From contig SVPP01000010.1 in the NCBI GenBank assembly GCA_015065765.1, positions 12,760 through 36,759 of the forward strand: a DNA stretch of 24,000 nucleotides, in the 5' to 3' direction. Under the pieces are notes generated by a model, which was not told the DNA's origin, searched no databases, and was given only the letters and a program-made list of their open reading frames with translations. A program made the translations under genes and the position numbers. Positions within the stretch are counted from its first letter, which is position 1; each line of letters opens with the position of its first letter. This stretch comes from Oscillospiraceae bacterium (GTDB lineage Bacteria; Bacillota; Clostridia; Oscillospirales; Acutalibacteraceae). Shown here one piece after another: positions 1 to 24,000 of the stretch.

Positions 1-966
1 AAGACCGCCAAGCAGACTTCTTGTTGCATTAACAATTGAGCCTGAACCGGTTACAAACTCAAGACCTGCCGGCAGCACCACATCATATTCAAAACAGATA
101 ATAGGCTCACGCCACCACATCGATACGGTGTAATTAATCTCATCTCCCGCTTTCACATCGGTTTTGTCGGGAGTAATATAAAGTGCAACCCATGTATCAT
201 CACTGATTTCAGGCAGAGATGTTTCAGAAAGAACTTTTCCGCAGACGGAACATGAAACTACAACTTTACCATCAACTGTTTCTGTTACCTCAGTATGACC
301 ATTTGCAGGAATAACATCTTGTGCGATAAGGATTTCACCACACTCAGAACAGTGGCTGCCTTCTGTTAAGCCTGTGTTTATACAGTCCGCTTCCACTGCT
401 TCATCGATTACCTCAGTGTGAGAATGAACAGCGTCTTCTGCTGTGACTTTCACTCTGTTGACAACGCTGACATTACTGATAATTTCGTCCGCACCGCTGA
501 GAAAAGTATCTTCAAACTGAAGCTCAACAGATAAATCCTTTCCAACGGCTTCATCTGTAACCTTTGCTTTCAGAACAGTCAAAGCAACTTCATCATATCC
601 TGACGGCATAGCAAAAGCTTCTGCCTTGTATCCGTTTGTTCTCAGGCCTCCGTTCAAGCTTTCCTGGGAATCAGTAAACGCATAACCATCAAGACCAAGC
701 AGTACTGCTGTACCGTCAACTGCTTTTCCGGAGCCTTTTACATACTCAAGTCCCTCAGGAAAAACAACATCATATTCAAAACATAATATAGGATTTTTCC
801 ACCACATTGAAATTGTATATGTAACTACATCGCCGATCTTCGCTTCAGCTTTATCGGGAGTTACATACAAGATGATTTCAGGTTCTGCTTCTGCAAAAGC
901 AGAAACAGGAAATACAGACAAAATCATCACTAATGATAATAACACGGCTAAAATTTTCTTTTTCAT
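1..966 (-). CDS. Secreted repeat-domain protein, N-terminal part (C-terminus runs off the left edge); cohesin-like/Ig-like beta-sandwich modules
   Basis: Absent from the ORF track because it is open at the window edge. Translating the reverse complement from the ATG at 964-966 gives MKKKILAVLLSLVMILSVFPVSAFAEAEPEIILYVTPDKAEAKIGDVVTYTISMWWKNPILCFEYDVVFPEGLEYV... This starts with a signal peptide, and the frame stays open to base 1 (966 nt = 322 codons). A GGAGG RBS lies at 977-981. A module of about 50 aa (TPDK..GD..YT.SMWW..PI.CFEYDVV.P.GLE.V) occurs twice. The product name comes from the motif pattern only. Confidence 0.65.
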   Translation of the reverse strand, partial: MKKKILAVLLSLVMILSVFPVSAFAEAEPEIILYVTPDKAEAKIGDVVTYTISMWWKNPILCFEYDVVFPEGLEYVKGSGKAVDGTAVLLGLDGYAFTDSQESLNGGLRTNGYKAEAFAMPSGYDEVALTVLKAKVTDEAVGKDLSVELQFEDTFLSGADEIISNVSVVNRVKVTAEDAVHSHTEVIDEAVEADCINTGLTEGSHCSECGEILIAQDVIPANGHTEVTETVDGKVVVSCSVCGKVLSETSLPEISDDTWVALYITPDKTDVKAGDEINYTVSMWWREPIICFEYDVVLPAGLEFVTGSGSIVNATRSLLGGL

Positions 967-1006
967 AAAAGAATCGCCTCCAATACGCGTATTTTTCGCC
1001 GTTTAT

Positions 1007-1035
1007 ATTGTATCATAACTAAAAATATTATGCAA
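1007..1035 (-). promoter_or_regulatory. Candidate sigma-A promoter for the secreted-protein gene (TTGCAT-17 nt-TACAAT)
   Basis: On the minus strand, -35 TTGCAT lies at 1030-1035 and -10 TACAAT at 1007-1012 with a 17-nt spacer. This is about 40 nt upstream of the ATG at 966. Confidence 0.4.
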
Positions 1036-1065
1036 CAGTAAATTTTTTTGTAATATTTTTATAAT

Positions 1066-1100
1066 AAAAAATCAGTACGGTCGGGCAACCGTACTGATAA
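1066..1100 (-). terminator. Rho-independent terminator downstream of ricT
   Basis: Perfect 10-bp stem (1071-1080 ATCAGTACGG paired with 1089-1098 CCGTACTGAT) and an 8-nt loop. On the minus strand it is followed by a T-run (complement of the A-run at 1066-1070), directly after the stop codon at 1103. Confidence 0.6.
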
Positions 1101-1102
1101 TT

Positions 1103-1969
1103 TTATGATTCAATGTCCTTCAGTGCTTCAAGTTCTTCTTTGTCAACCTTGATTCTGCCGTCCTTGATGACCTTTACATCATGTCTGTGATAAGCCTGAG
1201 GTGCTGCTCCCGGACGTCTGTCAAGATTTACCTTTACAGTTCCTTTGAGGAGGTTTGTTTCAACTACTGTTCCTCTGCCCTCGTTTGTTTCAACGATTGC
1301 ACCCACTTTGGGAGTTACTTTCAGAAGATGCTCATATGCCTCCTGCTCATATTTCAGACAACACATAAGTCTGCCGCAAGTACCGCTGATTTTTGTGGGA
1401 TTGAGTGACAAGCCCTGTTCCTTTGCCATTTTAATCGAAACAGGCTGGAAATCACCTAAGAAGCTTGAACAGCAGAGAGGTCTGCCGCACATACCGAGAC
1501 CACCAATCATTTTTGATTCGTCTCTCACGCCAATCTGACGAAGCTCGATTCTTGTTCTGAAAACTCCGGCCAGGTCCTTGACAAGTTCTCTGAAATCCAC
1601 TCTGCCGTCTGAGGTGAAATAGAAAAGAATCTTACTGTTGTCAAAAGTATATTCAACCTCAACAAGTTTCATATCAAGGCCGTGCTTTGCAATTTTTTCA
1701 AGGCAGATGTCGAACGCCTTCTTTTCTTTTTCTTTATTCTTTGCAACTGTTGCAAGGTCCTCTTCTGTTGCGATTCTGATAAGCTTTTTCAGAGGATGGA
1801 CAATTTTATTGTCCTCCACCTCTCTGTTTTCAGCTGCAACCTCACCGCATTCAATACCTCTTGCAGTTTCAACTATAACTTTATCAAATTTTTTAAGCTG
1901 TTTTCCGTCAGGATCAAAGAAATAAACCTTTCCCACATCCTTGAATCTTACACCGATTACTTCAGCCAT
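1103..1969 (-). CDS. ricT: PSP1 domain protein, YaaT/RicT family (stage 0 sporulation / RNase Y regulatory complex component)
   Basis: 288 aa with an ATG start and an AGGAGG RBS. The N-terminus VIGVRFKDVGKVYFFDP, the Cys cluster MCGRPLCC...GTCGRLMCCL and the position directly downstream of holB are all typical of YaaT. Confidence 0.85.
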   Translation of the reverse strand: MAEVIGVRFKDVGKVYFFDPDGKQLKKFDKVIVETARGIECGEVAAENREVEDNKIVHPLKKLIRIATEEDLATVAKNKEKEKKAFDICLEKIAKHGLDMKLVEVEYTFDNSKILFYFTSDGRVDFRELVKDLAGVFRTRIELRQIGVRDESKMIGGLGMCGRPLCCSSFLGDFQPVSIKMAKEQGLSLNPTKISGTCGRLMCCLKYEQEAYEHLLKVTPKVGAIVETNEGRGTVVETNLLKGTVKVNLDRRPGAAPQAYHRHDVKVIKDGRIKVDKEELEALKDIES

Positions 1970-1971
1970 AT

Positions 1972-2859
1972 TTATACCTCCTGTTTCAAACGGCTCGAAA
2001 GCCTCGCTAAAAGCAAATTATGATTCGCATAATGCTCAATACCGCTTACGGCATCACTGACAACCTTCATGGCTTTCATGATTTTTTCCGATGTCATACC
2101 GCCTGCAAGGAGCCTTGCAGTATCTTCATTCTGCGACATGAGATTTTCTGCTCCGCTTTTCAGCGCAAGAGAATCTCTTAAAATCAGTATAACCTCTTCG
2201 AGAGATAATTTCAAGAGGTCTTTATCTTTTTCAAAAGCTCCCAGAGTTTTCATCATCTCGATTTCGCTGTCGGACAAAATTGCTTTTCCGATTAACGACG
2301 CACTCTCGTATGCTTTTTCAAGCTTCTTTTTTGTAGTGCTGTCATCTGTCAGGTCACCCATTCTGAATGCGGCACACCTTGATTTGACAGTTTCAAGAAG
2401 CATGGCCTTGTCCTCGCATTCAAGGATAAAATTCACATACGAGGGCGGCTCTTCAAGAACCTTAAGAAAGGCATTCATGGCAGTTTCGTTCATTCTGTGA
2501 GCTGCCGTTATAATATAAACCTTTCTTTCCGCCTCGTTAGGAACAACGTAAGCATCGCTTCTTACTTTTCGTATATCTTCAACAGATACTGTTTTTGATT
2601 TGTTAGTACCTTCAACCTTTTTTATATCAACGTGGGACTCACTCTCTGCCTTCATGCAGTTTGCACATTTGCCACACGGTCTCAGTGTTTTTTCACTCTC
2701 CGTACAGACAAGTGCCTTTGAGAGAGTTTGTGCAAAGGTAAGCCTTGTGCTTTCGTTTGCACCTTCAAGAATTATGGCATGAGGAAGCCTTCCGCTGTCA
2801 AAAGCAGATGATATGAGTTCTTTGAATTTTACGTCATATTCTCTGTTTTCAAAATTCAT
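1972..2859 (-). CDS. holB: DNA polymerase III subunit delta-prime
   Basis: 295 aa. The N-terminus has GRLPHAIILEG and the zinc module C..PCGKCANC. It sits in the conserved holB-yaaT arrangement, and its start overlaps the upstream stop (ATGA). Confidence 0.85.
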   Translation of the reverse strand: MNFENREYDVKFKELISSAFDSGRLPHAIILEGANESTRLTFAQTLSKALVCTESEKTLRPCGKCANCMKAESESHVDIKKVEGTNKSKTVSVEDIRKVRSDAYVVPNEAERKVYIITAAHRMNETAMNAFLKVLEEPPSYVNFILECEDKAMLLETVKSRCAAFRMGDLTDDSTTKKKLEKAYESASLIGKAILSDSEIEMMKTLGAFEKDKDLLKLSLEEVILILRDSLALKSGAENLMSQNEDTARLLAGGMTSEKIMKAMKVVSDAVSGIEHYANHNLLLARLSSRLKQEV

Positions 2860-3656
2860 GACTTACCGTCCAATACCTGAAGATTTCGTTTTATCACTTT
2901 TTCTCCCCGCCATTCAAAGGCTCTGCCCTCTATGGGAGTCTCCTCTGTAACTTTTGGATTGAAACTTTCGATAAATTCTTTTATTGTTGTTTTTTCTGCC
3001 TTTATATTATAGGGACATGCTTTCTGACATTCATCGCAGCCCCATGCACAGTTAAGGCGTTTCATCATTTCTTTATATTCTTCGGGGATTTCCCCTTTTT
3101 TCTGACTGATATGTGAAAGACATTTCTCTTTATCAAACTTCGCCTCTTTCAGCACACCTGTAGGACATGCTTCTTTGCATTTTCCGCAATCGGGACAACT
3201 TCTGATTTCTTTTTCCTCTGTGGGAATTTCAAGGTCGGTGAGAATCTCGCCGATAAAAACCCATGAGCCGTATTTTTCGTTTATGAAAAGTCCGTTTTTG
3301 CCTATCATTCCAAGTCCTGATTTCGCCGCAGCAAAAACTTCGGGAACAGGAGAATTATCCGCAAAGAAAACAAATTCATTCTTAGGATATTCTTCCTTCA
3401 ATTTATCACATATAAGTGAAAGATATCCGCTTGCTACAGTGTGATAATCGCTGACCGCCGCATAGCGTGATACGTTTAATTTTTCGTATGCATCCTCACC
3501 TAAATAATAAGGGAAGAGGAAAGTTATAACTGTTTTTGTGTTTTGGGGGATTCTCTCTTTCGCTCTGCAAGGAATAAGTCTATCCTTGTAAATTTCAAAA
3601 GAAGAGAAGCCGAAAAACTCACAGTAATTTTTAATGATTTTTTCTGTTTTTTCCAT
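2856..3656 (-). CDS. queG: Epoxyqueuosine reductase (QueG-like, two 4Fe-4S motifs)
   Basis: 266 aa. It carries SRYAAVSDYH, GLGMIGKNGLFINEKYGSWVFIGEILTD and the ferredoxin motifs CPDCGKCKEACP and CDECQKACP. Confidence 0.75.
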   Translation of the reverse strand: MEKTEKIIKNYCEFFGFSSFEIYKDRLIPCRAKERIPQNTKTVITFLFPYYLGEDAYEKLNVSRYAAVSDYHTVASGYLSLICDKLKEEYPKNEFVFFADNSPVPEVFAAAKSGLGMIGKNGLFINEKYGSWVFIGEILTDLEIPTEEKEIRSCPDCGKCKEACPTGVLKEAKFDKEKCLSHISQKKGEIPEEYKEMMKRLNCAWGCDECQKACPYNIKAEKTTIKEFIESFNPKVTEETPIEGRAFEWRGEKVIKRNLQVLDGKS

Positions 3657-4586
3657 TTAAGCTACCTGCTGACCAAGTGCAATCATAACGGGCATTGTAA
3701 GTATGCTCATAAAGCTGACCATAGCAACGACCTTTGATGCACAGGGTGCGTCCTTATCATATTTCGCAGCAAACATAACAGTGTTGTTTGCACTGGGTGC
3801 TGAGCTTGAAAGAATGATTGCGGGCACAAGTGCACCTGTCACTCCGAAAAGTTTGAAAAGTCCCAGCATACAAAGGGGAAGAACGATAAGCTTGAGAAAT
3901 GCAGTAAGATAAATCCTCTTGTCGCTGAACATAGTTTTCAGATCAGTATTTGCAAGGTATGTGCCGAAGAAAATCATAGCAAGAGGAGTGTTGAGTGATG
4001 CAAGATAATCAACAGGTGTCTGGAGAATTTCAGGAAGTCTTATTCCGAAAATAAAAAGCGGAAGTCCGATTAAAACTGCAATTGTACCCGGATTGAGAAT
4101 CAGTTTTTTAGGGTCAAACTTTTTCTCACCTGTCATTACCATTATACCGTGGGTAAAGGAACTGATATTGAAAACCATTACCACAACCGAGCAATAGAAA
4201 ACGCCTTCAGCACCTAAAACTGCATTGGCAAGCGGAAGAGCCATATAGCCTACGTTGCCGTAGTTTGATGCAAATTTATAAATGCAGTTATCACTCTTTG
4301 ACTTATCTCTGAAAAACGGAAGAGCAATAAGTGCGCCCACAATCTGGATTGCCGCCGCAAAAGCGAAAGCCAGAAGAAGTTTTTTATAGTTTTCTGGAGT
4401 GTTGTCCATGGACATGAAGGCGGTGATAATAACTGCGGGAGTTATTATGTAGAAAAGAAGGTCATTTGAAAGTCTTGCAGTTTTTTCTTTAAAAAGACCT
4501 GTCTTGTCGCAGATAAAACCCACTGCAACAAGAATGTAAAGAATGCCCACCTGCTTGGCGGCAATTGCAAGATTTTCCAGAAACAC
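3657..4586 (-). CDS. AEC (auxin efflux carrier) family membrane transporter
   Basis: 309 aa and polytopic. The start is GTG at 4584-4586, one nt after the upstream stop, with a GAGGAGG RBS. The hydrophobic repeat architecture and the N-terminus (ILYILVAVGF...) fit the AEC family. Confidence 0.75.
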   Translation of the reverse strand: MFLENLAIAAKQVGILYILVAVGFICDKTGLFKEKTARLSNDLLFYIITPAVIITAFMSMDNTPENYKKLLLAFAFAAAIQIVGALIALPFFRDKSKSDNCIYKFASNYGNVGYMALPLANAVLGAEGVFYCSVVVMVFNISSFTHGIMVMTGEKKFDPKKLILNPGTIAVLIGLPLFIFGIRLPEILQTPVDYLASLNTPLAMIFFGTYLANTDLKTMFSDKRIYLTAFLKLIVLPLCMLGLFKLFGVTGALVPAIILSSSAPSANNTVMFAAKYDKDAPCASKVVAMVSFMSILTMPVMIALGQQVA

Positions 4587-4587
4587 C

Positions 4588-5541
4588 TTATTTTTCCTCC
4601 TCTATAATTTTTTCAGATTCCTTCACTGTCATGTTTTTTATCTGGGGTGCAGAAACAAGAGTCATTGCAAAAACAAATGCAAACAAGCAGAAGAAAAAGT
4701 CTGCAATTTCTACGGGACATTCAAGCAAGCCATCTGCTGCAAGAGCTTTGTAGGATGAATCAAAAAGCTGAAGAAGCAGTCCGGGAATTGCTACAACTGC
4801 TGCAAACATTCCACCGATAAGTCCGTAGGAAACAACCTTGTAAGACACACATCTGTTGTTGACCTCAGAAGACATCTGAGCTAAGTACATAAAGAACATC
4901 ATCATAAACGCAATCATGAAAAGTTCAAGGAAAAGTGATGAAACATTCATGAAGCTGATTGTTCTTGTGAAACGCTGAATCATTCTGAAGGTTGCCCAGA
5001 AAAGAGGACAAAGAGAGAAAAATTTCATTTTTGCCATATCTGCGTTTCTCATTCCTGCATATTTAAAAGTAAGAATAATGAAATAAATTGCTGAAAGTAT
5101 TCCGAAAACACCTTCAAGAAGTCTCGGAAGTGCACCTGATTTCATAAGATATGAAAAATGTGTCTGCTCTGCCATAAATGGGTCATAGGAAGCTGACATG
5201 TCAAAGTAAGACTGAACAGATGCTACCGCACCGAACACAAGCAAAATTGCAAAACAGCCTGATGCTACAGAAACAGCAATATTTTTCTTTTCAGGAAGTT
5301 TATCCTGCGGTGCTTTTCCTGAAAGAAGGCAAATCACAAAAATTGCCACTGCGGAAAAGCCTAAAACACCATAAAGAATAGGTGTTGTAATGCTGTTTTC
5401 TGTAAAAAAGCCTGTTTCAAAATCAATAAGACCGCTGAAAGACTGATAAATTCTGATAATAAGCGCAACAATAGTACCTGCAAGTGCTACAAAGAAAGCA
5501 CTTTTCATCTGAAGGTTTTTCGCGCTACCTTTAATTTTCAT
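4588..5541 (-). CDS. Hypothetical polytopic membrane protein
   Basis: 317 aa with about 8 hydrophobic segments. It has an ATG start with a GGTGA RBS and is packed tightly between citrate synthase and the AEC transporter. I recognised no family. Confidence 0.55.
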   Translation of the reverse strand: MKIKGSAKNLQMKSAFFVALAGTIVALIIRIYQSFSGLIDFETGFFTENSITTPILYGVLGFSAVAIFVICLLSGKAPQDKLPEKKNIAVSVASGCFAILLVFGAVASVQSYFDMSASYDPFMAEQTHFSYLMKSGALPRLLEGVFGILSAIYFIILTFKYAGMRNADMAKMKFFSLCPLFWATFRMIQRFTRTISFMNVSSLFLELFMIAFMMMFFMYLAQMSSEVNNRCVSYKVVSYGLIGGMFAAVVAIPGLLLQLFDSSYKALAADGLLECPVEIADFFFCLFAFVFAMTLVSAPQIKNMTVKESEKIIEEEK

Positions 5542-5550
5542 AAAATCACC

Positions 5551-6966
5551 TTATCTCTGTTCTCTGGGAATATAAATACCTGATACGCCCTCTGATTCTT
5601 TTCTTTCATCAAGAGAAACATATTCACGTGAATGAGCAACACTCTTGTATGCAGGGCGGATGATTCTGTTAGCAGTTGTCATTTCTTCAATTCTGTGTGC
5701 TGACCAGCCTGCAACTCTTGCTACCGCAAACATAGGTGTGAACAAATCTACAGGGATTTTCAGCATCTCATAAATAAGACCTGAGTACATGTCAACGTTA
5801 GCACAAAGAGGCTTCTTCACGCCCTTCACTGAAGCGAAAACCTGCGGTGACAGTTCTTCAATACGTGTAATCATATTGAAACGCTCTTCATACTCAGTGC
5901 CCTTTGCAAATTCTCCTGCTTTTTCTTTAAGGAGGACTGCTCTCGGGTCTGAGAGAGTGTAGATTGCATGGCCCATACCGTAAATAAGACCTGAGCCGTC
6001 GCCGGCTTCTTTATTGATAATCTTCTTAAGATAATCTGCAATTTCACCGTCAGAAGAATGGTTTTTAACATTTTCATAAATTTCGCCGATCATCTGATGA
6101 GCCTTGATGTTTGCACCACCGTGACGGGGACCTTTCAGTGAACCGATAGCCGCACCGATTGCAGAATATGTATCTGTGCCTGATGATGAAAGAACTCTTG
6201 TTGTAAACGTTGAGTTGTTACCGCCACCATGCTCTGCATGAATGCAAAGGCAAAGGTCAAGAAGTTTTGCCTCTTCATCAGTGAATGTTCTGTCAGCTCT
6301 TGTGAAACGAAGGATTGTTTCAGCAGTTGAATGCTCAGGCTTGGGCTGATGAATATACATGCTCTTCTTGTAATAAGTTCTTCTCTTTACCTGATATGCG
6401 TATGTCATAATTGCAGGCAACTGTGCCACAAGATGGATACACTGTCTGAGCATGTTAGTAACACTTGTATCATCAGGGTTTGAATCGTATGAATAAAGAG
6501 CAAGAACACTTCTTGCCATTTTGTTCATGATGTCAGGTGACGGTGCCTTCATGATCATATCTTCAATGAAATCATCGGGAAGTTCACGGCACATTGCAAG
6601 TGTTGCTCTGAACATTTCAAGCTGTTCCTTTGTCGGAAGTGAGCCGAAAATCAGAAGCCATGCAATTTCTTCAAAACCGAAACGGTTTTCCTTCTGACAG
6701 TTTCTGACTAAATCCACCATGTCATAGCCACGGTAAGTAAGTCTTCCTTCCTTGGGGATTCTTTCGCCGTCAATAATATAGTAACCCTCAACACTGCAGA
6801 TTTGTGTCAGTCCTGCCATAACGCCTGTGCCGTCAGAATTTCTAAGACCTTTCTTGACACCGTACTTGCTGAAATCTCCTGTGTCGATACGGTTATTTTT
6901 CTCAAGTTCTTTACATAAACTTTCCATAGAGCTGTCATCGATATATTTGATATAAGTTGTTGACAT
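5551..6966 (-). CDS. Citrate synthase (citrate/2-methylcitrate synthase family)
   Basis: 471 aa. It carries the family motifs HAEHGGGNNSTF, GPRHGGAN and YGMGHAIY, and has an ATG start with a GAGGAG RBS. Confidence 0.9.
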   Translation of the reverse strand: MSTTYIKYIDDSSMESLCKELEKNNRIDTGDFSKYGVKKGLRNSDGTGVMAGLTQICSVEGYYIIDGERIPKEGRLTYRGYDMVDLVRNCQKENRFGFEEIAWLLIFGSLPTKEQLEMFRATLAMCRELPDDFIEDMIMKAPSPDIMNKMARSVLALYSYDSNPDDTSVTNMLRQCIHLVAQLPAIMTYAYQVKRRTYYKKSMYIHQPKPEHSTAETILRFTRADRTFTDEEAKLLDLCLCIHAEHGGGNNSTFTTRVLSSSGTDTYSAIGAAIGSLKGPRHGGANIKAHQMIGEIYENVKNHSSDGEIADYLKKIINKEAGDGSGLIYGMGHAIYTLSDPRAVLLKEKAGEFAKGTEYEERFNMITRIEELSPQVFASVKGVKKPLCANVDMYSGLIYEMLKIPVDLFTPMFAVARVAGWSAHRIEEMTTANRIIRPAYKSVAHSREYVSLDERKESEGVSGIYIPREQR

Positions 6967-7019
6967 ATCAAAGCTCCTCTCTTATACACATAATTATTCA
7001 TTATAAAATATTACTCTAT

Positions 7020-7049
7020 ATTGTACAATATTTCATTACTAAAAGTCAA
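7020..7049 (-). promoter_or_regulatory. Candidate sigma-A promoter for the citrate synthase operon (TTGACT-18 nt-TACAAT)
   Basis: On the minus strand, -35 TTGACT lies at 7044-7049 and -10 TACAAT at 7020-7025. The -10 is part of the palindrome TTGTACAA at 7021-7028, which also reads TACAAT on the plus strand at 7024-7029. Confidence 0.4.
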
Positions 7050-7071
7050 GAAAAAAGGATGGTAGATTTAC

Positions 7072-7986
7072 ATGAGATTCACACTGTTTTTAAGCATATG
7101 CTTGGCACTTTCAATGATTTTTACCCCTGTTATACCTCTCCACAGCAAAACAGAAGAAAAGAAGTCATCATCTGTCTCTGTAAAAGCAGAAAAGGAAGAA
7201 GAAATAACTCTTTACAGAACAGAGATTAAAGAGACGGTAAAATTGTCTGTAAGCGACTATCTTACAGGTGTTGTCAGCGCGGAAATTTCTCCGCTTTATT
7301 CAGAAGAAGCAATAAAAGCACAGGCTATCGCCGCCCACACATATGCACTCTATCAGCAGGAAAAAGGTGTCACTCTCACTGACGATTACAAAAAGCATCA
7401 GGGCTACATTTCTCCCGAAGAAGCAAAAGAAAAATGGGGAGACAAATATGACCTTTATATGCAAAAAATCACCTCATGCGTAGACGAGGTTAAGGAAGAA
7501 ATCATAACATATGAAGGGGAAATTATATTGCCTGCGTTTTTTGCTTTATGCTCAGGAAAAACGGAGAATGTAAAAGATATATGGGGACAAGAGCTTCCCT
7601 ACCTTGTGTCTGTTACAAGCGAGGGCGACAAGCTTTCCCCCGACCTTGTGACAGAAAAGAAAGTAACAAGAGAAGAGTTTGAGAATTTTGCAGGAATTAC
7701 GCTTAGTGAAACACCTGTTTTTTCCCTTGACTGCACAGAAGCGGGAGCAGTAAAAGCCCTGACAATTGACAGCAAAGAGTTTGACGGTGACGATGTACAG
7801 AAAGCATTCTCACTCAAATCAAACAATTTTTCTCTCACCTATTCTGAAAACAATTTTATTTTCACCGTTTACGGCTATGGTCACGGTGTGGGAATGAGCC
7901 AATACGGTGCAGATTTCATGGCAAGACAAGGTGCAAGTTATGATGAGATTCTGAAGCACTATTATACGGGGGTTGAAATTGAATAA
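7072..7986 (+). CDS. spoIID: Stage II sporulation protein D (SpoIID/LytB lytic transglycosylase domain)
   Basis: 304 aa with an N-terminal signal/anchor. It carries the motifs AQAIAAHTYAL, PAFFALCSGKTE and GYGHGVGMSQYGA. Confidence 0.85.
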   Translation: MRFTLFLSICLALSMIFTPVIPLHSKTEEKKSSSVSVKAEKEEEITLYRTEIKETVKLSVSDYLTGVVSAEISPLYSEEAIKAQAIAAHTYALYQQEKGVTLTDDYKKHQGYISPEEAKEKWGDKYDLYMQKITSCVDEVKEEIITYEGEIILPAFFALCSGKTENVKDIWGQELPYLVSVTSEGDKLSPDLVTEKKVTREEFENFAGITLSETPVFSLDCTEAGAVKALTIDSKEFDGDDVQKAFSLKSNNFSLTYSENNFIFTVYGYGHGVGMSQYGADFMARQGASYDEILKHYYTGVEIE

Positions 7987-8030
7987 ATGAATAATGAATG
8001 ATTAATAATTGATGGCCTGCGGCAGCATTT

Positions 8031-8077
8031 TATAATAACAGCGTAGCCCCGAAATTCTGCATTCTTCACTCTGCATT
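8031..8077 (+). repeat. Intergenic repeat family B, copy 1 (TATAAT box plus CCCCGAAATTCTGCATTCTTCACTCTGCATT)
   Basis: It aligns with 14946-15000 and 22353-22404, all in the same orientation. Its right end overlaps the stop codon (8076-8078) of the minus-strand phosphoesterase gene. Confidence 0.7.
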
Positions 8078-8537
8078 AAATATGTGCATTGACGCACATA
8101 ACCTCGCCTTTCGGAGTAATATCAATAAATCCATAGTTCCCGTCCCTGACACTTCCCGGATTAAAAACATAAACTCCGTCGATATATTTACTCACAGGAA
8201 TGTGAGTGTGGCCATATAATATAATGTCAGCACCTAAAGACTGACCTTTGTAGATAAGATTATCTATGCCGAATTTCACATTTTCAAGAAATCCGTGGGT
8301 TATGAAAAACTTTTTACCTTCAATCACCTGAGTGACATTTTCTTCAAGTTCAGAATAAAAATCACAGTTGCCTCTGACCTTGATTACATGCTTATCAATG
8401 AGGTGTATACCGCATCTGTGTATATCGCTTTCACCGTCACCGAGAAAAATCACAACCTCTGCAGTCGGATGGTTTCTGATTATCCGGCTTAAGGTAAAGC
8501 TGTCCCCATGTGAATCGGAAAGAACAAGTATTCTCAT
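8076..8537 (-). CDS. Metallophosphoesterase, YfcE/MJ0936 family
   Basis: 153 aa. It carries MRILVLSDSHGD, GDGESD, RGNCD and the GHTH motifs. Confidence 0.85.
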   Translation of the reverse strand: MRILVLSDSHGDSFTLSRIIRNHPTAEVVIFLGDGESDIHRCGIHLIDKHVIKVRGNCDFYSELEENVTQVIEGKKFFITHGFLENVKFGIDNLIYKGQSLGADIILYGHTHIPVSKYIDGVYVFNPGSVRDGNYGFIDITPKGEVMCVNAHI

Positions 8538-8566
8538 ATTAAAAATTCCTTTCTGAGGTGATTATA

Positions 8567-8755
8567 ATGCAAAATAATTTTGACTCTTTTTTTAACGGCT
8601 CTGCATCAAAGGAAGATGTAGAAAAATATGTAAACAATAATTTATCACAGGAAGATAAAGAAAAAATCAAATCAGTCCTTGCCGATAAAAATAAGCTGAA
8701 CGAAATTTTATCAAGTCCCTTTGCTCAGGAACTGATGAAGAAGTTCAGAAAGTAA
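8567..8755 (+). CDS. Small hypothetical protein (62 aa from the ATG; the ORF track starts at GTG 8558)
   Basis: GAGGTG at 8555-8560 lies 6 nt before ATG 8567, which favours that start. The protein is charged and probably helical. It is the first of three tightly packed small ORFs. Confidence 0.45.
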   Translation: MQNNFDSFFNGSASKEDVEKYVNNNLSQEDKEKIKSVLADKNKLNEILSSPFAQELMKKFRK

Positions 8756-8758
8756 GCT

Positions 8759-9088
8759 ATGGATATGGATAACATCGGCGATATTATTTCCTCACTTAGC
8801 GAAGATGATATCGCATCATTGAAGCAGACCGCAGAAAGTCTTTTCGGCGGTGCAAAAGAAGAAAAAAAGAAGGACACAGGCTTTGATTTTTCAGGGATTG
8901 ACCCTCAGATGATAGGAAAAATCACAAGAATGATGAGCCTGCTCAATTCCTCTTCTTCAAGTCCACGTTGCGACCTGATACGGGCATTGAAGCCTCTTCT
9001 TTCTCAGGATAAAAGGAAACGTGCAGACGAGGCGATGCAGCTTATGAAAATGCTTGATATTCTGCCTCTGATACAAGAGCTGAGGTGA
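8759..9088 (+). CDS. Small hypothetical protein (109 aa)
   Basis: It starts 3 nt after the previous stop. It has an acidic N-terminus, a poly-Ser stretch and a C-terminal LIRALKPLLSQDKRKRADEAMQLMKMLDILPLI helix. I recognised no family. Confidence 0.45.
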   Translation: MDMDNIGDIISSLSEDDIASLKQTAESLFGGAKEEKKKDTGFDFSGIDPQMIGKITRMMSLLNSSSSSPRCDLIRALKPLLSQDKRKRADEAMQLMKMLDILPLIQELR

Positions 9089-9092
9089 TTAC

Positions 9093-9377
9093 ATGAAAGA
9101 TTTTTCCTACGACAACATAGAAAGAGCCTCTGAAGAAGCGTTCAGAATGCAGAAAGATTCACGTTTTTTCGACGAGGATTATGAGCCTTACAAATGTAAT
9201 TGCCGTTTTGAAAAGAACAGGGAAAAACCCCCTCTCCCTCAAAACGGCAAATGCTGTCATAAAAATCCTTTCGGAATTGACGATGATAAGCTTCTGATTC
9301 TCGCGCTCATTCTGATTCTGTCAAAAAATTCAGATGATAAGCTTCTGATGATGGCACTCTTATACATCATAATGTAA
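9093..9377 (+). CDS. Small hypothetical Cys-rich protein with a duplicated hydrophobic C-terminal motif (94 aa)
   Basis: A GAGGTG RBS precedes the ATG. It carries the Cys motifs YKCNCRF and GKCCHKNPF, then DDDKLLILALILIL and SDDKLLMMALLYII. Its 3' end overlaps the convergent ybaK by 11 nt. Confidence 0.45.
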   Translation: MKDFSYDNIERASEEAFRMQKDSRFFDEDYEPYKCNCRFEKNREKPPLPQNGKCCHKNPFGIDDDKLLILALILILSKNSDDKLLMMALLYIIM

Positions 9378-9837
9378 TAGGGCAGAATTTTCCGTTTACG
9401 AGCTTACATAAATCCTGAGGATTTATTTCCATCTGAAAACCAAGCTTGCCGGCACTGACATAAATTCTGTCAAAAATTTCAGCTGATGAATCAAAAACCG
9501 TCACATAATTCTTTTTCATACCAACGGGACTGCATCCACCGCGGATGTAGCCCGTTATTTTGTTGATATCCTTAACATGAATCATTGAAACTGACTTTTC
9601 ACCCACAGATGATGCTGCCTTTTTCAGGTCAAGCTCTTCTGCACCGGGAACTACAAAAACATAATAGTTTCCGCTTTTACCCTCAGTTACAAGTGTTTTG
9701 AAAACTCTTTCAATATCTGCTCCGATTTTCCCCGCAACAGTTACAGCATCAAGTGCTTCCTTGCATGGGTATGAGTGGAGAATGTAGTCAAATTTGGCAG
9801 TTTCAACAATTCTTATAGCGTTTGTTTTAACACTCAA
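9367..9837 (-). CDS. ybaK: Cys-tRNA(Pro)/Cys-tRNA(Cys) deacylase, YbaK/EbsC family
   Basis: 156 aa. Its N-terminus KTNAIRIV and the GGCSPVG motif match the family. The start is TTG at 9835-9837 with a CAGGAG RBS, overlapping the end of the GH78 gene by 11 nt. Confidence 0.8.
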   Translation of the reverse strand: MSVKTNAIRIVETAKFDYILHSYPCKEALDAVTVAGKIGADIERVFKTLVTEGKSGNYYVFVVPGAEELDLKKAASSVGEKSVSMIHVKDINKITGYIRGGCSPVGMKKNYVTVFDSSAEIFDRIYVSAGKLGFQMEINPQDLCKLVNGKFCPITL

Positions 9838-11983
9838 ACTTATGCACTCCTGCTCCTAAAGCATAAACTTCGTCACCAACATAAGCTGTTGCAGCCGCAC
9901 CCACAGGCACTGTGAATGTGTAGAGAATTTTTCCGTTTTCTCTCTTCCACTCAGATTTTACTTCGCCGTATGCAGTTTCAATTGATGCTTCCACGAAATC
10001 GATTCTCTCATCTGTTTCAGGCTTGAAGATGATATGCTTGAAACCAGGTGCATTTTCGTCAGTGTTTATACCTGCCATATTTCCGTACATCCAGTCTCCT
10101 ACTGCACCGTAAGCATAATGGTTGAATGAGTTCATGTCTGCTGACCACATTGAGCCGTCAGGCTTGATGCCGTCCCAGTGCTCCCAGATAGTTGTTGCAC
10201 CCTGAGTAACTGAGAAGAGCCATGAGGGATATTCCTCTCTGAGAAGAAGGTCGTAGGCAGTTTTTGTCTGACCGTTCTGAGAAAGAGCGTGAAGAAGATA
10301 AGGTGTACCCACAAAGCCTGTTGTCATATGACCAAATTCATTGATGATTGAGAGAAGCTGTTCTGTTACTGCTTCTTTATCATCACAAAGGTCAAAGAAA
10401 AGTGTAAGCACGCAAGCTGTCTGTGTGTTGCAGAGAAGCTTACCTTCGGGGAGATATTCCTTCATGTAGGCTGACTTGATATTTTCAAGATTCTGCTCGT
10501 ATTTCTCTACATCCTCACCGATAGCTTTACCTGCTTTCACCAGAAGAGATGTTGAATAATAGTAGTAAGCAGATGCAATAAGATTCATATCAGTTGAGCC
10601 TTTGTAGCTGCCTTCTTCTGCATCAAGACCAAGCCAGTCACCGAAGTGGTCTTCCTGAATCCACAGGTGATCAGTTGCAATTGAGTCAAGGTAATCCACC
10701 CATTTTTTCATTGAGGGATACTGAGTTTCAAGGATTTCCTTTTTGCCGTATGTAAGGTAAATCTGCCATGGACAGATTGTAGCCGCATCCGCCCATGCAG
10801 CACTTGATTGTGCATCTTTTCCTTCATCAAACCAGCCAAGGTCAGGAATAACGTGAGGCACTCTGCCGTCTGCACACTGGTCAGCAGCTAAGTCTTTCAG
10901 CCACTTTGAGAAGAATTTATAAACATCAAAGTTGTAGCTTGCAGTTTTCACAAAAACCTCAGCATCACCTGTCCAGCCAAGGCGTTCATCTCTCTGAGGA
11001 CAGTCTGTAGGAACATCAAGGAAGTTACCCATCTGACCCCAGATAATGTTGTGGTAAAGCTTATTGAGCATTTCACTTGATGAGTTGAAATAACCTGTTC
11101 TCTTAATGTCTGAATAAACTACAATAGCTGTAAAGTTTTCAAGGTTTATTTCATCTGTAAAGCCCTGAAGCCTGATATATCTGAAGCCCTGGAAGGTATA
11201 ATGGGGCTTGAAGGTATGCTCGTTTCCGTCGCAGATTACTCTGATTTCGTTCTTTGCAGCACGAAGGTTTTCAGTATAAAATTCTCCGTCCTTATCAAGA
11301 ACCTCGGCGTGAGTGATAACAAATTCGTCACCCGCATTCCCCTTGAACTTAAATTCAACGTAGCCTGTCAGATTCTGACCGAAGTCGATAACAGTGTCAC
11401 CTGAGGGAGTTGTAATAATTTCCTTTGCAGAAAGTCTCTCATGCTCACAGATTATTTCGCCTTCCTGAGGAATGAGAACAGACTTTTCTTCATCAGCAAC
11501 AACTGATGCTTTGCCCAGAACAGTGATTTCCTTTGTAGTGTCAAAGGTTTCACCGTTGTACATATGTGAGAAAAGAGTCTGTGAAGATGCATAATCCCAT
11601 GTGTCATCGGAAAGAATTTCTGTCTTTTCACCGTTTTCGCATTCGATTTCAATTGATGCAATAGCTTTTACTTCTTTGAAAGATTTGTCTTGCATCATCC
11701 AGCCTAAGCCCACACCGATTTCGATTTTATTCTCACCGTTTTTGAGCATAGCTGTAATATCATATGTCTGGTACTGAAGTCTCTTTTTGTAAACAGTCCA
11801 GCCGGGAGCGAGGACATAGTCGCTTACTCTCTTACCGTTTACATAAAGACAATAAACACCTTTTGATGTTACTGAAATTTCTGCTTTTACAGGGTCTGAA
11901 ACCTCAATAATTTTCGAAAAAACAGGTACAACATCGCCCATCGCTTTCCCTGCTTTAATCCAGTTTGCGTTCAGAATGCTCAT
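9827..11983 (-). CDS. Alpha-L-rhamnosidase (glycoside hydrolase family 78)
   Basis: 718 aa. It carries the GH78 hallmarks DCPQRDERLGWTGDAEVF and FRYIRLQGF, and an N-terminal Bac_rhamnosid_N-like region. Confidence 0.85.
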   Translation of the reverse strand: MSILNANWIKAGKAMGDVVPVFSKIIEVSDPVKAEISVTSKGVYCLYVNGKRVSDYVLAPGWTVYKKRLQYQTYDITAMLKNGENKIEIGVGLGWMMQDKSFKEVKAIASIEIECENGEKTEILSDDTWDYASSQTLFSHMYNGETFDTTKEITVLGKASVVADEEKSVLIPQEGEIICEHERLSAKEIITTPSGDTVIDFGQNLTGYVEFKFKGNAGDEFVITHAEVLDKDGEFYTENLRAAKNEIRVICDGNEHTFKPHYTFQGFRYIRLQGFTDEINLENFTAIVVYSDIKRTGYFNSSSEMLNKLYHNIIWGQMGNFLDVPTDCPQRDERLGWTGDAEVFVKTASYNFDVYKFFSKWLKDLAADQCADGRVPHVIPDLGWFDEGKDAQSSAAWADAATICPWQIYLTYGKKEILETQYPSMKKWVDYLDSIATDHLWIQEDHFGDWLGLDAEEGSYKGSTDMNLIASAYYYYSTSLLVKAGKAIGEDVEKYEQNLENIKSAYMKEYLPEGKLLCNTQTACVLTLFFDLCDDKEAVTEQLLSIINEFGHMTTGFVGTPYLLHALSQNGQTKTAYDLLLREEYPSWLFSVTQGATTIWEHWDGIKPDGSMWSADMNSFNHYAYGAVGDWMYGNMAGINTDENAPGFKHIIFKPETDERIDFVEASIETAYGEVKSEWKRENGKILYTFTVPVGAAATAYVGDEVYALGAGVHKFEC

Positions 11984-11985
11984 GA

Positions 11986-12447
11986 TTATTCCTCAATTCT
12001 TACTTTAAATACGATTTTTGTAACTTCCTCACCGCTGTCATCGACCTTCAGACAAGGCATGTGTGCGTCCTGAGGATAGAGCACAAGGAAATAACCTTCT
12101 TCAAGAAGACAGAGTGTTCCTGTTTCGCTTGTGTAGAAAGCGATATCTCCGCCGTCTTCAAAGGGTTTTGTAACTGTGCAGGTGTCAAGAGGAGTAACGC
12201 CGATATATTCCTTGCCCTTAAGCACAACCTGAACATCAGCATATTTTACGTGAGATTCATATTCTGCACCCTCATGATTCTTGGGAACATAAGTTGCAGG
12301 AGAAGCGAAAAGTCTGTCGCCGTCGAGGTCGATACGCTCCATTGACATTTCGCCTTTCATGTACTCGCCGAGAAAAGACTTGATTTCTTCAAGCTCGGGC
12401 ATCATTTTTACATAGTAGTTCATGTTTTTTAAAGTATCAAAAATCAT
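11986..12447 (-). CDS. YhcH/YjgK/YiaL (DUF386) family cupin protein
   Basis: I take the start as ATG 12445-12447 (MIFDTLKNMNYY...) with GGAGG 8 nt upstream. The longer track ORF (to 12534) would run through a promoter and a terminator. The stop abuts the GH78 start, so the two are probably one operon. Confidence 0.7.
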   Translation of the reverse strand: MIFDTLKNMNYYVKMMPELEEIKSFLGEYMKGEMSMERIDLDGDRLFASPATYVPKNHEGAEYESHVKYADVQVVLKGKEYIGVTPLDTCTVTKPFEDGGDIAFYTSETGTLCLLEEGYFLVLYPQDAHMPCLKVDDSGEEVTKIVFKVRIEE

Positions 12448-12475
12448 AAAAGCACCTCCAAATTTGCTTGATTTA

Positions 12476-12503
12476 ACTATATCACATTTACAGAAAATGT
12501 CAA
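12476..12503 (-). promoter_or_regulatory. Candidate strong sigma-A promoter for the DUF386-GH78 operon (TTGACA-16 nt-TGaTATAGT)
   Basis: On the minus strand, -35 TTGACA lies at 12498-12503 and -10 TATAGT at 12476-12481, preceded by an extended TG. It sits immediately downstream of the RT terminator. Confidence 0.5.
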
Positions 12504-12504
12504 G

Positions 12505-12529
12505 AAAAAAAGCCGCCTCTCGGGGCAGC
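12505..12529 (-). terminator. Rho-independent terminator downstream of the retron RT
   Basis: The minus-strand RNA reads GCUGCCCCGAGAGGCGGC, a GC-rich stem with one mismatch (12512-12529), followed by U7 (12505-11). It begins 22 nt after the RT stop. Confidence 0.55.
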
Positions 12530-12551
12530 TTCAATCAGACACTGACTACGG

Positions 12552-13607
12552 TTATGTTTTGTATCTGTCTTCCATAATTCTTTTGCGGGCTTCGGAAAAG
12601 AATCTGTTATCCGGCTCTATCTGCAGAACATAGCTCACTCTGCCCAGAATGCTCAGATAATATTTTTCCTCGTCAACCTGTCCGTCTGAAATAAATTCTT
12701 TGTTTTCCGTAAAAAGAACAGTGTTGACTATGCCGTGCTTGAGAACATAGTAAACCTCCTGACGGAGCTTTCTTTTGTAATCTGACGGCACAGACACCTT
12801 TTCATTGACGGTAAGACCCGTTACTGTCTGACGGTCAGAGCTTGTAATGAATCGGGTTTTCTTTTCATTTACCTCAAAGCCCATTTCCTCAAGAAGAGAT
12901 TTTGACTTTTTAAACACACCATACAAGGGCACATTCCCTGAAAATGTCAGGTCATCGCAATATCGGGTGTAGGAAACCCCTCTTTCCTTGCACCATGTAC
13001 CTATCAGCCTGTCAAACGACGCCATTACTATATTTGAAATTGCAGGTGAAGTTGGTGCTCCCTGAGGGAGAACATCGTCATTGCAGACAAGAGCTGTAAG
13101 CATCACCCCGATCTGACGGGGAAAATATTTTGTATTGAAAACAGCTGAATAAATTCTGTCAAAGCATATGGAGCTGAAAAAGTCTGTAATATCCATTTTC
13201 AGAAGATATTTCTTTCCGCAATGGACAGATGCATTATCATAAATTGTTTTCCTTTTCAGATAAGCGTAGGCGTACTCAGAAACGCTGTAGCAAGAAAGAA
13301 TTCTTCCGGCAATTACGCTCTGTATTCTCTTGAGCTTTGAAGACGGAATAATCAGCGTACGGATGTTTCCGTTTTTCTTAAGGATATTGACAGGTCTGTA
13401 GTGATTGTCAACAGTTTTCACAAGACTGAACAAATCCTTTCTTCCGATACCCAGCAGGTAAGCTAACTGATAAGTGTCGTACACAAAAGGAGTTTTACGC
13501 TCTGAAACATAATCCCCCACCATTCTGAAGGCCTCGGAAATGCCGAATTTTTCAACAAAATGCATGTCACTCTGTTCGAAGGATATATGACCTTTTGTTA
13601 TTTTCAT
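12552..13607 (-). CDS. ret: Retron-type reverse transcriptase
   Basis: 351 aa from ATG 13605-13607, with GGAG at 13617-13620 and a 9-nt spacer. RT motifs are LPQGAPTSP and YCDD (12951-12962). The retron-lineage hallmarks NAxxH (NASVH, 13221-13235) and VTG (RQTVTGLTVNEK, 12816-12824) are both present. There is no maturase/En or other extra domain. An msr-msd-like structured region lies directly upstream on the same strand. Confidence 0.9.
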   Translation of the reverse strand: MKITKGHISFEQSDMHFVEKFGISEAFRMVGDYVSERKTPFVYDTYQLAYLLGIGRKDLFSLVKTVDNHYRPVNILKKNGNIRTLIIPSSKLKRIQSVIAGRILSCYSVSEYAYAYLKRKTIYDNASVHCGKKYLLKMDITDFFSSICFDRIYSAVFNTKYFPRQIGVMLTALVCNDDVLPQGAPTSPAISNIVMASFDRLIGTWCKERGVSYTRYCDDLTFSGNVPLYGVFKKSKSLLEEMGFEVNEKKTRFITSSDRQTVTGLTVNEKVSVPSDYKRKLRQEVYYVLKHGIVNTVLFTENKEFISDGQVDEEKYYLSILGRVSYVLQIEPDNRFFSEARKRIMEDRYKT

Positions 13608-13631
13608 TTTCTGCATCTCCTTTTTATTTAA

Positions 13632-13646
13632 CATACCCCGACAACA
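13632..13646 (-). repeat. Retron inverted repeat, 3' arm (ret-proximal)
   Basis: It is the exact reverse complement of 13813-13827. Confidence 0.8.
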
Positions 13647-13812
13647 CAAAATGTCCGGTAATGAACGAAGACGAATTTCTAATCACGAAGTGATTTCTGA
13701 TTCGGCGTAGTGAAATTATCGGCAAGCGTTTTACTTGTAAAACGCAGTCCCGAGAAAAAATATACAAGACAGCGACTCGCTGCCCCTTCCTGCTTTTGGC
13801 GGGATTGTTCGC

Positions 13813-13827
13813 TGTTGTCGGGGTATG
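13813..13827 (-). repeat. Retron inverted repeat, 5' arm (start of msr)
   Basis: It is the exact reverse complement of 13632-13646. Confidence 0.8.
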
Positions 13828-13832
13828 GTTAA

Positions 13833-13838
13833 ATCATA
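13833..13838 (-). promoter_or_regulatory. Possible -10 box (TATGAT) for the retron transcript
   Basis: TATGAT on the minus strand lies 5-6 nt upstream of the 5' repeat arm, which would put the transcription start at the edge of the repeat. I found no convincing -35. Confidence 0.3.
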
Positions 13839-13870
13839 ACTTAAGCCATGGGGCAAAAACGGTACAGGCC

Positions 13871-13900
13871 AAAAAAAGCGACTGAAACCAGCCGCTTTTT
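13871..13900 (-). terminator. Rho-independent (bidirectional-looking) terminator downstream of the ChbG/YdjC gene
   Basis: The hairpin AGCGACTGAAACCAGCCGCT (13877-13896; 7 bp, one mismatch) is flanked by A7 (13871-13877) and T5 (13896-13900). It lies directly after the stop at 13903 and separates that gene from the retron. Confidence 0.5.
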
Positions 13901-13902
13901 AA

Positions 13903-14775
13903 CTATTTCTTCATTTCAATCATATCTCTGTATGAAATAAGTTCGATGCCGTGAGCATTAAGATGCTGTTCTGTTTTGGGGTCTTTCATAATCTGATATT
14001 CCCACACTCTGTCACGCCATCTTGCTGTAATACCCTTGATTTCGTCGCATTCAACAGAAGGATGAACGTAAGTTTCGCTGAAGCCTGCAGGAATATTCAC
14101 AAGGTCTTCAAGGAACATTTCGCGGTATCTCTCGTAGCTTGTTCTCATTTCGTCATTCCATTTGGGGAAGATGAGATAATCAGGCATAATAACATTATTC
14201 TTTTTGCCGAGATGGTCGCAAATCTTACAAGCAACTGCATAAAGGAAATAAGGTGTACCCTCGGGACATTCCTTTTTGAGAGGCTTTCTGCACATTCTGA
14301 ATGCATAACCAAGTTCACCGCAAAGCTTCATTGTCATGGGAAGAAGCTTGAAGTTACCGCCCTCAATGCCGTAAAGTGAACCCATATGGTTATCAAGATG
14401 TGAGGGTTTCATGCCCATGCTTTCGGCAAGTTTAACCTGCGCAAGAATTTCCTGTCTTGCCTCTTCAAGGTCTGCGTGTTTTGCGAAATCTTCACACTCA
14501 GGCCACATAAAACCTTTTTCGTTTTTAAGTGAAGGAAGGTCTGTAATGGGACCCCAGTTGTAACTGCCCCATTCGCTTGTAGTTGTAAGATGCACACCGA
14601 TTGCATACTGAGGATTGTCAATTGAGAACTGAACTGCCTCTTTTGCAAATTTACAGGGCATCATAATTGTTGAAGATTTAAGTCTGCCTGATTTGAAAAG
14701 GTCCATAACAGCCTCATTTGCCGCACCGCACATGCCGAAGTCATCGGCGTTTATAATAAGATATTTGTCTGCCAC
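13903..14775 (-). CDS. ChbG/YdjC family carbohydrate deacetylase
   Basis: 290 aa with the N-terminus YLIINADDFGMCGAANEAV characteristic of YdjC. The start is GTG at 14773-14775 with a GGGGAG RBS. Confidence 0.85.
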   Translation of the reverse strand: MADKYLIINADDFGMCGAANEAVMDLFKSGRLKSSTIMMPCKFAKEAVQFSIDNPQYAIGVHLTTTSEWGSYNWGPITDLPSLKNEKGFMWPECEDFAKHADLEEARQEILAQVKLAESMGMKPSHLDNHMGSLYGIEGGNFKLLPMTMKLCGELGYAFRMCRKPLKKECPEGTPYFLYAVACKICDHLGKKNNVIMPDYLIFPKWNDEMRTSYERYREMFLEDLVNIPAGFSETYVHPSVECDEIKGITARWRDRVWEYQIMKDPKTEQHLNAHGIELISYRDMIEMKK

Positions 14776-14896
14776 TTGTCATTTCTCCCCTATTTTGTAG
14801 TTGATAGATTGATTGTACCATATCATGTTAATAAATTAGTTAACAGATTGTTAATAATTTCAAAAAACACCGTGAGTTTTCATTATAATCTCAATT

Positions 14897-14928
14897 ACGG
14901 CTCGTCGGGGACGCCGAGCCCTACGATG
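14897..14928 (+). repeat. Intergenic repeat family A, copy 1 (GC-rich hairpin followed by CCCTACGA)
   Basis: The sequence ACGGCTCGTCGGGGACGCCGAGCCCTACGATG forms the stem GGCTCG/CGAGCC. It is related to 21797-21828 and, more loosely, to 21301-21330. Confidence 0.65.
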
Positions 14929-14945
14929 CCCGAATCGGTGCAATA

Positions 14946-15000
14946 TATAATTTGCGACGCAGTCCCGAAACTCTGCATTTTGCATTCTGCCTTCTGCACT
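14946..15000 (+). repeat. Intergenic repeat family B, copy 2
   Basis: The sequence TATAATTTGCGACGCAGTCCCGAAACTCTGCATTTTGCATTCTGCCTTCTGCACT aligns with copies at 8031-8077 and 22353-22404. Confidence 0.7.
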
Positions 15001-15036
15001 AAAAAATCCCCCGTCTGCCGGGACAGACGAGGGATT
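15001..15036 (-). terminator. Rho-independent terminator downstream of hydA
   Basis: The stem pairs AATCCC-c-CGTCTG (15005-15017) with CAGACG-a-GGGATT (15024-15036), 12 bp with one mismatch and a 6-nt loop. On the minus strand it is followed by U-rich sequence (complement of A6 at 15001-15006). It lies 12 nt after the hydA stop. Confidence 0.65.
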
Positions 15037-15047
15037 GCATTTTTGTA

Positions 15048-16799
15048 TTAGTCGTTATAAAGTGACTTCTTCACATATGATGTGTGGAGGATTTCGTGAG
15101 CCTTGTGGCTTCCGGGTTCTCCGAAGAACTCATCATAAATCATCTTGATTGCGGGGTTATCCTGGCTCTTTCTGAGAGGAAGATTCTTATCTGCCTCATA
15201 GATAGCCTGTGCACGGAGTCCCTTAAGGTCAACGAAGTTACGAACAGATGCGGGCTGGATGGGCTGACCGCCACCGTTTACGCAACCGCCGGGACATGCC
15301 ATGATTTCAATGAAGTGATAATCGCATGTGCCTGCTTTAACCTTTTCCATGATTTCCTGTGCATTCTTAAGACCGCTGACTGCAGCAACCTTGAGTTCTA
15401 CGCCGCCAACTGTGTAAGTTGCTTCCTTGATGCCCTCTGTGCCTCTGACTTCTGTGAAGTCAACGCTTTCAAGTTCTTTGCCTGTAAGAACTTCTGCTGC
15501 GTAACGAAGAGCTGCTTCCATAACGCCGCCTGTTGCACCGAAGATAACGCCTGCGCCTGTGCCTTCACCGAGAGGATTATCAAACTGCTCGTCGGGAAGA
15601 AGGTCGAAGTTGATACCTGCTGTCTTGATCATGCTTGCAAGTTCACGTGTTGTGATTGAATAGTCTACATCAGCAAAGCCTGCTGCTGACTGGTCGTCAC
15701 GTTTGTTTTCGCCCTTCTTAGCTGTACAGGGCATAACTGCAACTACAACAATCTTTGCAGGGTCGATGTTCATCTTCTGAGCATACCATGTCTTCATTAC
15801 TGCACCGAACATCTGCTGAGGTGATTTACAGCTTGAAAGGTTTTCAATCTGCTCGGGGAAGTAGTGCTCACAGTAGTTAACCCAACCGGGTGAACATGAT
15901 GTGATGAGGGGAAGTGCTCCGCCTTCCTTGATTCTGTGGAGAAGTTCTGTACCTTCTTCCATGATTGTAAGGTCAGCTGAGAAGTCTGTATCGAAAACTT
16001 TGTTGAAGCCCAGTCTGTGAAGAGCTGCTGCCATTTTACCTGTTACGTTTGTGCCTACTTTGTAGCCGAAGCACTCACCGAGTGTAACACGGATTGAGGG
16101 AGCTGTGTTAACGATAACGAACTTGTCGGGATCGTTGATTGCATCGAATACTGCCTTTGTATCGTCTTTCTCATAAAGAGCACCTGTAGGACAGTTAACA
16201 ATACACTGACCGCATTCTACGCAAGAATATGATGCAAGACCTTTTTCAAATGCAGAGCCGATATGTGTATCAAAGCCACGTGCATTTGCGCCGATAACGG
16301 AGATTGCCTGATTGTCACAAGCAGCTACGCAGCGACGGCAAAGGATACATTTGTTGTTATCTCTTACCATGTGAGTTGCTGTAGTGTCGATTTCCCATAC
16401 GGGTTTTTCACCGTCGTAACGGCTTTCGTTTTCTACACCATACTCAAGGCAGAGCTTCTGAAGTTCACATGAACCACTTCTTACACAAGAGAGACACTTT
16501 CTGTCATGAGCTGAAAGAAGGAGCTCAAGTGTTGTTCTGCGTGAATCGTGAACCTTCTGTGTGTTTGTAAGGATTTCCATACCCTCGTTAACAGGGAACA
16601 CACATGATGAAACAAGGCGGTTGCCTCTGGGGCCTGCAACCTCAACCATACAGAAACGGCATGCACCGATTTCGTTCATATCCTTAAGGAAGCAAAGTGT
16701 GGGGATTTCGATACCTGCATATCTTGCAGCTTCGAGAATTGAAATTCCGCCGGGCACGCTGAAGGGCATGCCGTTGATTTTAATATTTACCATTTCCAT
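15048..16799 (-). CDS. hydA: [FeFe]-hydrogenase catalytic subunit (HydA of a HydABC/Hnd-type complex)
   Basis: It has an N-terminal 2Fe-2S domain, a His-ligated cluster and two 4Fe-4S motifs. The H-cluster motifs are L2 MPCTAKKGE and L3 EIMACPGGCVNGGGQP, while L1 reads TSCSPGW (see findings). I chose the start ATG 16797-16799, 10 nt after AAAGGAG; the track ORF begins at GTG 16808. Confidence 0.9.
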   Translation of the reverse strand: MEMVNIKINGMPFSVPGGISILEAARYAGIEIPTLCFLKDMNEIGACRFCMVEVAGPRGNRLVSSCVFPVNEGMEILTNTQKVHDSRRTTLELLLSAHDRKCLSCVRSGSCELQKLCLEYGVENESRYDGEKPVWEIDTTATHMVRDNNKCILCRRCVAACDNQAISVIGANARGFDTHIGSAFEKGLASYSCVECGQCIVNCPTGALYEKDDTKAVFDAINDPDKFVIVNTAPSIRVTLGECFGYKVGTNVTGKMAAALHRLGFNKVFDTDFSADLTIMEEGTELLHRIKEGGALPLITSCSPGWVNYCEHYFPEQIENLSSCKSPQQMFGAVMKTWYAQKMNIDPAKIVVVAVMPCTAKKGENKRDDQSAAGFADVDYSITTRELASMIKTAGINFDLLPDEQFDNPLGEGTGAGVIFGATGGVMEAALRYAAEVLTGKELESVDFTEVRGTEGIKEATYTVGGVELKVAAVSGLKNAQEIMEKVKAGTCDYHFIEIMACPGGCVNGGGQPIQPASVRNFVDLKGLRAQAIYEADKNLPLRKSQDNPAIKMIYDEFFGEPGSHKAHEILHTSYVKKSLYND

Positions 16800-16819
16800 T
16801 GTTGGCACACTCCTTTCAA

Positions 16820-18610
16820 TTAGCCTTTAACGATTGCGCCGAACTTACAGTTGGATTCGCAAACGCCGCACTTGATACACTTAGTTGTATCAATAACATG
16901 TGCTTCTTTAACATTACCTGAAATTGCGCCTACGGGGCACTTTCTTGCACAGAGAGTACATCCCTTACACTTATCAGCAATAATTGAGTAGTTGAGAAGT
17001 GCTTTACATACGCCTGCGGGACACTTCTTATCTACAACGTGAGCAATATACTCATCCTTGAAGAATTTAAGTGTTGCAAGAACCGGGTTGGGAGCTGTCT
17101 GGCCGAGACCGCAAAGTGAATTTTCTTTGATATAGTAAGCAAGCTTTTCAATCTCATCAATAGTTTCGAGAGTTGCCTTACCGTCTGTAACCATTTCAAG
17201 GAGCTCTCTGAGTCTCTTTGTACCGATACGGCAGGGAGCACATTTACCGCATGATTCGTCAACTGTGAAGTCGAGGAAGAACTTAGCGATGTCAACCATA
17301 CAGTTGTCTTCGTCCATTACGATAAGACCGCCTGAACCCATCATACAGCCGATTGCTGTAAGGTTATCGTAGTCGATTTCTGTGTCCATAAGAGAAGCGG
17401 GAATACATCCGCCTGAAGGACCACCTGTCTGAGCAGCCTTGAATTTCTTACCGTTAGGTACGCCGCCACCGATATCTTCGATGATTTCGCGAAGTGTTGT
17501 ACCCATGGGGATTTCAACAAGACCTGTGTTCTTGATTTTACCACCAAGAGCGAATACCTTTGTACCTGCTGATTTCTCTGTACCCATTGACTTGAAGAAG
17601 TCTGCGCCGTGGAGAATAATCTGAGGAATGTTTGCAAATGTTTCAACGTTGTTTTCAGTTGTGGGCTTTGCAAAGAGACCTTTTACTGCGGGATAGGGAG
17701 GTCTGGGTCTGGGCTCGCCTCTGTTACCCTCGATTGATGTCATAAGGGCTGTTTCTTCACCGCATACGAATGCACCTGCACCGAGACGGATGAAGAGATC
17801 GAAGTCAAAACCTGAACCGAAGATGTTTTTACCGAGAAGGCCATGCTCTCTTGCCTGGTCGATAGCTATCTGAAGACGTTCAACAGCGATGGGATACTCT
17901 GCACGAACATAAACGTAACCTTCTGTTGCGCCTGTTGCATAACCGCAGATTGCCATAGCTTCGATGATACAGTGGGGGTCACCTTCAAGAACTGAACGGT
18001 CCATGAATGCACCCGGGTCACCTTCGTCAGCGTTACATACAACATATTTCTGATCTGCTGCATTCTTTGATGTGAATTCCCATTTCATACCTGTGGGGAA
18101 TCCGCCACCGCCACGGCCACGAAGTCCTGAATCCTTAACAACCTTGATAACGTCTTCGGGAGTCATTTCTGTCAGACACTTTGCAAGAGCCTGATAGCCG
18201 TCGTAAGCGATATATTCTTCGATGTTTTCGGGGTCGATAACACCGCAGTTACGAAGAGCGATTCTCTTCTGTTTCTTGTAGAAGTTTGTTTCGTTAAGTG
18301 ATTTTACTTCTGCTTCGTTAACAACTGTCTCATCATAGAGAAGACGTGTAACGATACGGCCTTTGAGAAGGTGTTCTTCAACGATTTCGGGAATATCGTC
18401 AACCTTAACTTCGCTGTAGAAGCAGCCTTCGGGATAAACGATCATAATCGGGCCTAATGCGCAAAGTCCGAAACAACCTGTTTTGATAACCTTGATTTCC
18501 TCAGCGAGACCTTTATCAGCTATCTCTTTTTCGAGAGCTTCGATAATTGCACCGCTGTTTGAGGAGGTACAACCGGTACCGCCGCAAACAAGGACATGTG
18601 AACGATACAT
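16820..18610 (-). CDS. hydB: NuoF-like flavoprotein subunit of the hydrogenase (HydB/HndC; FMN/NAD(H)-binding, Fe-S)
   Basis: 596 aa. It has an N-terminal thioredoxin-like 2Fe-2S region, GLRGRGGGGFPTG and CGKCAPCR motifs, and a C-terminal pair of 4Fe-4S ferredoxin motifs. Confidence 0.9.
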   Translation of the reverse strand: MYRSHVLVCGGTGCTSSNSGAIIEALEKEIADKGLAEEIKVIKTGCFGLCALGPIMIVYPEGCFYSEVKVDDIPEIVEEHLLKGRIVTRLLYDETVVNEAEVKSLNETNFYKKQKRIALRNCGVIDPENIEEYIAYDGYQALAKCLTEMTPEDVIKVVKDSGLRGRGGGGFPTGMKWEFTSKNAADQKYVVCNADEGDPGAFMDRSVLEGDPHCIIEAMAICGYATGATEGYVYVRAEYPIAVERLQIAIDQAREHGLLGKNIFGSGFDFDLFIRLGAGAFVCGEETALMTSIEGNRGEPRPRPPYPAVKGLFAKPTTENNVETFANIPQIILHGADFFKSMGTEKSAGTKVFALGGKIKNTGLVEIPMGTTLREIIEDIGGGVPNGKKFKAAQTGGPSGGCIPASLMDTEIDYDNLTAIGCMMGSGGLIVMDEDNCMVDIAKFFLDFTVDESCGKCAPCRIGTKRLRELLEMVTDGKATLETIDEIEKLAYYIKENSLCGLGQTAPNPVLATLKFFKDEYIAHVVDKKCPAGVCKALLNYSIIADKCKGCTLCARKCPVGAISGNVKEAHVIDTTKCIKCGVCESNCKFGAIVKG

Positions 18611-18622
18611 GCTTTTTCCTCC

Positions 18623-19003
18623 TTAGTCTTTAAGTGATGCTACTGTGTATTCAGTAACAGGATTTCCGTTTACAATGTGGTCAGCAACGACTCTTGCGAT
18701 TTTCTCGGGAGTCATTTTGATATAAGTTACTTTTTCTTTGCCGGGAGCAAAAACTTCAACGATGGGCTCATACTGGCACATGCCGATACAGCCTGTCTGA
18801 GAAACAGTAACATTTTTAAGGTTTCTCTTTGAAACCTCTTCAACAAAGCCGTTAAGAACGGGACGAGCACCTGCTGCAATACCGCAAGTTGCCATACCTA
18901 CAACGATTCTTGTAACTTCTGCGCTGCCGTCTGCTGATTCTCTTGTTGTGATGTTTGCCTGAGCTTTTGCTTTGATAGCAAGTAATTCTTCAAGAGTTTT
19001 CAT
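18623..19003 (-). CDS. Thioredoxin-like (2Fe-2S) ferredoxin domain protein (HndB-like)
   Basis: 126 aa with the MATCGIAAGA and CIGMCQYEP Cys pairs. It lies between the HATPase and NuoF-like genes, as in hnd/hyd operons. Confidence 0.75.
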   Translation of the reverse strand: MKTLEELLAIKAKAQANITTRESADGSAEVTRIVVGMATCGIAAGARPVLNGFVEEVSKRNLKNVTVSQTGCIGMCQYEPIVEVFAPGKEKVTYIKMTPEKIARVVADHIVNGNPVTEYTVASLKD

Positions 19004-19555
19004 TTATGTTACACCTCCGCGAATAATCTGGGTTTGTTCGCTGATATAGTCTTTAAGCCACATTCTGACATCAATATCGTTAAAGCTTACTTCTCCGAGA
19101 ATTGCTTTCAGCTCCGAGGTTTTCAGAACGAACTCGTTCTCGTCGATTTTAAAGCGGTAAACAAAATCAATATCTTCATGCATTGTTATCAGCGTAAGAA
19201 TTGTAGCATCAATGTCTCCCAAGGGAGTGAAATCAATGCTGTCTGTTTTGAAATGACCTGAAATGGTAGTACCGACACCAAGCTCGGACTCAAGCTCAAG
19301 ATGTCCGCCTGTCATTTCCGCTGCCATTCTGAACAAGGGAATTCCCATGCCTACTTTTCTTGTAGTTCTTGTGGTACAGAACGGGTCACGCACATTTCTG
19401 AGCATCTCCTCGCTCATTCCCCTGCCGTTATCACGAATTATTACCGAAAGAGTTTTGTCCTCAGTGTTTTCCAGAATATCAATTTCAATCAGACTTGCAC
19501 CTGCAGAAACTGAATTTTCGGTAATATCAAGAATATTAAGTGATAATTCACGCAT
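19004..19555 (-). CDS. Histidine-kinase-like ATPase (HATPase_c) domain protein embedded in the hydrogenase operon
   Basis: 183 aa. It has an N-box (LNILDITENS), G1 (DNGRGM) and G2 (GMGIPL...GG...ELGVGT). I saw no sensor or DHp domain. Confidence 0.7.
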   Translation of the reverse strand: MRELSLNILDITENSVSAGASLIEIDILENTEDKTLSVIIRDNGRGMSEEMLRNVRDPFCTTRTTRKVGMGIPLFRMAAEMTGGHLELESELGVGTTISGHFKTDSIDFTPLGDIDATILTLITMHEDIDFVYRFKIDENEFVLKTSELKAILGEVSFNDIDVRMWLKDYISEQTQIIRGGVT

Positions 19556-19558
19556 AAC

Positions 19559-20056
19559 TTATGCCTGATATTTTGCTACGATACCGGGAATATCCTTTGC
19601 TTCAAGCTTACCGTAAACTTCATCGTTTACTGTAATAACGGGAGCAAGACCGCAAGCACCGATGCAACGGCAGTCTTCAAGAGAGAATTTACCGTCAGGT
19701 GTGCATTCCTTAGCGCCGATTCCGAGAACCTCTTCAAGTTTGTCGATAAGTTCCTGTGCGCCTTTAACGTAACAAGCTGTACCAAGACATACTGAGAAGT
19801 TATATTCGCCCTTAGGTGAAAGAGAGAACTGAGCATAGAATGTTGAAACACCGTAAACCTTTTCAATCGGCACGTTCATTCCGTCAGCGATCATCTTCTG
19901 AACCTCAAAGGGAAGATATCCGTAAATGCCCTGTGCTTCCTGCATTACATGCATGAGAAGACTTTTGTCATGCTTGCTTTCCTCAATAACAGCCATAAGC
20001 TTTGCTTCCTGCTCAGGAGTGCCGTTAAAGGGGTTGTTGCTGATTTTTTTGACCAT
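19559..20056 (-). CDS. hydC: NuoE-like 2Fe-2S subunit of the hydrogenase (HydC/HndA)
   Basis: 165 aa with the motifs VCLGTACYVKG and CIGACGLAPV. It has an AAAGGAGG RBS. Confidence 0.9.
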   Translation of the reverse strand: MVKKISNNPFNGTPEQEAKLMAVIEESKHDKSLLMHVMQEAQGIYGYLPFEVQKMIADGMNVPIEKVYGVSTFYAQFSLSPKGEYNFSVCLGTACYVKGAQELIDKLEEVLGIGAKECTPDGKFSLEDCRCIGACGLAPVITVNDEVYGKLEAKDIPGIVAKYQA

Positions 20057-20142
20057 TACTGTTCCTCCTTTTTCACAAATTATAAATCAAAGCAAATAAA
20101 TCAATGAAATTTGATTAATAATTTGCTAAAACATACGCTGAT

Positions 20143-20171
20143 ATTATAGCATGTGCGTTACAAAAAATCAA
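20143..20171 (-). promoter_or_regulatory. Candidate sigma-A promoter for the hydC-hydA operon (TTGATT-17 nt-TGcTATAAT)
   Basis: On the minus strand, -35 TTGATT lies at 20166-20171 and -10 TATAAT at 20143-20148, preceded by an extended TG. This leaves a leader of about 80 nt before ATG 20056. Confidence 0.45.
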
Positions 20172-20190
20172 TACGAAAACCCTAATTTCA

Positions 20191-20913
20191 TTACGATTTT
20201 GCTAAAATTGACAAAATTTTGTCAATTTCTGAACTGTCCACATCAATTTTGCCACCTGCCGAGCCGATATTCTCCAGATAATGGGCATCGGAGCTTGTTA
20301 AGATGTTCATTTTTTCAAGAACGGGATACCTTTTTATGTATTCGTTTTTATCTGCCTTCGATGTGATTTCCGCTGTAGTGAAGCCCATATACTCGTCAAT
20401 CATACCAAGATTTGAAATTACGCTGTATGATGAACGGTCAATGTGGGCAGGAAATGCAACACCTGAAAACTCTTTCATGATTTGAGGAACTTTGTCAAGT
20501 GACACATTCGCGGCAGTTGTGAGAAGTAAATTCTCCGTTCCGATTACGTTGTCCCTCTCATCCATGATAAGCTGGTCACCGAAAATTTTCGGTCTGTTTT
20601 CAACAGGCGGAATTCTTTCTCTCACATACTGAGAAAATGCAAGAGCGTTTTCAAGTGTGGGAAAAAGACACACAACGTGAACTTCCTCGTCAGTGCAGAG
20701 CTCCATTCCGGGAATGACAAGAACACCCGCTTTTTCGCCAACCTTCATGGCACTTTCACAGTTGAGACATGTGTTGTGGTCTGTCAGAGCAATAGCATCA
20801 AGCCCCATAATCTTTGCCATGTTGACAAGATTATAGGGCGTCATATCGTTGTCTCCGCAGGGTGAGAGACATGAATGCAAATGGAAATCATAATTCAGCT
20901 CCACTTCACTCAC
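20191..20913 (-). CDS. PHP (polymerase/histidinol phosphatase) domain protein
   Basis: 240 aa with YDFHLHSCLSPCGD and LTDHNT motifs. The start is ambiguous. GTG at 20911-20913 directly abuts GAGG, whereas the in-frame GTG at 20902-20904 has better RBS spacing. Confidence 0.8.
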   Translation of the reverse strand: MSEVELNYDFHLHSCLSPCGDNDMTPYNLVNMAKIMGLDAIALTDHNTCLNCESAMKVGEKAGVLVIPGMELCTDEEVHVVCLFPTLENALAFSQYVRERIPPVENRPKIFGDQLIMDERDNVIGTENLLLTTAANVSLDKVPQIMKEFSGVAFPAHIDRSSYSVISNLGMIDEYMGFTTAEITSKADKNEYIKRYPVLEKMNILTSSDAHYLENIGSAGGKIDVDSSEIDKILSILAKS

Positions 20914-20917
20914 CCTC

Positions 20918-21250
20918 TCATTTAAGCTCTTCGTAAACCTTTACTGCGGTTTCATAAGTATTCATCTCTGTCTGCAGAACGATTACGTTATTTTCGCTTG
21001 CTCTTTTCATAGCGTCTGCATCAAAGGCTGCGTTTTCTGTCAGTACGATACATGCAACATCTGCAAGGACAGCAACACCGATTGAGTTTACATTGCCCAT
21101 AACGGTAAGCCACACGTCGTCTGCATTTGCCCTTGACATTACCCAGCTGAGAAGGTCGCCGCAATAGCAACCTTTCGCTTCTCTCGTTTCAATGTCAGCA
21201 GCATTGAGAATTTTCATTGAATATTTTTCTGCTAAATCCTTGACTTTCAT
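20918..21250 (-). CDS. DRTGG domain protein
   Basis: I take the start as ATG 21248-21250 (MKVKDLAEKY...) with an AAAGGA RBS. The 21-codon track extension would cover a repeat hairpin. GDLLSWVM and the roughly 110-aa length are typical of standalone DRTGG proteins next to hydrogenase operons. Confidence 0.7.
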   Translation of the reverse strand: MKVKDLAEKYSMKILNAADIETREAKGCYCGDLLSWVMSRANADDVWLTVMGNVNSIGVAVLADVACIVLTENAAFDADAMKRASENNVIVLQTEMNTYETAVKVYEELK

Positions 21251-21300
21251 TTTGAAAATCCTTTCTTTATTTACAATCACTTTGTTGCTTTTTGGTTTCA

Positions 21301-21330
21301 GACGGACGCCCAATGGGCGCCCCTACGATG
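21301..21330 (+). repeat. Intergenic repeat family A, degenerate copy 3 (GC hairpin followed by CCCTACGATG)
   Basis: The sequence GACGGACGCCCAATGGGCGCCCCTACGATG forms the stem CGCCC/GGGCG. It shares the CCCTACGATG tail with copy 1. Confidence 0.4.
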
Positions 21331-21333
21331 TTT

Positions 21334-21765
21334 TTATTTTGCATTGTAAATATAAACATCGGGATTTTTCTCTTTACATTTCTCGCAAAGTGCTTTGCAC
21401 AAATCGGGATAATTGATGTAGTTATCTCTTATTGCAAAAGGTTTTTCTTCTGACACATAAACCAAAAGATGTTTCCTTTTAACTTCTATTTTTTCTATCT
21501 TTTCATAGGGAATTTCAGCATCAGCCACGCCTCCGTTTACAATAAAGCTTTTGCAGACGAGAGCTTCATCACCGATCTGTACAGTCTGTTTTACATCAGC
21601 AATATGTAGTCTGAGAAATGCCAAAATTGAAACAGCAAGAAAAAGTTCAGATGCAAGCATTATTGCAACTGAAATCAAAGAAAGCAAAGCAAGAATAAGT
21701 GCTACCAACAAATAAAAAATTATGTAAGATAAGATGATCTTTCTTTTATTTTTTATGAATATCAT
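21334..21765 (-). CDS. Small membrane protein (two N-terminal TM helices plus a soluble, possibly bacterial-PH-like, domain)
   Basis: 143 aa with an ATG start and an AAAGGTGGA RBS. The gene is AT-rich. It has two hydrophobic helices followed by about 85 soluble residues. The family assignment is a guess. Confidence 0.5.
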   Translation of the reverse strand: MIFIKNKRKIILSYIIFYLLVALILALLSLISVAIMLASELFLAVSILAFLRLHIADVKQTVQIGDEALVCKSFIVNGGVADAEIPYEKIEKIEVKRKHLLVYVSEEKPFAIRDNYINYPDLCKALCEKCKEKNPDVYIYNAK

Positions 21766-21796
21766 TTATCTTCCACCTTTCATTTGATGGTGCTTT

Positions 21797-21828
21797 TCGG
21801 TTCGTCGAGGACGCCGAACCCTACGAAG
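21797..21828 (+). repeat. Intergenic repeat family A, copy 2
   Basis: The sequence TCGGTTCGTCGAGGACGCCGAACCCTACGAAG forms the stem GGTTCG/CGAACC. Relative to copy 1, this is a compensatory C>T / G>A pair. Confidence 0.65.
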
Positions 21829-21854
21829 TTTCATGTAATTCGTCGGAATGTTTC

Positions 21855-22329
21855 GGCTCCCTTGTGTAAAGGGAGCTGTCAGCCGTCAAGGCTGACTGAG
21901 GGATTGTTTAACAATTTTATCAATATATTCACAAACCCCTCTGAAATTCTGATTGACTTCATTATTCGGAATTCTTATTATTTTCAAACCATATTCTTCA
22001 AGATATTTGGTTCGTTCTTCATCTTTTTCCATACCGACAGTATCATAATGTTGAGAGCCGTCAATCTCTATAACAAGTTTTGCGGAAGCGGAATAAAAGT
22101 CTGCAATATATTTTCCAAGAACCTTTTGTCTTGAAAAACGAACAGGATAAGTTTTCAAGAAGTCATACCATAAATGCTTTTCTTCTTTTGTCATGTTTTT
22201 TCGAAGTGTTTTTGCAATAGGTACTATATTTCTATTATGTTTCCTATCCAACATAATGCTCCTTTTTTCTTCACAATCCCTCAGTCAAAAAACTTCGTTT
22301 TTCGACAGCTCCCTTTACACAAGGGAGCC
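21855..22329 (-). mobile_element. DUF559 endonuclease cassette bounded by structured terminal inverted repeats (MITE/homing-like; mobility not shown)
   Basis: The outer 26-mer GGCTCCCTTGTGTAAAGGGAGCTGTC (21855-21880) is exactly inverted at 22304-22329. The inner 13-mer GACTGAGGGATTG (21894-21906) is exactly inverted at 22274-22286. Between these modules each end carries a different small hairpin. Confidence 0.45.
21886..22254 (-). CDS. DUF559 (Vsr/restriction-endonuclease-like fold) domain protein
   Basis: 122 aa. The pattern ARKLRKNMTKEEKHLW...L...FRRQ, then DF.....L.IE.DG..H, then D..R...L...G is typical of DUF559, read here as AKTLRKNMTKEEKHLWYDFLK...FSRQKV...ADFYSASAKLVIEIDGSQH...DEERTKYLEEYGLKIIR. 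The last 7 codons and the stop lie inside the left inverted repeat. Confidence 0.8.
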   Translation of the reverse strand: MLDRKHNRNIVPIAKTLRKNMTKEEKHLWYDFLKTYPVRFSRQKVLGKYIADFYSASAKLVIEIDGSQHYDTVGMEKDEERTKYLEEYGLKIIRIPNNEVNQNFRGVCEYIDKIVKQSLSQP

Positions 22330-22352
22330 TATTGTTACCGTTGGTTTTATTG

Positions 22353-22404
22353 TATAATCGGCGAAGCCCCGAGATTCTGCATTTTGCATTCTGCACTCTG
22401 CATT
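22353..22404 (+). repeat. Intergenic repeat family B, copy 3
   Basis: The sequence TATAATCGGCGAAGCCCCGAGATTCTGCATTTTGCATTCTGCACTCTGCATT ends 3 nt before the stop of the minus-strand gene at 22408. Confidence 0.7.
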
Positions 22405-22407
22405 TTA

Positions 22408-23700
22408 TTACTGTTCTTTCTGGAACGGTGCGGGGATAAGGTCTTCCATATCCTTTTCGTCAAGCTTTTTGCGAAGAAGGAACATACAGTCATCAATACT
22501 CGCGTAACCTTTCACAACATCCTCAGCAAGGGCTTTACATGAGGGCGCACCGCACGTGCCGCAGTCGAGATTCGGGAGCATTTTCTGAATTTCCTTGATA
22601 TCATTCATCATGCGCATAGCATCCACAATATTTCCTGAAAGTCTCATTACGGGAAGCTCTTCAAGAGGCTTCTCCCAGAACATTTCGTGGGGCACGCTAT
22701 CATCACCGATTCTGTTACATGCAACGGGAAGATATTTTTTCAATGTCTGAAGTCTGTTCTTTGCTATGTAGGGATTCTCCGCAGTAAGACATCCGCCTAC
22801 GCAGCCTTCTGTACATGCGTTAAGCTCAATGAAATCAACGTTATTGAGCTTTTCGTCTTCAATTTCTTCAAGAATTTTGATAACGTTTTCTATACCGTCA
22901 ACATGAAGGCTGTTGTCAAGAAGAAGCGCCGATGCTTCACCGCCGCTGACTGCCCAGCCTACACCGATTCTGCCTGAGTGCTGGATGTTTTCAATCTCAG
23001 TTACCTTCTTCATCTGCTGAAGCATCACGGGATAAATATCGCTGATTGCCACAGCTCCGTCAAGGTTTGATTTTTCACTGAACAGCGGCTGTTTGATTGC
23101 AGTAATCTTTGCAGGACATGGAGTAATAAAGAAAACTCCGATATCCTCAGCATTCAGATTCTGCTCCTTCATAGCCTTTTCACGTGCAAGTCTTGCCGCC
23201 TCTTCAAAAGGCGCATTAAGATTTACAACGTTGGGAATAAGCTCAGGGAATGAAATCCTGATAAGTCTGCACACAACAGGACACGCCGATGAAATGACAG
23301 GCTTTCTGAAAGCGCCTGCCGCCATCAGCTTTCTCGTTGCGTGTGACACAAGCTCTGCACCCTTTGAAACCTCAGCGACTTCGTCAAATCCCATTCTTTT
23401 CAGGACATTGAGAACGATGTTGATATCGTCAAGGTTTGCAAACTGTCCGTAAAGGGCAGGTGCAGGAAGTGCAATTCTATATTTGTAGTTTACAATGCTT
23501 GTAAGTGATTCACGCTCTGCATACTTTGCATGATGGGGACAAACTCTGATACATTCACCGCAGTCAATGCATCTTTCGTGAATCATTTTCGCCTTACCTT
23601 TTCTCACACGGATAGCTTCGGTAGGGCACCTTTTTATACAGTTCATACAGCCCAGACATTTGTCTGTGTCAAGGCGTACTGAATGAGCATATTTATCCAT
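22408..23700 (-). CDS. HydS-like (putative sensory) [FeFe]-hydrogenase homologue: 2x4Fe-4S ferredoxin, H-cluster domain and a C-terminal CxxCxxxxC Fe-S domain
   Basis: 430 aa. It carries CLGCMNCIKRCP and CIDCGECIRVCP, then the H-cluster-like motifs L1 SSACPVV (Ala in place of the proton-relay Cys), L2 TPCPAKITA and L3 ELNACTEGCVGGC. The C-terminal LPNLDCGTCGAPSCKALAEDVVKG resembles an RnfB-type Fe-S motif. No PAS domain fits in this length. Confidence 0.8.
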   Translation of the reverse strand: MDKYAHSVRLDTDKCLGCMNCIKRCPTEAIRVRKGKAKMIHERCIDCGECIRVCPHHAKYAERESLTSIVNYKYRIALPAPALYGQFANLDDINIVLNVLKRMGFDEVAEVSKGAELVSHATRKLMAAGAFRKPVISSACPVVCRLIRISFPELIPNVVNLNAPFEEAARLAREKAMKEQNLNAEDIGVFFITPCPAKITAIKQPLFSEKSNLDGAVAISDIYPVMLQQMKKVTEIENIQHSGRIGVGWAVSGGEASALLLDNSLHVDGIENVIKILEEIEDEKLNNVDFIELNACTEGCVGGCLTAENPYIAKNRLQTLKKYLPVACNRIGDDSVPHEMFWEKPLEELPVMRLSGNIVDAMRMMNDIKEIQKMLPNLDCGTCGAPSCKALAEDVVKGYASIDDCMFLLRKKLDEKDMEDLIPAPFQKEQ

Positions 23701-23724
23701 AGAGATTTCCCTCCTAAGGATGCA

Positions 23725-24000
23725 TTATTTCACCAGAAATTTAAGTGTAATCTTTGTGCCGACTCCCACCTGAGTTTCGATGAGCATATCGTCGGCATAT
23801 TTTTTGATATTGGGAAGGCCCATACCTGCACCGAAACCAAGAGCTCTTACGTTATCGGGAGCAGTTGAATATCCTGCCTGCATTGCAAGGTCAACATCAG
23901 GAATACCGGGGCCCTTATCATCAAGAACAACAGTAATACATTCAGGCTCAATGTCACATGTAATAACACCGCCGTCTGCATGGATTACCATATTAATTTC
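23725..24000 (-). CDS. HATPase_c / anti-sigma-factor-type Ser kinase-like ATP-binding protein, C-terminal part (N-terminus off the right edge)
   Basis: The frame is still open at base 24000. It has G1 DDKGPGI and G2 GFGAGMGLPN...GVGT motifs. The stop is at 23725-23727, 24 nt upstream of the HydS-like start. Confidence 0.65.
   Translation of the reverse strand, partial: EINMVIHADGGVITCDIEPECITVVLDDKGPGIPDVDLAMQAGYSTAPDNVRALGFGAGMGLPNIKKYADDMLIETQVGVGTKITLKFLVK

Follow-up and report, generated by a model that had tools for sequence, protein, structure and literature searches.

A probable stand-alone Ec107-type retron with no linked effector in an Oscillospirales gut bacterium

The window (the whole 24-kb stretch of DNA analysed) most probably carries a stand-alone retron of the Ec107 type that has no effector in cis. 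Judged from its sequence, the locus is a working-looking retron of 1.4 kb in an Oscillospirales gut bacterium, where it occupies the intergenic space separating two unrelated genes of carbohydrate metabolism. The absence of a linked effector is real, because the neighbouring genes behave as bystanders, the retron shows no decay, and neither a conserved partner nor a conserved small peptide was found. It is also a property already published for the Ec107 clade (Mestre et al., 2020, PMC7736814; the 2026 SPIRE preprint, doi 10.64898/2026.05.14.725207; and Ec107 itself), so that the original prediction, which had seen new biology here, was right about the missing effector and overstated its novelty.

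The general features of a retron are present, namely an RT with NAxxH, VTG and YxDD motifs and an adjacent structured ncRNA with a1/a2 repeats and a conserved G. The RT reading frame is open from 12552 to 13649; its likely start is the ATG at 13607, with GGAG at 13617-13620, and the resulting 351-aa protein is identical to the public gene call P0001. RVT_1 is its sole Pfam domain, and 72 retron RT models of PADLOC match it: the best is RT_Ec107-like (PDLC03739, E 7.5e-113, 375 bits) and the runner-up family is RT_III-A (E 4.7e-93, 310 bits). The profile alignment covers residues 15-280 of the Ec86 RT, and 4,544 homologues were retrieved. The translation contains NASVH, VTGLTVN and YTRYCDD; the residues invariant in 37 homologues are H in NAxxH, T and G in VTG, and Y and the two D in YCDD; the other motif residues are at least 90% conserved, and the Cys of YCDD (C220) is nearly invariant within the family. 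An AlphaFold model (pLDDT 91.6) superposes on whole retron RTs with no additional domain, and its top fold matches are retron RTs (target-normalised TM 0.74-0.80), in agreement with the minimal, unfused RT originally described. An extra enzyme domain was rejected: the N-terminal ~45 residues are modelled as a beta-hairpin and two helices, which is too small, and the fold search returned RTs only. A phage origin was also set aside, the matches being one unannotated 4.7-kb faecal 'Bacteriophage sp.' fragment at 50% identity and other phage RTs at 36% or less.

The RNA 5' of the RT gene (Table 1) has a span of 196 nt from a1 to a2. A17 and G18 of the RNA alignment are invariant, and G 13812 is the presumed branching G. 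The distance from the end of a2 is 16 nt to the RT frame's first ATG (13616) and 25 nt to the preferred start. In an alignment of 30 loci, 36 of the 43 base pairs show compensatory changes, and pairing holds in 94.7% of the cells, a figure that falls to 39-47% on sliding the partner. The predicted msDNA folds as DNA at -18.3 kcal/mol (z -3.2). A covariance model matches 5' of the RT in almost all loci tested, including Lachnospiraceae and three Proteobacteria; built from this clade, it gives weak scores (23-32 bits) at the Ec107-like loci of Pragia, Budvicia and Saezia. Rfam has no match in the window at the gathering threshold, and retron RNAs of Ec107-like type, including the published Ec107_like covariance model, are absent from that database. 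The likely promoter just 5' of a1 reads TATAAT at its -10 box in a relative that carries the retron at the same site (L097); the candidate in the window has no good -35 box, is weak against the consensus and was not called by a consensus scan. From this layout, a single transcript would start just 5' of a1, the a1/a2 stem would set the conserved G beside the template, and the RT would prime from the 2'-OH of G 13812 and copy the msd into a hairpin msDNA of ~100 nt; the factor acting on or with the RT-msDNA complex would not be encoded in cis.

Table 1. Features of the retron locus and its flanks, in window positions
Feature	Position	Strand	Remarks
DUF386/YhcH gene, 153 aa	11986..12447	-	bystander; Pfam E 3.7e-35; real start 12447
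DUF386-GH78 operon promoter	12476..12503	-	TTGACA-16-TATAGT with TG, 11/12 consensus matches; outside the retron
Whole retron cassette	12508..13903	-	1,396 nt; no counterpart in retron-less L093 (blastn)
Intrinsic terminator closing the cassette	12509..12532	-	hairpin and U-tract
Retron RT, unfused, 351 aa	12552..13607	-	NASVH (NAxxH), VTG and YCDD motifs; Pfam RVT_1
msr-msd ncRNA	13629..13830	-	one copy in the window; fold z -5.9; 161 bits with the covariance model
a2 inverted repeat TGTTGTCGGGGTATG	13632..13646	-	perfect 15-nt complement of a1
Predicted msDNA	13647..13754	+	~90-110 nt; long mismatched hairpin and short hairpin; extent by analogy with retrons
a1 inverted repeat CATACCCCGACAACA	13813..13827	-	followed by invariant AGC holding the presumed branching G at 13812
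-10-like box TATGAT	13833..13838	-	just 5' of a1; likely retron promoter, inferred from sequence
Terminator after ydjC	13868..13903	-	hairpin and U-tract at the cassette's upstream edge; RNA fold -15.9 kcal/mol (z -3.6)
YdjC-family gene, 290 aa	13903..14775	-	bystander; Pfam E 1.2e-52

The edges of the cassette come from a close relative (L093) with an empty ydjC/DUF386 junction, as the original prediction had suggested looking for. By blastn, homology to L093 stops at 13904 (the YdjC stop) and restarts at 12507 (the DUF386 -35 box), and in place of the cassette L093 has 370 unrelated nt, a dispersed repeat, between the two genes. This empty site was located through the closest GH78 homologues; a metagenome scan seeded with YdjC returned six loci, none of them syntenic. 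No target-site duplication was seen at the cassette edges by eye, and the covariance model found no retron remnant in L093, L095 or L096. Terminators bound the cassette on both sides and a second gene is absent inside. Both terminators had been foreseen, the one after the RT now being corrected from 12505-12529 and the one between YdjC and msr being placed slightly wider than 13871-13900; the latter was missing from the output of a consensus terminator scan and was seen by RNA folding. L093 has a different terminator sequence after ydjC, and where the closing terminator lies, L097 carries another hairpin with T8.

The genes on either side of the retron are bystanders, because L093 has the same order (hydrogenase-YdjC-DUF386-GH78) without a retron and because the DUF386 promoter is kept in three retron-less relatives (L093, L095 and L096), in each of which DUF386 adjoins GH78. 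Their identities as DUF386, YdjC and GH78 were borne out by Pfam, which found all four GH78 domains in the rhamnosidase, and the near-consensus DUF386 promoter was also recovered. An unrecognised partnership of the retron with the cupin or the YdjC deacetylase, as had been suggested, could draw on the fact that both in the window and in L097 these genes adjoin it on its own strand, but there is only a very remote chance of it given this synteny, the separate promoter of DUF386-GH78 and the insulation by terminators: neither family recurs beside 80 homologous RTs, neither product has a PADLOC match, and YdjC homologues elsewhere (46-72% identity) lack both RT and DUF386. More broadly, no effector is fused or adjacent to the RT, as originally stated, and retron-effector models of PADLOC match none of the 21 other proteins of the window. 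Close RT homologues do not consistently sit beside a known effector either, these models matching 1 of 143 nearest neighbours. No conserved neighbour emerged from BLAST clustering of genes up to four positions on each side in ~78 loci, the commonest neighbour Pfam occurring in 6/75 loci downstream and 4/68 upstream; the conserved-neighbour check proposed at the outset is thus negative across 80 loci, and no PRTase or winged-helix gene lies beside the window RT or the 80 homologues. Within 12552-13900 no ORF of at least 60 aa other than the RT occurs on either strand, also as predicted. An effector in the form of a tiny unannotated peptide encoded within the cassette is hardly credible: TTG-initiated ORFs of 41 and 47 aa do overlap msr-msd in the window, but across the 30 aligned RNAs such ORFs vary in frame, strand and position and none is conserved, three loci (the window within a1-a2 among them) have no ORF of at least 20 aa, the indels do not come in multiples of three, and the conservation of the RNA is accounted for by pairing covariation. 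Nor is there any room from the RT stop through the terminator to the DUF386 promoter.

The cassette has persisted at its site across a divergence of dS ~0.7-1.25, since L097 carries the retron at the same position. Between the window and L097 the RTs are 74% identical (dN 0.16, dS 1.25, omega 0.13) and the DUF386 proteins ~92% (dN 0.036, dS 0.72), while 189 of 198 nt of the RNA are identical (95.5%) where synonymous sites are largely saturated (dS 0.7-1.25). The RT is under purifying selection and the RNA under much stronger constraint, with no partner in cis. Rapid adaptive evolution of the RT was rejected: its omega and its dS, comparable to that of the flanks, point to relaxed or faster purifying evolution and not to positive selection. 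With the shared site, the low omega, the near-identical RNA and the 36/43 compensatory pairs, the retron does not appear to be decaying; where the original prediction had allowed for an effector-less or decaying element, the former stays viable and the latter fails.

In some relatives, a MoxR-like ATPase gene and a DUF2201 gene lie inside or beside the retron operon. This pair is found in 7-8 of 53 close-clade Oscillospirales loci: the order is RNA-AAA-DUF2201-RT in L034 and L098, where two tightly spaced genes between RNA and RT encode the ATPase (MoxR-like, AAA_3) and the DUF2201 protein (metallopeptidase/VWA), and AAA-DUF2201-RNA-RT in L101, L007 and L021; among the cultured species, Merdimmobilis hominis An559 (L009) also has the cassette joined to the pair. 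The pair stands without any RT in 4 of the 6 homologues sampled, so that its link to the retron is facultative and could reflect co-residence in an island. WYL genes lie within 10 kb in 15 of the 53 loci. WYL was rejected as a dedicated partner: in several loci it sits beside Thg1/AAA_33 modules or a DUF262-like gene (assigned from an N-terminal sequence motif), and it may mark a defence or RNA-repair island instead of the retron. Both the WYL genes and the MoxR-DUF2201 pair are absent from the window, and 34 of the 53 loci have neither within 10 kb; stand-alone cassettes form the majority and occupy scattered positions on the RT tree.

Two options of the original prediction remain, an effector in trans and an effector-less function. 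As relatives join the same cassette to variable modules (the MoxR-like AAA-DUF2201 pair, WYL regulators), we tentatively suggest that it could be a portable sensor unit working with a partner that lies elsewhere in this genome, unlinked to it. In a more specific and unlikely form of this proposal, stand-alone Ec107-like cassettes would be portable RT-msDNA sensors, and their trans partner in Oscillospirales would be a MoxR-type AAA+ ATPase with DUF2201 (SprT-like metallopeptidase and VWA), possibly under WYL regulators; if true, this would be an undescribed retron type, with the orphans explained as its trans-acting members. Alternatively, and with a real if lesser share of probability, the RT-msDNA might itself be the output, for example as a domesticated regulator or as a decoy or sponge for a DNA-binding protein of phage or host, with no toxin partner anywhere in the genome. 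Such a function is suggested by the many loci lacking both modules, by one-site inheritance that looks vertical and by the very strong RNA constraint; a domesticated, non-defence role is considered by Mestre et al. (2020, PMC7736814), who also report that most orphan-retron genomes lack homologues of known retron effectors, and Ec107 expression is induced by starvation (PMC6868368). Against it, characterised retrons couple RT-msDNA to an effector and no effector-free mechanism is known, L034 and L098 unite cassette and protein modules in one operon, and presence/absence polymorphism among close relatives (L093) suits an accessory trait better than a core one. It seems improbable that the locus is a recently orphaned remnant, which lost a linked module (MoxR-DUF2201 or a type III PRTase) and kept RT and RNA by inertia. 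The suggestion by Mestre et al. (2020, PMC7736814) that the Ec107 branch lost a PRTase-like partner, the accessory pair of some relatives and the RT_III-A models as second-best match would fit such a loss, but the low omega with every catalytic motif intact, the RNA identity over that range of dS, the compensatory changes and a stand-alone majority scattered over the tree all speak against it. Proof of a trans partner or of an effector-free mode would change the view of retrons as obligately tripartite. Mestre et al. (2020, PMC7736814) explicitly flag how effector-less Ec107-type retrons work as a question; for this, the locus offers precisely defined cassette ends, relatives that naturally have or lack the retron at one site, an RT and RNA under selection without a cis partner, and related cassettes joined to MoxR-DUF2201.

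Among described systems, no type-defining effector of the tripartite retrons (types I-XIII) is fused or adjacent here. Type II-A retrons (Sen2/St85) have their effector between msr-msd and RT; L034 and L098, with two genes in that position, share this genuine tripartite-retron layout, except that the genes are AAA_3 and DUF2201 instead of an NDT-like toxin, and the window has neither. Type III-A retrons (RT and PRTase-like protein, with or without a winged-helix protein) supply the next-best RT models and, according to Mestre et al. (2020, PMC7736814), have a common node with the Ec107 branch, whereas the window RT has no adjacent PRTase or winged-helix gene. For the Ec107 branch of RT clade 2, Mestre et al. 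(2020, PMC7736814) described stand-alone (msr-msd)-RT cassettes, and the SPIRE preprint (doi 10.64898/2026.05.14.725207) reports clade2_Ec107like (n=192), found in gut communities in which Bacillota dominate and lacking any recurrent accessory module. These retrons are host-associated, and RT and Ec107-like RNA are abundant among them. The locus, an RT with a retron RNA in a gut member of the Bacillota and without a recurrent module, resembles both, and our 80-locus survey agrees with their family-level result; unlike those surveys, which report no accessory association, we see WYL and MoxR-DUF2201 in an Oscillospirales subset. The closest counterpart is Retron-Eco5 (Ec107) of E. coli, likewise a minimal msr-msd with an unfused RT and no accessory ORF: RT-Eco5 has a YCDD core instead of YADD, and Ec107, which lacks hallmarks of a mobile element, stands in place of a short stretch of intergenic DNA flanked by housekeeping genes (PMC6868368). 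The window locus shares the YCDD core and the replacement of a short intergenic stretch, and has RT_Ec107-like as its closest RT profile and no recurrent neighbour. It differs in its host, a Gram-positive gut anaerobe of the Oscillospirales, and in its RT, which is 40-43% identical to proteobacterial relatives, ~30 aa longer and equipped with a clade-specific, conserved N-terminal segment of ~45 residues.

The cassette between the ydjC and DUF386 genes is a retron, as established by its RT motifs, PADLOC model matches, inverted repeat and covarying RNA structure. The RT carries the NAxxH (NASVH), VTG and YxDD (YCDD) motifs and matches 72 PADLOC retron RT models, with RT_Ec107-like at the top (E 7.5e-113, 375 bits) and RT_III-A next (310 bits); its YCDD catalytic core is common to Ec107, where this variant of the usual YADD was singled out by a retron review (PMC6868368). 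By sequence, the nearest solved structure is the Ec86 RT (query residues 37-299 covered), and an AlphaFold prediction (pLDDT 91.6) superposes on full-length retron RTs with target-normalised TM of 0.74-0.80, indicating a plain retron RT without added enzymatic domain. Every gene around the retron is on the minus strand. For the RT, the most probable start codon is ATG 13607, nine bases after a GGAG, giving a 351-aa protein identical to the public gene call; L097, a relative whose YdjC/DUF386 junction also carries a retron, uses the corresponding start for its RT.

Features of the retron locus and of related loci (L-numbers)
Feature	Location	Strand	Detail
GH78 rhamnosidase	9827-11983	-	Pfam
DUF386/YhcH protein	11986-12447	-	Pfam
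Promoter	12476-12503		TTGACA-16-TG-TATAGT
Hairpin and U-tract	12509-12532		
RT	between DUF386 and non-coding stretch	-	Pfam: RVT_1 only
Non-coding stretch	between RT and YdjC gene		250 nt
a2 inverted repeat	13632-13646		15 nt
a1 inverted repeat	13813-13827		15 nt
Hairpin and U-tract	about 13868-13903		directly after ydjC
YdjC-family protein	13903-14775	-	Pfam
AAA_3-DUF2201 pair	L034:7289-11047; L098:359-4181; L101:2892-6445		also L007, L009, L010, L021, L033, L041
WYL-AAA_3-DUF2201-Thg1 island	L102:1027-8777; L104:1674-8863; L101:1-1650		
WYL gene within 10 kb of RT	L003, L007, L008, L009, L014, L015, L017, L021, L035, L036, L037, L045, L051, L053, L054		

The structure enclosed by a1 and a2 folds far better than shuffles (z -5.9). 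Aligning the equivalent regions from 30 homologous loci yields a consensus of 43 pairs, 36 of them with compensatory double changes; paired cells reach 94.7%, falling to 39-47% on shifting the 3' partner one to three columns along, and none of 500 shuffles attained the observed values. The covariance model built from this alignment hits the window once, at 13629-13830 (161 bits), and also matches upstream of the RT in almost all related loci tested, including Lachnospiraceae and three Proteobacteria. An invariant AGC directly follows a1, and its G 13812 is, as in retrons generally, the presumed priming residue. The msDNA, if made, would be plus-strand sequence starting at 13647, with a predicted length of about 100 nt and a predicted fold of one long mismatched hairpin and one short hairpin. 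At one related locus (L041), a second strong match to the RNA model lies downstream of the RT (2027-2188, 93 bits), the expected upstream copy (686-830) scoring 64.6 bits; the RNA may have been duplicated here, or a tandem retron may begin at this point.

The original prediction, that the retron has no recognisable effector, fused or adjacent, is correct: RVT_1 is the sole Pfam domain of the RT, the ORF call finds no other ORF of at least 60 aa within 12552-13900, and the terminators and promoter it described are all present. Its suggestion that a neighbour might be an unrecognised partner does not hold. The contig of the closest GH78 homologue (L093, 91% identity) shares the window's gene order (hydrogenase, YdjC, DUF386, GH78, a YbaK-like tRNA-editing domain protein, and onward) without an RT, and supplies the empty junction that had been proposed as a check: nucleotide homology runs as far as the stop codon of YdjC (13904) and restarts at 12507, the -35 box of the promoter of DUF386, 370 unrelated bases standing where the window has 1,396, which gives the exact cassette boundaries. 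Three retron-less relatives (L093, L095 and L096) keep both the promoter and the ribosome-binding site of DUF386, YdjC is missing at this position in two of them, and YdjC homologues elsewhere (46-72% identity) adjoin neither DUF386 nor an RT; PADLOC models match neither protein. This amounts to sequence-based proof that DUF386 and YdjC are bystanders. The cassette replaces a short intergenic sequence, as does Ec107 itself, which has no mobility hallmarks (PMC6868368). The 370 bases (L093:6108-6477) belong to a dispersed family of short intergenic repeats that contain inverted repeats and resemble MITEs or REPs. Further copies lie at 14893-15006, 22358-22402 and 8041-8077 of the window; the one separating the hydrogenase gene from ydjC gives rise to a spurious 41-aa ORF. 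Three small adjacent ORFs (8567-9377, plus strand; 62, 109 and 94 aa; no Pfam family), opposite in strand to their neighbours, also keep their order in the three retron-less relatives.

The retron of L097 has an RT 74% identical to that of the window (nucleotide identity 75.0%, dN 0.16, dS 1.25, dN/dS 0.13), compared with a DUF386 nucleotide identity of 87.9% (dN 0.036, dS 0.72, dN/dS 0.05) and 189/198 identical positions (95.5%) in the msr-msd RNA, to which codon measures do not apply. This comparison points to probable vertical inheritance at this site and shows an RT under purifying selection, looser than that on the flanking genes, and an RNA under much stronger constraint than synonymous sites. 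With a YdjC dS of 0.57, L093 is roughly as near to the window as L097 is, so retron presence varies among close relatives. Between the window and L097, RT divergence peaks at 13308-13457 (residues about 51-115), with 46% amino-acid identity versus 80-94% in the catalytic core, a dN/dS still only about 0.16 and a cognate RNA nearly unchanged.

Among 4,544 RT homologues (E<=1e-20), the best 120 are all 325-452 aa with RVT_1 only. In 80 genome loci, mostly from gut Oscillospiraceae, Acutalibacteraceae and Ruminococcaceae, where ORFs were called and neighbours clustered, the proposed tabulation of neighbours reveals no widely recurring family. Pfam tallies of the nearest neighbour of at least 100 aa peak at 6/75 downstream (AraC regulators; BLAST clustering places a similarly positioned recurrent family in one syntenic Lachnospiraceae group) and at 4/68 upstream. 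A PADLOC retron-effector type occurs in just one of 143 nearest neighbours, so homologues do not consistently sit beside a known effector, and none occurs among the other 21 window proteins. The window does encode a 122-aa DUF559 protein (Vsr-like endonuclease domain; 21886-22254, minus strand) some 8 kb away from the retron; it does not belong to a retron effector type and probably accounts for a weak PADLOC mREase_II match (E 8.7e-8) tallied without a protein name.

The survey matches published family-level statements: clade2_Ec107like (n=192), host-associated and linked to Bacillota-dominated gut communities, lacks recurrent non-RT modules (SPIRE preprint, doi 10.64898/2026.05.14.725207), and Mestre et al. 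(PMC7736814) left open whether unknown effectors act in trans or function differs. The absence of a linked effector is thus a known property of the Ec107-like clade and not the new biology originally proposed; what this analysis adds is the exact boundaries, the empty site in a close relative, the bystander status of the neighbours and ongoing selection. Three of the five options offered fall away: the neighbour as partner, a very small peptide (the RNA region has no conserved small ORF) and a decaying retron, against which stand the low RT dN/dS, the RNA identity and the retron at the same site in L097. An orphaned remnant is accordingly improbable. We tentatively favour action of the RT-msDNA through an unlinked partner; its acting free of any effector is rather unlikely, and other explanations take up what is left. 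Ec107 was left out of the phage tests of Millman et al.

A MoxR-like AAA_3 ATPase paired with DUF2201 (DUF2201_N/DUF2201, a metallopeptidase-like and a VWA-like domain) recurs beside Ec107-like retrons. In seven loci the pair lies just ahead of the RT and shares its strand; in an eighth (L008) it is on the other strand, at a distance of about 5 kb. Two loci (L034 and L098) have the order RNA, AAA, DUF2201, RT with gaps of 6-14 nt, the layout of a true tripartite operon; in L101, L007 and L021 the pair is placed upstream of the RNA. Sampled from the DUF2201 side, two of six homologues adjoin an Ec107-like RT, two are accompanied instead by WYL, AAA_33 and Thg1 genes and two lack both (pair without RT in 4/6), so the link is recurrent but facultative. 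PADLOC does not include the pair, our literature search found no paper linking retrons to DUF2201, and of two papers pairing retrons with MoxR the only relevant one concerns diversity-generating retroelements. The window has no AAA_3, DUF2201 or WYL gene.

WYL-domain regulators (HTH-WYL, about 320-390 aa) lie within 10 kb of the RT in 15/53 close-clade loci, scattered over the RT tree, and in 0/29 distant-clade loci, a weak control because the WYL queries were drawn from the close clade. The WYL gene is immediately downstream of the retron on the same strand in four loci; in some it adjoins a DUF262-like gene (by sequence motif only) or Thg1/AAA_33 genes, so it may be a marker of an island and not of the retron itself. 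One recurring island has the gene order WYL, AAA_3, DUF2201, AAA_33 (kinase-like), Thg1/Thg1C, WYL-like, WYL-like, and resembles a module for RNA repair or conflict in which the retron is sometimes found. In L101, RtcB is encoded near this island.

What the first reader, a model, noticed from the sequence alone, without database searches (positions are those of the whole stretch)
12505..13870. Compact, complete retron (promoter, msr-msd, RT, terminator) inserted between carbohydrate genes
The 351-aa ORF has the generic RT core (LPQGAPTSP; YCDD at 12951-12962). It also has both motifs I know as retron-lineage hallmarks: NAxxH (NASVH, 13221-13235) and VTG (TVTGLTVN, 12816-12824). It lacks maturase, endonuclease or other appended domains. 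Directly upstream on the same strand, a perfect 15-bp inverted repeat encloses 166 nt of stem-loop-rich non-coding sequence. That is the canonical a1/a2 arrangement of msr-msd. Retrons are anti-phage systems and are poorly sampled in anaerobic gut Clostridia.
Basis: partly seen in the sequence, partly recalled or inferred. Interest (0 to 1): 0.85.

Follow-up and report, generated by a model that had tools for sequence, protein, structure and literature searches.

The report
Stand-alone Ec107-type retron, no effector
This is a real but ordinary retron: a 1.36-kb cassette of a structured non-coding RNA plus its reverse transcriptase, from the already described Ec107-like family that carries no toxin gene, and it is present in some strains of a gut Clostridia species and absent from others.

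Summary
A 351-aa reverse transcriptase (RT; 13607..12552, minus strand) carries LPQGAPTSP, YCDD, NASVH and VTG at the stated coordinates. A perfect 15-bp inverted repeat upstream encloses 166 nt.

- **RT placement:** the best PADLOC profile is RT_Ec107-like (375 bits; next is RT_III-A at 310). The RT is 39% identical to E. coli Ec107 RT. It groups with Ec107 (97.5% NJ bootstrap), outside the PRTase-linked type III-A RTs. The best structural matches are all retron RTs.
- **ncRNA conservation:** all 90 close homologue loci have the same RNA upstream. 42 of 56 pairs show compensatory changes, and the G after arm a1 is invariant. A covariance model built only from the Clostridial RNAs also finds the validated Ec107 msr-msd.

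Strains with an identical YdjC protein have an empty site, which sets the insertion at 13870..12512, just after the ydjC terminator. The insertion contains only the RNA, the RT and a terminator.

No effector is present, so it is not a complete tripartite defence retron. What it does beyond making msDNA is not known. This effector-less clade is already described, including its abundance in gut Bacillota. Verdict: a new member of a known kind, of modest interest.

The parts
12512..13870 (-). The inserted cassette, 1359 bp. It is absent from empty-site alleles and bounded by T-runs at 13877-13871 and 12511-12505.
   Evidence: Comparison with the empty sites L164-L173, and with the filled sister allele L175.
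13833..13838 (-). -10-like box TATGAT of the presumed retron promoter. The -35 is poor.
   Evidence: Read from the sequence. The same position is TATAAT in L175, and relatives have sigma-70-like promoters 5-15 nt upstream of a1. The consensus scan did not call it.
13813..13832 (-). a1, the 5' arm of the inverted repeat. The perfect 15 bp are 13827-13813.
   Evidence: 15 of the 16 a1/a2 pairs show compensatory changes across 23 non-redundant relatives, with 95.9% of cells paired.
13812..13812 (-). Candidate branching guanosine, whose 2'-OH would prime msDNA synthesis. It lies in an invariant A-G immediately 3' of a1.
   Evidence: A17 and G18 are invariant in alignment A2. The same AGCG context aligns in the Ec107 ncRNA. 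The priming role is inferred, not shown.
13788..13804 (-). msr hairpin 1.
   Evidence: 5 pairs, all with compensatory changes, 91% paired.
13766..13786 (-). msr hairpin 2, GGGGCAGCGAGTCGCTGTCTT. The core GCGAGTCG is invariant.
   Evidence: Invariant columns. 9 pairs, 97% paired. The hairpin is also present in Ec107 and in other enterobacterial relatives.
13726..13745 (-). Hairpin 3, GCGTTTTAC/GTAAAACGC, probably the start of the msd template region.
   Evidence: Perfect 9-bp inverted repeat (I5) that is also part of the minimum-energy fold. Family support is weak in this alignment, at 63% paired.
13672..13704 (-). msd stem-loop, CGAATCAGAAATCAC-TTC-GTGATTAGAAATTCG.
   Evidence: The outer stem is 98% paired and the inner stem 88% paired, both with compensatory changes.
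13627..13646 (-). a2, the 3' arm of the inverted repeat.
13627..13832 (-). The whole msr-msd non-coding RNA gene. It is the only match to the family covariance model in the window.
   Evidence: Covariance model R1 scores 147.9 bits, E = 2.6e-39.
12552..13607 (-). Retron reverse transcriptase, 351 aa, with a YCDD catalytic box, NASVH (region X) and VTG (region Y).
   Evidence: dN/dS is 0.14 against the sister allele.
12505..12532 (-). Terminator-like hairpin plus T7 run that ends the cassette.
   Evidence: The hairpin is absent from the empty site, whereas the T-run and the downstream TTGACA promoter are host sequence.
13871..13900 (-). Host ydjC terminator hairpin plus T-run. It is not part of the insertion and marks the insertion point.
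   Evidence: Inverted repeat I2. It is homologous to the terminator hairpin of the empty site and of L175.

Best explanation
This is a stand-alone retron of the Ec107 (Retron-Eco5, RT clade 2) family. It is a 1.36-kb cassette that holds only an msr-msd RNA gene, its RT and a terminator. It sits just after the ydjC terminator in some strains of a gut Clostridia species.

**Shown:**
- The RT belongs to the Ec107 clade.
- The RNA is homologous to the experimentally validated Ec107 msr-msd and covaries across the family.
- The cassette is a presence/absence polymorphism.
- The RT is under purifying selection.
- No effector gene lies in the cassette or recurs beside its relatives.

**Inferred, by analogy with Ec107 and solved retrons:**
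- A weak promoter of its own gives one transcript that starts near 13829.
- Arms a1 and a2 pair, and the RT binds the two conserved msr hairpins.
- The RT primes on the 2'-OH of G13812.
- It copies roughly 105-115 nt of msd template from about 13647 back to about 13755-13760. The product would be a branched multicopy single-stranded DNA.

**Not established:** what the msDNA-RT complex does next. My best guess is that it is a sensing module whose output depends on a partner encoded elsewhere, or on the complex itself, rather than a self-contained abortive-infection system.
For: **RT classification**
- RT_Ec107-like is the top PADLOC model for this RT (375 bits, against 310 for RT_III-A). It is also the top model for Ec107 itself and for four relatives.
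- The RT is 39% identical to Ec107 RT over 285 aa, E = 3e-79.
- It has a YCDD box, as Ec107 does (PMC6868368).
- In an NJ tree of 92 RTs, the window's clade joins the Ec107 side with 97.5% bootstrap. All PRTase-linked RTs fall outside.
- The AlphaFold model has pLDDT 90.8, and its 18 best PDB fold matches are all retron RTs.

**RNA**
- An inverted repeat sits at the same position but with different sequence in about 20 RT lineages.
- 83.7% of cells are paired, against 71.5% in shuffles (0 of 500 reach it) and 39-47% in slid controls. 42 of 56 pairs have compensatory changes.
- Model R1 hits directly upstream of the RT in all 90 close loci, and in no empty site.
- R1 also hits E. coli Ec107 between pyrE and its RT, at 30.3 bits, E about 1e-7.

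**Insertion**
- At least ten contigs with a 100% identical YdjC protein have ydjC, then 95 nt, then the DUF386 gene, with no RT. The junctions are given.

**No effector**
- The cassette has no other ORF of 60 aa or more.
- The flanking genes are host genes also present at the empty site.
- Neighbours of the 20 lineages differ from one another.
- No retron effector family was found among 25 other window proteins.
- The published description of this branch is the same (PMC7736814; the SPIRE preprint).

**Selection**
- RT dN/dS is 0.14.
Against: - No msDNA has been observed. The branch point, the msDNA length and the transcript start are all inferred.
- The promoter is weak by consensus, and the scan did not call it.
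- Two of the seven drawn helices, hairpin 3 and the basal msd stem, are poorly supported in the alignment, at 63% and 38% paired.
- NCBIfam's retron_St85_RT model scores 226.9 bits, just under its 235-bit cut-off. Rfam has no matching family.
- With no effector, the usual defence mechanism cannot be assigned. A trans partner is pure conjecture from a 24-kb window.
Confidence: 0.85

Rival explanations
1. It is a complete anti-phage retron whose effector is one of the adjacent genes, either the DUF386/YhcH-like gene downstream or the YdjC deacetylase upstream.
For: The DUF386 gene lies on the same strand, 105 nt after the RT. Retron effectors are usually adjacent.
Against: Both genes are present and adjacent, with their own terminator and TTGACA-16-TATAGT promoter, in strains that lack the retron. 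Neither matches any PADLOC model. Neither recurs next to the RT in the other 19 lineages.
Confidence: 0.03
2. It is a degenerating remnant of a type III-A (PRTase plus winged-helix) retron that lost its effector and is now inert or merely selfish.
For: PRTase-linked type III-A RTs are the nearest effector-bearing relatives in the sample. Mestre et al. suggest the Ec107 branch lost its associated protein (PMC7736814).
Against: The RT is intact and under purifying selection, with dN/dS 0.14 at dS 1.2. The RNA keeps its pairing through compensatory changes. The effector-less clade is large, with 1863 homologues at E <= 0.001. It also holds at least 63 effector-less RTs in the tree. The cassette has its own promoter and terminator in most lineages.
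Confidence: 0.1
3. It is another kind of bacterial RT element: a group II intron, a DGR, an Abi or UG/DRT defence RT, or a CRISPR-associated RT.
For: All of these share the RVT_1 core.
Against: The group II intron model scores 73 bits against a 300-bit cut-off, and the Drt2, Drt3a and Drt4 models score 54 bits or less. There is no maturase, endonuclease or other appended domain. Intron, DGR and DRT folds match at TM about 0.5, against 0.63-0.73 for retron RTs. The retron-specific NAxxH and VTG motifs are invariant in the family.
Confidence: 0.01

Closest known systems
Retron-Eco5 (Ec107) of E. coli, and the 'clade 2 Ec107-like' stand-alone retrons (Mestre et al. 2020, PMC7736814; SPIRE survey preprint 10.64898/2026.05.14.725207)
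   Same: - Both share the same best RT profile.
- The RTs are 39% identical and group in one clade.
- Both have a YCDD box.
- The msr-msd RNAs are homologous: a1, the invariant A-G, two msr hairpins including GCGAGUCGC, the msd stem and a2.
- Both are cassettes of about 1.3-1.4 kb holding only the RNA and the RT, with no associated protein.
- Both lie in an intergenic spot at a palindromic terminator, with no mobility genes.
- Both are present in only some strains. Ec107 is in 382 of 5426 E. coli genomes.
   Different: - The window's RT belongs to a separate, well-supported subclade (99.5% bootstrap) found in gut Clostridia.
- It is 351 aa rather than 319 aa. The extra roughly 30-55 N-terminal residues have no counterpart in Ec107. 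Part of that stretch (residues 34-55) aligns to the type III-A profile.
- Ec107 is reported to replace a 34-bp palindrome. Here the host terminator hairpin is kept and the cassette sits just after its T-run.
Type III-A retrons (RT plus PRTase-like effector plus winged-helix protein)
   Same: RT_III-A is the second-best RT profile (310 bits). The RT length and N-terminal region are similar. The RNA lies upstream of the RT.
   Different: There is no PRTase or winged-helix gene here or in any relative with 37% or higher identity. Those genes appear only beside RTs with 36% or lower identity, which fall outside the clade.
Retron-Eco1 (Ec86), type II-A, the best-studied solved retron
   Same: It is the closest solved structure by sequence (E = 6e-35) and by fold (E = 1e-21). 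The a1 / branching G / a2 layout is the same.
   Different: Sequence identity in the structural alignment is 26%. Ec86 works with an NDT-like effector that the msDNA-RT complex restrains, and no such gene is present here.

Membership tests
Retron (general) | [quoted passage not shown] | tested here: met
   NASVH is residues 125-129, VTG is 262-264 and YCDD is 216-219. N125, A126, H129, T263 and G264 are invariant in 34 homologues.
Retron (general) | RT groups with retron RTs rather than with group II intron, DGR, Abi or UG/DRT RTs. | tested here: met
   PADLOC, NCBIfam, PDB sequence search and fold search all agree.
Retron (general) | Structured non-coding RNA directly upstream on the same strand, closed by the a1/a2 inverted repeats. 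| tested here: met
   It is conserved with covariation in about 20 lineages. The covariance model hits all 90 close loci.
Retron (general) | Conserved guanosine next to the a1/a2 stem that serves as the 2'-5' branch point. | tested here: inconclusive
   A G at 13812 is invariant in the expected place and aligns with the corresponding AGCG in Ec107. Its chemistry cannot be tested here.
Retron (general) | Production of branched multicopy single-stranded DNA. | not testable with these tools
   This needs expression and gel or sequencing analysis.
Tripartite defence retron (types I-XIII) | An associated effector gene, or an effector domain fused to the RT. | tested here: not met
   The RT has only RVT_1. 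The cassette defined by the empty site holds no other gene. No neighbour is shared across lineages. No effector family was found in the window.
Ec107-like / RT clade 2 stand-alone retrons | RT matches the Ec107-like profile best and is monophyletic with Ec107 RT. | tested here: met
   375 bits against 310 for the next model. 97.5% NJ bootstrap for the joint clade. The tree is distance-based on the loci fetched, not on the full reference set.
Ec107-like / RT clade 2 stand-alone retrons | ncRNA of the Ec107 structural type. | tested here: met
   A model built only from Clostridial RNAs finds the Ec107 msr-msd full length at 30.3 bits, E about 1e-7. It also finds the RNAs of Yokenella, Pseudocitrobacter and Leminorella relatives.
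Ec107-like / RT clade 2 stand-alone retrons | No recurrent accessory gene, and an intergenic insertion without mobility genes. | tested here: met
   in agreement with PMC7736814 and PMC6868368.
Type III-A retron | PRTase-like gene, with or without a winged-helix protein, next to the RT. | tested here: not met
   These genes are absent here and in all relatives with 37% or higher identity. They are present upstream of 12 more distant RTs.

The most novel reading that the evidence does not exclude
Ec107-like retrons may be self-sufficient two-part systems. In this reading the RT-msDNA complex itself, or a housekeeping host partner, gives the biological effect without any dedicated toxin. The msd segment would be the specificity module that is swapped between alleles. 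Hints for this are that the msd is identical between two alleles whose RTs differ by 27% in protein at saturated synonymous sites, and that L144 carries the msd of one lineage in the backbone of another. The natural filled and empty alleles of one species would then allow a direct test of what an effector-less retron does.
Probability: 0.2. Interest if true: 0.7.

Novelty: new member of a known kind. Interest (0 to 1): 0.3.

Why it matters
How retrons without an effector work is an open question, raised by Mestre et al. 2020. This locus does not answer it.

It does give a clean natural experiment. The same species, with an identical flanking protein, exists with and without a 1.36-kb cassette that holds nothing but the RNA and the RT. 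The family is also very common in gut Bacillota. As a compact RT/ncRNA pair from an anaerobe, it may be of practical use as a DNA-producing module.

Tried and rejected
- **Rfam:** no match at gathering thresholds over the whole window. A permissive search of 13500-13950 gave only chance hits. Rfam appears to have no model for this RNA.
- **Effector search:** Pfam and PADLOC on same-strand neighbours in ten relatives gave unrelated proteins. They were a WYL regulator, an FtsK-gamma protein, FemAB, Sel1 repeats, an AAA-M41/IetA-like protein and a PDDEXK_4 nuclease. PADLOC on 25 other window proteins gave only three weak, unrelated hits.
- **First junction reading:** I first read the junction as replacement of a 32-nt palindrome, as in Ec107. 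The sister allele L175 showed that the hairpin is the diverged host terminator and that the cassette lies after its T-run.
- **Other YdjC homologues:** those at 96, 92, 84 and 76% identity lie in different gene orders and have no retron, so they say nothing about the age of the insertion.
- **Composition:** the cassette is 41.9% G+C and the flanks 42-45%, so there is no foreign-DNA signal.
- **Phage and plasmid collections:** the only close hit is one 4.7-kb faecal virome contig at 50% identity, which is not evidence of phage carriage.
- **Ec107 papers:** the 1992 and 1996 papers are not held. The Ec107 RNA and DNA lengths used for the msDNA estimate come from my own memory.
- **Recurrent unknown neighbour family:** it has no match in Pfam, PADLOC, NCBIfam or the PDB.

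Full report
**1. What is in the sequence**

On the minus strand, an ATG at 13607 opens a 351-codon frame that ends at 12552, with GGAG 10-13 nt upstream. The protein has LPQGAPTSP (residues 180-188), YCDD (216-219), NASVH (125-129) and VTG (262-264). Pfam sees one RVT_1 domain and nothing else.

Upstream, the perfect arms CATACCCCGACAACA and TGTTGTCGGGGTATG (15 bp) enclose 166 nt. The pairing extends to 20 nt at 90% complementarity, 13832-13813 with 13646-13627. The region folds at -73 kcal/mol, z = -5.9 against dinucleotide shuffles.

A hairpin plus T-run follows the RT at 12532-12505. The scan calls no promoter before a1. The strong TTGACA-16-TATAGT at 12503-12476 lies downstream of the RT and belongs to the next host gene.

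**2. Which RT it is**

- **Profiles.** The best PADLOC model is RT_Ec107-like (375 bits, E = 8e-113), followed by RT_III-A (310 bits). The fused types XI, XII and I-C score lower.
- **Other RT classes.** The NCBIfam retron models score 200-227 bits. The group II intron model scores 73 bits and the Drt models 54 bits or less.
- **Solved structures.** The closest by sequence is the Ec86 RT. An AlphaFold model (pLDDT 90.8) has retron RTs as its 18 best PDB matches. Group II intron, DGR and DRT enzymes match clearly worse.
- **Ec107 itself.** I fetched the real Ec107 from E. coli. It lies between pyrE and slmA, its RT is 319 aa, and it is present in 382 of 5426 complete genomes. The two RTs are 39% identical over 285 aa. 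Both have YCDD, which the Simon et al. review notes as an Ec107 peculiarity (PMC6868368).
- **Tree.** I built an NJ tree of 92 RTs from the fetched loci. The window RT with 21 relatives forms a clade (99.5% of 200 bootstraps). That clade joins the Ec107-containing group with 97.5% support.
- **Sister groups.** All 12 RTs that have a PRTase_III-A gene upstream (plus a small gene that in L057 matches WH_III-A) lie outside this joint clade.

**3. The RNA**

The genome and metagenome scans gave 80 loci each. In about 20 RT lineages (85% identity clusters), an inverted repeat lies at the same distance from the start codon. Its spacer is about 130-190 nt, mostly 160-180, and the arm sequences differ between lineages.

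In an alignment of 23 non-redundant RNAs, the A-G right after a1 is invariant, and so is the core GCGAGTCG of the second hairpin. RNAalifold predicts a1/a2 and two msr hairpins, and 22 of its 30 pairs show compensatory changes.

I added the msd stems by hand and counted pairs.

| Measure | Value |
|---|---|
| Cells paired, observed | 83.7% |
| Cells paired, shuffled | 71.5% (0 of 500 reach the observed value) |
| Cells paired, slid controls | 39-47% |
| a1/a2 | 96% paired |
| msr hairpin 1 | 91% paired |
| msr hairpin 2 | 97% paired |
| msd outer stem | 98% paired |
| msd inner stem | 88% paired |
| Hairpin 3 | 63% paired |
| Basal msd stem | 38% paired |

Hairpin 3 and the basal msd stem are not supported in this alignment.

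A covariance model built from these RNAs behaves as follows:
- It finds one site in the window, 13627-13832 on the minus strand, at 148 bits.
- It finds a full-length match directly upstream of the RT in all 90 close loci. It finds none in the empty sites.
- It finds matches upstream of many distant relatives.
- It finds the validated Ec107 msr-msd at 30.3 bits, E about 1e-7. The same AGCG branch context and GCGAGUCGC hairpin align there.

Rfam has nothing comparable.

**4. The insertion**

The same element with the same flanks occurs in two JGI metagenomes. The flanking YdjC protein is found 100% identical on 21 contigs. All ten places shown carry ydjC, 95 nt of spacer and the DUF386 gene, with no RT.

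Comparing the empty allele, the filled allele and a second filled allele places the cassette right after the T-run of the ydjC terminator. The second filled allele is L175, whose RT is 74% identical. The inserted segment is 13870..12512 (1359 bp) and has a T7 run on each side, where the empty site has one T6 run.

The cassette holds only the -10-like box, the RNA, the RT and a terminator. Its G+C content matches the flanks. Relatives have recognisable sigma-70-type promoters 5-15 nt before a1. Here only TATGAT is present, and L175 has TATAAT at the same position.

**5. No effector**

- The cassette has no second ORF of 60 aa or more.
- The adjacent genes are host genes.
- Neighbours in the 20 lineages are unrelated to each other.
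- No retron effector family is found among the other 25 proteins of the window.

This matches the literature. Mestre et al. describe stand-alone (msr-msd)-RT cassettes in the Ec107 branch of clade 2, and they leave open whether these act with unknown effectors in trans or have another role (PMC7736814). A 2026 SPIRE survey reports 'clade2_Ec107like' as its second most abundant group: 192 members, 93% Bacillota, 91% host-associated, with no recurrent accessory module.

**6. How it most likely works**

*Shown:* family membership, RNA homology and covariation, the presence/absence polymorphism, and purifying selection on the RT (dN/dS 0.14 at dS 1.2).

*Inferred from Ec107 and the solved retrons:*
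- One transcript starts near 13829.
- Arms a1 and a2 pair, and the RT binds the msr hairpins.
- The RT primes at the 2'-OH of G13812.
- It copies about 105-115 nt of msd.

The length estimate rests on my recollection that Ec107 has a 75-nt RNA branched at its 18th residue and a 107-nt DNA.

*Unknown:* the downstream function.

**7. Verdict**

The element is a new member of a known, effector-less family, so it is neither a complete defence system nor a poorly sampled novelty. Interest is modest. Its main value is the clean filled/empty allele pair, together with hints of msd-module exchange.

Noticed in passing
window 13647-13812 compared with L175:184-386; also L144, L143 and L135 (about 4783-4984 in each): The msd part of the RNA evolves out of step with the RT. 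Between the window and L175, the last roughly 160 nt of the RNA are identical. Their RTs are only 73% identical in protein (dS 1.2), and the flanking genes have dS of 0.7-1.0. L144 matches L143 at 94-100% everywhere except the msd region, where it is 85% identical to L143 and 95% to L135. This looks like exchange of msd modules between alleles.
   Followed up: partly
L091:5773-6453, L130:7071-7856, L124:2578-3255: An uncharacterised protein family of 225-261 aa recurs near the RT in 3 of 20 lineages. In L091 it starts 3 nt after the RT stop. In two of the lineages a Sel1-repeat protein is also present. It has no match in Pfam, PADLOC, NCBIfam or the PDB. It could be a subclade-specific accessory gene or just a defence-island neighbour.
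   Followed up: partly
L003:7121-8134 and L009:7065-8129: A WYL/WCX-domain regulator lies 33-44 nt downstream of the RT on the same strand in two separate lineages. It also lies a few genes away in a third lineage.
   Followed up: partly
window 13752-13786 (minus strand): The invariant msr hairpin 2, followed by a U-rich run, is flagged as terminator-like. Whether it attenuates transcription into the msd and RT is unknown. The U-run is not consistently present in relatives.
   Followed up: no
L057, L061, L064-L068, L070, L071, L074, L080, L081 (upstream of the RT in each): More distant RT relatives (36% identity or less) carry a conserved upstream gene family, usually followed by a small gene. 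In L057 the two match PRTase_III-A and WH_III-A, the type III-A retron layout. They make a useful outgroup for the effector-less clade.
   Followed up: yes
window 15048-20056 (minus strand): An operon for a multimeric [FeFe]-hydrogenase: a HydA-like large subunit, a NuoF-like 51K subunit, 2Fe-2S thioredoxin-like subunits and a histidine-kinase-like ATPase. DRTGG and PHP domain genes lie next to it.
   Followed up: no
phage collection record MT838960.1 (4715 bp, human faecal virome): This record encodes an RT 50% identical to the window's over 99% of its length. A short virome contig is not proof that phages carry this retron.
   Followed up: no
L084:2847-4127: An AAA ATPase with a peptidase M41-like C-terminus, matching PADLOC IetA, lies just upstream of one relative's retron. 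This suggests that some family members sit in defence islands.
   Followed up: no

Follow-up and report, generated by a model that had tools for sequence, protein, structure and literature searches.

The question raised by this locus is whether the structured stretch at 13632-13827, read on the minus strand and followed by a reverse transcriptase (RT) gene, is the msr-msd gene of a retron and, if so, which part of its transcript is copied into DNA. The window analyzed was the whole 24,000-nt stretch, and all coordinates refer to it. We consider it likely that a stand-alone retron of the Ec107 type (clade 2 of Mestre et al.) has its msr-msd gene here and that the product of this gene would be a plus-sense msDNA of ~105 nt with two hairpins. 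The sequence features listed for the retron region in a first-pass annotation were all found at the positions it had given, and its identification of an msr-msd region is in line with ~95 homologous loci and with what has been published on the ncRNAs and RT-DNAs of relatives.

The ends of the RNA were examined using an inverted-repeat search and the family alignment. The 5' arm of the terminal inverted repeat, a1 (CAUACCCCGACAACA), lies at 13813..13827 and the 3' arm, a2, at 13632..13646, both on the minus strand. Read in that sense, a1 (CATACCCCGACAACA, 13827..13813) and a2 (TGTTGTCGGGGTATG, 13646..13632) are complementary at 15 of 15 nt; over 20 nt the complementarity is 90%, and a1 has an imperfect extension to 13832. 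Inverted repeats of at least 14 nt with a spacing of no more than 400 nt numbered four in the whole 24-kb window, a1/a2 being listed first. The number of perfect 15-mers at 100-300 nt spacing expected by chance is ~0.005 (our own arithmetic; no tool was used). In the family alignment, 98% of the a1/a2 cells were paired and compensatory changes were present in 10 of 11 pairs, and the proposal that these arms delimit the RNA was upheld.

The distance from the end of a2 to the ret start codon (ATG, 13607-13605) is 24 nt, and GGAG at 13620-13617 precedes that codon. On the other side, a -10-like hexamer, TATGAT (13833..13838, minus strand), lies 5 nt upstream of a1 and is TATAAT in the closest homologue (L161); it is a weak but probable promoter element of the retron transcript. 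A scan for consensus sigma-70 promoters upstream of a1 called no -35/-10 pair. A terminator-like hairpin with a T-run (12509..12532, minus strand) closes the transcription unit. The msr-msd-RT cassette is ~1.3-1.35 kb long, intergenic and free of mobile-element features; a tRNA/tmRNA scan of the window returned none.

In Ec86, the branching G directly follows a1 and faces a G that precedes a2, and the msDNA starts one base further. At the present locus, a1 is followed by GCGAA, and the G at 13812 (minus strand; context ACA-G-CGA) was named in the first-pass annotation as the candidate branching, or priming, residue. That candidacy has been strengthened: the A-G after a1 is invariant in 27 family representatives and stays so when the ncRNAs of Retron-Eco5 (Ec107) and of census retrons 482 and 443 are added. 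The G at 13647 (minus strand) faces it at the inner end of the a1/a2 stem. This opposing G is part of a G-T before a2 that is likewise invariant across the 27 representatives. Two opposing G residues are a retron hallmark (Mestre et al. 2020, PMC7736814).

Folding of the 206-nt RNA was consistent with the proposed structured region, giving an MFE of -70.7 kcal/mol (z = -5.4 versus shuffles); the z-score of the plus-strand DNA was -3.85. The MFE fold of the window's own sequence does not contain the basal msd stem. The ~95 homologous loci, whose RTs are 47-100% identical, have one common order of elements: a1, the invariant G, hairpin 1, a hairpin with the GCGAGUCGC core, a U-rich linker, a variable hairpin, a long hairpin, the invariant opposing G and a2. 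Twenty-seven representatives were folded singly, and this layout was common to nearly all. When they were aligned, 86% of the cells were paired (74.5% for shuffles and 41-45% for slid controls), and 34 of 47 pairs had changed on both sides. Rfam contains a family for retron msr RNA. At the gathering score, none of its 4227 families was matched in the whole window, and at E values up to 10 no retron family was matched at 13400-14000. Of the weak matches obtained at E up to 10, one (13872-13940) looks like a terminator and the rest are due to chance.

Two hairpins were assigned to msr. Hairpin 1 (13788..13804, minus strand; UCCCGC / CAAAA / GCAGGA, with one C.A mismatch) was delineated by family covariation; in the 27-sequence alignment, all six of its pairs had changed on both sides and 85% of its cells were paired. 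Its RNA sense folded better than its complement in 21 of the 27 lineages and worse in four. Hairpin 2 (13766..13786, minus strand; GGGGCAGCG-AGU-CGCUGUCUU) was delineated by alignment and covariation. It has 9 bp and the family-invariant core GCGAGUCGC, and 97% of its cells were paired; the short hairpin placed in msr earlier, at 13770-13782, is the core of this longer one. The GCGAGUCGC motif is also found within the Ec107 ncRNA, and hairpin 2 is probably a recognition element for the RT. Together with the U-run that follows it, hairpin 2 resembles an intrinsic terminator. The run belongs to a U-rich linker (GUAUAUUUUUUCUCGGGACU; 13746..13765, minus strand), inside which the predicted end of reverse transcription falls, at ~13750-13757.

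A further helix, TCCCG/CGGGA (13748-13752 with 13800-13804), had been suggested as a possible closure of this region. The two strands are complementary here, but the helix is not conserved (51% of cells paired versus 48% in shuffles), and TCCCG is the 5' arm of the covarying UCCCGC/GCAGGA hairpin at 13788-13804. Covariation among the homologues thus favors a1/a2, the msr hairpins and the inner msd stems, and lends no support to the closing helix.

The generality of the msr core was assessed with a 60-position covariance model (R1), the seed of which comprised this family plus Ec107, 482 and 443. The model was confined to the msr core because hairpin 3 (see below) and the basal msd stem align poorly in MAFFT. 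Built in this way from homologous loci, R1 found a single site in the window, at hairpin 2 (58.5 bits; next best, 8.9). It also found sites upstream of 22 more RT genes (36-47% identity), enterobacterial ones included, and matched enterobacterial loci outside the seed (L031, at 44.7 bits, L011 and L046). When the family was aligned directly with the Ec107, 482 and 443 ncRNAs, the A-G and GCGAGUCG were common to all. The msr core recurs in published ncRNAs, namely that of Ec107 and those of census retrons 400, 401, 418, 443 and 482.

The main msd hairpin (13652..13724, minus strand; core 13655-13722) was defined by folding and covariation and consists of a basal stem, middle stems of 2 bp and 5 bp, and a 6-bp apex (AAUCAC/GUGAUU). 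On the plus strand, CGAAT (13672-13676) pairs with ATTCG (13700-13704) in the middle stem, and a GAA loop is enclosed by the pairing of AATCAC (13681-13686) and GTGATT (13690-13695). The basal stem unites 13655-13662 with 13715-13722 by means of seven Watson-Crick pairs and a G13658.T13719 wobble; read as RNA, the latter becomes an A.C mismatch. All stems of the ~70-nt hairpin proposed earlier for 13655-13722 are present, and both the middle stem (100% paired in the 27-sequence alignment) and the apex (90%) have compensatory changes. The basal stem was 41% paired on the MAFFT alignment; this low score was treated as an error of alignment register because nearly all of the single-sequence folds contain such a stem.

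The polarity of the hairpins was judged by comparing each with its complement. The complement of the main hairpin (DNA, plus sense) was the better fold in 25 of 27 lineages (p = 1.5e-5), in agreement with the plus-strand sense that the first-pass annotation had given the msDNA; for msr hairpin 2, the RNA sense was the better fold in 27 of 27. The wobble counts, which were drawn from related sequences and thus represent events that are not fully independent, were 20:5 (A.C to G.U) in the main hairpin and 27:0 (G.U to A.C) in msr hairpin 2. By this purely comparative signal, the long hairpin appears to be selected to fold as DNA and the msr hairpins to fold as RNA.

Variable hairpin 3 (GCGUUUUAC-AA-GUAAAACGC; 13726..13745, minus strand) was located by the inverted-repeat search and by homology. 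It is a perfect 9-bp hairpin (GCGTTTTAC/GTAAAACGC), and most lineages have a hairpin at this position, although their sequences are unrelated; the automatic hairpin-3 picker sometimes took a small linker hairpin instead. Its pairs are nearly all Watson-Crick, with a G.U to A.C count of 4:3 and no strand bias. Because there are almost no wobble pairs in it, wobble polarity is uninformative on whether hairpin 3 belongs to msr or to msd.

Its placement was instead derived from the RT-DNA ends of relatives. Hairpin 3 is probably reverse-transcribed and would form the 3' hairpin of the msDNA, since sequenced relatives have their RT-DNA 3' ends 9-16 nt after the GCGAGUCGC-type hairpin. In census 482, the first RT-DNA position lies opposite the U immediately 5' of the opposing G, and the last is 11 nt after hairpin 2. 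The RT-DNAs of census 400 and 443 end 9 nt after hairpin 2, and that of census 430 ends ~16 nt after the equivalent hairpin (with GGGGAGUCCCC, not GCGAGUCGC) and includes a small hairpin. The 107-nt length of the Ec107 msDNA implies a 3' end 7-9 nt from hairpin 2. By homology with these ends, the predicted msDNA is ~105 nt long and occupies 13648..13752 on the plus strand. Its 5' end (13648) is more certain than its 3' end (13752 +/-5, i.e. 13747-13757), the latter being drawn from relatives whose RTs are 40-43% identical. The start at 13647-13648 put forward in the first-pass annotation matches that of the 482 RT-DNA; the exact position is uncertain by a few nucleotides because the 5' ends of the 400 and 443 RT-DNAs lie at a distance from the opposing G that exceeds that of 482 by 4-5 nt.

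The first-pass annotation had correctly recognized a hairpin at 13726-13745 but had assigned it to msr, an assignment at odds with the RT-DNA ends of the relatives. Instead of its msDNA length of ~75-80 nt, homology to the relatives and to Ec107 suggests ~105 nt. It would be fully right if reverse transcription stopped at ~13724-13730, leaving the 13726-13745 hairpin as a third msr stem-loop that stays RNA. This is unlikely. Mestre et al. (PMC7736814) describe one to three hairpins in msr and one long stem-loop in msd, which would accommodate such an arrangement; all four sequenced relatives and the Ec107 msDNA length, however, put the stop at 7-16 nt after hairpin 2 regardless of the intervening sequence. 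Census 482, which has the closest characterized msd and the one most like the window's among the relatives, has a single long hairpin with no counterpart of hairpin 3, whereas the RT-DNA of census 430 includes its small hairpin at the equivalent place. The lineage represented by L004 and L128 bears on both sides of the issue. The base of its hairpin 3 has U.G pairs that are workable only as RNA; yet in L004, L128 and also L007, the "main" hairpin has just 5-6 bp, and an msd without hairpin 3 would be only ~25 nt long. The lack of a DNA-sense bias in hairpin 3 is compatible with an msr location, but its near freedom from G.U pairs is unlike both msr hairpins. Finally, a 9-bp hairpin would be unlikely to halt an RT that had already read through a stem of ~30 bp.

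With an msDNA of ~105 nt that includes hairpin 3 as the preferred reading, the following course of synthesis may be proposed. A transcript starting at or just before a1 would fold such that a1 (13827-13813) pairs with a2 (13646-13632), as the covariation suggests; invariance and position suggest that G13812 would thereby be brought opposite G13647. The RT, encoded 24 nt downstream, would bind the msr hairpins, above all the GCGAGUCGC hairpin at 13766-13786. By homology, the 2'-OH of G13812 would prime the RT; copying would begin at U13648 and proceed leftwards along the RNA, taking in the long hairpin and, probably, the 13726-13745 hairpin as well. As judged from the sequenced relatives, the RT would halt in the U-rich linker, ~9-16 nt short of the GCGAGUCGC hairpin. 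The expected product is a branched RNA-DNA molecule whose plus-sense DNA, from 13648 to ~13752, forms a long imperfect hairpin and a short 3' hairpin.

The ret gene (12552..13607, minus strand) was characterized using PADLOC, Pfam (RVT_1) and AlphaFold2. It encodes a 351-aa retron RT with NASVH (NAxxH), YCDD and VTG motifs; residues N125, A126, H129, Y216, D218, D219, T263 and G264 are invariant in 33 members of the RT family. The best PADLOC model was PDLC03739 RT_Ec107-like (374.8 bits, E = 8.4e-113), followed by RT_III-A (310 bits, E = 4.6e-93). The score against NCBIfam NF038233 (Retron St85 family RT) was 226.9 bits, below the cut-off of 235. The AlphaFold2 model had a pLDDT of 91.7, and its top 18 PDB matches were all retron RTs. 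A conserved N-terminal extension of ~33-45 aa is found in this RT subfamily, outside the coverage of the Ec107-like profile.

The retron's neighbors, as assigned with Pfam, are YdjC, DUF386, rhamnosidase and YbaK genes. An effector was sought among them (Pfam, PADLOC) and across the homologous loci, and none was found; the flanks had no PADLOC matches, and the neighboring genes are different at every homologous locus. According to published work, including Mestre et al. 2020 (PMC7736814), the Ec107 branch is without accessory genes. An adjacent or fused effector, as in tripartite retron defense systems, is not a defining feature of clade 2.

The same RT data bear on the notion that the structured region is not a DNA template at all, but serves the RT gene as a 5' leader or regulatory RNA, or is the ncRNA that goes with a different RT-based system (e.g. 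DRT2, DRT9 or a group II intron remnant). It would explain the lack of an Rfam match, the lack of an adjacent effector and the terminator-like aspect of hairpin 2 and its U-run, but the RT lies far under the relevant cut-offs (TIGR04416, group II intron RT/maturase, 73 bits versus 300; Drt2, 54 versus 390; Drt3a, 43 versus 200) and best matches retron RTs in both sequence and fold. Moreover, an a1/a2 stem with two opposing invariant Gs typifies retrons, relatives having the msr core make RT-DNA experimentally (census 482 at 1.1 times Eco1), and the long hairpin appears selected in the DNA sense; the notion is thus very improbable. It is equally hard to credit that the locus is a decaying relic that has lost msDNA production: no effector and no clear promoter were found and the a1/a2 of L161 has one bulge and one wobble, but the RT ORF is unbroken and has every catalytic and retron-specific residue, the identical protein occurs on four contigs, and the ncRNA has a 156-nt run in which it matches L161 at 100% identity, as compared to 75.6% for the RT gene and 70-87% for the flanks, the opposite of decay.

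The locus adds one member to an already known lineage, that of the stand-alone Ec107-like (clade 2) retrons; it is not a new kind of system. Besides the best-matching RT model, it shares with Ec107 the YCDD box, a variant noted for the Ec107 RT in the literature, and an msr plan of a1, A-G-CG, hairpin 1, a GCGAGUCGC hairpin with an AGU loop, and an opposing G before a2. In both, the cassette is intergenic, ~1.3 kb long and without an accessory gene or mobile-element features, and the msDNA lengths are similar (107 nt for Ec107, ~105 nt predicted here). There are also differences. Clade 2 retrons are mostly found in Gammaproteobacteria (Mestre et al. 2020, PMC7736814), whereas the host here belongs to a gut clostridial lineage with Oscillospirales-type relatives; the RTs of enterobacterial relatives are just 36-42% identical to that of the window. 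The N-terminal extension of the window's RT subfamily has no place in the Ec107-like profile, and the msd sequences are unrelated, hairpin form aside.

Census retron "Terminal 482" from Ruminococcus flavefaciens (Khan et al. preprint, PMC10849725) is also a Firmicutes clade-2 retron with the common msr core, and its RT-DNA was detected and sequenced, at 1.1 times the Eco1 level. Its msd apex, CCGAAUCAUGAAUUAACUUCGUUAAUAGAAAUUCGG, closely resembles that of the window, CCGAAUCAGAAAUCACUUCGUGAUUAGAAAUUCG, and UUUUG precedes a2 in both. It differs in having no hairpin 3 and an RT-DNA of 86-89 nt. RTs of the 482 type (L038, L045) are ~43% identical to that of the window, and the N-terminal extension of the latter is unmatched in them (the tblastn alignment starts at residue 68-69).

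The role of effector-less "orphan" retrons is a question raised by Mestre et al. (PMC7736814), and this locus provides a clean, compact example. The ~105-nt two-hairpin msDNA, the 156-nt ncRNA block with 100% identity to L161 and the N-terminal RT extension led us to entertain the idea that the clostridial subfamily is a distinct effector-less Ec107 variant in which the msDNA sequence itself, not just its fold, is functional. We rate this idea as improbable. If true, the RT-msDNA complex might act alone or with an unlinked partner, possibly as a decoy for, or sensor of, a nucleic-acid-binding protein from phage or host, or as a starvation-linked regulator, as was once proposed for Ec107. The predicted start, stop and priming residue of the DNA product are directly testable, and the DNA-versus-RNA fold-selection signal could serve to assign msr/msd polarity in further uncharacterized retrons. 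In the census, clade-2 relatives made RT-DNA well and performed well in genome editing, so this family may provide useful tools.

Type III-A retrons (e.g. Ec73) provide the second-best model for the window's RT, and the Ec107 branch adjoins RTs that are linked to phosphoribosyltransferase-like proteins (Mestre et al. 2020, PMC7736814); unlike in type III-A, no phosphoribosyltransferase-like or winged-helix gene lies beside the RT of the window or its homologues. Retron-Eco1 (Ec86) belongs to type II-A; its effector resembles nucleoside deoxyribosyltransferases, and it differs further in its msr hairpins, its msd sequence and its RT (~26% identity). It nevertheless has the same a1/a2 stem, branching G after a1 and opposing G before a2, and its RT is matched in fold by the window's RT (7v9x/7v9u, E = 1.5e-23).

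The element lies on the minus strand, where a noncoding RNA (msr-msd) precedes a reverse transcriptase (RT) gene. The RNA begins with the repeat arm a1 (CATACCCCGACAACA, 13827-13813); G13812 and CGAA come next. The second arm, a2 (TGTTGTCGGGGTATG, 13646-13632), is perfectly complementary to a1. Complementarity was 90% when the repeat was lengthened to 20 nt, and a1/a2 was listed first among the four inverted repeats of at least 14 nt within 400 nt in the 24-kb window. The RT ORF (351 aa, 12552-13607) opens at the ATG at 13607, which lies 24 nt beyond the end of a2 and is preceded by GGAG. All of the hairpins named in the first-pass annotation were located where it had placed them, and RNAfold bore out a structured region: z-scores against shuffles were -5.4 for the 206-nt RNA and -3.85 for the plus-strand DNA. 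In the basal stem of the long (main msd) hairpin, G13658.T13719 is a wobble in the plus sense; at this point the RNA has A.C, a mismatch.

The RT ORF was assigned to Pfam RVT_1, and its best PADLOC model was RT_Ec107-like (E = 8.4e-113), with RT_III-A behind; its scores against the St85, Ec67, group II intron and DRT models did not reach their curated cut-offs. The motifs NAxxH, YCDD and VTG are present, and their residues are invariant across 33 family members; YCDD is the unusual box recorded for the Ec107 RT. In a structure search of the PDB with the AlphaFold2 model (pLDDT 91.7), the first 18 hits were retron RTs (Ec86, E = 1.5e-23), and group II intron, DGR and DRT enzymes ranked later; a PDB sequence search agreed with these matches. 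Residues 1-45 form a conserved N-terminal extension (invariant F10, D14, F17, A26, P40, F41 and D44) that is predicted to fold as a β-hairpin and two helices. It falls outside both the Ec107-like profile, which matches from residue 56, and the alignment to the Ec86 RT, which starts at residue 46, and it seems specific to the clostridial subfamily.

A protein search returned 1827 relatives at E ≤ 1e-20, and 170 loci were fetched from genomes, metagenomes and assemblies. An ncRNA was recovered at 95 loci whose RT matched over its full length (identity 47-100%), all from gut or rumen samples; the members from named genomes were Clostridia. All 95 share one order of elements in the roughly 200 nt that precede the RT: a1, an invariant A-G, hairpin 1, hairpin 2 (invariant core GCGAGUCGC), a U-rich linker that forms a tiny hairpin in some loci, the variable hairpin 3 (13726-13745 in the window), the long hairpin, (C)AUUUUG and a2. 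Twenty-seven representatives, less than 90% identical to each other, were folded singly, and the shared layout arose independently in nearly all of them, although the basal msd stem was missing from the window's own minimum-free-energy (MFE) fold. RNAalifold, applied to the 27-sequence alignment, predicted a1/a2, hairpins 1 and 2 and the inner msd stems, with 25 of 35 pairs kept by changes on both sides. In a fuller structure, 86% of cells were paired (74.5% in shuffles, 41-45% with slid partners), and the compensatory changes sought in homologues were found at 34 of 47 pairs. By element, the paired fraction was 98% for a1/a2, 85% for hairpin 1, 97% for hairpin 2, 100% for the middle msd stem, 90% for the msd apex and 41% for the basal msd stem; the last value was ascribed to a MAFFT register error, because nearly all single-sequence folds show such a stem. 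A closing helix TCCCG/CGGGA (13804-13800 with 13752-13748), also proposed in the first pass, is complementary here, but its family columns were 51% paired versus 48% in shuffles, and it is probably wrong; TCCCG is the 5' arm of the covarying hairpin 1 and is paired in that way by RNAfold of the window as well. The length of the msd was highly plastic inside this one RT family: the terminal msd hairpin is much shorter in L004, L007, L089 and L128 (5-6 bp in L004, L007 and L128), where hairpin 3 is dominant, and L003 and L132 seemingly have no hairpin 3.

The element adds a member to the stand-alone Ec107-like lineage, which was already known, and its initial reading as a retron was right. The ncRNA of Retron-Eco5 (Ec107) reads CGCCAGCAGTGGCAATA-G-CGTTTCCGGCCTTTTGTGCCGGGAGGGTCGGCGAGTCGCTGACTT ... 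AATG-G-TATTGCCGCTGTTGGCG and, like the window, has a1, A-G-CG, hairpin 1, the GCGAGUCGC hairpin and the opposing G. Published ncRNAs and sequenced RT-DNAs are available in the supplement of the retron census preprint (PMC10849725), in which GCGAGTCGC occurs nine times; census retron 482 of that study (Ruminococcus flavefaciens, clade 2) shares the features just named for Ec107, and its msd apex nearly matches that of the window. R1, a covariance model that covers 60 positions of the msr core, matched one site in the window (13764-13823, minus strand) at 58.5 bits, partly by construction since the window was in the seed, and the next match scored 8.9 bits. R1 sites were also found upstream of 22 non-seed RT genes whose products are 36-47% identical to the window RT, including the enterobacterial loci L031 (44.7 bits), L011 and L046; none was found beside RTs below about 37% identity. 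According to a survey of SPIRE genomes from 2026, the covariance model published as “Ec107_like” was among the most frequent matches, and the “clade2_Ec107like” lineage was without accessory modules. Mestre et al. (PMC7736814) described stand-alone msr-msd-RT cassettes in clade 2 and posed the working of orphan retrons as a question. This description suits the window element, whose homologues adjoin unrelated genes at each locus.

The A-G 3' of a1 (13813-13812) and the G-T 5' of a2 (13647-13646) were invariant in 27/27 representatives, and the A-G remained so when the published ncRNAs of Ec107, census 482 and census 443 were added. An opposing G pair at the inner end of the a1/a2 stem is part of the retron msr/msd consensus structure (Mestre et al., PMC7736814). 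Because of this position and invariance, G13812, which had been put forward as the branching residue, is well supported as the best candidate for that role.

The strand that folds was judged by wobble logic: a transition in a Watson-Crick pair yields either G.U, tolerated in the same strand, or A.C, tolerated because the other strand then carries G.T. Helix-internal G.U and A.C were counted in the 27 representatives, and the MFE of each hairpin was compared to that of its reverse complement. The G.U:A.C counts in the RNA sense were 15:3 for a1/a2, 15:7 for hairpin 1 (RNA better in 21, complement in 4; Wilcoxon p = 0.0025) and 27:0 for hairpin 2 (27 and 0; p = 5.6e-6). For the main msd hairpin they were 5:20, and the complement was better in 25 and the RNA in 2 (p = 1.5e-5), with the complement favored by a mean of 5.75 kcal/mol. 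All 63 unique sequences gave the same pattern of counts; as these come from related sequences, they are not fully independent. The bias thus indicates that the msr elements were shaped by folding as RNA, and the long hairpin by folding as DNA of plus sense. It lends good support to the msDNA polarity proposed at the outset and offers comparative evidence that such a DNA copy is made and matters.

The msDNA start near 13647-13648 that had been suggested is also well supported; the msr/msd boundary, which had been drawn so as to leave hairpin 3 in the msr, is probably wrong, as sequenced RT-DNAs of relatives end 9 to about 16 nt after hairpin 2. The RT-DNA of census 482 has its first nucleotide opposite the U that immediately precedes the opposing G and its last 11 nt past hairpin 2; those of census 400 and 443 start 4-5 nt further from that G and end 9 nt after hairpin 2; that of census 430 stops about 16 nt past the equivalent hairpin and takes in a small hairpin preceding the main one (PMC10849725). 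Counted back from the opposing G, the 107-nt Ec107 DNA reaches 7-9 nt after hairpin 2. The RNA part of Ec107 is 75 nt, which would fit a 6-bp RNA-DNA overlap. By transfer from these relatives, the window msDNA would run from 13648 to about 13747-13757 (ca. 105 nt) and include hairpin 3. We consider this placement of hairpin 3 fairly probable. Without it, the msd of L004, L007 and L128 would be only about 25 nt, with a “main” hairpin of 5-6 bp, and G.U pairs are almost absent from hairpin 3, unlike the msr hairpins. On the other hand, hairpin 3 is missing in census 482, its base contains U.G pairs in L004/L128, and it had no strand bias in the 27 representatives (wobble count 4:3; RNA better in 4, complement in 7; p = 0.59). 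Hairpin 2 and the following GUAUAUUUUU (13755-13786, minus strand) were flagged as terminator-like; a U-rich tract 3' of hairpin 2 is found in many family members and in census 482, at or adjoining the predicted reverse-transcription stop.

The flanking genes encode YdjC, DUF386/YhcH, an alpha-L-rhamnosidase and a YbaK-type deacylase; Pfam and PADLOC gave no defense-model matches among them, and nothing suggestive of an effector was found in the flanks. A terminator-like hairpin (12532-12509, minus strand) directly follows the RT stop, and the upstream gene ends in a hairpin and T-run (13873-13900). Beyond this hairpin, within 12476-12532 (minus strand), is a strong promoter-like site for the DUF386 gene (near-consensus TTGACA-16-TATAGT with an upstream TG). 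Given these flanking hairpins and the next gene's own promoter-like site, the cassette of about 1.35 kb is self-contained, and the retron seems to have been inserted between two transcription units that are independent of each other. We infer a retron mechanism for the element from homology; Ec107 itself was left out of the defense tests of Millman et al.

The closest relative, L161, has the same YdjC-retron-DUF386 context, with DNA identities of 79% for the whole locus, 75.6% for the RT ORF and 70-87% for the flanks. In the comparison with L161:100-430, identity is 100% over the 156 nt at 13630-13785, a run that takes in hairpin 2, the linker, hairpin 3, the long hairpin and a2. This run would be due either to strong selection on the ncRNA/msDNA at the sequence level or to a patch of recent recombination. 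Recombination is a live alternative because in other lineages msd alleles are shuffled between otherwise identical flanks (L141, L142, L129, L147). In the roughly 200 nt that precede the RT, these four loci and L134, L145, L156 and L157 carry two such alleles (…GGTCAGATACGTTCCGG… and …AATCTGATACGCTCCGG…), and both combine with both variants of the upstream flank and of the a2-proximal sequence, which suggests recombination within the ncRNA gene between co-circulating retron lineages.

Elsewhere in the window, a 122-aa ORF (21886-22254, minus strand) appeared by eye to be DUF559-type endonuclease-like. Its region (21855-22329) is bounded by perfect inverted repeats of 26 nt (21855-21880/22304-22329) and 15 nt (21893-21907/22273-22287) and may be a small cassette that is invertible or mobile. 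A 44-nt repeat rich in CTGCATT(C/T)TGCATTCTGC is present in three copies (8039-8082, 14955-14998 and 22359-22402; 70-84% identical to the reference copy) and looks like a dispersed extragenic repeat family.

What the first reader, a model, noticed from the sequence alone, without database searches (positions are those of the whole stretch)
21855..22329. DUF559 endonuclease gene framed by structured terminal inverted repeats
The 122-aa DUF559 (Vsr/REase-fold) ORF is bracketed by two exactly inverted modules. The outer module is a 26-mer (21855-21880 with 22304-22329) that itself contains the hairpin CTCCCT-TGTGTAA-AGGGAG. The inner module is a 13-mer (21894-21906 with 22274-22286). Between the modules each end has a different small hairpin: AGCC-GTCAA-GGCT on the left and AAAAAC-TTCG-GTTTTT on the right. 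The ORF's last 7 codons and its stop lie inside the left repeat, and its RBS lies just inside the right repeat. Its mRNA could therefore form a 39-bp 5'-3' panhandle. The layout suggests a small selfish or mobile cassette, or a tightly RNA-regulated nuclease gene. I recognise neither as a described system.
Basis: seen in the sequence. Interest (0 to 1): 0.6.

Follow-up and report, generated by a model that had tools for sequence, protein, structure and literature searches.

The report
Nuclease gene nested in triplex-type repeats
A small DNA-cutting-enzyme gene (DUF559) sits between two inverted copies of a scattered repeat whose design matches a single-strand DNA triple helix. The same gene-plus-repeat pairing recurs from gut Clostridia to E. 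coli and Deinococcus, which makes this enzyme family a candidate partner for the long-unexplained BoxC/PIT/TM "triplex" repeats.

Summary
A 122-aa DUF559 (Vsr-fold) ORF at 21886-22254(-) is framed by perfect inverted repeats of 26 nt and 15 nt.

Each end is one copy of a 53-57-nt module:
- hairpin H1, with a pyrimidine arm and a purine arm;
- T-GKC, a variable hairpin H2, then GAC;
- a tail that is the exact mirror of H1's purine arm.

The tail follows the purine-motif triplex code at 292 of 318 positions across 39 module types. H2 keeps its pairing but not its sequence.

The module is a hairpin-looped variant of the known BoxC/PIT/TM intrastrand-triplex repeats. It has 31-46 intergenic copies in this genome and occurs in 56 of 301 sampled Clostridia.

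In 66 of 79 related species a module adjoins the DUF559 gene, a 63-fold local enrichment. In the commonest form of the cassette the 5' module supplies the Shine-Dalgarno sequence and the 3' module supplies the last codons and the stop.

The cassette is present or absent at this operon site among congeners. The protein is under strong purifying selection (dN/dS 0.05).

The pairing also holds for E. coli ycjD, for two Deinococcus plasmids (only two motif copies each, flanking the gene) and for cyanobacteria.

A functional coupling of gene and repeat is well supported. That the nuclease cuts or moves the repeat is an inference (about 0.35-0.4). This scan found the same partnership earlier on other DNA. 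I found no paper describing it.

The parts
22273..22329 (-). 5' (upstream) module of the cassette, read on the gene's strand: H1 (pyrimidine arm GCTCCCT, loop, purine arm AGGGAGC; 22308-22328), T, H2 hairpin (22284-22306, 10-bp stem with one G.T pair, triloop), tail TGAGGGATTGT (22273-22283).
   Evidence: The same module lies upstream of DUF559 in G006 and G016 and upstream of the paralogs on C32 and C43.
22259..22264 (-). Ribosome-binding site AAGGAG of the DUF559 ORF, 4 nt before the ATG. In the commonest form of the cassette in other genera the module tail GGAGGG itself is the Shine-Dalgarno sequence.
21886..22254 (-). DUF559 / Vsr-fold PD-(D/E)xK endonuclease ORF, 122 aa. Invariant residues are D52, E63, D65, H69, D78 and R81. 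The last codons (QSLSQP) and the stop are encoded by the 3' module.
   Evidence: Pfam E 1e-28. Alignment. PDB sequence hits 3HRL and I-Bth0305I. Model pLDDT 89.8. Foldseek. dN/dS 0.05.
21855..21907 (+). 3' (downstream) module, inverted relative to the gene. H1 21856-21876, H2 GTCAGCC-GTCAA-GGCTGAC 21878-21896, tail TGAGGGATTGT 21897-21907. On the gene's strand the tail reads ACAATCCCTCA and codes QSLSQ.

Best explanation
SHOWN. The feature is one copy of a conserved cassette: a DUF559 (Vsr-fold) nuclease gene nested between two inverted copies of a structured repeat module.

The module is built as pyrimidine arm, purine arm, then a mirror copy of the purine arm. A variable hairpin (H2) sits in the second loop. 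This is the design of an intrastrand purine-motif DNA triplex, so the module is a variant of BoxC/PIT/TM repeats.

The same modules are scattered as solo copies and as gene-less inverted pairs in intergenic DNA of this genome and of many Clostridia.

INFERRED. Gene and repeat form a functional partnership comparable to REP/RAYT. When one strand is exposed (replication, transcription, supercoiling), the module folds into a hairpin-triplex. The DUF559 protein recognises that folded DNA and cuts in or beside it. Repair by recombination between module copies then keeps the copies alike, copies the gene-bearing form into gene-less or solo sites (homing-like), and causes the insertions and deletions seen around such sites.

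Placing the Shine-Dalgarno sequence and the stop codon inside the modules keeps the gene inseparable from its ends, and may also damp its expression.
For: Module family:
- 31 copies of the core pattern in the genome versus 0 for the reversed control. 46 copies with a looser pattern, all intergenic although about 91% of the genome is coding.
- Found in 56 of 301 sampled genomes of the class.
- Word depth over the modules is 2,000-9,600 versus about 5 on the unique flanks in four animal-gut metagenomes.

Structure:
- H2 has 63 sequence variants with 467 Watson-Crick, 11 G.T and 0 A.C pairs.
- At the orthologous site H2 shows a compensatory GC-to-CG flip.
- Tail versus purine arm: 292/318 valid triads in the mirror register, 161/318 in the direct register, and at most 227 when tails are permuted.
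- The related TM_ECO motif forms a triplex in vitro, and purine-motif triplexes do not form in RNA (PMC4666352).

Coupling of gene and repeat:
- 66 of 79 species loci have a motif at the gene. Density is 4.7 per kb there versus 0.074 per kb beyond 400 nt.
- The Shine-Dalgarno sequence and the stop codon lie inside the modules.
- H1 and tail are 100% identical (median) between cassettes whose ORFs have dS 1.28.
- dN/dS is 0.05.

Discreteness and polymorphism.

Other phyla:
- E. coli has 23 TM_ECO copies. One lies 168 nt behind the only DUF559 gene, ycjD, which itself ends in a degenerate motif.
- In two Deinococcus plasmids the motif occurs exactly twice, flanking the gene.
- 9 of 10 loci from five phyla or classes carry such motifs.

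Homology to the homing endonuclease I-Bth0305I.
Against: - No nuclease activity, cut site or target-site duplication is known or was found.
- Gene-bearing copies are few (3 in this genome) and old (53-54% identical). Solo and gene-less modules are many.
- Modules occur in genomes where no DUF559 was found: G002, G003, G009, G017 and G020, three of them incomplete.
- The recently amplified gene-less elements here (B and C types) are bounded by a palindromic 12-mer, AAATTATAATTT, which hints at another insertion agent.
- A PD-(D/E)xK nuclease can cut but cannot rejoin DNA.
- Solo modules are biased towards the sense orientation behind genes (14 versus 2). This also fits an RNA-level or transcription-linked role.
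- Triplex folding of this variant has not been tested.
- Earlier checks in this scan priced the 'nuclease moves its repeat' reading at 18-32 in 100.
Confidence: 0.38

Rival explanations
1. RNA-level control of a potentially toxic nuclease. The modules act in the mRNA. The 5' module's tail (which is, or lies next to, the Shine-Dalgarno sequence) pairs with the 3' module (a 5'-3' panhandle) or with H1's pyrimidine arm. This limits translation and protects the transcript ends. Solo modules elsewhere act as intercistronic stabilisers or insulators. DUF559 itself has a host function such as mismatch repair or restriction-like activity, unrelated to the repeats.
For: - In the commonest form of the cassette the tail GGAGGG lies 6-7 nt before the ATG.
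- The arms are perfectly complementary and both hairpins are stable as RNA.
- H2 shows G.U-type wobbles only on the sense strand, and many GNRA loops.
- Solo modules follow co-oriented genes 14 to 2, and sit inside operons just before the next RBS.
- A DUF559 protein acts as a Vsr-like repair nuclease in Caulobacter (PMC12907096).
Against: - The mirror covariation between purine arm and tail has no Watson-Crick reading, and purine-motif triplexes are reported not to form in RNA.
- In Deinococcus the motifs face outward and in E. coli the layout differs, yet the adjacency persists.
- Most modules are far from any DUF559 gene.
- Rfam 15 has no such family.
- C-GNA-G triloops are typical of DNA mini-hairpins (my own knowledge, not tested here).
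Confidence: 0.22
2. Passenger gene. The modules are miniature mobile or recombinogenic repeats spread by some other agent, for example a Y1/HUH transposase, a site-specific recombinase acting at the 12-mer AAATTATAATTT, or replication slippage at folded DNA. DUF559 is cargo that became trapped between two of them and is kept for a benefit of its own.
For: - Solo and gene-less copies far outnumber gene copies.
- Modules occur in genomes where DUF559 was not found.
- B- and C-type elements are nearly identical in 8-10 copies and are bounded by the 12-mer (44 copies versus 0 for the control).
- The genome also holds Y1_Tnp genes and GTAGGG REP-like repeats.
Against: - One cargo family staying with one structural class of repeat across Clostridia, Deinococcota, Cyanobacteria and Proteobacteria, while the repeat sequences turned over completely, is hard to explain without functional coupling.
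- No other gene family is seen inside the pairs.
- The start signal and stop codon are built into the modules in dozens of species.
- In the Deinococcus replicons there are no copies other than the two at the gene.
Confidence: 0.2
3. Guardian nuclease. Triplex-forming repeats stall replication. DUF559 is a host structure-specific nuclease that removes or resolves such structures. Its gene lies between two of them so that its dosage or expression follows their folding.
For: - PIT elements block DNA polymerase in vitro, and TM sites are unstable in E. coli (PMC4666352).
- The protein is under strong purifying selection.
Against: - The gene is patchy among close relatives that carry many modules.
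- The cassette itself behaves as accessory DNA that splits operons.
Confidence: 0.1
4. Programmed inversion switch. The inverted repeats serve a recombinase that flips the gene on and off.
For: DUF559 proteins are enriched (odds ratio 14) among predicted programmed-inversion targets in a survey that scores inverted repeats overlapping genes (PMC9881135).
Against: - No invertase lies nearby.
- In all cassettes of the commonest form that I inspected the gene keeps one orientation relative to its two unlike modules (A' at the 5' end, A at the 3' end).
- The promoter is not inside the invertible part.
- No strand-change joints stood out in metagenome contigs (a weak test).
Confidence: 0.03

Closest known systems
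BoxC / PIT elements / TM_ECO intrastrand-triplex motifs (Hoyne et al. 2000 as cited; Holder et al. 2015, PMC4666352)
   Same: - Three blocks on one strand: pyrimidine arm, purine arm, and a mirror copy of the purine arm.
- Multi-copy and strictly intergenic, as solo copies or palindromic pairs.
- Associated with variable loci.
- E. coli's TM_ECO also lies at its only DUF559 gene.
   Different: - Here the second loop is not 3 nt. It is T-GKC, a 5-12-bp hairpin, then GAC. The published finder (loops of 1-6 nt) would miss it.
- The stems are 7-10 triads and more A-containing.
- Triplex formation has not been tested for this variant.
- The published work found no associated enzyme.
REP / REPIN sequences with their RAYT gene (REPtrons; PMC3333891, PMC8266576)
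   Same: - A single small nuclease-type gene is flanked by inverted copies of the same structured repeat that is dispersed through intergenic regions.
- The repeats persist where the gene is missing.
- The folded single strand is the presumed substrate.
   Different: - The enzyme is a PD-(D/E)xK Vsr-fold nuclease, not an HUH/Y1 transposase, so it has no obvious rejoining chemistry.
- The repeat is a hairpin-triplex design without the GTAG head.
- No activity has been shown.
EDxHD / Vsr-like homing endonuclease I-Bth0305I (PDB 3R3P)
   Same: Homologous catalytic domain (profile E 1e-4, TM 0.81 on the target). It is a selfish nuclease gene that spreads by break repair.
   Different: - I-Bth0305I sits in a phage group I intron and has an extra N-terminal DNA-binding region.
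- The window's protein is the bare 122-aa domain.
- It lies in intergenic DNA between its own repeats.
MITEs and compact insertion sequences
   Same: - Terminal inverted repeats of about 55 bp.
- Gene-less derivatives exist.
- The ORF's start signal and stop lie inside the ends, as in small IS elements.
   Different: No transposase fold and no target-site duplication were found. At 475 bp it is smaller than any autonomous IS known to me.

Membership tests
DUF559 (PF04480), Vsr-like PD-(D/E)xK nucleases | Profile match over the curated cut-off | tested here: met
   99.7 bits versus a cut-off of 20.6, E 1e-28, residues 13-114. NCBIfam PRK09767 at E 4e-18 is below its equivalog cut-off.
DUF559 (PF04480), Vsr-like PD-(D/E)xK nucleases | Conserved acidic/His catalytic motif (D...E-x-D-G-x-x-H) | tested here: met
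   D52, E63, D65 and H69 are invariant in 18 diverse relatives.
DUF559 (PF04480), Vsr-like PD-(D/E)xK nucleases | Vsr-type fold | tested here: met
   Model pLDDT 89.8. Best PDB matches are 3HRL, the I-Bth0305I catalytic domain, and further down Vsr 1CW0/1VSR.
DUF559 (PF04480), Vsr-like PD-(D/E)xK nucleases | Endonuclease activity | not testable with these tools
   Needs a biochemical assay.
Intrastrand triplex motif (BoxC/PIT/TM) | Pyrimidine block and purine block form a Watson-Crick hairpin | tested here: met
   H1 has an 8-9-bp stem. It covaries across subfamilies.
Intrastrand triplex motif (BoxC/PIT/TM) | Third block is the mirror of the purine block and obeys G.G-C, A.A-T, T.A-T (and T.C-G) triads | tested here: met
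   292/318 positions in 39 types, versus 161/318 in the direct register and at most 227 when tails are permuted. Permutation 0/5000.
Intrastrand triplex motif (BoxC/PIT/TM) | Short loops (1-6 nt in the ITxF definition) | tested here: not met
   Loop 2 is T-GKC + hairpin + GAC, 13-37 nt in all. If H2 folds, only 1 nt stays unpaired.
Intrastrand triplex motif (BoxC/PIT/TM) | Many copies, intergenic, solo or in palindromic pairs | tested here: met
Intrastrand triplex motif (BoxC/PIT/TM) | Triplex actually forms | not testable with these tools
   Shown in vitro only for TM_ECO (PMC4666352).
REP/RAYT (REPtron) | Gene flanked by inverted copies of the dispersed repeat | tested here: met
REP/RAYT (REPtron) | Gene encodes an HUH Y1 transposase (PF01797) | tested here: not met
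   The gene is PF04480. PF01797 hits lie elsewhere in the genome.
MITE / insertion sequence | Terminal inverted repeats | tested here: met
   26 + 15 nt, perfect.
MITE / insertion sequence | Target-site duplication | tested here: inconclusive
   None is visible at the cassette ends in six genomes. B and C elements are bounded by a constant 12-mer that may be the target or the terminus.
Homing endonuclease gene (EDxHD family) | Lies in an intron or intein, or beside a defined cognate target | tested here: not met
   It is intergenic, between hyd430 and the next gene. No intron was found (Rfam negative).

The most novel reading that the evidence does not exclude
DUF559 nucleases are structure-specific enzymes whose natural substrate is an intrastrand DNA triple helix. 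Each lineage co-evolves with its own triplex-forming repeat, and the pair forms a bacteria-wide selfish repeat-plus-nuclease system, a non-HUH counterpart of REP/RAYT. This would explain the 30-year-old BoxC/PIT/TM repeats and the genome instability around them. The Clostridial form adds a selected hairpin in the triplex loop.
Probability: 0.3. Interest if true: 0.9.

Novelty: new variant of a known kind. Interest (0 to 1): 0.72.

Why it matters
BoxC/PIT/TM repeats have been known since the 1990s. They fold into a triplex in vitro and mark unstable loci, but no protein partner or spreading mechanism has been found (PMC4666352). DUF559 is a very large nuclease family with almost no assigned function.

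A conserved physical pairing of the two, seen here in its most compact form, turns both puzzles into one testable hypothesis. In this form the ribosome-binding site and the stop codon are built into the repeats.

It would also be the first natural system in which a purine-motif DNA triplex is a recognition element.

The hairpin-looped variant shows that triplex-type repeats are more widespread than loop-limited searches could see: 56 of 301 sampled Clostridia, and about a thousand-fold excess depth in gut metagenomes.

Tried and rejected
- Rfam 15 in E-value mode on the region and on three other module loci found nothing relevant.
- A hammerhead-like CUGANGA in one module type was dropped: no GAAA core and no Rfam hit.
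- Shifted Watson-Crick pairing of the tail with H1's pyrimidine arm gives only 4-6 bp. It does not predict the end positions, whereas the mirror/triad rule does.
- Protein binding to duplex DNA cannot explain a mirror (reverse but not complemented) relation.
- Complex prediction with the module DNA was not folded by the tool. The homodimer run gave 'no support, no evidence against'. Neither is used as evidence.
- No RNA runs hold the stretch. Metagenome contigs break at the modules and gave no clean excision or inversion joint.
- No target-site duplication was found.
- I did not build a covariance model, because regular expressions and a structure-only finder were enough.
- Co-occurrence of modules with DUF559 across 41 relatives (15 both, 5 module only, 2-4 gene only, about 19 neither) is partly trivial, since a cassette brings two modules with it. 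It is not used as a main argument.
- A class-wide gene-versus-repeat table was not made.

Full report
**1. What is in the window**

One search confirms perfect inverted repeats at 21855-21880 / 22304-22329 (26 nt) and 21893-21907 / 22273-22287 (15 nt). Between them lies a 122-aa ORF on the minus strand (21886-22254). It matches Pfam DUF559 at E 1e-28.

The neighbours are an iron-hydrogenase-like 430-aa gene upstream. Downstream are a 143-aa membrane-protein gene, then DRTGG and PHP genes, all on the same strand.

**2. The ends are copies of a dispersed module**

The exact 26-mer occurs 9 times in the genome. The core pattern GAGCTGTC-N6-24-GACTGAGGG occurs 31 times, against 0 for the reversed control. 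A looser pattern gives 46 copies. All are intergenic although about 91% of the genome is coding by crude ORF calls.

The module has four parts:
- H1, a pyrimidine arm, a 5-7-nt loop and a purine arm;
- T-GKC;
- hairpin H2, closed by GAC;
- a purine tail.

It folds as two adjacent hairpins plus a free tail, as RNA or as DNA, with z between -5 and -6.8.

H2 keeps structure but not sequence:
- There are 63 variants, with 467 Watson-Crick pairs, 11 G.T and 0 A.C.
- At one orthologous site three species carry AGC-GATA-GCT, ACC-GAAA-GGT and AC-GAA-GT, which includes a compensatory flip.

H1 and the tail keep their sequence. Between cassettes whose ORFs are saturated at silent sites (median dS 1.28), they are 100% identical at the median. 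H2 of the 5' module differs in 25 of 25 pairs (about 17 of the 40 compared positions are fixed by the search pattern, the rest are free).

**3. The tail is a mirror of the purine arm**

Across subfamilies the tail is the reverse, not the reverse complement, of H1's purine arm. Examples are AGGGAGC/TGAGGGA, GGGGAGC/TGAGGGG, AGGGAGG/GGAGGGA, AGGGGGC/TGGGGGA and AGGAGGG/GGGAGGA. Permutation gave 0 of 5000.

I then used a finder that demands only the two hairpins. It gave 39 distinct arm/tail types.
- In the mirror register, 292 of 318 positions satisfy the purine-motif triad code (G.G-C, A.A-T, T.A-T, T.C-G).
- In the direct register the figure is 161 of 318.
- With permuted tails the maximum is 227.
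- The match extends as far as each type's stem, for example 10 of 10 for the 10-bp type.

No Watson-Crick structure and no protein bound to duplex DNA explains a mirror relation. A strand that folds back twice into a pyrimidine-purine-purine triplex does.

**4. This design is known**

BoxC / PIT / TM_ECO repeats have the form CCCTCNCCC-N3-6-GGGNGAGGG-N3-GGGNGAGGG. According to PMC4666352:
- they form a triplex in vitro;
- there are 23 copies in E. coli K-12;
- they are intergenic, solo or in palindromic pairs;
- they mark variable loci;
- no mobility enzyme was found near them;
- purine-motif triplexes do not form in RNA.

Their finder allowed loops of 1-6 nt, so it would miss the Clostridial modules, whose second loop carries H2. 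I therefore file the module as a hairpin-looped variant of that kind. The fold itself is untested.

**5. Gene and repeat go together**

In this genome two further DUF559 paralogs (53-54% identical) each lie just downstream of a forward-plus-inverted module pair. A gene-less pair of the window's type lies on contig 35.

In relatives the layout 'module, gene, inverted module' recurs, including in another family of the order.

A scan of one genome per species returned 79 loci, mostly Oscillospirales and Christensenellales MAGs from animal guts. The commonest form of the cassette has these parts:
- GCCTCCC..GGGAGG-TGGC-[H2]-GAC-GGAGGGATTGT, followed directly by ATG, so the tail is the Shine-Dalgarno sequence;
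- the ORF;
- ..QSLSQ, encoded by the inverted tail;
- an H2' that encodes the last residues;
- the stop TGA inside the conserved TGAC;
- the inverted H1.

A sequence-agnostic finder for pyrimidine arm, purine arm and mirror block gave these results:
- 66 of 79 loci have a motif at the gene.
- 38 have the inward-facing pair.
- Density is 4.7 per kb at the gene versus 0.074 per kb more than 400 nt away.

The protein is under strong purifying selection (median dN/dS 0.05, 54 pairs) and keeps D52, E63, D65 and H69. Its model (pLDDT 89.8) is closest to 3HRL and to the catalytic domain of the homing endonuclease I-Bth0305I. Vsr itself ranks lower.

**6. A discrete, polymorphic unit**

Downstream of the orthologous 430-aa gene, the genomes differ:

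| Genomes | What follows the 430-aa gene |
|---|---|
| G010, G001 | nothing inserted |
| G009, G002, G007 | a solo forward module just before the DRTGG ribosome-binding site |
| G008 | the membrane-protein gene only |
| G000, G006, G016 | the full cassette |
| others | unrelated inserts |

Between two species with 92% identical cassettes, homology begins exactly at the outer end of H1. In one MAG a cassette that is 98.5% identical adjoins two unrelated upstream contexts. Both of those contigs end inside the cassette, so this may be two copies or strain variation.

No target-site duplication was seen.

**7. Beyond Clostridia**

- *E. coli K-12.* It has 23 TM_ECO copies (control 0) and one DUF559 gene, ycjD. 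One TM_ECO lies 168 nt behind ycjD on the same strand. ycjD's last codons lie in a degenerate motif, and a remnant of a second DUF559 3' end lies between. My estimate of the chance of such proximity is about 0.25%. In E. coli, ycjD occupies the place of the eefRABCD operon in lineages that lost it (PMC12817139).
- *Plasmid records.* A tblastn search against plasmid records found DUF559 relatives in Deinococcus, cyanobacteria and alpha-, beta- and gamma-proteobacteria. Nine of ten loci fetched carry triplex-type motifs next to the gene.
- *Deinococcus.* In two plasmids (132 kb and 428 kb) the motif occurs exactly twice, and the two copies flank the gene in inverted orientation. One of these cassettes splits paaD from paaZ. 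There the motifs face outward. In Clostridia and Picosynechococcus they face inward.

**8. Reading**

That gene and repeat are functionally coupled seems well supported. The adjacency has survived complete turnover of the repeat sequence and even of its orientation, and the gene's start and stop signals are built into the repeats.

How they are coupled is an inference. I favour a REP/RAYT-like partnership in which the nuclease recognises the folded DNA and, through break repair between copies, maintains and spreads the modules and itself. I put this at about 0.38.

Points against:
- Gene copies are few and old.
- Modules occur where no DUF559 was found.
- The recently amplified gene-less B and C elements are bounded by a 12-mer palindrome that suggests another agent.
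- Solo modules show a sense-orientation bias behind genes.
- No activity is known.

The rivals are RNA-level control (0.22), a passenger gene (0.20), a guardian nuclease (0.10) and an inversion switch (0.03).

**9. Prior notes and literature**

After reaching this reading I looked up the scan's earlier notes. The same DUF559 to BoxC/PIT/TM link had been reported several times on other DNA, including E. coli ycjD. Later checks priced the bold reading at 18-32 in 100 and stressed the passenger caveat. I lowered my mechanism confidence accordingly.

In the paper library the only printed hint is a table row: DUF559 is enriched among predicted inversion targets (PMC9881135). None of the 25 papers holding 'DUF559', the 21 holding 'intrastrand triplex' or the 15 listed of the 21 holding 'ycjD' shows by its title or abstract a link between the enzyme and the repeats; I read matching passages in six of them.

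What this window adds:
- the hairpin-looped variant, with selected pairing in H2;
- a quantitative test of the triad code;
- the built-in Shine-Dalgarno sequence and stop codon;
- a clean presence/absence series at one operon site.

Noticed in passing
window 21799-21824 (-); own genome generally: A REP-like repeat lies right beside the cassette. It has a GTAGGG head followed by a GC-rich hairpin, GTAGGGTTCGGCGTCCTCGACGAACC. A loose count gives about 79 GTAGGG-hairpin sites in the genome, in several subtypes. The genome also has PF01797 (Y1 transposase / RAYT-type) matches, the best at C8:10693-10953. A classical REP/RAYT system may therefore coexist with the DUF559 system.
   Followed up: partly
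window 22355-22405; G000:C43:4400-4490 and other sites: A third repeat family, GCAGAATGCA-type short tandem units followed by ..CTCGGGGCTTCGCCG, lies between the hydrogenase-like gene and the cassette. It recurs at several loci of the genome and at the orthologous site of relatives.
   Followed up: no
G000:C43:3990-4500, C7:16490-16880, C38:47300-47500 and 48690-48900: Module-bearing miniature elements (type B about 100 bp, type C about 190 bp, each in 8-10 nearly identical copies) are bounded by the palindromic 12-mer AAATTATAATTT. The 12-mer has 44 copies in the genome versus 0 for the reversed control. The elements stand head to tail in arrays that share the 12-mer. It may be an insertion target or a recombination site of unknown agent.
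   Followed up: partly
window 21251-22407 and orthologous loci L069-L082: The gap between the 430-aa hydrogenase-like gene and the DRTGG gene is a hot spot for accessory DNA. Depending on the species it holds nothing, a solo module, a 143-aa membrane-protein gene, the DUF559 cassette, or kilobases of unrelated genes.
   Followed up: yes
L169 (E. coli K-12 NC_000913.3 1351040-1351830): The ycjD start codon lies in the 3' arm of a long perfect hairpin behind sapF. Its stop lies in a degenerate triplex motif. A remnant of a second DUF559 3' end and a full TM_ECO follow. In E. coli lineages ycjD replaces the eefRABCD operon (PMC12817139).
   Followed up: partly
window 21788-21935 and 22306-22453: In four animal-gut metagenomes the assembler's word depth over the modules and the neighbouring repeats is 700-9,600, against about 5 on the unique flanks, and contigs break there. 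These repeats are very abundant community-wide and fragment assemblies.
   Followed up: partly
L178 (Photobacterium sp. GJ3 NZ_CP073579.1): The same triplex motif as in Deinococcus (CCTCCCCC..GGGGGAGG..GGAGGGGG) occurs 18 times on this replicon, in five tight same-strand clusters. One cluster lies next to the DUF559 gene.
   Followed up: no
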